From contig CATNEN010000030.1 in assembly GCA_950097015.1 (NCBI GenBank), positions 2,232,001 to 2,296,000 on the forward strand: 64,000 nt of DNA. The letters run 5' to 3'. Under the pieces are notes generated by a model. The model saw only the letters and a list, made by a program, of their open reading frames with translations. It was not told the origin of the DNA and made no database searches. How positions within the stretch are numbered: the first letter of the stretch is position 1; each line of letters begins with the position of its first letter. Both the position numbers and the translations under genes were made by a program. Shown here in pieces: positions 1 through 64,000 of the stretch. Origin of the DNA: Macrostomum hystrix. Its lineage: Eukaryota; Animalia; Platyhelminthes.

Positions 1-8746: not shown

Positions 8747-11407
8747 CTAGCATTATACCAGCTCGCTTGGTTATTTCTGTGAATTCCGTGAATTCTGTAA
8801 ACACAATTCGATCGTATCCATCATAGTCAGATTTGCAATCATGCAAGTATGCAAAAACTTATATTTAGAATAGAGCCAGTCAAAGATGAAAATCTCATCC
8901 ACCAGACCATGCCAGAGGCAGGTGATCTTCTGGCAGCGAGTGAGCTTGCAGGTCGTCTGGCCGTCTGCGCCGCGGCACACGAGGTCCGCTGAAATTTCGC
9001 CCGGCATGATCAGTCTTCAGCGCATTGGTCTTCAGCGTGTTGATGGCTATAGACTGACGCTTGCCGCCACCCAGACGAGAGAATCTGGCGCTGGGTGCTT
9101 TCATGAAGACAGGATCGAGGGCGATCGAGGTCGTCGCGGCGTAACATTAGCGTCGGCGGCACCGCTAATGTTTCGCTATGTCAGATGGCACCATCAGGCT
9201 ATTGAGCAGATTAAAAGTGGCATTCGTGGTCGCGTTGTTTGCGCAGTGACATGTTTTCCTCCAGTAAATAAGATTTTAGCGCTCTGGGTCAACACAAAAC
9301 AGTTGTAAGTGAGATTATATAACTAATTAGGGTATTGTCACATGCTGAGTACCGAGTGACTGGAACCCTGGAACCCCGTACCCCCGCAGTGCCGAGGCGG
9401 CTTCTGCATGTGGTCAATGGGCTTTGCGCTGACCCTCTCAGTGATATATTTTTTTGATTTAAGCGAGATAGTTATTGTTATAAAAAATTATACTTTGTTT
9501 TTTTACGGCCTATAGGTCTTATTTTTCAAAAGTGAATATTAATTTTTTTGTCATTCTGTTCTGATCTGATGTATGTATTGATGTGATGTATTGTAGCGTA
9601 GCGTGCATTGCATAAAAGGATCAGTTCTAGCGTCAAAATCCGTTGTTAGAAGAAGCTGCATTTCCTAAATTTTATGGAGACAAATTCTAGCTAAAGACCT
9701 AAGTTGCTCAAGTACACCACGTTGTCTCAGAATCGCAGTGTGGACCCGCGCAGAAAATTTAGTGAAGTTAAAACAAGTGAAACCCTCAAAATTTTATCAG
9801 AATTTTGTTGGATATCGTTTTAAACACGAAAAATTACTTTAGTTATTACTCTTTTATATAGGCATTTTTTCACAAAAAGTTATTCTTCGCAGAAAATAAA
9901 AACAATTTGAATAAATAATCATACCAAGGACCAACGCTAGAAGAAGAAGAAGGACCACTCTTCTTCTAGTGGTCCTTGAATCATACATGTACCCAATGGT
10001 ACATATATAGCTAGCTATCTTATGTGGCAAAACTCTTTATATAAATATGCCGTGTCGTTAATTTCCATTTTATTTACACGGTTCTGTTCTTTGAAACGAG
10101 GCCCTTTCGGGTTTGAACGTTTTGTTGAACCCTCGAGCCAATAGATCGACTAAGTTGAAAGTTGCCAGTGTGTTACGACAGTGTTCTACATTTCGACCTA
10201 CACATTCATTAACCGACATTAGTGTCATCCTTTTTAATTATTGTAATAACAACTTGCTATATCTTTTGTCATCGTTACGTGTTTTCATTCGAATTGTATT
10301 GACTTAAAAAGTAAGAAGTCTATCAAAGAAAATCATACGAGTCAACCAGCAGAATTCTAGTCAGCACCAAACTCGTCACACATATTATAGGCCTACATCA
10401 TTGTTATTATTTTACACTATGCATTGATAGTGTACACTATACACTATAGATACTCTGAAGCAAAAGCCTTATGCTCAGAGAAGAATAGATAGGGACTTGA
10501 AAGTAGACCTATTCATACAAGCTGCCATGTGGATAAGCAGAAAATTATCGGCACGGATCTGTGTGGATAAGATTGAAATTATCAGCATGGGACTGTGAGA
10601 ATAAGCACCTCCATCTTATGTTTCACTACCTTAGTACATTTACTTTAAGTGCAGGTACAAGCACTAGAAGTGTGGTTGTTGATGACTGTTGTATATTCAA
10701 GATTAGTCCTATTTCTTTTTCCCTATGTTTCTTTTCGATTCTAGGCCATTCTTTTTGTCTTATCTGGAACATTTAAAGGCTCTAGCTAGCTTAGCTCTAA
10801 TTTACTAAGTAAAACAAATAGTTTTTGTATCATTATGTCAAAATATCATTTCATATTTTCAAAATAAGTTAATTTTGCGCTGACCAAACAATTTATCAGT
10901 AGGCCTATTCTGTTTTTTCTAAGGTAAAATTTTTTTCTGCCTAATAAGTCTTAATTTCTTAAGACACCCAAAAGTCTTAATTGCCTAATAAGCTGTTGCT
11001 GTGTAATAGCAACAATACTCTATTTTAGTTTCTAAATTGGCCTTTCACCTTTCAAATCTCTTTGTCACTAGTCTCAACAGTTGGAAAGCATCATTTTGAT
11101 TGTTTGCCAAATGGCGCCTGAGCCAGCTTATGGATAATGTGGTTGTCTTTATTTCTGCTCTTTATTTTGCACTTTATATATCAATTTCCAGGCACTCCAT
11201 CAAAGTGCTTCTCCACCAGGCTTTTTATCATTTTTATATTCATGTTTTGTATGGTTTAGTCAGATTTGTGTTTCTGAAACTAGGGAATCTAAGATTACTA
11301 TTGAAGAACTAAATACAAACGTAAATATTTAGTGGTTATCAACCTGATGATAAAAAATTAGTGATAATGTATAACAAGCTTTTTCCAATATCATTTCAGA
11401 TAAAACA

Positions 11408-14400
11408 ATGCAGAGCCCCAGTCAACTTAGCAGTGATGCATCTGCTTCACATTATTTGTATGGCTTTGTTGCTGGCCTGCGTGATTGCTGCATAGGATTA
11501 GTACAGCTGCGCTCACTCAATGCCAAGATTGAAGCATACAGGGCTAGCCAGATGGACCCGAAGTTGCAGAGGTCCTACATTGCTGCCAAGGAGACTAAAG
11601 AGTGAGTTTTTATCAGTTTTTTTCGGTAATAAATCATTTTAATAAGGATCTGGGTGTTTGCCTGAACCCACTAGTGGAAACAGGTGTTTATCTGTATGTA
11701 AACACTATAATACTGTGTTTGTCTAAACCCACGAATGGAAAAGGGAGTTCATCTAAAAACTCATCTTAAACCTACCAGTAGAACAGGATAGCTATTGATT
11801 TAAACCTGCAGTATAACAAAGTTTTAATTTAAGCTCTATTGGAACAAGGTGTTTTTATTAACTCTCCAGTAAGACTTATTATTTTTCTAATTCGCTTTAT
11901 GTGGTATAGTAGCTAAGAATGACCTTAGTATATGATCCTTTTTCATGCTAAAATGAAACAAAAAATTGCAATTTAATTTCGACTATCGGCATCCAATTAT
12001 ACCCTTTAAATTGTTTAAAGTTAAACAATTCGCAAAATATTTATCTAGATTATTGTGGTCGGTGTGAAATTAATCTACCGATAGATGCGCGTATTTGCAG
12101 CTACTGTTCGTTTATACCCGATCATCCGATTTGGCACCCACCCCACTGCAGTAAACTGTCCCTAATCGGCACGATCAAGCGCACGTGGTTCTGGAACGCT
12201 GTGGTACTGGGGGTGAGTAGCTGTCTGTTTTAAAACCTGTTTACACAAGGTCACAAGCTGCACACCAACTAGGCTAGGCTGATTAGCCACACTGGCCAGG
12301 TGAAGTTCTATAACACGCACACACCCACTCTTAGTCGCTATCTGATGAAACACGCATTATAAAATTTGCGCAGTGCAGCGTCCTTGCCTTCAACCTGGTG
12401 CTGCTGCCAGTCCTGCTATGGCTGGCTGACCGGCTGCAGGGTCCCTGGGTCAGCGACTACGCTGTGCCAATAGTCACCTGGCTATTCAATGCTCTGTGGA
12501 TTCTACCTGTAGTCGTCGTGTTAGAAGTGGTCAATTATTTCTCGTTTAAAGATGTCGGCCAGCTTGTTTACATTGTTGCTAAGCGAGATCATAGATCGGG
12601 AGAAGGCCAAAAAATAGGCACGATCTTGGCCGATCAGGCCTACGGCCTGCTAGTTGAACTTCTGTTCCTGTGCCAGGCTAAACTAGCTAGACAGGTGCCA
12701 GTGCCTTTTGTATCCGAGCTGTTGTACCTGTGTCACATGTGCCTGCTCTACTCGCTATATGTGTTCGATTATCGCTGGTCTAGTCTGGGTGAGTAGCATC
12801 GTAAATTGTATTTTTGCCCTTAGCAACCAACGTTTCCTAACTTGAATGTTACGAGCGTACTTCCTTAGCAAAGAGTTTGGTTTTATTCGCATATAGCGTC
12901 CTTAAAACACCAACATTTTGTGATCTTAGCAACTAACTGCGATTACTTATTATTAACACATTGAAGGTTTAGCAGCATTGGAAACCAGCACCCAGCTAAA
13001 GGTTTAGCAGCATTGGAAACCAGCACCCAGCTAAGGTTTAGCAGCATTGGAAACCAGCACCCAGCTAAGGGTTTAGCAGCATTGGAAACCAGCACCCAGC
13101 TAAAGGTTTAGCAGCATTGGAAACCAGCACCCAGCTAAAGGTTTAGCAGCATTGGAAACCAGCACCCAGCTAAGGTTTAGCAGCGTTGGAAACCAGCACC
13201 CAGCTAAAGGTTTAGCAGCATTGGAAACCAGCACCCAGTTAAGGTTTAGCAGCATTGGAAACCAGCACCCAGCTAAGGGTTTAGCAGCATTGGAAACCAG
13301 CACCCAGCTAAGGGTTTAGCAGCATTGGAAACCAGCACCCAGCTAAGGGTTTAGCATCATTGGAAACCAGCACCCAGCTAAGGGTTTAGCAGCATTGGAA
13401 ACCAGCACCCAGCCATGGTTTACCGTATTTGTCATTTTCGTATGTCCTTGACTTTTGTCAGCGAGAATTGTTGTGCCGCCTTTTGCACACATTGGATTGC
13501 ATTTTGCTAATAATTTCCACTTCCTTCCTCTTTGTAAGCCTAACCGCCTGAATGTTTAGCAAAGCATCCCTAATTTGGATTCTGACTTCAGAAAATCTTT
13601 GAAATCTAGCAAAGAAAGTATTATAGATCCGGTTTAAAGTTTTCAAGCTAAATTATGAAATTTACGGATATTATGAAATTTATGAAATTTACGTCGATCC
13701 ATTGTCAGGCATGGCATTTCAAAGCCGCGCTATGTACATCGAGAATCACTGGCCCTATTTCTTGGCGTTCGGCTTGCCAATGTCGCTCATCACTTGGCTG
13801 CCACCCTGGTACGGCCTGTCAATCTGCTTTCTATCAATCTGCTATCCGATCTGCATTGTGAGCGCCTTGTGCGCCCAGTATTATCGAATGTACAGGTGAG
13901 CTGCCGGCTTGGCATCACATTTTATGATTGACGGCTTGCATGAACCTAGACAATTGTCGCGCGTTGTATGTTCAGTGTGATAAAAATGCGAACCGGAAAT
14001 ATGTACCTTTTCTGGTATGATTAGTTTGACATGCTCTTTCTTAGATTGGTCTAGCATCCGTTCTCCCATTCGGCCAGATCCTCAGATTAGTCCAACATCT
14101 ATTCTCCCATTCAGCCAGATCCTTAGATTGATCCAACATCTATTCTCCCATTCTTACAGATCCTCAGATTTATCCAACATCTATTCTCCCATTCTTACAG
14201 ATCCTCAGATTTATCCAACATCTATTCTCCCATTCTTACCGATCCTCAGATTTATCCAACATCTATTCTCCCATTCTTACAGATCCTCAGATTTATCCAA
14301 CATCTATTCTCCCATTCTTATAAATCCTCATATTGGTCCAACATCTATTCTCCCATTCTTACAGATCCTCAGATTGGTCCAACATCTATTCTCCCATTCT

Positions 14401-17400
14401 TACAGATCCTCAGATTTATCCAACATCTATTCTCCCATTCTTACAGATCCTCAGATTGGTCCAACATCTATTCTCCCATTCTTACAGATCCTCAGATTTA
14501 TCCAACATCTATTCTCCCATTCTTATAAATCCTCATATTGGTCCAACATCTATTCTCCCATTCTTACAGATCCTCAGATTTATCCAACATCTATTCCCCC
14601 ATTCTTACAGATCCTCAGATTTATCCAACATCTATTCTCCCATTCTTACAGATCCTCAGATTGGTCCAACATCTATTCTCCCATTCTTACAGATCCTCAG
14701 ATTTATCCAACATCTATTCTCCCATTCTTATAAATCCTCATATTGGTCCAACATCTATTCTCCCATTCTTACAGATCCTCAGATTGGTCCAACATCTATT
14801 CCCCCATTCTTACAGATCCTCAGATTGGTCCAACATCTATTCTCCCATTCTTACAGATCCTCAGATTGGTCCAACATCTATTCTCCCATTCTTACAGATC
14901 CTCAGATTTATCCAACATCTATTCTCCCATTCTTACAGATCCTCAGATTTATCCAAAATCTATTCTCCCATTCTTACAGATCCTCAGATTTATCCAACAT
15001 CTATTCTCCCATTCTTACAGATCCTCAGATTGGTCCAACATCTATTCTCCCATTCTTACAGATCCTCAGATTTATCCAACATCTATTCTCCCATTCTTAT
15101 AAATCCTCATATTGGTCCAACATCTATTCTCCCATTCTTACAGATCCTCAGATTTATCCAACATCTATTCCCCCATTCTTACAGATCCTCAGATTTATCC
15201 AACATCTATTCTCCCATTCTTATAAATCCTCATATTGGTCCAACATCTATTCTCCCATTCTTACAGATCCTCAGATTTATCCAACATCTATTCTCCCATT
15301 CTTATAAATCCTCATATTGGTCCAACATCTATTCTCCCATTCTTACAGATCCTCAGATTTATCCAACATCTATTCTCCCATTCTTATAAATCCTCATATT
15401 GGTCCAACATCTATTCTCCCATTCTTACAGATCCTCAGATTGGTCCAACATCTATTCCCCCATTCTTACAGATCCTCAGATTGGTCCAACATCTATTCTC
15501 CCATTCTTACAGATCCTCAGATTGGTCCAACATCTATTCTCCCATTCTTACAGATCCTCAGATTTATCCAACATCTATTCTCCCATTCTTACAGATCCTC
15601 AGATTTATCCAACATCTATTCTCCCATTCTTATAAATCCTCATATTGGTCCAACATCTATTCTCCCATTCTTACAGATCCTCAGATTTATCCAACATCTA
15701 TTCTCCCATTCTTACAGATCCTCAGATTTATCCAACATCTATTCTCCCATTCTTACAGATCCTCAGATTTATCCAACATCTATTCCCCCATTCTTACAGA
15801 TCCTCAGATTTATCCAACATCTATTCTCCCATTCTTACAGATCCTCAGATTGGTCCAACATCTATTCTCCCATTCTTACAGATCCTCAGATTGGTCCAAC
15901 ATCTATTCTCCCATTCCGTCAGATCCTCAGATTGGTCCAACATCTATTCTCCCATTCTTACAGATCCTCAGATTTATCCAACATCTATTCTCCCATTCTT
16001 ATAAATCCTCATATTGGTCCAACATCTATTCTCCCATTCTTACAGATCCTCAGATTTATCCAACATCTATTCTCCCATTCTTATAAATCCTCATATTGGT
16101 CCAACATCTATTCTCCCATTCTTACAGATCCAACATCTATTGGTCCAACCTCTATTGGTCCAACATCTATTCCCCCATTCTTACAGATCCTCAGATTGGT
16201 CCAACATCTATTCTCCTATTCTTACAGATCCTCAGATTGGTCCAACATCTATTCTCCCATTCTTACAGATCCTCAGATTTATCCAACATCTATTCTCCCA
16301 TTCTTACAGATCCTCAGATTTATCCAACATCTATTCTCCCATTCTTACAGATCCTCAGATTTATCCAACATCTATTCTCCCATTCTTACAGATCCTCAGA
16401 TTTATCCAACATCTATTCTCCCATTCTTACAGATCCTCAGATTTATCCAACATCTATTCTCCCATTCTTACAGATCCTCAGATTTATCCAACATCTATTC
16501 TCCCATTCTTACAGATCCTCAGATTGGTCCAACATCTATTCTCCCATTCTTACAGATCCTCAGATTTATCCAACATCTATTCTCCCATTCTTATAAATCC
16601 TCATATTGGTCCAACATCTATTCTCCCATTCTTACAGATCCTCAGATTGGTCCAACATCTATTCCCCCATTCTTACAGATCCTCAGATTGGTCCAACATC
16701 TATTCTCCCATTCTTACAGATCCTCAGATTGGTCCAACATCTATTCTCCCATTCTTACAGATCCTCAGATTTATCCAACATCTATTCTCCCATTCTTACA
16801 GATCCTCAGATTTATCCAAAATCTATTCTCCCATTCTTACAGATCCTCAGATTTATCCAACATCTATTCTCCCATTCTTACAGATCCTCAGATTGGTCCA
16901 ACATCTATTCTCCCATTCTTACAGATCCTCAGATTTATCCAACATCTATTCTCCCATTCTTATAAATCCTCATATTGGTCCAACATCTATTCTCCCATTC
17001 TTACAGATCCTCAGATTTATCCAACATCTATTCCCCCATTCTTACAGATCCTCAGATTTATCCAACATCTATTCTCCCATTCTTATAAATCCTCATATTG
17101 GTCCAACATCTATTCTCCCATTCTTACAGATCCTCAGATTTATCCAACATCTATTCTCCCATTCTTATAAATCCTCATATTGGTCCAACATCTATTCTCC
17201 CATTCTTACAGATCCTCAGATTTATCCAACATCTATTCTCCCATTCTTATAAATCCTCATATTGGTCCAACATCTATTCTCCCATTCTTACAGATCCTCA
17301 GATTGGTCCAACATCTATTCCCCCATTCTTACAGATCCTCAGATTGGTCCAACATCTATTCTCCCATTCTTACAGATCCTCAGATTGGTCCAACATCTAT

Positions 17401-18715
17401 TCTCCCATTCTTACAGATCCTCAGATTATCCAACATCTATTCTCCCATTCTTACAGATCCTCAGATTTATCCAACATCTATTCTCCCATTCTTACAGATC
17501 CTCAGATTTATCCAACATCTATTCTCCCATTCTTACAGATCCTCAGATTTATCCAACATCTATTCTCCCATTCTTACAGATCCTCAGATTTATCCAACAT
17601 CTATTCTCCCATTCTTACAGATCCTCAGATTTATCCAACATCTATTCCCCCATTCTTACAGATCCTCAGATTTATCCAACATCTATTCTCCCATTCTTAC
17701 AGATCCTCAGATTGGTCCAACATCTATTCTCCCATTCTTACAGATCCTCAGATTGGTCCAACATCTATTCTCCCATTCCGTCAGATCCTCAGATTGGTCC
17801 AACATCTATTCTCCCATTCTTATAAATCCTCATATTGGTCCAACATCTATTCTCCCATTCTTATAAATCCTCATATTGGTCCAACATCTATTCTCCCATT
17901 CTTACAGATCCTCAGATTTATCCAACATCTATTCTCCCATTCTTACAGATCCTCAGATTTATCCAACATCTATTCTCCCATTCTTATAAATCCTCATATT
18001 GGTCCAACATCTATTCTCCCATTCTTATAAATCCTCATATTGGTCCAACATCTATTCTCCCATTCTTACAGATCCTCAGATTGGTCCAACATCTATTCCC
18101 CCATTCTTACAGATCCTCAGATTGGTCCAACATCTATTCTCCCATTCTTACAGATCCTCAGATTGGTCCAACATCTATTCTCCCATTCTTACAGATCCTC
18201 AGATTTATCCAACATCTATTCTCCCATTCTTACAGATCCTCAGATTTATCCAACATCTATTCTCCCATTCTTACAGATCCTCAGATTTATCCAACATCTA
18301 TTCTCCCATTCTTACAGATCCTCAGATTTATCCAACATCTATTCTCCCATTCTTACAGATCCTCAGATTTATCCAACATCTATTCTCCCATTCTTACAGA
18401 TCCTCAGATTTATCCAACATCTATTCTCCCATTCTTACAGATCCTCAGATTGGTCCAACATCTATTCTCCCATTCTTACAGATCCTCAGATTGGTCCAAC
18501 ATCTATTCTCCCATTCCGTCAGATCCTCAGATCGGTCCAACATCTATTCTCCCATTCTTACAGATCCTCAGATTGGTCCTTGATTCTCTGACTCCTCATG
18601 AACAAATTATTAGTAACCGCCTGCAAATTTTAGAGCTCCCATTCCGCTGCCATTGATGAAGCCGTCTCTGTACCTGGTCAACAAGATCCTGCTGATAGTG
18701 CCGAATCGCGGCTAG
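11408..18715 (+). CDS. EI24: EI24 (etoposide-induced 2.4 / autophagy-associated ER membrane protein), about 312 aa
   Basis: Exons 11408-11601, 12152-12212, 12374-12788, 13709-13895, 18634-18715 are phase-consistent (939 nt). Family motifs: LYSLYVFDYRW, IENHWPYFLAFGLP, YPICIVSA. Confidence 0.9.
12966..13418. repeat. Minisatellite, 34-35-bp unit GGTTTAGCAGCATTGGAAACCAGCACCCAGCTAA(A/G), about 13 copies (EI24 intron 3)
   Basis: GGTTTAG recurs at 12966, 13001 and 13035. Confidence 0.97.
14065..18580. repeat. Minisatellite, 41-bp unit CCAACATCTATTCTCCCATTCTTACAGATCCTCAGATTTAT, about 110 copies (EI24 intron 4)
   Basis: Direct periodicity; TTAT/TGGT and ATAAATCCTCATATTGG variants; a block is duplicated at offset 1863 (14743 vs 16606, 15235 vs 17098). 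Confidence 0.98.
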
Positions 18716-18980
18716 GAACACTCAATCATCGAACTATATAAGTGTTCCACCTCACACGGCAGATTTGTTAGACTTTACTTGTTGCTTGAAAGTATGGCTG
18801 GTGACAAGTTGTACGATTATTCTGAGCTTGTCAACTATGTTTATTGTTCTCCCAAGTGATCACGAAAGCTTTGAAATCAAGTGTTTTAGTCCTCATTTTA
18901 AGCAAATTTATTTTTTACTGTCTTACCACGATGACTGAATTTAATTATCATATTTATTGTTGTTGTCAAGCTTGACAACT

Positions 18981-20430
18981 ACTGGGGTTGGGTTAAGCTC
19001 CAACCTATAGACTGGGGTTGGGTTAAGCTCCAACCTATAGACTGGGGTTGGGTTAAGCTCCAACCTATAAAATGGGGTTGGGTTAAGCTCCAACCTATAG
19101 ACTGGGATTGGGTTAAATTCCAACCTATAGACTGGGGTTGGGTTAAGCTCCAACCTATATACTGGGGTTGGGTTAAGCTCCAACCTATAGACTGGGGTTG
19201 GGTTAAGCTCCAACCTATAAAATGGGGTTGGGTTAAGCTCCAACCTATAGACTGGGATTGGGTTAAATTCCAACCTATAGACTGGGGTTGGGTTAAGCTC
19301 CAACCTATATACTGGGATTGGGTTAAGCTCCAACCTATAAAATGGGGTTGGGTTAAGCTCCAACCTATAGACTGGGATTGGGTTAAATTCCAACCTATAG
19401 ACTGGGGTTGGGTTAAGCTCCAACCTATATACTGGGATTGGGTTAAGCTCCAACCTATATACTGGGATTGGGTTAAGCTCTAACCTATAGACTGGGGTTG
19501 GGTTAAGCTCCAACCTATACACTGGGATTGGGTTAAACTCCAACCTATACACTGGGATTGGGTTAAACTCCAACCTATATACTGGGGTTGGGTTAAGCTC
19601 CAACCTATAGACTGGGATTGGGTTAAACTCCAACCTATAGACTGGGGTTGGGTTAAGCTCCAACCTATAGACTGGGGTTGGGTTAAGCTCCAACCTATAG
19701 ACTGGGGTTGGGTTAAGCTCCAACCTATATACTGGGGTTGGGTTAAGCTCCAACCTATAGACTGGGGTTGGGTTAAGCTCCAACCTATAGACTGGGGTTG
19801 GGTTAAGCTCCAACCTATATACTGGGATTGGGTTAAACTCCAACCTATAGACTGGGGTTGGGTTAAGCTACAACCTATATACTGGAGTTGGGTTAAGCTC
19901 CAACCTATAGACTGGGGTTGGGTTAAGCTCTAACCTATAGACTGGGGTTGGGTTAAGCTCTAACCTATAGACTGGGGTTGGGTTAAGCTCTAACCTATAG
20001 ACTGGGGTTGGGTTAAGCTCCAACCTATAGACTGGGGTTGGGTTAAGCTACAACCTATAGACTGGGGTTGGGTTAAGCTCCAACCTATAGACTGGGGTTG
20101 GGTTAAGCTCCAACCTATAGACTGGGGTTGGGTTAAGCTCCAACCTATATACTGGGATTGGGTTAAACTCCAACCTATAGACTGGGGTTGGGTTAAGCTA
20201 CAACCTATATACTGGGGTTGGGTTAAGCTCCAACCTATAGACTGGGGTTGGGTTAAGCTCCAACCTATAGACTGGGGTTGGGTTAAGCTCTAACCTATAG
20301 ACTGGGGTTGGGTTAAGCTACAACCTATATACTGGGGTTGGGTTAAGCTTCAACCTATAGACTGGGGTTGGGTTAAGCTCCAACCTATAGACTGGGGTTG
20401 GGTTAAGCTCCAACCTATAGACTGGGTTGG
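18981..20430. repeat. Minisatellite, 30-bp unit ACTGGGGTTGGGTTAAGCTCCAACCTATAG, about 48 copies (between EI24 and MRPS24)
   Basis: Direct periodicity; each unit contains the inverted repeat GGTTGG-N8-CCAACC. Confidence 0.98.
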
Positions 20431-21117
20431 GTAAAGCGCCGGCCTTTACACCAGGTCTTTATCCTTGCCGTTAGATGCAACTCAAATTGGTAGGCCAATT
20501 GTGACGGTACTATAGGGGCCATGTTGTGTGAAGTCTTTCAAGACGATCTGTCGTTGTTCACGATTCATCCAGCGTGTTCTTGCACAATTGTACAGAGGCC
20601 AGAATTCCCATGGTTTAATTGCAATTATCAAGCGTATTTTCTAATGTAAGTTATCTATAAAATCGATCTTTCAAACCCTGTTCCTAGTGTATATATATGT
20701 TTAATAAGTTATATTTGCAGCCTAAGTAATGCCATCCGCCCACATGCGAATTGATAGTTAAGTGCGCACAGTTTCGTGTGGTTTGTTGTCACTCACTTAT
20801 CGCGTCTTCCCATCTGGATTAATTCTATTATTTAATATCCAAGTCTTGGACCTTCATCACATAATGGACTTCATGTATTGGCCAGAAAATTATTTTAGGA
20901 AAAATTCTACTAGCATGATGCAGTGTCTTGACTATTTATTTACTATTTATTCAGTTTTTATTTGGCGCCTAAAATAGTGTTGTTTGTACAGTAATTACTG
21001 TAGCTTGTACTTTATTTATTCTAAATTTGATTGACTACAAAATAGAGCTTGCTTTTGTTATCATTTTACTCTATGCATTATGTGTTATTTTGTTTTTGGG
21101 ACACTTTACACACAAGT

Positions 21118-21230
21118 GAGCATGTATAGCCCAGTGGTTAGAGCTTTGGACTTCTAACTGAAAGGTCAGGAGTTTGAATCTCAGCCCAAGGTAGTCTGTC
21201 TGTGTCCCTGAACAAAATAGTTTGCTCCCT
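21118..21230 (+). mobile_element. tRNA-like SINE head (Arg-TCT-like anticodon loop) running into the start of a CORE-like segment; probably related to family B
   Basis: A box TAGCCCAGTGG, TTGGACTTCTAA, B-box-like GTTTGAATC, then GTGTCCCTGAACAAAA. Acceptor stem is poor, so not a functional tRNA. Confidence 0.55.
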
Positions 21231-21404
21231 AGTGCTGTGATGTAATGTAATGATCGGTAATGATCGGTTCATCAGCTGAGGTAAAAAATTGTGTTTGTAG
21301 CGGCTCCCTTGTCCACGGACTAAGTCGAGATAAAAAAGTCGAGAATCACTAGCGTCACGTGATCATTTACAAAGACAAAAAACCTGCTTTATATCTTCTT
21401 GCAG

Positions 21405-22733
21405 CTTCGCTCAGTGTTTTCCGCGGCATTCCGGCCGCAGCCGTTGCTATGGCTGCAGAGCTCGCAGTTGCACACTAGCTCCGCTAGATGTTGGGAATTC
21501 GGCGAATTGCCAAAGCCCTACAAGCGGATACCACCTAAGAATCGACGGGCCGCTGTTCTGAAGGGCACTCGCGACAGATCCCGACCGCTGACTTACGAGC
21601 AGGCCAAGTACCCGGAGCAGATTGGCAGCCAGAAAGGCTGGCAGAGCTGGAACACAGCAGGACTGTTCAAGGAAAGTCTCTACTTCGACGCTGGCACCAC
21701 TAATTATGAGGATCAGCTGATCCGTATTCTGCTGCGCGGAACCTTTCCGGAACTGCTGGCGTCCGAGTGCATTGTCATCAAGCGACAGGTGAGATAATAA
21801 GCGGAGAATGCCTCGTCGCTTACTGCTTAGAGCAGGATAGACAAGGGGAAGACAGATGCAGAAATCGATGCCGATTTAAAAATTAAAGTTATTTTAAACA
21901 TCTAAAGGTGTGGGCAGTTTTTAATAGGATAAACAAATTAATAATAATAATAATTGCAGGAGGGCTGTGGCCAGTGGCACATCATTCAGTGACACTAGAC
22001 CCGCAGCCAGCGAGGAGGCTATTCTGCCCATTTCGCTGACTCCTGAGCACACACGCACACAGATCCCGTACGCAGGCATACGCTCACACAGGTGTGTACA
22101 TCTGCCCTGACTTTCTCATCGTCAGGCAGTGTACATTTAACTGTGCCTTGGAGGTTGGCCCACAATGCACGACAAGCCCCCAAGCCTTCTCTCCGCGGCT
22201 GCGCCCCAAATAAATGTGGCTGCGCCGTGGAATCGAACTTAGGGACCGTGGTGCGAGAGGCAAACGCGATAACCGCTCTGCCACCGACCCCCTCAGATCA
22301 ACAAGTTGCGGATAAAGATCTAATAAGATAGAGTTACTAAAAATAGAGACAAAGTGCGGATACAGGCAAAGAGCGGACAAAGGAGAAAGCAGGGTAGAGA
22401 AGGGCGGATACAGGCAAAAATATGAAAGTTAATTACGTAGGAAAACAATGTTAAAATAAATCCCAGTAGGTAAAGTTTCTAAAAAGTTTTTAAGCGGGTG
22501 CTACAAAAAACAAATCATTGCGAAACCCGAACCCGCAGGGCAACAGTATTCGCGTGGCTCTCATTCTGAAACAGCGCGATGCCGCCCGCACCCATCCGCG
22601 CGATTTGAGCATGCGCTACGCATTTCTGATTGGCTACTCTGAGGAGATCTTGTCTCTGTTATTGCGCTGCGTTGTTCGACTGGAGGTGCAGACGGTCGAT
22701 AGCGAGGTTGATCTGGTTTATAAGTTTGTCTAG
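21405..22733 (+). CDS. MRPS24: Mitochondrial ribosomal protein S24 (uS3m); start codon not present in the first recognisable coding exon
   Basis: Exons 21405-21788 and 22539-22733 (phase 0). Motifs RPLTYEQAKYPEQIGSQKGWQSWNT, EDQLIRILLRGTFP and FLIGYSEEILSLLLRCVVRLEVQTV..VYKFV match the MRPS24 family. Confidence 0.92.
21936..22292 (-). mobile_element. tRNA-derived SINE family A, near full length (MRPS24 intron)
   Basis: Minus strand: GGGGTCGGTGGCAGAGCGG (A box) ... GTTCGATTCC (B box), body of about 250 bp, (ATT)n tail. Three further copies in the window. Confidence 0.9.
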
Positions 22734-22849
22734 TGCTTCACCCAATGCTATCTATTTTGTGCGCTTGTGCTCAATTAGGTTGCTAGGTTGCAACGGTCGT
22801 TTTTTAGATAAAAATTGGGAAAAAGTAATACAATGCTGACATGCAGTAA

Positions 22850-23165
22850 CTAAACAACGGTATTTTTCCTTGGTTACGGCTAAAAATCCTGAATTGTCCC
22901 CAAAATCCGATATCTTTTTACTTAGCAACGGTAGTTTTCCTTAGATACTGATAAAAATCCTGAGTTTTTCCCTAAAATCCGATATCTTGTTACTTAGCAA
23001 CGGTTGTTTTCCTTAGATACGACTAAAAAACCTGAGTTTTCCCTAAAGGACGATATCTGGTTACTTAGCAACGGTAGTTTTCCTTAGATACAGATAAAAA
23101 TCCTGAATTGTCGCCCAAAGGATGTTGTCTTGTTACTTAGCAACGTTAGTTTTCCTTGGTTACGG
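22850..23165. repeat. Degenerate tandem repeat of about 75 bp (CTTAGCAACGGTAGTTTTCCTTAGATAC...AAAAATCCTGA...GATATCTTGTTA), 4-5 copies
   Basis: CTTAGCAACG recurs near 22921, 22993, 23064 and 23136. Confidence 0.8.
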
Positions 23166-23664
23166 CTACGACTGAGATTTTTATTACTAATTGAGCCCTA
23201 AATCCACTGTATTAGTGCAGCGTTATCTAACTTGACGTGTACTTTGTCCCATCTCTTCCTCAGAATAACCCCTAAGACCAGGACACTGGCCCTCTAAAGG
23301 TTAAAAGCTTATCTATTATCAGTCAGTAGTATGCTGCTGTTAATGCAAGTTATTTTTAGACCAATTTTTATGCTTGCAATACGGAATAATACAACTAGGC
23401 CTGTTATTAATTTGTGTCCAATTATATAAATAAAATAAGATATGCTTGCACATACTGTCAGAAATTTTTTCTGCTGTTTTACTGAACATGCGTGTTCGTC
23501 TTTTGAATATAATATATTTCCTTGCTTGCTATTAGTTTGTATGATTGACTAGTCTTTCTTATTGTGGCTATTATTACTATCGTAAAATGTCATTTTCAGC
23601 TTTTTAGTTGTTGCACCAATCTAATTCACACACTGCACTACTCACAGTAAGCCAAAGAGAAAAT

Positions 23665-28071
<4,407 letters not shown>

Positions 28072-28274
28072 TCGGATCTGACTGTCGTTGGCAAACAAGA
28101 CCGACAAGTTGATTCTTAAAAAAATTGATTGAAGTTGATTCTTTAACCTCGGCATTGTGTCCAATTTAAACTTTGCTGCACCCCTTCATAAAACCCCCTA
28201 GCAACCGTGCTTCTCATTCGAATTGGGTTAATGGATAAGACTAGTAACGATACTTCTACGTCATGCTATGCTGT

Positions 28275-28390
28275 ACACCAGGACATACTCCTGTACAGCA
28301 GGACATACTCCTGTACAGCAGGACATATTCCTGTACAGCAGGATATAGCCCTGTACGCCATGACTTTTTCCTTTACAGCGGGACATATAC
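28275..28390. repeat. Short degenerate 20-bp repeat CAGGACATACTCCTGTACAG, about 5 copies
   Basis: Direct periodicity. Confidence 0.85.
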
Positions 28391-29069
28391 CTATAAATAC
28401 TATAAATAAAAATATTTTCACGAAATATTTCTCTTGGGTATTTTAAAGGCACTGTTGATAATGAAATTCACTTTCGAGCAATAATAATAAATAGACTCTC
28501 ACGCCAAAACGTGTCATTGATGAATTCAATTTCTGCGATTTTTACAATTCACAAAGTGAACTTTTTTGCGCTCATGAAGTCAATACGATTATATACCATT
28601 GTATTCAGGTATTGTTATATTTCATTGCCAATATTTCATTTTTCATATTGCAATACAAAATAGCATGCATTTTCATAATGAAAGCTGGTGTTTCTCTATA
28701 TTCACATTTATACAATAACGCACCTCTTATTATATATACTCGTCCTGCTCTGATTCTATTTTTATCCCAGTGTTACAGGGGAGTAACAAAAGTCTCAGGA
28801 GATCAGGCTATTTTGTAGTAAAATCACTTTTGATTCTGCCTGACCTCTAGTTAATCATTTCGCTGCCATTTCTCTTTTTTTATAGGCCTGTCATATTCGT
28901 CTGTCACGTTTTTGATCGATTTTTGAACCCTGTCATATTTCAGTAACTAATTCGTATTCGAGTTTATTTATTTATTTTTCTTTCAATAGAACAAGTTATA
29001 AAATGAAAATAACACACAGTTGCTTTTTTAAATTCTTATTATAAGAAAGATAATGTACTCGTAGTAATG

Positions 29070-29385
29070 ATATTTGCTGGAGTGCTGCGGGCAATGGCAC
29101 ATCAATTAGTGACACTAGACCCGAAGACAGCGAAGAGGCAATTCTGCCCATTTCGCTGACTACCGAGCACACACGCACACAGATGCCGTACACAAGCATG
29201 CACTCACACAGGTGTGTACATCAGGCGACTTTCTCATCGTCAGGTACTGTACACTCACTGTGCTTTCTAGGGTTGGCCCTCAAGGGTGTAAATTTCACGA
29301 CAAGCCACCAAGCCATCTCCGCGGCTGCGCCTCGAATGAATATCGCCTCGCCGCGGAATCGAGCTCAGGACCGAGGTGGTGACTG
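29070..29385 (-). mobile_element. tRNA-derived SINE family A (truncated within the tRNA head)
   Basis: High similarity to 21960-22250 (GACACTAGACCCG..ATTCTGCCCATTTCGCTGACT..GGAATCGAGCTCAGG). Confidence 0.88.
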
Positions 29386-29978
29386 ATTGGTTGACAGACT
29401 TGGCGATGGTGCCCTGTGATTGAGCTGCGCCTAATATTTAGGCTTGATTATTGAAATCAGAGAAATTCGCGTCAGGGTGTCCATAGTGGCCTATTTCCAC
29501 CTATTGTAGCCTTGAAGGTCCAGCAAATCCGTCTAGATAAAGGTAGGTGACCACCAAAGTCGGAGATGATGCAGGCACATTCGGGTGACATGCTAATAAG
29601 TTTTAAAGGCCTGGCAAGGAGGCCGCACTGAGGCGCAGTGCTAATTCATGTATAGGGGTGTATGAAATACACTAGCGCTTATGGCAAAAATCCGACCTTC
29701 GGCCAGAACCATTGAATATATCGACGGTCTTAAGGGCTGGCGACTTGGCTCTTGTCTCAGAAGATGCGCGAAAAAAAGTTGGCCCGTGTTCTTGAGTTTC
29801 GTGTGCTTGCGATGCTCGGTTCGGGTGCAGCACAAAAATTGTCAGGGGCGAAATTTCCTTCTACTGTTAATGTAGTTAAGGTAAAAGAATTAATATTTAT
29901 TTTCTGAAGCAGGATCGTTAAACAAATTTAAAATACCCACCTTGTCTCAATTTTATACTAATTTCAGCGAGCTGCCGA

Positions 29979-32900
29979 ATGTCGCACAAGGTCACGGAGG
30001 AGCAGTCTCGCCTGCTGGAACAGCTGGCTGATGCCATCTTCTCCGGCGCCGATGCGGCCGACGTCCGCCGCAAGTCTATTGCGCAATGCGGCCACATGTT
30101 GCGCAATCATCGCTTCCCCGGCTCCGACTGGCAGAGCGTCAAGCAGCAGCTGGCCGGCCTGTCCAGCAAGCTGCTTGTTCACTCCATGCACCGCGAGGCG
30201 CGCCTACTCGACCAGCTAGTTGAACGACTGCGGCGTCGGCTGCCAGACGATGAAATGCGGCACAATCTGCTGGCCTTTCTGCTGGCCGCCTCCAACAGTC
30301 CCGTGGCCCGCTGGTCTGGCCAGGCCGCCGCAGACATCCCGTCTGACGAGTCCGACTCGGAGAGAGACAAGAAGCCGGACCCGGCGAAGGAGGGCGACAT
30401 CGACTGGCACGCCCTGCTGACGGAAGGCCTCGAACTGAAGTCCGACTATAATGAGGATTCTGGCTCGGAGTGGTCCTCTAACGAAGAGGCCGACTCGTGA
30501 GTTCCTCATGCGTTATTTTTTCTTAGAAGGCATGCCGGGGCTGATTGAAATTGAACTCCACTTTTGCGATTGGACTCGAAATCACATTTGCTTCTGGGAG
30601 TGCATCTTCATTTGCTGATCGTAAAATAATAAAATAATAATAATTGTAGGAGGGCTGCAGGCAACAAACATTCATTTGGTAACACTAGACCCTAACACTT
30701 GGAGTTTGGCCCTCAATGGTGCTAATTGCACGACAAGCCCCCAAGCCTTCTCTCCGCGGCTGCGCCCCAATTTAATGTGGCCTCGCTGCGGAATCGAGCT
30801 CAGGGACATTGGCGCGAGAGGCAAACGCTTTAACGCTCTGCCGCCGACCCCCCTTTGCTGATCTTGCGTCGAACAAATTTGCTGACGCATGATAGGATCA
30901 CATTGACGAAAGTCGTTTTGTAAGACCCCGGAAGTCCGATCTTCTGATGTTGAAAATGTCTTCTACGTCTTCAAATTGAGATTCCATCTCTGTACTGCTT
31001 TTTATTTTAGCGATTTAAACAGAGCGGCGGAACCTGAACCACCTCCCCAGCCTCCGGCCTCGGGTTGGACCCGGCAACCAAATTCATGGAGTCCCCAACG
31101 GCCAGCGTCTGAGCAGCAGCCGCAGCAGCAACAGCTGCAAACTGAATGCCACCTGGCCTTTCTGCGGTCCCACCTGCAACCCGAGTACTGGAAGGATCCG
31201 GGCAGGGGCAGCGTCAATGTTTGTCACCATGGCAAGAGCGCGGATTCAACGGCCAGCCCTGCAGAGCGCTGGGGCCAGCTTCGTTTAGACTGGCAACAGC
31301 TGCTGCTGAGATCCCGCGGCTGCGTTGCCGCATTCGGTGCTGCCCGTGTCGAAGTGACTCAATACCAAGCTGTGCGCGAGACTCTCTGGATGCTGTCCGG
31401 AGCCAGGGACTCCATGCTGTACACCTGGGAGTTATCGACTGCGCCAATTGTCTCAGTCTCCGGCAGAGCCTGCATGCCGCACCTCACCGACGGTGCGCTC
31501 GATCGGTTATTATCCGATTTTGCTACTTTTGGCACCACAGTTGCTAGGCTACGGTTGCTATGCGAACAACTTTTGGGTAGCAACGGAGCGGCAGTAGCGC
31601 CGGCCATGTCGGCGCTGGCGGGCCAACTGCACGCCGATCTGCTGGCTCCGCTGCAGTGCTACTTTCTGCGCCTGGAGTCCGAGTCCAGCCTGATGCGTCT
31701 CCGCTCCGCTCTGTTGCCATGGCAACGGGCGATAGCTGAGGCCGCCGCTCTGGTTAACCGCGTCGTCTGGTCGGACGCCGACGCAGCGTCGCACGACCCG
31801 GCAGCCGGTGTTCGCCTGCTCGACTGTCTGCAGCGTCAGGCGGCCCGCGCCAACCTGACCGAGTCGCCTTTATATGCCGGCTTCGCTACGCGGGCATTTC
31901 GCCTGTGCCTGCGCCCCCTGCTGGAACAGCTGGATCGTCTGCTGGCCGGGCGTCCGGCTCCGGGCCTGCCCTTCCTGCCGCCGCTGCCGGCCGATCCTCC
32001 GCCGGAGACCGCCTATTGGCTAGCGCCGCCGCCTATTGTAGATCGCGCAGTGCCACAACTGCTCAGACCTCTGCTGCCTGAGCTGACCTCCGCGGCAATG
32101 TCCGCCCACCTGTTGAAGGCCATCAGCGAACGACGCAATCTGCCAGTTTTGTGGCGAAGCGTCTGTCAGATTTGCGAGGCGGCGCCGCTGCATCAGTTGC
32201 TGTTCTCCGACAACGGCGAGCAAAAGTTGCAGCTCCCTGTTCAGACTTTGGCCAGCTATCGGTTGGTGCCAGATTAAATTAATGTAATCTCATGTTTAGG
32301 ACTCAACGATACCCAGAAAATCTGCTTGTCTACTAAGATAACCATCTAAAATAGACTTAACAGTAGAAAGACCACAATGTTTTGAGATTCTGGAAGTTGT
32401 TTTATCGGATAGGTCGGAAAATGTTAGCCCAGGTTCCGAATTTTCATAGCGATTGGTTGAATATTTTAGGAGATGAAGAGAAAAAAAAACACGTGGGTAT
32501 TTGAAATATCCCCCGTTAGTCTTTCTACTGTTAACGACGATTGCCTCTCTATTATCCCATCTCAGCTGCGCTCCCACCCTGCCGGACACGGAGGCCAGCC
32601 GTCTCCAAGCTGAGTCGCCTCTGCTTTGGCGCAGCGTCCAGCTGCTTCCGCCGCCGATGCCGCCTCCGCCACCTCCGCCCCGCCCCAAAATAGAAGGAGG
32701 CATCAACGACGGCGATAATTCTTTGACATCGGCCGGGATGTCAGCATCGGCTAGTCGACGAGTACAATCGGCTATTCGAGATCGCTGTCGTCAGGTCAAC
32801 CGGCTGACTGTGGAATGCCTGACCGGGCCCAAACTGCGCCTAGTTGATTTTGTCAGCTTCGCGCACAACCTCTTCCTAATGCTGGATAGGGACCTGCTCA

Positions 32901-34776
32901 CACCGCTGTGCGAGCTGCTCTATGCTGAGCTGCGGGCTGGCCAGCCGGCCTGCGATGAGCTGGCGCTCAATCTCAACCTGCGAGCCTGCCTGCTGGCTGG
33001 CCGGTCCGCCCAGTTTGCGAACTCCGTCTGGCTGACGCTGCAATCTGCCGCCGCTCAGCATTCTGATTCATCGGCTGACAATGTTGAGCCCACCGACACT
33101 GGCCTAACCCTGATTGACAGTCTCCGCTTGAACTGTGAACCGCCATGGCCGCTGGGAATTGTGCTCACCGAGACTGCCCTGCAGGTCTGGCCTGGGACAA
33201 TGGGAGATTGTTGATTCGGGATGTATGGGGAGCATAAGGAGATGGAGTGTGGAGAAATTGTGTGATGGGACTTTAGGGTGGGGAGAAGTTGTGAGGGGAC
33301 TATTAAATGTAGAAAAAATGTGTGATGGGACTTTAGGGTGGGGAGAAATAGTGTGATGGAACTTTGGAGTGGGAGAAATAGTGTGAGGGGACTTTAGGGT
33401 GGGGAGAAATAGTGTGATGGGACTATGGAGTGGGAGAAATAGTGTGATGGGACTATGGAGTGGGAGAAATAGTGTGATGGAACTTTGGAGTGGGAGAAAT
33501 AGTGTGAGGGGACTTTAGGGTGGGGAGAAATAGTGTGATGGGACTATGGAGTGGGAGAAATAGTGTGATGGGACTATGGAGTGGGAGAAATAGTGTGATG
33601 GGACTATGGAGTGGAAGAAATAGTGTGATGGGACTATGGAGTGGGAGAAATAGTGTGAGGGGACTTTAGGGTGGGGAGAAATAGTGTGATGGGACTATGG
33701 AGTGGGAGAAATAGTGTGATGGGACTATGGAGTGGGAGAAATAGTGTGAGGGGACTTTAGGGTGGGGAGAAATAGTGTGATGGGACTATGGAGTGGGAGA
33801 AATAGTGTGAGGGGACTTTAGGGTGGGGAGAAATAGTGTGATGGGACTATGGAGTGGGAGAAATAGTGTGAGGGGACTATGGAGTGGGAGAAATAGTGTG
33901 AGGGGACTTTAGGGTGGGGAGAAATTGTGTGATGGGACTTTGGAGTGGGGATAAATTGTGTGAGGGGACTTTGAAGTAGGGAGAAATCGTGTGATGGAAC
34001 TATGGAATGGGGGAAATCGTGTGAGGAGACTTTGGAGTGGGTGGGGAATGGAGTTTGGAGAGGATGCAGTGGGAGGAGACGTCCCTGGGGAGATGTGTAC
34101 AAAAATGCTTTCCGTTGCAGTGAAAGAATCGGTACAATATGAAAAGAGAAGTTAACAAATGCACAGAGAATGCCATATATTCCATCACCGGTACCTGTCT
34201 ATCCAGGTCTACGCCGAGTCGTTTCGCTGGCTATTGAAGCTGCGCTGCGCCAAGGAGCTGCTCGAACGCCTTCGCTTCGACGGCCTGCGCTGCGCCGACA
34301 ATGCCGGCCAGCGCTACCGAGTCTACAGTCTGCGCCAGCAGCTGTTGCACCTGCTGACCGCCTTTCATCAGGTCAGCCTTCACCGGCTAGCCGCGGCTGC
34401 CGCTCAGCTGCCAGACCGCCTGTCCGCCTGCCAGGCCGGGCCAGATGAGCTCAGGTGTGTGCTCAATCAGTTCTCGGCTAGGTGCGCCCAGGTGTGCCTT
34501 GTCAGCGGCTCCGGTGCGGCTTCGACAGCTCCGGCTGCAGCCGCTTCCTCCTTAGCTGCCACACCGCGAATACGCCAGATGATGTCCAATCTGTTCCGCT
34601 GCTCAGTTGTGTTCTCTAGGCGATGGTCAGCGGATCAGCTCACGCCAGGTGTTGTTGAATCTCTGCAGGCCCAGCTGGACTCGGGCCGGCAGTTCTTTGC
34701 TACTTTTGTGGCTACCTTTGCCAAGACTGGCCTAGCCGAGCACATTGAGCCGCTAGTGTCGGCCATGGCTAGCTGA
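29979..34776 (+). CDS. TUBGCP5: Gamma-tubulin complex component 5 (Spc97/Spc98 family), about 985 aa
   Basis: Exons 29979-30496, 31011-32261, 32566-33184, 34207-34776 are phase-consistent (2958 nt). GCP5-type motifs: LLAFLLAASNSP..DIDWHALLTEG, EVTQYQAVRETLWMLSG, LVDFVSFAHNLFLM, PPWPLGIVL..VYAESFRWLLKLRCAK. Confidence 0.88.
30622..30852 (-). mobile_element. tRNA-derived SINE family A with internal deletion (GCP5 intron 1)
   Basis: Intact head GGGGTCGGCGGCAGAGCG..CTCGATTCC and (ATT)n tail; about 130 bp of body is missing relative to 21936-22292. Confidence 0.88.
33245..34045. repeat. G-rich minisatellite, 30-31-bp unit GGGACTATGGAGTGGGAGAAATAGTGTGAT (GCP5 intron 3)
   Basis: Direct periodicity with two alternating variants; degenerate edges. 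Confidence 0.95.
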
Positions 34777-35049
34777 GGTAGTTTTGTAATTTAAACTGAT
34801 TGTCTCGAGCTTTCAATGAATTCGCAGTTTTAAATTAGTTAGTATTTGCTACTAAAATAATACACCGCTAAGCTGGCTAGGCAGTCTGGTGCTGCTTTGC
34901 TTCCAATTTTTTATCTAATTAAAGAACCGACACTTTAAAAGGTGTCCTCATTTCCATATGTTCTACTTTGGCTTATTTAATTTAAGCATTTTATAGCGTG
35001 TTTCTGATGTCTGCGTAGTAGTAGTATCACTCGATTTTGTGACTACTTT

Positions 35050-38000
35050 TCATTGGTAAATCTTAATTTTCTTAAAAAACTCCCAATTCAGAAGGAATGG
35101 AAAGCGCCTCTTCAGACTATTTTATCTTCGTCTTAACTTAACTGCCATCCCATGATTGTATTATTCGATGGAATCACTGCAATCTCATGATTGTATTATT
35201 CGATGGAATCACTGCAATCCCATCATTGTCTTATTCGATGGAATCACTGCAATCTCATGATTGTATTATTCGATGGGATCACTGCAATCCCATGATTGTA
35301 TTATTCGATGGAATTACTGCAATCCCATGATTGTATTATTCGATGGAATCACTGCAATCTCATGATTGTATTATTCGATGGGATCACTGCAATCCCATCA
35401 TTGTATTATTCGATGGAATCACTGCAATCCCATGATTGTATTATTCGATGGAATTACTGCAATCCCATGATTGTATTATTCGATGGAATCACTGCAATCC
35501 CATGATTGTATTATTCGATGGAATTACTGCAATCCCATGATTGTATTATTCGATGGAATCACTGCAATCCCATGATTGTATTATTCGATGGAATCACTGC
35601 AATCCCATGATTGTCTTATTCGATGGAATCACTGCAATCTCATGATTGTATTATTCGATGGAATCACTGCAATCCCATCATTGTATTATTTGATGGAATC
35701 ACTGCAATCCCATGATTGTATTATTCGATGGAATCACTGCAATCCCATGATTGTATTATTCGATGGAATCACTGCAATCCCATCATTGTATTATTCGATG
35801 GAATCACTGCAATCCCATCATTGTATTATTCGATGGAATCACTGCAATCCCATGATTGTATTATTCGATGGAATCACTGCAATCCCATCATTGTATTATT
35901 CAATGGGATCACTGCAATCCCATCATTGTATTATTCGATGGGATCACTGCAATCCCATCATTGTATTATTCGATGGGATCACTGCAATCCCATCATTGTA
36001 TTATTCGATGGAATTACTGCAATCCCATGATTGTATTATTCGATGGGATCACTGCAATCCCATCATTGTATTATTCGATGGGATCACTGCAATCCCATCA
36101 TTGTATTATTCGATGGAATCACTGCAATCCCATCATTGTATTATTCGATGGAATCACTGCAATCCCATGATTGTATTATTCGATGGAATCACTGCAATCC
36201 CATGATTGTATTATTCGATGGAATCACTGCAATCTCATGATTGTATTATTCGATGGGATCACTGCAATCCCATCATTGTATTATTCGATGGAATCACTGC
36301 AATCCCATGATTGTATTATTCGATGGAATTACTGCAATCCCATGATTGTATTATTCGATGGAATCACTGCAATCCCATGATTGTATTATTCGATGGAATC
36401 ACTGCAATCCCATGATTGTATTATTCGATGGAATCACTGCAATCCCATCATTGTCTTATTCGATGGAATCACTGCAATCCCATCATTGTATTATTCGATG
36501 GAATCACTGCAATCCCATCATTGTCTTATTCGATGGAATCACTGCAATCCCATCATTGTATTATTCGATGGAATCACTGCAATCCCATGATTGTATTATT
36601 CGATGGAATCACTGCAATCCCATGATTGTATTATTCGATGGAATCACTGCAATCCCATGATTGTCTTATTCGATGGAATCACTGCAATCTCATGATTGTA
36701 TTATTCGATGGAATCACTGCAATCCCATCATTGTATTATTTGATGGAATCACTGCAATCCCATGATTGTATTATTCGATGGAATCACTGCAATCCCATGA
36801 TTGTATTATTCGATGGAATCACTGCAATCCCATCATTGTATTATTCGATGGAATCACTGCAATCCCATCATTGTATTATTCGATGGAATCACTGCAATCC
36901 CATGATTGTATTATTCGATGGAATCACTGCAATCCCATCATTGTATTATTCAATGGGATCACTGCAATCCCATCATTGTATTATTCGATGGGATCACTGC
37001 AATCCCATCATTGTATTATTCGATGGGATCACTGCAATCCCATCATTGTATTATTCGATGGAATCACTGCAATCCCATGATTGTATTATTCGATGGAATT
37101 ACTGCAATCCCATGATTGTATTATTCGATGGAATCACTGCAATCCCATGATTGTATTATTCGATGGAATCACTGCAATCCCATGATTGTATTATTCGATG
37201 GAATCACTGCAATCCCATCATTGTCTTATTCGATGGGATCACTGCAATCCCATCATTGTATTATTCGATGGAATCACTGCAATCCCATCATTGTCTTATT
37301 CGATGGAATCACTGCAATCCCATCATTGTATTATTCGATGGAATCACTGCAATCCCATGATTGTATTATTCGATGGAATCACTGCAATCCCATGATTGTA
37401 TTATTCGATGGAATCACTGCAATCCCATGATTGTCTTATTCGATGGAATCACTGCAATCTCATGATTGTATTATTCGATGGAATCACTGCAATCCCATCA
37501 TTGTATTATTTGATGGAATCACTGCAATCCCATGATTGTATTATTCGATGGAATCACTGCAATCCCATGATTGTATTATTCGATGGAATCACTGCAATCC
37601 CATCATTGTATTATTCGATGGAATCACTGCAATCCCATCATTGTATTATTCGATGGAATCACTGCAATCCCATGATTGTATTATTCGATGGAATCACTGC
37701 AATCCCATCATTGTATTATTCGATGGGATCACTGCAATCCCATCATTGTATTATTCGATGGAATTACTGCAATCCCATGATTGTATTATTCGATGGGATC
37801 ACTGCAATCCCATCATTGTATTATTCGATGGGATCACTGCAATCCCATCATTGTATTATTCGATGGAATCACTGCAATCCCATCATTGTATTATTCGATG
37901 GAATCACTGCAATCCCATGATTGTATTATTCGATGGAATCACTGCAATCCCATGATTGTATTATTCGATGGAATCACTGCAATCTCATGATTGTATTATT

Positions 38001-39576
38001 CGATGGGATCACTGCAATCCCATCATTGTATTATTCGATGGAATCACTGCAATCCCATGATTGTATTATTCGATGGAATTACTGCAATCCCATGATTGTA
38101 TTATTCGATGGAATCACTGCAATCCCATGATTGTATTATTCGATGGAATCACTGCAATCCCATGATTGTATTATTCGATGGAATCACTGCAATCCCATGA
38201 TTGTATTATTCGATGGAATTACTGCAATCCCATGATTGTATTATTCGATGGAATCACTGCAATCCCATGATTGTATTATTCGATGGAATCACTGCAATCC
38301 CATGATTGTATTATTCGATGGAATCACTGCAATCCCATGATTGTATTATTCGATGGAATCACTGCAATCCCATGATTGTATTATTCGATGGAATCACTGC
38401 AATCCCATCATTGTATTATTCGATGGAATCACTGCAATCCCATGATTGTCTTATTCGATGGAATCACTGCAATCCCATGATTGTATTATTCGATGGAATC
38501 ACTGCAATCCCATCATTGTATTATTCGATGGAATCACTGCAATCCCATGATTGTCTTATTCGATGGAATCACTGCAATCTCATGATTGTATTATTCGATG
38601 GAATCACTGCAATCCCATGATTGTATTATTCGATGGAATCACTGCAATCCCATCATTGTATTATTCGATGGGATCACTGCAATCCCATCATTGTATTATT
38701 CGATGGAATCACTGCAATCTCATGATTGTATTATTCGATGGAATCACTGCAATCCCATGATTGTATTATTCGATGGAATCACTGCAATCCCATCATTGTA
38801 TTATTCGATGGAATCACTGCAATCCCATGATTGTATTATTCGATGGAATCACTGCAATCCCATCATTGTATTATTCGATGGAATTACTGCAATCCCATGA
38901 TTGTATTATTCGATGGAATCACTGCAATCCCATGATTGTATTATTCGATGGGATCACTGCAATCCCATCATTGTATTATTCGATGGAATCACTGCAATCC
39001 CATGATTGTATTATTCGATGGAATTACTGCAATCCCATGATTGTATTATTCGATGGAATCACTGCAATCCCATGATTGTATTATTCGATGGAATCACTGC
39101 AATCCCATCATTGTATTATTCGATGGAATCACTGCAATCCCATCATTGTATTATTCGATGGAATCACTGCAATCCCATGATTGTATTATTCGATGGAATC
39201 ACTGCAATCCCATGATTGTATTATTCGATGGAATCACTGCAATCCCATCATTGTATTATTCGATGGAATTACTGCAATCCCATCATTGTCTTATTCGATG
39301 GAATCACTGCAATCCCATCATTGTCTTAATCGATGAAATCACTGCAATCCTATTGATCCTATTTGATCATTTGCTGGAAAATAAGGGATTGTCACTAAGG
39401 CCATTGATTGCGTTTCTAGATATCCTAAGTATCCCTAGATATAACCGGCATTGTAGCCATATGTAAAGCACTTTCACTCGAAAGCGAGGCATCGACTTGG
39501 TACAGCCGTTGGTCATCGAATATTCAATGGTGTTCAAGACCGTGCGCTTCTGAGCAGCATACGCTTTGAGTCTCAG
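35050..39576 (-). CDS. Putative last two exons of an unidentified gene convergent with GCP5: LRLKAYAAQKRTVLNTIEYSMTNGCTKSMPRFRVKVLYIWLQC|RLKRRFPFLLNWEFFKKIKIYQ*
   Basis: Exon 39576-39446 (acceptor CCTGCAG, donor GTTATA, phase 2) joins 35116-35050 in frame across the 35-mer array. Splice sites are weak and the family is not recognised. Confidence 0.4.
35145..39350. repeat. Minisatellite, 35-bp unit ATTGTATTATTCGATGGAATCACTGCAATCCCATG, about 120 copies
   Basis: Period 35; the rare TATTTGATGG variant has TGATGG at 35691, 36741 and 37511 (offsets 1050 and 770 = 30 and 22 units). Confidence 0.98.
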
Positions 39577-40946
39577 CTGCAGGCGGAATCCTCCCGGACT
39601 GTCACAAGCTATCCAGATCGGCATAATTAGCTATTCTGCTTGTCTGAGTTCTGTTCTGGGCACATTGCTAGCCTTATAGCCTGCTTATTCTACCCTAGGC
39701 GGGCCAGTCTCAAGGCATTATAAATTGATCAATTCTTCAGAACACGCGCGGCTATTCTGCGCTGCTGTGCGATCTGTCTCACGCTCTGCTATACGAGAGT
39801 GAGGCGATGTTTCAGATGTACGGAGCATGTGTGTTTAGTTCACTAACGATTCACTGGTAGTTGTAATTAGCCGTCTAGTTACTCTTTACACTCATGCGTA
39901 GTCTTCAAAATCTTCACAGAAAGAAAAGCATTCTCCATATAAAATCTGTTTGCGATGATCATTCGTCCGAGAATTTTCCTGTAGACAGCCTTTATATAAG
40001 ATCCCCTTTTGAACCCTGGAAACTGTATCAAAAAGCTGTCTAAGGAGCCTTTCCCTTACTAAAGTAGCTAAGCAGCTCAAAGAGGGCCGCGAGACTGAGC
40101 GCCATTACAAATTTGAGGCAAAGATGAGATCTAAAAGGCAAGGCACAGCGCAGATTTCAGATACGGGCCGTCCCGCATTCTCGTCTTCTGCCGAGGATTT
40201 CTGGGATAATCAAAGCGTAAAATGCGCGCCCGTCACTCCGGGATGGAGATCTTTCGAATCGCTTGCATCCTCAGATTCTGTGAGGATCGCCCTCAGCAGT
40301 ACTGTTACATCCCTAAGCGAGAGGGCGGGTCCAGTGGCGCGGACAGGATATAAGCCATGCAAAGCCTGCCTCTCCACTCCCTGAGTCCGTCTGCTAATCC
40401 CCTCACATAGGCTTTCCCTTTCTGGGCCGCGGGGTGGGGTTTGCATCGAGGTTTGATTTTTTTGTGTCTCGAAATCAAGAAGAGATCGGAGAGGGAGCAG
40501 TCAGAAGCGGACTGATAGCGAGGCCAGAAGGAGCTCAGATTAAAGGCTAAAGGGAGATTCGGCGGGGGGTTTAGGGATGGGGTCCGGTGATCGCTAACAA
40601 ATATGAATTCAGCCGACAAAGACTCAGGCATTGAGTGCTATGAGACGTTAGTAGTTATCTCTAAACTGCCTAACCGAAGATTCCATTTCAGATCAACCGC
40701 TTATGCAATTTTCCCCAATATCTCACCAGAATATGCCTGTCTGCTCATTCCTCCCCCATCATGCAGATTCTTCGTTTAATTCAGCTGTCAGTGAGTTCTG
40801 TCATCCCAAATCCAGAAGGCTCTGACAAACTAAATAGTTGGCCCCATTAGGATCTCAGTTTTTTCTAATAAGTAGGTCGGTTTTATATCAAGCGATAGTG
40901 AGCGCTGTTTGAAGAGATCCTAGCTTTCACCTAAAAAACCTGTGAA

Positions 40947-42125
40947 ATGTACAGATTAGAGCCTTCACCAACTCAAAAGAATGTACTAACAGGAGCCTTC
41001 ACCAACTCAAAAGAATGTACTAACAGGATCCTTCAACTCAAAAGAATGTACAGATTGGAGCATTCACCAACTCAAAAGAATGTACTAACAGGAGCCTTCA
41101 CCAACTCAAAAGAATGTACTAACAGGATCCTTCAACTCAAAAGAATGTACAGATTGGAGCATTCACCAACTCAAAAGAATGTACTAACAGGAGCCTTCAC
41201 CAACTCAAAAGAATGTACTAACAGGAGCCTTCACGAACTCAAAATAATGTACTAACAGGAGCCTTCACCAACTCAAAAGAATGTACTAACAGGAGCCTTC
41301 ACCAACTCAAAAGAATGTACTAACAGGAGCCTTCACCAACTCAAAATAATGTACAGATTGACCTTCACCAACTCAAAAGAATGTACAGATTGGCCTTCAC
41401 CAACTCAAAAGAGTGTACAGATTGGCCTTCACTAACTCAAAAGAGTGTACAGATTGGCCTTCACCAACTCAAAAGAGTGTACAGATTGGCCTTCACCAAC
41501 TCAAAAGAATGTATAGATTAGCCTTCACCAACTCAAAAGAGTGTACAGATTGGCCTTCACCAACTCAAAATAGTGTATAGATTAGCCTTCACCAACTCAA
41601 AAGAGTGTATAGATTAGCCTTCACCAACTCAAAAGAATGTACAGATTGGCCTTCACCAACTCAAAAGAGTGTATAGATTAGCCTTCACCAACTCAAAAGA
41701 ATGTTTAGATTGGCCTTCACCAACTCAAAAGAATGTATAGATTAGCCTTCACCAACTCAAAAGAGTGTATAGATTAGCCTTCACCAACTCAAAAGAATGT
41801 ATAGATTGGCCTTCACCAACTCAAAAGAATGTACAGATTGGCCTTCACCAACTCAAAAGAGTGTATAGATTAGCCTTCACCAACTCAAAAGAGTGTACAG
41901 ATTGGCCTTCACCAACTCAAAAGAATGTATAGATTAGCCTTCACCAACTCAAAAGAATGTACAGATTGGCCTTCACCAACTCAAAAGAGTGTACAGATTG
42001 GCCTTCACCAACTCAAAAGAATGTATAGATTAGCCTTCACCAACTCAAAAGAATGTACAGATTGGCCTTCACCAACTCAAAAGAGTGTACAGATTGGCCT
42101 TCACCAACTCAAAAAGAATGTACTA
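40947..42125. repeat. Minisatellite with two unit types: 34-bp GCCTTCACCAACTCAAAAGAATGTACTAACAGGA (left) and 32-bp GCCTTCACCAACTCAAAAGAATGTACAGATTG (right)
   Basis: GCCTTC at 41649 and 41681; unit type switches near 41350. Confidence 0.96.
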
Positions 42126-42391
42126 ATTGGAACCTTTACCAATCCAAGAGGCTGCAGAGATTTCTGACTTAACAAATCATTAACTGACCTAGATAACAAT
42201 CCTGCATTCATCGCATATTTTTTTCAAGAAATCGTCATTTAGGATTTTCGTTGTGCTGTTTGCCTGTCTACTGCTCTACTTACTTGCGCGAGCGCTGCTA
42301 GTTAATGGGTGCAGATGTTTATACTAAGTAATTACTTTAAATAATGAGCTTGTGAAAGGACAGAGCAAAGTTGGAAAGATAAACTTTCCCT

Positions 42392-42751
42392 CTAGTCTCC
42401 GCTGTTAGCCCATCTCTGTAAGAGTCTCTCGAAATCCTGCAGGCTTCTCAAATTCTCCGAATAATTTTTCCCGAAGCGTCTCTCCTTCAACAAGCAGAAG
42501 CAGGACAGTGTGTCACGCAATCTCCTGATATAGACAGGGGAGCCGGGCGAGGGTGGGTAAATAGACTGAAATTTTCTCAATACAAAAAACAGCGATGAAA
42601 AGCTATTCGAGGGCTGCAGCAGCAGCAGCATGAAGGTCCGGATCTGCTCAACCCGCGCACACAGCTCCGGAAGGATGTTAGCTTGGGCGGAGGTTTTTGC
42701 TTTCGGTCGCTGGCAGCAATGGCGCAGGCTTTTAATCGGCTTTTTTCTCTT
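42392..42751 (-). CDS. Exon-like open frame (KRKKPIKSLRHCC...ELCARVEQIRTFMLLLLQP...LQDFERLLQRWANSGD*), possibly part of the same minus-strand gene
   Basis: About 120 codons open directly after AAATTTAG; GC-rich relative to flanks. No in-phase donor was found. Confidence 0.3.
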   Translation of the reverse strand, partial: KRKKPIKSLRHCCQRPKAKTSAQANILPELCARVEQIRTFMLLLLQPSNSFSSLFFVLRKFQSIYPPSPGSPVYIRRLRDTLSCFCLLKERRFGKNYSENLRSLQDFERLLQRWANSGD

Positions 42752-45624
42752 CTAAATTTGTGTCCCGCATAATCATGACCCGATTTCCCATGTCTGCCAC
42801 TGACCTGCCCACCCCCACTTCACTAGTTTGGCTTCGTATACATTGAGAAGTGTGTCGCCTCATTTCTACTGCATTAGAGAGGCCTGGACTCGCATTGAGA
42901 CAAACTCTATTAAAGTTCATTCAAAGCTTCCCATGCTTTGAAAACTAGAACTTAAAACAATTATAGCTTATGTTTAGCATATATTTTGAACAGGTGTATC
43001 ACAGGTCACGCCGAGTCAGAGCGAGTTTCGATGAGGTTCGCCAGCATCACATGGACGCGCACAGCAAAAAGAAAGAGTTTGTCAGTTGGTATAAAAGATT
43101 ATTATAAGCTTTTGTGGCCTAAATCTACAGTAAAAGTACCAATGGATTAAATGTACTTAGCTAGTCTATTGCATGAAAAAATCAAAGCGCTTAAAAATCT
43201 ATCTCTAATTATCTAATTGAATAGATGTACTTTAAAACAAAGGTGAATAACGGGAAAGCTTTGAGCCAAATTCGTAAAACAGCTGTTACCGAGACTAGAT
43301 GAAAAAGCTGGTGATAATACAGTACATGCACTATTATACTGGCAATCTAAGAGCACATGCTTTGATCAGCTGTTTTAGCAGTGAGATATATGAGGTATAG
43401 GATAGGATCCATGGAGTGCAAGGATCACACTCTTAATTAAACGAACTACGACATTATCAATATACGATTCTAAATAAATTCCATGCACCATATGGCAAGC
43501 GTTTTTATGAAAATCAACAAGAAATGTTAAAATAACAAAGTGCAAATTCGCTAAATCATTGTGCAATAACTATTTACAGATTATTATGCTTGAATCACGA
43601 AATACAGACCAAAATTAGCAAAAATAATGCATCTTATTTTAGCTGTTTTTCTGAAACTAAAGGTACTAAAGTATTATCAATTGGGCCTGCTGCATCATTA
43701 AATCTATCTTTTGTTAATTGGACTAAAGTTAAAATACGAGTAAATTAGCGACGACGTCTGTAATTGTCACTTTATTATCATAAGTCAGCTGGTCTTCATA
43801 CATTTCCTGCTGACACAGACTCCGTGGCGTGGTGTCTTAGCTTCTAGAAGACTCGATTATGACATCATCCGTTGCTTCTTGAACCTGCAGAATGTTTTTA
43901 TTAAGAATTGCATTGTTAATAAGATGTGACATACTTCAGTCTAAACTGTTCGCGACTGTCAATAAATGTTAAATGAATGTATTATAAAGCTTTCAACTGA
44001 TCCACCTGTCCAAATTGTGACGCAGATTATAACTGCAGGCAGCATGCTCAACTGTTCCCTTGAAAAAACGATTGCATTATGGTCCATTGGAACAAGCGAA
44101 AAAGCGTGAGCTCTATAATAGTCAGATGCACCAAAAGAAGCTGGGAGCAATGGCCCCATCAGTCTGTCTCCATGCCGACTAATGGACTAGCGGAGAGGTG
44201 GCTCGATTCGCAGAGGTAGGAAAGCGATTCTCGGAACTAAAATACCGATGAATAGAAATTTGGACTGGATACTGCTGGCCAAGCAGTGAAAAAACTGCGA
44301 GAAGCGGACGAAAAAGCAGCGGGCCATTCTCTTTATCTGCTTGCTTCTTTTATGCTAATCTCCGCTGAGCACAAGCCGGGGAGCATTGTGCCCGCCTGCT
44401 GATTGGAATTCGGATTCATTAAGAAAATGCGAATTTCCCCTGGCAGCCCGCAGTCTGATGAACGAGTCAGCGCCGAATAGAATTAGAAAGTGATTGAGTT
44501 TTCTCTCCTCATTGGCGGGAATATTGCGACTTAAATGAGACTTAATAAAATTTGGGTCTAAAGGGATTTTGTGTAAAGGGTAATGAGTAATGAGTCTCGC
44601 ATAAGATGACCGTCCTGGGTTCGATTCCGCACCTGGGCCATATTCAAATTTATATCATCAAATTTTGTACATACTAACTTTAGGAATGATAGTGATCGAT
44701 AAAACGGATATTCACATTTATAAATACCGTTCATATTCATATTGTCATTGGTTTTTAGCTTATATTTAATTCGCTTGGTGACTTAGAGTTGGGATTAAAA
44801 ATGGGGAATATTAGTCGGCGATCAACGGCGACTTAAGTTAGGCTCACATTTTTTACTTTAAAAAAGTTAATTTTCTCACCTCAAGGAATGCAAGAAAATG
44901 TGTGAAGAAAGCTAACGCGACTATATGGAAGCCAGAAAAAATATGATGCATGAGTCCAACTCCATCAGTTTCCCACGCCAAGAGGGGAAATTGCCACGGC
45001 CTCCACCTTCCCAGCTGTCAGTCTTGACGGGCCGCCACTTTTAAACTATTTTCTAGGGCTCTCCCGCTGCTGCTGCTGCTGCTGCTGATGCAGACTCGCT
45101 GCTGAGTTCACGCGGTGACGGGGGAAGCTGTATCTGACCCCCCCAACACACACACAAAACTTTTCCCGCAGCCCAGCGCACCACCTTCGCTTTCTTCCCT
45201 GGCAGTGACTTCCTCTCCTCCAAGCCGTCATCCCCTATCCCAATTGTTGTGTCGCCTAAAATCCCTAAATTCCGATTCCTTGAAGCTTGGAGTTTGGGAA
45301 GTTTGGGAAACCTGCGGTGGCTGCAGCGCTTGGGATCAAGTTGTCCATCGATCTACTCTCTCCTCACTCGCACTACGTATACTCAGCTCCCACTCGACAG
45401 CCTTGGCCCTGTGAGAGCGCGAAGCCTGCAGGCTACTGTTTATTGAACCCGCCTTGTCATGCAGCTGAGCGATGCAATGAGTCACACGCAAGGACTCTAG
45501 GAATGAAAATGTCTTACCTAACCAAGTCTTTCAGCCAGTAAATCCATCAAAGTTGTATGCTTGTAGTTATTTGCTTTGACAAAAATGCTATATAAAATTG
45601 TTTGACGGAATGTGACCGAGCTCT

Positions 45625-46110
45625 CCCATCTCGACACCCATTCTGTATCCATCCCATCTCCTATCCTCTCTCGCATCCTATCTCCCATTCTCTCTCCAAT
45701 CCCATCTCCCATTCTCTCTCCTAATCCCATCTCCCCTTCTCTGTTCCATCCCATCTCCCATTCTCTGTGACTGTTCCATCCCATCTCCCATTCTCTCCTT
45801 AATCCCATCTCCCATTCTCTCTCCAATCCCATCCCCCATTCTCTCCTTAATCCCATCTCCCATTCTCTCTCCCATCCCATCTCCCATTCTCTCCTTAATC
45901 CCATCTCTCATTCTCTCTCCCATCCCATCTCCCATTCTCTCCTTAATCCCATCTCCCATTCTCTCTCCAATCCCATCCCCCATTCTCTCCTTAATCCCAT
46001 CTCTCATTCTCTCTCCCATCCCATCTCCCATTCTCTCTCCAGTCCCATCTCCTATTATCTCCTTAATCCCGTCTCCCATTCTCCCTCCCATCCTATCGTT
46101 CACCCCCATC
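45625..46110. repeat. Degenerate CT-rich 24-bp repeat CCCATCTCCCATTCTCTCCTTAAT
   Basis: The 8-aa periodicity (GDGIKERM) of the antisense pseudo-ORF confirms a 24-bp period. Confidence 0.92.
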
Positions 46111-48946
46111 CCACTGTTCCAGTAGGAAGTAAATTGTGCCTAATCAGAGGTTCTGCATGCTAGCTATTAAAGCGTGGTAATTTATTCTACTAGCGTGAGC
46201 ATAGCCTCAAGCGGCACTCATGAAGCTATAGGCTTCCAATTTGTTACGAATCGATTCGTAAATAAACCCGAAGCATAGACTCAAGTCAATAAAGTGGAGT
46301 TCTGTGCCTAACTTAAGCACTGTGCTCACCTATCCAGGTGAAGCTGGATAGTGATGAAATCTCGCTAGGATCGAAATTCGCATTAAATCTGACACCATGT
46401 GAGGCGATGCTGCAGCATGCACAACTTTTTCAGCTGCCATAGCAGTCCTGACAGCCCTCCCCGATCTGTCTGTATCTCTTTTGCGTTCGGAGCCTCGGGT
46501 CATTCACGCACACGAGAGCATGGCTACTAAGGCGGTAAGAGGAGGCGGGATTAAAGGCGCGAGAGGCAGCTGAAGTGCAAGCATAATTCACCACCCCCTT
46601 AAGCCACTATTTCGCACCCATTCTTTTTATTCCCCAAATGCTGCTTAGCTCACGTTCGAAGTCCCCGCAGAGACGAGACGTGATGCAGAGCCCTGTCTCC
46701 TTACTTACCCACTCGCGTGCGCTCTCAGCGATCTTAATCCTCGTCTTTTTCATTTTTTTGGGGGGAACGGCTTTGTTGCTGCCGATAAGCAGTGCCAGCG
46801 ACTCAGCGAGACGGGGAATCTGTGAGTCTGTGGACTCTTTACCCGAGGCGAAGGTGGTGGTCTGTCTGTCCCGCTCCAGATGGGAGCGAAAGAGGCAGAG
46901 AGTGTGGCTATAATAGGCGGGGCTAACTCACTCGCGCTGTGTGTTAAGCAGCTTTGGAGTAGGCGGGGATGGAGCTGGAGGGAGAGGCACACCCTGCCTC
47001 CATCGCCAGCTTCCAGCATAAAAAAGTTAGGCACTGACCGAAACTAACTAACTATAAAGTTAGCCGTGCAAGGCCGGTTGGCTAATGGAAGTGTATGAGC
47101 TGGCCCAGTGAAAGTTGGAGATGAGCTGTTATGTGGCCAGCAATCTGATCAGGTAGCATACAAAGTTTACTCAGGCTCCATGCAGGCAGGTGGTCAGTCA
47201 AACTATGCTCTGGCCATCGTTCTACGGCTATAGTCTACGGAGATGGATTAGGGATAGATCCACTTACCCATCTCGCTGCTCCCAGTGATGAAAACGCTGC
47301 TCTGATTTCAGGAAAACAATAATGACAAAGCTATACTAGCGTGTTGGGGCGAAAGTTGCAGAGCTTCGAACTGGAGCAGTGTCTGGGCTGCTCGGTGCTG
47401 CGGGATCTCGGTGGCAAGGGGGGCAGAGGGGAACTACGGGACACAGCTGAGGCGAATCTGGGCGGCCCAGAAGCCAATTAAGCCGCGGATGCTGGGTGTG
47501 TGGGGGGGATAGACTGAGTGCTCCCAGCTCCCCGATGGGGCGCGGGAGTTTTTATGAGTCTCCCGGGTGGTTGGGAAGGGGCAGTAGGAGGGGCGTCCCG
47601 CTGCCCCCCCCACCCGGTCAGCGAAGGCGGCCGCAAGCCGCATTGGCTCCTGTATGCATGGAGCAGCCCGTTCAATAATACGAGCTGCCCACACAGCCAC
47701 ACACACACACACTTTCTTTGAGCTGGCGCCAACTCATGCATACATGCTGGAGCCTTTCCGGGCGAGCTTTGAAGAGAAAAAACTGAACTGGATTGAATGG
47801 AAGCTTTTTTCCCCCAATTCTCAGTTGGCGGGTTTTTTGGTCCCTTTCCCTTCCTCGCCGACCCGCCGAGCATGCGGACGCGGCGGCGGAGGCGGCCCCT
47901 GTTGTGGAGGTGTCGATGAGAAGGGTACGGAGACTTTGGCCAAGAAATGAAATTTCCTGCACAGCCTCGCTCTCAGCCACTCTCTCCAATTGCTCTCCGC
48001 TGAGCTGAATTCTACGGTTTCCACGCGAATTTCTCAGCAGCGCCGGGGCCATTGCTTAAGCCTCCTTTATCCCCAGCGGGACTTCAAGGGTAAGAAGAGG
48101 CCGGTACGGACAGAAGCGAAAGAAAAAGGAGAAACGGTCAGGGCAGTGCTCGGATTGGAATTTGTTGAATTTATGGTGCTGCCAACTCTATACAGTTCTG
48201 CTCGGGCTTAGGAAACATTGCCTATGGTTGCATGATAAAAAGCCAAATTTATGACTGCATGCTCACGAGTGTAGGTGGCTTTGACAAATTATCTGTTGCC
48301 AAGTTATACAAGCAATAGTTTCCACTACTTTATTTTAAATACAACGTAGCTAATTGCACATCGTTAGTGCATGGCTAAGCATAAATTAATGCAAGCGGCA
48401 TACTGCGCTTCGGAACTCCATCAAACTGTAACAACCATGTAGATTCTGCATTAATGATTCACGACCCCGCTTTCCCCTCCCTGACCTCCTCCAGTCCTAC
48501 AGGCCAGGTATTTATGCTTAGCTAATTCCTCTAGCCAAGTATTTCTCCGCTTCATGCGTCTGAGAGGATCTCACTGCTCATACGGGCCATACATCAGTCA
48601 GTGCGTCATTAATTAATTGACTTCTTTCTTGAGTTCGCCTCGGAAAAGGGTGAGAAAGGCTGCTGCTGCTGCTGCTGCTAGAAGGAACTCAGGGCTGAGT
48701 TGGCAGAATTTGACTTCATTTCTTGTCAAGAAGGAAAGAACCGGCGATCAGCTCACGGAAGCCTATTTGGCAGATTGATTCAATGTTTTTACCGTCCTAG
48801 CCCAGTGCTGCTACCGCTGCTAAAGCAACTGGAGCAGCTGCAGCGTTTGAATCAGACAAACCGCTTCAACAAAATTTACATCTCAATTATTAAATACCAA
48901 TCAGGCAAGCAGCGGCACGGAAGATAAATCTGGGAAGCAGAATTAT

Positions 48947-51900
48947 TGAGCCTGAGTCAATGAGGCTGAGTCAATGAGGCTGAATCAATGAGCCTGAGTC
49001 AATGAGGCTGAGTCAATGAGCCTGAGTCAATGAGCCTGAGTCAATGAGCCCGAATCAATGAGCCTGAATCAATGAGCCTGAGTCAATGAGGCTGAGTCAA
49101 TGAGCCTGAATCAATGAGCCTGAGTCAATGAGGCTGAATCAATGAGGCTGAGTCAATGAGCCTGAGTTAATGAGGCTGAGTCAATGAGGCTGAATCAATG
49201 AGGCTGAGTCAATGAGGCTGAGTCAATGAGCCTGAATCAATGAGGCTGAGTCAATGAGGCTGAATCAATGAGGCTGAATCAATGAGCCTGAGTCAATGAG
49301 GCTGAATCAATGAGGCTGAGTCAATGAGGCTGAGTCAATGAGCCTGAATCAATGAGGCTGAGTCAATGAGGCTGAGTCAATGAGCCTGAGTCAATGAGCC
49401 CGAATCAATGAGCCTGAATCAATGAGCCTGAGTCAATGAGGCTGAGTCAATGAGGCTGAATCAATGAGGCTGAATCTATGAGGCTGAGTCAATGAGGCTG
49501 AATCAATGAGGCTGAGTCTATGAGGCTGAGTCAATGAGGCTGAGTCAATGAGGCTGAATCAATGAGGCTGAATCAATGAGGCTGAATCAATGGGGCTGAA
49601 TCAATGAGGCTGAATCAATGAGCCCGAATCAATGAGACTGAGTCAATGAGGCTGAATCAATGAGCCCGAATCAATGAGACTGAGTCAATGAGGCTGAGTC
49701 AATGAGGCTGAATCAATGAGCCTGAGTCAATGAGGCTGAGTCAATGAGGCTGAATCAATGAGCCCGAATCAATGAGGCTGAGTCAATGAGCCTGAATCAA
49801 TGAGGCTGAGTCAATGAGGCTGAGTCAATGAGCCTGAGTCAATGAGCCCGAATCAATGAGACTGAGTCAATGAGGCTGAGTCAATGAGGCTGAATCAATG
49901 AGGCTGAATCAATGGGGCTGAATCAATGAGGCTGAATCAATGAGCCTGAATCAATGAGGCTGAGTCAATGAGGCTGAATCAATGAGCCCGAATCAATGAG
50001 GCTGAGTCAATGAGCCTGAATCAATGAGGCTGAGTCAATGAGGCTGAGTCAATGAGCCCGAATCAATGAGCCTGAATCAATGAGGCTGAGTCAATGAGGC
50101 TGAGTCAATGAGCCTGAATCAATGAGCCTGAGTCAATGAGGCTGAGTCAATGAGCCTGAATCAATGAGGCTGAGTCAATGAGGCTGAGTCAATGAGCCTG
50201 AGTCAATGAGCCCGAATCAATGAGCCTGAATCAATGAGCCTGAGTCAATGAGGCTGAGTCAATGAGGGCTGAATCAATGAGGCTGAATCTATGAGGCTGA
50301 GTCAATGAGGCTGAATCAATGAGGCTGAGTCTATGAGGCTGAGTCAATGAGGCTGAGTCAATGAGGCTGAATCAATGAGGCTGAATCAATGAGGCTGAAT
50401 CAATGGGGCTGAATCAATGAGGCTGAATCAATGAGGCTGAGTCAATGAGCCTGAGTCAATGAGCCCGAATCAATGAGACTGAGTCAATGAGGCTGAGTCA
50501 ATGAGGCTGAATCAATGAGGCTGAATCAATGGGGCTGAATCAATGAGGCTGAATCAATGAGCCTGAGTCAATGAGGCTGAGTCAATGAGGCTGAATCAAT
50601 GAGCCCGAATCAATGAGGCTGAGTCAATGAGCCTGAATCAATGAGGCTGAGTCAATGAGGCTGAGTCAATGAGCCCGAATCAATGAGCCTGAATCAATGA
50701 GGCTGAGTCAATGAGGCTGAGTCAATGAGCCTGAATCAATGAGCCTGAGTCAATGAGGCTGAGTCAATGAGCCTGAATCAATGAGGCTGAGTCAATGAGG
50801 CTGAGTCAATGAGCCTGAGTCAATGAGCCCGAATCAATGAGCCTGAATCAATGAGCCTGAGTCAATGAGGCTGAGTCAATGAGGCTGAATCAATGAGGCT
50901 GAATCTATGAGGCTGAGTCAATGAGGCTGAATCAATGAGGCTGAGTCTATGAGGCTGAGTCAATGAGGCTGAGTCAATGAGGCTGAATCAATGAGGCTGA
51001 ATCAATGAGGCTGAATCAATGGGGCTGAATCAATGAGGCTGAATCAATGAGCCTGAATCAATGAGACTGAGTCAATGAGGCTGAATCAATGAGCCCGAAT
51101 CAATGAGACTGAGTCAATGAGGCTGAGTCAATGAGGCTGAATCAATGAGCCTGAGTCAATGAGGCTGAATCAATGAGGCTGAATCAATGAGCCCGAATCA
51201 ATGAGGCTGAGTCAATGAGCCTGAATCAATGAGGCTGAGTCAATGAGGCTGAGTCAATGAGCCTGAGTCAATGAGCCCGAATCAATGAGACTGAGTCAAT
51301 GAGGGCTGAGTCAATGAGGCTGAATCAATGAGGCTGAATCAATGGGGCTGAATCAATGAGGCTGAATCAATGAGCCTGAGTCAATGAGGCTGAGTCAATG
51401 AGGCTGAATCAATGAGCCCGAATCAATGAGGCTGAGTCAATGAGCCTGAATCAATGAGGCTGAGTCAATGAGGCTGAGTCAATGAGCCCGAATCAATGAG
51501 CTGAATCAATGAGGCTGAGTCAATGAGGCTGAGTCAATGAGCCTGAATCAATGAGCCTGAGTCAATGAGGCTGAGTCAATGAGGCTGAATCAATGAGCCT
51601 GAGTCAATGAGCCTGAGTCAATGAGGCTGAGTCAATGAGCCTGAGTCAATGAGGCTGAATCAATGAGGCTGAGTCAATGAGGCTGAGTCAATGAGCCTGA
51701 GTCAATGAGGCTGAATCAATGAGGCTGAATCAATGAGCCTGAGTCAATGAGGCTGAGTCAATGAGGCTGAATCAATGAGGCTGAGTCATGAGGCTGAGTC
51801 AATGAGCCTGAATCAATGAGGCTGAGTCAATGAGGCTGAGTCAATGAGCCTGAGTCAATGAGCCCGAATCAATGAGCCTGAATCAATGAGCCTGAGTCAA

Positions 51901-54900
51901 TGAGGCTGAATCAATGAGGCTGAATCAATGAGGCTGAATCAATGAGCCCGAATCAATGAGCCCGAGTCAATAAGGCTGAGTCAATGAGGCTGAATCAATG
52001 AGCCTGAGTCAATGAGGCTGAGTCAATGAGGCTGAGTCAATGAGGCTGAGTCAATGAGCCTGAGTCAATGAGCCCGAATCAATGAGACTGAGTCAATGAG
52101 GCTGAGTCAATGAGGCTGAATCAATGAGGCTGGAATCAATGGGCTGAATCAATGAGGCTGAATCAATGAGCCTGAGTCAATGAGGCTGAGTCAATGAGGC
52201 TGAATCAATGAGCCCGAATCAATGAGGCTGAGTCAATGAGCCTGAATCAATGAGGCTGAGTCAATGAGGCTGAGTCAATGAGCCCGAATCAATGAGCCTG
52301 AATCAATGAGGCTGAGTCAATGAGGCTGAGTCAATGAGCCTGAATCAATGAGCCTGAGTCAATGAGGCTGAGTCAATGAGCCTGAATCAATGAGGCTGAG
52401 TCAATGAGGCTGAGTCAATGAGCCTGAGTCAATGAGCCCGAATCAATGAGCCTGAATCAATGAGCCTGAGTCAATGAGGCTGAGTCAATGAGGCTGAATC
52501 AATGAGGCTGAATCTATGAGGCTGAGTCAATGAGGCTGAATCAATGAGGCTGAGTCTATGAGGCTGAGTCAATGAGGCTGAGTCAATGAGGCTGAATCAA
52601 TGAGGCTGAATCAATGAGGCTGAATCAATGGGGCTGAATCAATGAGGCTGAATCAATGAGCTGAAGTCAATGAGCCTGAGTCAATGAGCCGAATCAATGA
52701 GGGTGAGACTGAGTCAATGAGGCTGAGTCAATGAGGCTGAATCAATGAGCCTGAGTCAATGAGGCTGAGTCAATGAGGCTGAATCAATGAGCCTGAGTCA
52801 ATGAGGCTGAGTCAATGAGCCTGAATCAATGAGCTGAGTCAATGAGCCTGAGTCAATGAGCCTGAGTCAATGAGCCTGAATCAATGAGCTGAGTCAATGA
52901 GGCTGAGTCAATGAGGCCGAATCAATGAGGCTGAATCAATGAGGCTGAGTCAATGAGGCTGAATCAATGAGGCCTGAATCAATGAGGCTGAGTCAATGAG
53001 GCTGAGTCAATGAGCCTGAATCAATGAGGCTGAGTCAATGAGCCTGAGTCAATGAGGCCTGAGTCAATGAGGCCGAATCAATGAGCCGAATCAATGAGCC
53101 TGAATCAATGAGGCTGAGTCAATGAGGCTGAGTCAATGAGGCTGAATCATATGAGGCTGAGTCAATGAGGCTGAAGTCAATGAGGCTGAAGTCAATGAGG
53201 CTGAATCAATGAGGCTGAGTCAATGAGGCCTGAATCAATGAGGCTGAATCAATGAGCCTGAATCAATGAGGCTGAAGTCAATGAGGCTGAAGTCAATGAG
53301 CCTGAATCAATGAGGCTGAGATCAATGAGGCTGAGTCTATGAGGCTGAGTCAATGAGGCTGAGTCAATGAGGCCTGAAGTCAATGAGGCTGAATCAATGA
53401 GCTGAGTCAATGAGGCTGAATCAATGAGGCTGAATCAATGAGGCCTGAGTCAATGAGGCTGAGTCAATGAGCCTGAATCAATGAGGCTGAGTCAATGAGG
53501 CTGAGTCAATGAGCCTGAATCAATGAGCCCGAATCAATGAGCCTGAGATCAATGAGCCTGAGTCAATGAGGCTGAGTCAATGAGGCTGAATCAATGAGGC
53601 TGAATCAATGAGCTGAGTCAATGAGCCTGAATCAATGAGGCTGAGTCAATGAGGCCTGAATCAATGAGGCTGAGTCAATGAGGCTGAGTCAATGAGGCTG
53701 AATCAATGAGGCCTGAATCAATGAGGCTGAATCAATGAGGCTGAATCAATGAGGCCTGAATCAATGAGGCTGAATCAATGAGGCCTGAATCAATGAGCCC
53801 GAATCAATGAGGCCTGAGTCAATGAGGCTGAGTCAATGAGGCTGAGTCAATGAGGCTGAGTCAATGAGGCTGATTCAATGAGGCGAATCAATGAGGCTGA
53901 GTCAATGAGGCTGAATCAATGAGGCTGAGTCAATGAGGCTGAGTCAATGAGGCTGAAGTCAATGAGGCTGAAGTCAATGAGCCTGAGTCATGAGGCTGAG
54001 TCAATGAGGCTGAATCAATGAGGCTGAATCAATGGGGCTGAATCAATGAGCTGAATCAATGAGGCTGAGTCAATGAGGCCTGAGTCAATGAGCCCGAATC
54101 AATGAGACGAGTCAATGAGGCTGAGTCAATGAGGCTGAAGTCAATGAGCCTGAATCAATGGGCTGAAGTCAATGAGGCTGATCAATGAGCTGAGTCAATG
54201 AGGCTGAGTCAATGAGGCTGAATCAATGAGCCCTGAAGTCAATGAGGCTGAGTCAATGAGCCTGAATCAATGAGGCTGAGTCAATGAGGCTGAGTCAATG
54301 AGCCCGAATCAATGAGCCTGAATCAATGAGGCTGAGTCAATGAGGCTGAGTCAATGAGCTGAATCAATGAGGCTGAGTCAATGAGGCTGAGTCAATGAGG
54401 CCTGAATCAATGAGGCCTGAGTCAATGAGGCTGAGTCAATGAGGCTGAGTCAATGAGCCCTGAAGTCAATGAGGCTGAATCAATGAGGCTGAGTCAATGA
54501 GGCTGAGTCAATGAGCCTGAATCAATGAGGCTGAATCAATGAGGCTGAATCAATGAGCCTGAGTCAATGAGGCTGAGTCAATGAGGCTGAATCAATGAGG
54601 CTGAGTCAATGAGGCTGAGTCAATGAGCCTGAATCAATGAGGCTGAGTCAATGAGGCTGAGTCAATGAGCCTGAGTCAATGAGCCCTGAATCAATGAGCT
54701 GAATCAATGAGGCCTGAGTCAATGAGGCTGAATCAATGAGGCTGAATCAATGAGGCTGAGTCAATGAGGCCCGAATCAATGAGCCCGAGTCAATAAGGCT
54801 GAGTCAATGAGGCTGAATCAATGAGCCGAATCAATGAGGTGAGTCAATGAGGCTGAGTCAATGAGGCTGAGTCAATGAGGCTGAGTCAATGAGCCTGAGT

Positions 54901-57900
54901 CAATGAGCCCCGAATCAATGGAGACTGAGTCAATGAGGCTGAGTCAATGAGGCTGAATCAATGAGGCTGAATCAATGGGGCTGAATCAATGAGGCTGAAT
55001 CAATGAGCCTGAGTCAATGAGGCTGAGTCAATGAGGCTGAATCAATGAGCCCGAATCAATGAGGCTGAGTCAATGAGCCTGAATCAATGAGGCTGAGTCA
55101 ATGAGGCTGAGTCAATGAGCCCGATCAATGAGCCTGAATCAATGAGCTGAGTCAATGAGGCTGAGTCAATGAGCCTGAATCAATGAGCCTGAGTCAATGA
55201 GGCTGAGTCAATGAGGCTGAATCAATGAGCCTGAGTCAATGAGCCTGAGTCAATGAGGCTGAGTCAATGAGCCTGAGTCAATGAGGCTGAATCAATGAGG
55301 CTGAGTCAATGAGGCTGAGTCAATGAGCCTGAGTCAATGAGGCTGAATCAATGAGGCTGAATCAATGAGCCTGAGTCAATGAGGCTGAGTCAATGAGGCT
55401 GAATCAATGAGGCTGAGTCAATGAGGCTGAGTCAATGAGCCTGAATCAATGAGGCTGAGTCAATGAGGCTGAGTCAATGAGCCTGAGTCAATGAGCCCGA
55501 ATCAATGAGCCTGAATCAATGAGCCTGAGTCAATGAGGCTGAATCAATGAGGCTGAATCAATGAGGCTGAATCAATGAGCCCGAATCAATGAGCCCGAGT
55601 CAATAAGGCTGAGTCAATGAGGCTGAATCAATGAGCCTGAGTCAATGAGGCTGAGTCAATGAGGCTGAATCAATGAGCCCGAATCAATGAGGCTGAATCA
55701 ATGAGGCTGAATCAATGAGGCTGAATCAATGAGGCTGAATCAATGAGGCTGAATCAATGAGCCCGAATCAATGAGCCCGAGTCAATAAGGCTGAGTCAAT
55801 GAGGCTGAGTCAATGAGGCTGAGTCAATGAGGCTGATTCAATGAGGCTGAATCAATGAGGCTGAATCTATGAGGCTGAGTCAATGAGGCTGAATCAATGA
55901 GGCTGAATCTATGAGGCTGAGTCAATGAGGCTGAATCAATGAGGCTGAGTCAATGAGGCTGAATCAATGAGACTGAGTCAATGAGACTGAGTAAATGAGG
56001 CTGAATCAATGGGGCTGAATCAATGAGGCTGAATCAATGAGACTGAGTCAATGAGCCTGAATCAATGAGCCTGAGTCAATGAGGCAGAGTCAATGAGCCT
56101 GAATCAATGAGGCTGAGTCAATGAGGCTGAGTCAATGAGCCCGAATCAATGAGCCTGAATCAATGAGCCTGAATCAATGAGGCTGAGTCAATGAGCCTGA
56201 ATCAATGAGCCTGAGTCAATGAGGCTGAGTCAATGAGGCTGAATCAATGAGCCTGAGTCAATGAGCCTGAGTCAATGAGGCTGAGTCAATGAGCCTGAGT
56301 CAATGAGGCTGAATCAATGAGGCTGAGTCAATGAGGCTGAGTCAATGAGCCTGAGTCAATGAGGCTGAATCAATGAGGCTGAATCAATGAGCCTGAGTCA
56401 ATGAGGCTGAGTCAATGAGGCTGAATCAATGAGGCTGAGTCAATGAGGCTGAGTCAATGAGCCTGAATCAATGAGGCTGAGTCAATGAGGCTGAGTCAAT
56501 GAGCCTGAGTCAATGAGCCCGAATCAATGAGCCTGAATCAATGAGCCTGAGTCAATGAGGCTGAATCAATGAGGCTGAATCAATGAGGCTGAATCAATGA
56601 GCCCGAATCAATGAGCCCGAGTCAATAAGGCTGAGTCAATGAGGCTGAATCAATGAGCCTGAGTCAATGAGGCTGAGTCAATGAGGCTGAATCAATGAGC
56701 CCGAATCAATGAGGCTGAATCAATGAGGCTGAATCAATGAGGCTGAATCAATGAGGCTGAATCAATGAGGCTGAATCAATGAGCCCGAATCAATGAGCCC
56801 GAGTCAATAAGGCTGAGTCAATGAGGCTGAGTCAATGAGGCTGAGTCAATGAGGCTGATTCAATGAGGCTGAATCAATGAGGCTGAATCTATGAGGCTGA
56901 GTCAATGAGGCTGAATCAATGAGGCTGAATCTATGAGGCTGAGTCAATGAGGCTGAATCAATGAGGCTGAGTCAATGAGGCTGAATCAATGAGACTGAGT
57001 CAATGAGACTGAGTAAATGAGGCTGAATCAATGGGGCTGAATCAATGAGGCTGAATCAATGAGACTGAGTCAATGAGGCTGAGGCAATGAGGCTGAATCA
57101 ATGAGACTGAGTCAATGAGGCTGAATCAATGAGGCTGAATCAATGAGCCCGAATCAATGAGCCTGAATCAATGAGGCTGAGTCAATGAGGCTGAGTCAAT
57201 GAGCCCGAATCAATGAGCCTGAATCAATGAGGCTGAGTCAATGAGGCTGAGTCAATGAGCCTGAATCAATGAGCCTGAGTCAATGAGGCTGAGTCAATGA
57301 GCCTGAATCAATGAGGCTGAGTCAATGAGGCTGAGTCAATGAGCCTGAGTCAATGAGCCCGAATCAATGAGCCTGAATCAATGAGCCTGAGTCAATGAGG
57401 CTGAGTCAATGAGGCTGAATCAATGAGGCTGAATCTATGAGGCTGAGTCAATGAGGCTGAATCAATGAGGCTGAGTCTATGAGGCTGAGTCAATGAGGCT
57501 GAGTCAATGAGGCTGAATCAATGAGGCTGAATCAATGAGGCTGAATCAATGGGGCTGAATCAATGAGGCTGAATCAATGAGCCCGAATCAATGAGACTGA
57601 GTCAATGAGGCTGAATCAATGAGCCCGAATCAATGAGACTGAGTCAATGAGGCTGAGTCAATGAGGCTGAATCAATGAGCCTGAGTCAATGAGGCTGAAT
57701 CAATGAGGCTGAATCAATGAGCCCGAATCAATGAGGCTGAGTCAATGAGCCTGAATCAATGAGGCTGAGTCAATGAGGCTGAGTCAATGAGCCTGAGTCA
57801 ATGAGCCCGAATCAATGAGACTGAGTCAATGAGGCTGAGTCAATGAGGCTGAATCAATGAGGCTGAATCAATGGGGCTGAATCAATGAGGCTGAATCAAT

Positions 57901-59086
57901 GAGCCTGAGTCAATGAGGCTGAGTCAATGAGGCTGAATCAATGAGCCCGAATCAATGAGGCTGAGTCAATGAGCCTGAATCAATGAGGCTGAGTCAATGA
58001 GGCTGAGTCAATGAGCCCGAATCAATGAGCCTGAATCAATGAGGCTGAGTCAATGAGGCTGAGTCAATGAGCCTGAATCAATGAGCCTGAGTCAATGAGG
58101 CTGAGTCAATGAGGCTGAATCAATGAGCCTGAGTCAATGAGCCTGAGTCAATGAGGCTGAGTCAATGAGCCTGAGTCAATGAGGCTGAATCAATGAGGCT
58201 GAGTCAATGAGGCTGAGTCAATGAGCCTGAGTCAATGAGGCTGAATCAATGAGGCTGAATCAATGAGCCTGAGTCAATGAGGCTGAGTCAATGAGGCTGA
58301 ATCAATGAGGCTGAGTCAATGAGGCTGAGTCAATGAGCCTGAATCAATGAGGCTGAGTCAATGAGGCTGAGTCAATGAGCCTGAGTCAATGAGCCCGAAT
58401 CAATGAGCCTGAATCAATGAGCCTGAGTCAATGAGGCTGAATCAATGAGGCTGAATCAATGAGGCTGAATCAATGAGCCCGAATCAATGAGCCCGAGTCA
58501 ATAAGGCTGAGTCAATGAGGCTGAATCAATGAGCCTGAGTCAATGAGGCTGAGTCAATGAGGCTGAATCAATGAGCCCGAATCAATGAGGCTGAATCAAT
58601 GAGGCTGAATCAATGAGGCTGAATCAATGAGGCTGAATCAATGAGGCTGAATCAATGAGCCCGAATCAATGAGCCCGAGTCAATAAGGCTGAGTCAATGA
58701 GGCTGAGTCAATGAGGCTGAGTCAATGAGGCTGATTCAATGAGGCTGAATCTATGAGGCTGAGTCAATGAGGCTGAATCAATGAGGCTGAATCTATGAGG
58801 CTGAGTCAATGAGGCTGAATCAATGAGGCTGAGTCAATGAGGCTGAATCAATGAGACTGAGTCAATGAGACTGAGTAAATGAGGCTGAATCAATGGGGCT
58901 GAATCAATGAGGCTGAATCAATGAGACTGAGTCAATGAGGCTGAGGCAATGAGGCTGAATCAATGAGACTGAGTCAATGAGGCTGAATCAATGAGGCTGA
59001 ATCAATGAGCCCGAATCAATGAGACTGAATCAATGAGGCTGAATCAGTGAGGCTGAATGAATGAGACTGAATGAATGAGGCTGAAT
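48947..59086. repeat. 10.1-kb satellite array, 14-bp unit GAG(G/C)CTGA(G/A)TCAAT, about 720 copies, with higher-order blocks
   Basis: Direct periodicity; rare GTAAA variant at 55991, 57013 and 58875 (offsets 1022 and 1862 = 73 and 133 units). Confidence 0.99.
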
Positions 59087-60055
59087 TCCTATAGTTGAAA
59101 TCAGCGAAGCTGTGTCAATCACGTAGCAGAATTCTCATTTTTTGTTTGAAACCAATCAATATAATTCCCGACAATATAGGCTTGACTTAACTGATTGAAA
59201 TTTACCGCGGGCCTTGCAACGGAATCGGTGAAAAAGATTCTCGAGAAAAAACGAATTAATTGAGAGCAGCAATTTTATAGACTATAATCATGCTACAATT
59301 CCATTGTTGAAGGATTTTTTATCGGAAATCAAGAATCCTTCCACCGTGCTGCACTTTCTCCATTGTGTAGGTTTTGTATTTAAAGCAATAAAACAATGAA
59401 ACAAAAGCTACGCAAAGGACAAAGCGACAATAGAAAAGAAATGAATTAACAGGATAATGAATTGAAGTCTAGACTAGCTTTTTCAATTAAATAAATTGCT
59501 TTGCATTCTTTTTTTCCAGCAATAAAACTAAATCCATCACCAAGCAAGCGTCAAGCAGTGATCTTCGTTTGTGGCATCCACTTTGAAAACTCAACTAAGC
59601 ATACTAATATTCACTAGCATAAGTAGTAAAGTAAGCAAAACCGAATATCAGAATACTTTATTAACAAATATTTTCTAAAAGACTGACTGAAAATTTACAA
59701 TAAAACAAATACTGCACGAGTTAAAATTGTGAAGACATGAGAAAATGACTAGGCTAAAAAATCTGTAAAAATGTCCTTAATATACCGATAATAGTAGTCT
59801 GTGGAGCGAGTAAAAATGTTGATTGCAGGTAATAAGAACTGGTCGTCATGACAGGCATACTCCAAATAATTTTAGGCACCAAAAATTGAGGAAAACGTAT
59901 GCACAATGAAATTTCTGTTTACTCAAAAAAAATTTACTGTACTTTATAGTAGGAACAAATAACGGTATCTGACACTAATTTAAGACTAGAATATTGCAAC
60001 TATAAAAATTCGCACAATAAATAAAAACTCGGCCAAAAGACTAGAAAATAAGTTA

Positions 60056-61557
60056 GGTGCGGGGTAGATATGATTGACTGAAGCTACAGGGTGTGGTGTT
60101 GAGGTGATTGACTGAAGCTACAGGGTGTGGGGTAGATTTGATTGACTGAAGCTACAGGGTGTGGGGTAGATTTGATTGACTGAAGCTACAGGGTGTGGGG
60201 TAGATTTGATTGACTGAAGCTACAGGGTGTGGGGTAGATTTGATTGACTGAAGCTACAGGGTGTGGTGTAGAGATGATTGACTGAAGCTACAGGGTGTGG
60301 TGTAGATTTGATTGACTGAAGCTACAGGGTGTGGTGTAGATTTGATTGAATGAAGCTACAGGGTGTGGGGTAGATTTGATTGACTGAAGCTACAGGGTGT
60401 GGTGTAGATTTGATTGACTGAAGCTACAGGGTGTGGGGTAGATTTGATTGACTGAAGCTACAGGGTGTGGGGTAGATTTGATTGACTGAAGCTACAGGGT
60501 GTGGGGTAGATTTGATTGACTGAAGCTACAGGGTGTGGGGTAGATGTGATTGACTGAAGCTACAGGGTGTGGGGTAGATTTGATTGACTGAAGCTACAGG
60601 GTGTGGTGTAGAGGTGATTGACTGAAGCTACAGGGTGTGGGGTAGATTTGATTGACTGAAGCTACAGGGTGTGGGGTAGAGGTGATTGACTGAAGCTACA
60701 GGGTGTGGGGTAGATTTGATTGACTGAAGCTACAGGGTGTGGTGTAGATTTGATTGACTGAAGCTACAGGGTGTGGTGTAGATTTGATTGACTGAAGCTA
60801 CAGGGTGTGGTGTAGAGGTGATTGACTGAAGCTACAGGGTGTGGGGTAGATTTGATTGACTGAAGCTACAGGGTGTGGTGTAGAGGTGATTGACTGAAGC
60901 TACAGGGTGTGGTGTAGAGGTGATTGACTGAAGCTACAGGGTGTGGTGTAGATTTGATTGACTGAAGCTACAGGGTGTGGTGTAGAGGTGATTGACTGAA
61001 GCTACAGGGTGTGGTGTAGAGGTGATTGACTGAAGCTACAGGGTGTGGGGTAGATTTGATTGACTGAAGCTACAGGGTGTGGGGTAGATTTGATTGACTG
61101 AAGCTACAGGGTGTGGGGTAGATTTGATTGACTGAAGCTACAGGGTGTGGGGTAGATTTGATTGACTGAAGCTACAGGGTGTGGGGTAGATTTGATTGAC
61201 TGAAGCTACAGGGTGTGGTGTAGAGGTGATTGACTGAAGCTACAGGGTGTGGTGTAGAGGTGATTGACTGAAGCTACAGGGTGTGGTGTAGAGGTGATTG
61301 ACTGAAGCTACAGGGTGTGGTGTAGAGGTGATTGACTGAAGCTACAGGGTGTGGTGTAGAGGTGATTGACTGAAGCTACAGGGTGTGGTGTAGAGGTGAT
61401 TGACTGAAGCTACAGGGTGTGGTGTAGAGGTGATTGACTGAAGCTACAGGGTGTGGTGTAGAGGTGATTGACTGAAGCTACAGGGTGTGGTGTTGAGGTG
61501 ATTGACTGAAGCTACAGGGTGTGGTGTAGATGTGATTGACTGAAGTTACAGGGTGTG
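60056..61557. repeat. Minisatellite, 34-bp unit GATTGACTGAAGCTACAGGGTGTGG(G/T)GTAGA(TTT/GGT), about 44 copies
   Basis: CAGGGT at 60121 and 60155; variants are polarised, with GGTGTAGAGGT fixed at the right end. Confidence 0.98.
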
Positions 61558-63204
61558 TGAGGTTGTACTGAATGTTAACTGTTTTACTAAACCGTTACAC
61601 AGAGAAAAATATGAAAGTACTTTTACTTAGACGCCCTTAAGAAAGTCCGCTCGGTGAGAGGTCGCCATGCAGTCAGGAAGACAGTGCGCCAACCATGGCA
61701 GACAAGCCGAGTTCCTCCAGCAGTGACTTCGGCTCCTCGCCATCCTGCAGTGAGATTTTAGGGCACCAGTTTTGAAGTTTGAAGGGCCTTGAGTTCTTTG
61801 AATCTGGATCACTTATTCAGGCTTTGGTTAGTATTGTAGCCAGTCAATTTCTATATTCTACTGCTTATGAGTAGTCTGTTGCGTAAAAAATTCAAAGGAA
61901 CTAGATTTCAATGGATTTTTTAGTTATCCTGTCCATATTGCTGATTGTACGTTAAACAGGAAAGTAAAATATATTGTTAAACCAACATATACTTGATATA
62001 CTTACATGAATAAACAAGTTAAACAAACAATAACAAAATTACAAAGGAAGAGTGCAAAGCATAAGATCCATTTAAAGTAAAATATTAACCATTCATAAAA
62101 AATCCAAAAGCTAAGAAGTATAACAAACACTCTAATACTTGATAGTAACAACAAGAACAACAAATGCTGACAACGCAGGACACACCAATTCTAGATTTTA
62201 TTATTACTATAGAAATGGATAAAATCGTGAATACTGTCTGATCAGTAAAATTGTGAGAATAAGCTTCAGCCAATTATACAAATAAATAAAAATAAACTGT
62301 ATTAACTTTGAAATTTAACTTAATAATTATTCAAAACTTCTGATCCATTTTTCATTAGCGTCAGTGAAATCCTTGTTAGAACTAATAAAATTCTCCGACA
62401 TTATGCTCGTAGTGCGTATATTTTCCGGTGTTAATTGCTTGTATAATTTTTTACGATTATCGATCGAAAACTTCTGAAGCTCAATATCGTATAAGATTCT
62501 TTTCGAAAATTCAACCTTAACCTTATTTTTAGTAAAAAGATCGGCTTTTATTAACAAAACTACTTCAGCGAACATAAACTTAATCCCCTCAAACCACTAT
62601 TACAAAGTGAATATCGGTCCTTTTTACACGTGCGAAATTAACTTGGAAAGGGTTAAGTTTAACCAAAACCATTTCAACGATGAAGGTAAAGTAAATAAAA
62701 GCTAAAAAGCAGGTTTGGAAAAGTTGCTAACCCCCTAGAAGTGACAGCAGTCAGCATCTACGCCTGAGACTGGCCACCATGCACAAGTGAGCAAACTGAC
62801 CAAGCAACGAATTATCCCAGGCCGTGGTCCTCGAAAAAGCCTTGCGGCGTCTCCTCCTAGGGAATGCGGAGAATCAGAAAGTTGACAATAAAATCACTGA
62901 ATGTGTGAGTCACGAAGAAAATTAAACAACATATTTGGATTTTCAGCCTCCGACGCAGTTGATGTACTTGTGATGACTCTATGTACATAATTAGTAACTT
63001 CAGCAAAGCCCATGAATTTTGGGCTGTTTAATTGAGAGCTGACTTCATTTTAGACCTGCCCTGTGAAATTTAGTTGTAGGAAAAAGATCCTAATTGATAA
63101 TTTAATTTATTGATAATTAACTACACCTGCCCCGACAGATGCTGGGCCAGAGTTGCAGCCAACGACAGCACAGCCGCAGCTATTGCGCGGCGTATCTGAA
63201 GGCT

Positions 63205-63662
63205 GCGTAGGGGCTGTTCAGTCCATGGACTGGGGGAACGCCACACCAACCCTTGATAACCCCAGCTGATGCTGGTACCCATTTAACAGCTGGGTGAACT
63301 GACGAAATGCAGATTCAAGTGTCGTTGCTAAGGGACAGAAATTGTTCCAGTGGAGTCGGGAATCGAACCCCCGACCTTCAAGTCGTGAGTCCGAACCAGG
63401 GGTCCCGCCCGTTGCTCCTTCCGACACCTACAGTATACTGTTTTATCTCTCCCGTCTCTCATCTCTCCTGTGTCTCATCTCTCCTCGGTCTCGTCTCTCC
63501 TGTGTCTCATTTCTAGTGTGTCTTATCTATTCTGTCTCATCTCTCCCCCCTATCTCATATTTCTATAGTCAATGCGGCCCGCTGTCGTCTTTTAGGTTCT
63601 CTCTTTGGCCCGCTAGCTAGTAGGTTTGCCGACCCCAGTCTAAACACTAGGCTACAAACCCC
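63205..63662 (-). mobile_element. tRNA-derived SINE family B (CORE-like), head interrupted by a MITE
   Basis: Minus strand: GGGGTTTGTAGCCTAGTGTTTAGAC [insert] GTTCGGACTCACGACTTGAAGGTCGGGGGTTCGATTCCC..GTCCCTTAGCAACGACACTTG..CAGCTGTTAAATGGGTACC; collinear with 27338-27550. Confidence 0.85.
63397..63638 (-). mobile_element. Non-autonomous hAT-Charlie-like MITE (242 bp) nested in the SINE head
   Basis: Ends CTGGGGTCGGCAAACC and (reverse complement) CAGGGGTCCCGCCC; internal GCGGGCC motifs; flanking 8-mers GTCCGAAC and GTCTAAAC match at 6/8, the second overlapping the terminal G. Confidence 0.65.
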
Positions 63663-64000
63663 TTGGATATATATTTATAACAAGTCATATAAGCACAAAC
63701 TCGCTATAGTAACTATAAAGCTATTGATGACCTGTACCAAATTGATTACAACAATGCAGGTCATTTAAATTATTAAGGAAACTACAAATAATATAAATAA
63801 TTTGCTAAGAAATGCTTAATAATAAAATGTTACAAACAGGAGAGAGATTAATTAACTATTATGACATTTCAGTGCCTATCCATCGACATTGAAGCAAAAG
63901 TTCCGGTAACAAAAAGATAGGACGAATAGACAAGCAATGACATTTAGAAACTTGCTCCGAAAAAGTAAAATGTTTTTTTAATTCTTTTTTTTCGAAAAGT

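What the first reader, a model, noticed from the sequence alone, without database searches (positions are those of the whole stretch)
21385..21500. MRPS24 may get its start codon in trans from the spliced leader
Seen: the first recognisable coding exon starts right after a strong acceptor (ATATCTTCTTGCAG, 21404) in phase 0 and contains no in-frame ATG in its 128 codons. One added Met gives MLRSVFSAAFRPQPLLWLQSSQLHTSSARC, a typical acid-free Arg/Ser/Leu mitochondrial presequence. Established: flatworm spliced leaders end in a conserved AUG that can act as initiator Met (shown in Schistosoma). Inference: translation and mitochondrial targeting of this essential gene would depend on trans-splicing. 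The cis alternative is a mini-exon at 21260-21280 (MIGSSAE|GTAAAA), which places an acidic residue in the presequence and lies beside a SINE head.
Basis: partly seen in the sequence, partly recalled or inferred. Interest (0 to 1): 0.7.

Follow-up and report, generated by a model that had tools for sequence, protein, structure and literature searches.

The report
MRPS24 start codon from spliced leader
In this Macrostomum flatworm the gene for mitochondrial ribosomal protein S24 has no start codon of its own and most likely takes it from the AUG that ends the trans-spliced leader, a habit known in flatworms since 2006, so the case is real but ordinary.

Summary
Exon A (21405-21788, Pfam MRP-S24, E 1.6e-18) starts right after TTGCAG. 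It has no in-frame ATG in 128 codons, and an in-frame TGA lies upstream at 21360. Exon B (22539-22733) completes the protein.

Spliced RNA contigs from two runs confirm the intron. Both begin their genomic match at 21404, the G of the acceptor AG, and each carries exactly 19 further 5' letters that do not lie on the genome. No RNA covers the proposed mini-exon (21260-21280), and no joint into 21405 was listed.

The Macrostomum lignano orthologue (82% identical, same EI24-MRPS24-hydroxylase gene order) is built the same way. Its deposited CDS is '5' partial', starts at the first base after TTTCAG, and has no Met.

The published spliced leaders of three Macrostomum species all end in ...TTGCATG. 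A leader AUG serving as initiator was shown in Schistosoma in 2006.

Not shown: the tool did not print the 19 extra letters, so I could not read the leader directly. Translation from the leader AUG and mitochondrial import are also inferred.

This scan has already reported the same mechanism for other genes of this genome (POP5, LAMTOR2, TFAM and others). Verdict: interpretation supported; a new member of a known kind; low interest.

The parts
21391..21404 (+). Trans-splice acceptor: pyrimidine-rich run ending in TTGCAG
   Evidence: Sequence. It fits the [T/C]TNCAG motif reported as most enriched at M. lignano SL acceptors (PMC8629364). RNA contigs start their genomic match at 21404.
21405..21788 (+). 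MRPS24 coding exon A: 128 codons, phase 0 from its first base, no in-frame ATG. It holds the presequence-like N-terminus and the first part of the MRP-S24 domain.
   Evidence: Pfam PF14955, E 1.6e-18, residues 48-128. Translation and ATG scan. RNA contigs X5 record 13 and X8 record 20 match with 0 differences. 82% identical to M. lignano P0001.
21789..22538 (+). Intron (GT..AG, 750 bases). It holds an antisense tRNA-derived repeat at about 21940-22300.
   Evidence: Joint 21785>22536, 'skips 750, GT..AG (cut +3)', in X5, X8 and X2.
22539..22733 (+). MRPS24 coding exon B: 64 codons plus stop TAG at 22731-22733
   Evidence: ORF and translation. 76% DNA identity to L001 7570-7767. Aligns with the C-terminal half of the orthologues (P0001).
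22734..23242 (+). 3' UTR. The end is inferred: the X5 contig covers the laid stretch to 22870 and has 372 more letters beyond it.
   Evidence: X5 record 13: record positions 373-707 lie on 22536-22870, leaving positions 1-372 beyond the laid stretch. That the rest is colinear with the genome was not checked.
21360..21362 (+). In-frame TGA upstream of the acceptor. With no ATG in between, an unspliced transcript cannot supply a start codon.
   Evidence: Codon walk.
21260..21280 (+). Candidate cis mini-exon (ATG..GAG|GTAAAA). I reject it as the start of the main transcript.
   Evidence: Zero RNA depth over 21065-21356 in four runs and no listed joint 21280>21405. No similarity to the M. lignano upstream region. 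The contigs carry 19 letters plus the shared G, one fewer than would be needed to include this ATG.

Best explanation
This is the two-exon MRPS24 gene of a Macrostomum flatworm. I propose four steps.

1. The pre-mRNA is trans-spliced at the TTGCAG acceptor ending at 21404.
2. The genus-wide spliced leader, which ends in ...UUGCAUG, is joined directly to C21405. Its last three letters become codon 1, in phase with the ORF.
3. The resulting protein starts M-LRSVFSAAFRPQ... Its first 30 residues have no acidic residue and are rich in Arg, Ser and Leu, like a mitochondrial presequence.
4. Without trans-splicing there is no usable AUG, so no protein would be made at all.

Shown here: the ATG-less exon in phase 0 at the acceptor; the intron; an RNA 5' end joined to non-genomic letters at the acceptor; the same layout in M. 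lignano.

Taken from the literature: the leader sequence, and that a leader AUG can initiate translation.

Inferred: that the 19 extra letters are the leader, that translation starts there, and that the N-terminus drives mitochondrial import.
For: 1; no in-frame ATG in 128 codons. There is an in-frame TGA at 21360. The first in-frame Met is codon 153, which would leave only 40 residues.
2. X8 record 20 (617 nt) and X5 record 13 (1108 nt) match 21404-21785 and then 22536 onward with 0 differences. The match begins at the G of the acceptor AG, as expected if the added piece ends in G (..AUG); the next leader letter, U, would mismatch A21403. Depth over 21065-21356 is zero.
3; the M. lignano orthologue is named 'partial' and starts LLSSFRPP. 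At two loci its CDS begins at the first base after ttttttCAG, with an in-frame TAA upstream and no ATG.
4; the two N-termini align from residue 1, and the cestode orthologues have their Met in that same column.
5. Both species keep phase 0 and an open frame from the acceptor to the shared WEFGELP motif (29 and 26 codons) despite indels. My own rough figure for that happening by chance is about 1/9 x 0.07.
6; the leader is identical in three Macrostomum species and ends in ATG.
7; the acceptor fits the trans-splice motif [T/C]TNCAG.
8. PMC9851317 cites Cheng et al. 2006: the leader AUG is in frame in 28% of S. mansoni trans-spliced transcripts, and more than 40 cDNAs need it.
9; the Met-plus-exon form has 0 acidic and 3 basic residues in its first 30, with an amphipathic moment of 0.62 at the very N-terminus.
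Against:
- A k=31 assembly could hold up to 30 leader letters. Only 20 are kept, which I can explain only by graph branching.
- The runs are contigs of unrecorded library type. I infer they are RNA from the spliced joint.
- The AUG context in the leader (U at -3, C at +4) is weak by vertebrate Kozak rules.
- No ribosome or proteome data were available.
- The species was not identified here beyond Macrostomum, not M. lignano. Earlier scan notes say M. hystrix.
Confidence: 0.85

Rival explanations
1. A cis mini-exon at 21260-21280 (MIGSSAE) is spliced to 21405 and supplies the ATG. The gene would then be an ordinary cis-spliced gene.
For: The mini-exon exists, is in phase 0, ends in G and has a GTAAAA donor. 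A 20-letter piece might be too short for the aligner to place, so one search does not strictly exclude it. The resulting N-terminus is still presequence-like.
Against: - There is no RNA depth over 21065-21356 in four runs.
- No joint 21280>21405 is listed, although joints with sides of 20-22 letters are reported in the same table, and this one would rank at the top by depth.
- The contigs hold 19 letters plus the shared G. That reaches only 21261, one base short of the ATG.
- It is not conserved in M. lignano, where no upstream similarity exists and the deposited CDS starts at the acceptor.
- The donor lacks the G at +5 of the M. lignano consensus GT[G/A]AG.
Confidence: 0.05
2. Another cis 5' exon, lying outside the laid stretch (upstream of 20700), supplies an in-frame ATG within its last 20 letters.
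For: The loose letters were not seen. Colinear RNA contigs cover about 20422-21035, so there is upstream transcription on this piece of DNA.
Against: - Those upstream contigs simply end at 21035 and 20969, with no donor and no extra letters. They are not joined to exon A.
- Two independent contigs both stop after exactly 19 extra letters. That fits a shared leader that branches the assembly graph, not a first exon with its own UTR.
- M. lignano has the same acceptor-first model, and no upstream exon is conserved.
Confidence: 0.06
3. Translation starts at a non-AUG codon (for example in-frame UUG or CUG near codons 14-17), or the locus is a transcribed pseudogene.
For: There is no genomic ATG. 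In-frame TTG and CTG codons exist in the presequence region.
Against: - The ORF is intact and conserved (82% protein identity, 77% DNA identity confined to the exons).
- It is spliced and expressed with 0 differences from the genome.
- It is the syntenic copy.
- The N-terminal residues are conserved from codon 1 (LRSVF against LLSSF), which would not be expected if they were 5' UTR.
Confidence: 0.03

Closest known systems
[quoted passage not shown]
   Same: The leader ends in AUG. The acceptor sits in phase 0 directly before an ORF that has no AUG of its own, so the leader supplies codon 1.
   Different: A free-living macrostomid rather than a trematode. There is no translation assay here. The recipient gene, MRPS24, is not named in the texts I could read.
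slORFs: ORFs created by spliced-leader addition (slORFfinder, PMC9851317)
   Same: Same class of event: the start codon is donated in trans.
   Different: That work defines slORFs from ribosome footprints in nematodes, Oikopleura and trypanosomes, mostly with non-AUG NUG codons. Here it is a canonical AUG and the gene's only possible start.
Macrostomum SL trans-splicing as annotated in M. lignano, M. cliftonense and M. hystrix (PMC8629364; PMC10468722)
   Same: Same leader, and the acceptor motif [T/C]TNCAG. The authors note that the leader's final ATG is probably a translation start codon. The M. lignano MRPS24 model is 5'-partial and starts at the acceptor.
   Different: Those papers give genome-wide counts of trans-spliced genes and do not list genes that depend on the leader AUG.
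Other ATG-less genes of this same genome already reported by this scan (POP5, LAMTOR2, TFAM, mitochondrial TyrRS, a thimet-type peptidase)
   Same: Same layout, and for several of them the same kind of RNA-contig evidence.
   Different: For MRPS24 both species lack one, so the dependence predates their split.

Membership tests
MRPS24 (Pfam PF14955, mitochondrial small-subunit ribosomal protein; uS3m by my memory of the nomenclature) | Match to the family profile above the curated cut-off | tested here: met
   67.4 bits against a cut-off of 26.7, E 1.6e-18, residues 48-128 on profile positions 3-79 of 135
MRPS24 (Pfam PF14955, mitochondrial small-subunit ribosomal protein; uS3m by my memory of the nomenclature) | The C-terminal half of the domain is present and joined in frame | tested here: met
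   Exon B 22539-22733 (GNSIRVALIL...VYKFV*) matches the M. lignano C-terminus. The joint is confirmed by RNA contigs. Exon B was not scanned against Pfam on its own.
MRPS24 (Pfam PF14955, mitochondrial small-subunit ribosomal protein; uS3m by my memory of the nomenclature) | Orthology by gene order | tested here: met
   EI24 - MRPS24 - ACT/Biopterin_H hydroxylase order in the window and at both M. lignano loci
Flatworm mRNAs initiated at the spliced-leader AUG | The organism has a spliced leader ending in AUG | tested here: met
   From the literature only. The leader is identical in three Macrostomum species and ends ..TTGCATG. The window is Macrostomum by 82% identity and gene order. There is no leader gene in the window.
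Flatworm mRNAs initiated at the spliced-leader AUG | The mature mRNA carries the leader joined at the acceptor in front of the ORF | tested here: inconclusive
   Two contigs carry 19 non-genomic 5' letters plus a G shared with the acceptor, exactly at 21404/21405. The letters themselves were not shown.
Flatworm mRNAs initiated at the spliced-leader AUG | The leader AUG is in frame with the main ORF and no stop intervenes | tested here: met
   The acceptor is in phase 0 and the ORF is open from 21405. The same holds in M. lignano.
Flatworm mRNAs initiated at the spliced-leader AUG | No usable AUG of the gene's own | tested here: met
   No Met in exon A. The first in-frame Met is codon 153. An in-frame TGA lies upstream.
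Flatworm mRNAs initiated at the spliced-leader AUG | Translation shown to start at the leader AUG | not testable with these tools
   This needs ribosome profiling, N-terminal proteomics or a reporter assay.

The most novel reading that the evidence does not exclude
Dependence on the leader AUG may not be scattered at random. It may be kept over long periods in a set of nuclear genes for mitochondrial gene expression. MRPS24 lacks its own ATG in two Macrostomum species here, and earlier scan notes name TFAM, mitochondrial TyrRS and CDK5RAP1 in this genome. If so, trans-splicing, or the leader's special cap, would act as a common switch for building mitochondria. My evidence only shows that the MRPS24 case is older than the split of the two species. 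Enrichment among mitochondrial genes was not tested.
Probability: 0.08. Interest if true: 0.5.

Novelty: new member of a known kind. Interest (0 to 1): 0.25.

Why it matters
The main value is for annotation. Gene finders that require a genomic ATG will truncate or miss genes like this one. The M. lignano model is deposited as 'partial', and the Macrostomum genome paper deliberately left the ATG on trimmed reads for this reason. The case also gives a clean example, conserved across two species, in which an essential mitochondrial ribosome protein cannot be made without trans-splicing. That makes it a convenient endogenous reporter for leader-AUG initiation in the transgenic model M. lignano. 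It does not change what is known about the mechanism.

Tried and rejected
- Rfam scan of the whole window at gathering thresholds found nothing, so no annotated SL RNA.
- Search for the 20-letter leader tail in the window with up to 3 mismatches gave 0 matches. The added letters therefore cannot come from a leader copy in cis.
- ARAGORN over 20500-23600 found no tRNA. The 'SINE head' is only a 60-base repeated tRNA-like piece.
- I hoped search for homologous proteins would return the window organism's own transcript-derived protein, so that the look-up of encoding contigs could show the 5' letters. It is not in the collection; the best hit is M. lignano at 82%.
- Cheng et al. 2006 is not held in the paper library. 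I cite it only through later papers.
- The presequence features do not discriminate well between the two N-termini: 0 against 1 acidic residue, and similar amphipathic moment. TargetP and MitoFates are not available.

Full report
**What is in the sequence.** The + strand reads tatatcttcttgCAG|CTTCGCTCAG..., with the AG ending at 21404. From 21405 an ORF runs for 128 codons to a CAG|gtgaga donor at 21788/21789. It contains no Met. The three ATGs in the exon (21449, 21488, 21706) are out of frame and open ORFs of 9, 16 and 4 codons. Walking upstream in frame from the acceptor gives TGA at 21360-21362 with no ATG in between, so an unspliced transcript cannot supply a start. Residues 48-128 match Pfam MRP-S24 (PF14955, 67.4 bits against a cut-off of 26.7).

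It is a second exon at 22539-22733, preceded by cccgCAG and ending in TAG, which encodes GNSIRVALIL...DLVYKFV. Its first Met is codon 153 of the whole protein, which would leave only 40 residues.

**Which organism and which gene.**
- The best protein match is 'hypothetical protein BOX15_Mlig010485g2, partial [Macrostomum lignano]', 82% identical. The next matches are cestode MRPS24 proteins at 50-54%.
- The two M. lignano loci that encode it (L001, L002) have the gene order EI24 - MRPS24 - ACT/Biopterin_H hydroxylase.
- The window has the same order. EI24 exons lie at 11450-18714, then MRPS24, then an aromatic amino-acid hydroxylase with its ATG at 23666.
- DNA similarity between the species is confined to coding exons, at about 77%.
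- The window is therefore from a Macrostomum species other than M. lignano. Earlier notes of this scan call it M. hystrix; I did not verify that.

**RNA evidence.** Four public runs were laid on 20700-22870. All are kept as assembled contigs.
- Runs X5 and X8 must be RNA, because their contigs skip 21789-22538 (listed as 'skips 750, GT..AG'). X2 shows the same joint.
- X8 record 20 (617 letters) lies on 21404-21785 with its positions 20-401 and on 22536-22751 with positions 402-617. X5 record 13 (1108 letters, minus strand) lies on 21404-21785 with positions 708-1089. Both match with 0 differences.
- Each contig therefore has exactly 19 further letters on the 5' side that do not lie on the genome.
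- In both, the genomic match begins at the G of the acceptor AG, not at 21405. That is what a piece ending in ..AUG gives: its G equals G21404, and its U mismatches A21403.
- Depth is zero over 21065-21356, which includes the mini-exon, and no joint into 21405 is listed. The same table reports joints whose shorter side is only 20-22 letters, and a 21280>21405 joint would have had the highest depth. Its absence is weak evidence that the 19 letters do not come from 21261-21280.
- Nineteen letters plus the shared G also reach only 21261, one base short of the mini-exon's ATG.

The limitation is that the loose-end table was truncated (169 rows hidden) and read laying allows one call. I never saw the 19 letters. 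A k=31 assembly could keep up to 30 leader letters. That only 20 were kept, identically in two runs, fits a branch in the assembly graph inside a sequence shared by many transcripts. That explanation is my inference.

**Comparison with M. lignano.**
- At both loci the deposited CDS starts at 6001, the first base after ccgttttttCAG, and reads TTA CTC TCC TCG... = LLSSFRPPLLQR....
- An in-frame TAA lies 7 codons upstream, with no ATG in between. NCBI labels the protein 'partial'.
- The annotation of that genome placed 5' ends of trans-spliced genes by mapping leader-containing reads (PMC8629364). A model that starts exactly at a TTTCAG acceptor and has no Met is what a trimmed leader leaves behind.
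- The two N-termini align from their first residue (LRSVFSAAFRPQPLLW..LHTSSARCWEFGELP against LLS....SFRP.PLLQRAQQLSALHTSANRLWEFGELP). The cestode orthologues have their own Met in that same first column.
- Both Macrostomum genes keep phase 0 and an open frame from the acceptor to the shared WEFGELP motif, over 29 and 26 codons, despite indels. My rough figure for that by chance is 1/9 for the phase times about 0.07 for 55 stop-free codons.
- Nothing upstream of exon A is conserved, the mini-exon included.

**The leader.**
- The M. lignano spliced leader is CGGTCTCTTACTGCGAAGACTCAATTTATTGCATG (PMC8629364).
[quoted passage not shown] Their authors mark the ATG as a start codon (PMC10468722 Fig. 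2c legend and Table S3).
- The most enriched motif at M. lignano trans-splice acceptors is [T/C]TNCAG. The window has TTGCAG and M. lignano has TTTCAG.
- The leader tail does not occur in the window, even with 3 mismatches. If the added letters are the leader, they come in trans.

**Mechanism and its status.**
- All reported flatworm leaders end in AUG (PMC12582326).
- According to PMC9851317, Cheng et al. 2006 found this AUG in frame in 28% of S. mansoni trans-spliced transcripts, and more than 40 cDNAs need it.
- Joining ..UUGCAUG to CUUCGC.. gives M-LRSVFSAAFRPQPLLWLQSSQLHTSSARC. This has 3 basic and 0 acidic residues in the first 30, 7 Ser/Thr, and its strongest amphipathic stretch at the very N-terminus.
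- The Pfam domain starts near residue 46, so one added Met gives an N-terminus of normal length. From memory, the human MRPS24 transit peptide is about 35 residues.
- The mini-exon form adds one Glu and is otherwise similar, so composition does not decide between them. The RNA data and the cross-species comparison do.
- Strictly, what depends on trans-splicing is synthesis of the protein as a whole, not only its targeting.

**Rivals.** I give the mini-exon 0.05, another cis 5' exon outside the laid stretch 0.06, and non-AUG initiation or a pseudogene 0.03. The reasons are in the Rival explanations section.

**Novelty.** The mechanism is known, and the authors of the Macrostomum genomes already note the leader ATG as a start codon. 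This scan has already reported the same thing for other genes of this genome: POP5, LAMTOR2, TFAM, mitochondrial TyrRS and a peptidase. The one small addition is that for MRPS24 the dependence is shared with M. lignano. This is a new member of a known kind, of low interest.

The exons were handled by reference. The only use of an added Met was a composition count on the first 30 residues inside a script.

Noticed in passing
window 21940-22300 (inside the MRPS24 intron): A repeat whose minus strand starts with a tRNA-like head (reverse complement of about 22230-22293, with A- and B-box-like motifs). It draws RNA contig depth in the thousands in X5 and X8, with many variants and internal joints. 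This looks like an abundant, transcribed SINE family. ARAGORN calls no tRNA here.
   Followed up: partly
window 20422-21035: Colinear, unspliced RNA contigs (X5 record 12, X8 record 19) cover the DNA between the tandem array and the MRPS24 acceptor. Their contig depth is about a quarter to a third of that of the MRPS24 contigs. They could be a long EI24 3' UTR, the MRPS24 outron, or a polycistronic precursor. They end without a donor and are not joined to exon A.
   Followed up: partly
window 23598-23666: The next gene, an ACT/Biopterin_H aromatic amino-acid hydroxylase with ATG at 23666, is preceded by a TTTCAG acceptor ending at 23600. If the leader is joined there, its AUG would open a 17-codon upstream ORF ending in TAA at 23649-23651, 14 bases before the real ATG. 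No RNA was laid on this part.
   Followed up: no
window 18970-20430, 14000-18590, 24020-24400, 25500-26000+, 22880-23170: Several long tandem arrays lie in introns and between genes. One has a unit of about 40 bases (gactggggttgggttaagctccaacctata...) between EI24 and MRPS24. One with a unit of about 60 bases fills the last EI24 intron and has strong GC skew. They inflate the EI24-MRPS24 spacing from about 1.0 kb in M. lignano to 2.7 kb here.
   Followed up: no
window 21127-21186 and 27791-27850 (opposite strand): A 60-base tRNA-like piece is present twice in the window at 90% identity. The similarity does not reach the mini-exon.
   Followed up: yes
L001 6400-6500 and L002 6400-6500: The M. 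lignano MRPS24 intron also starts with a tandem array (unit about 28 bases, ggtgattattagcgaacagggataacag) that is unrelated to the window's intron content. The introns have turned over completely while the exon borders are kept.
   Followed up: no
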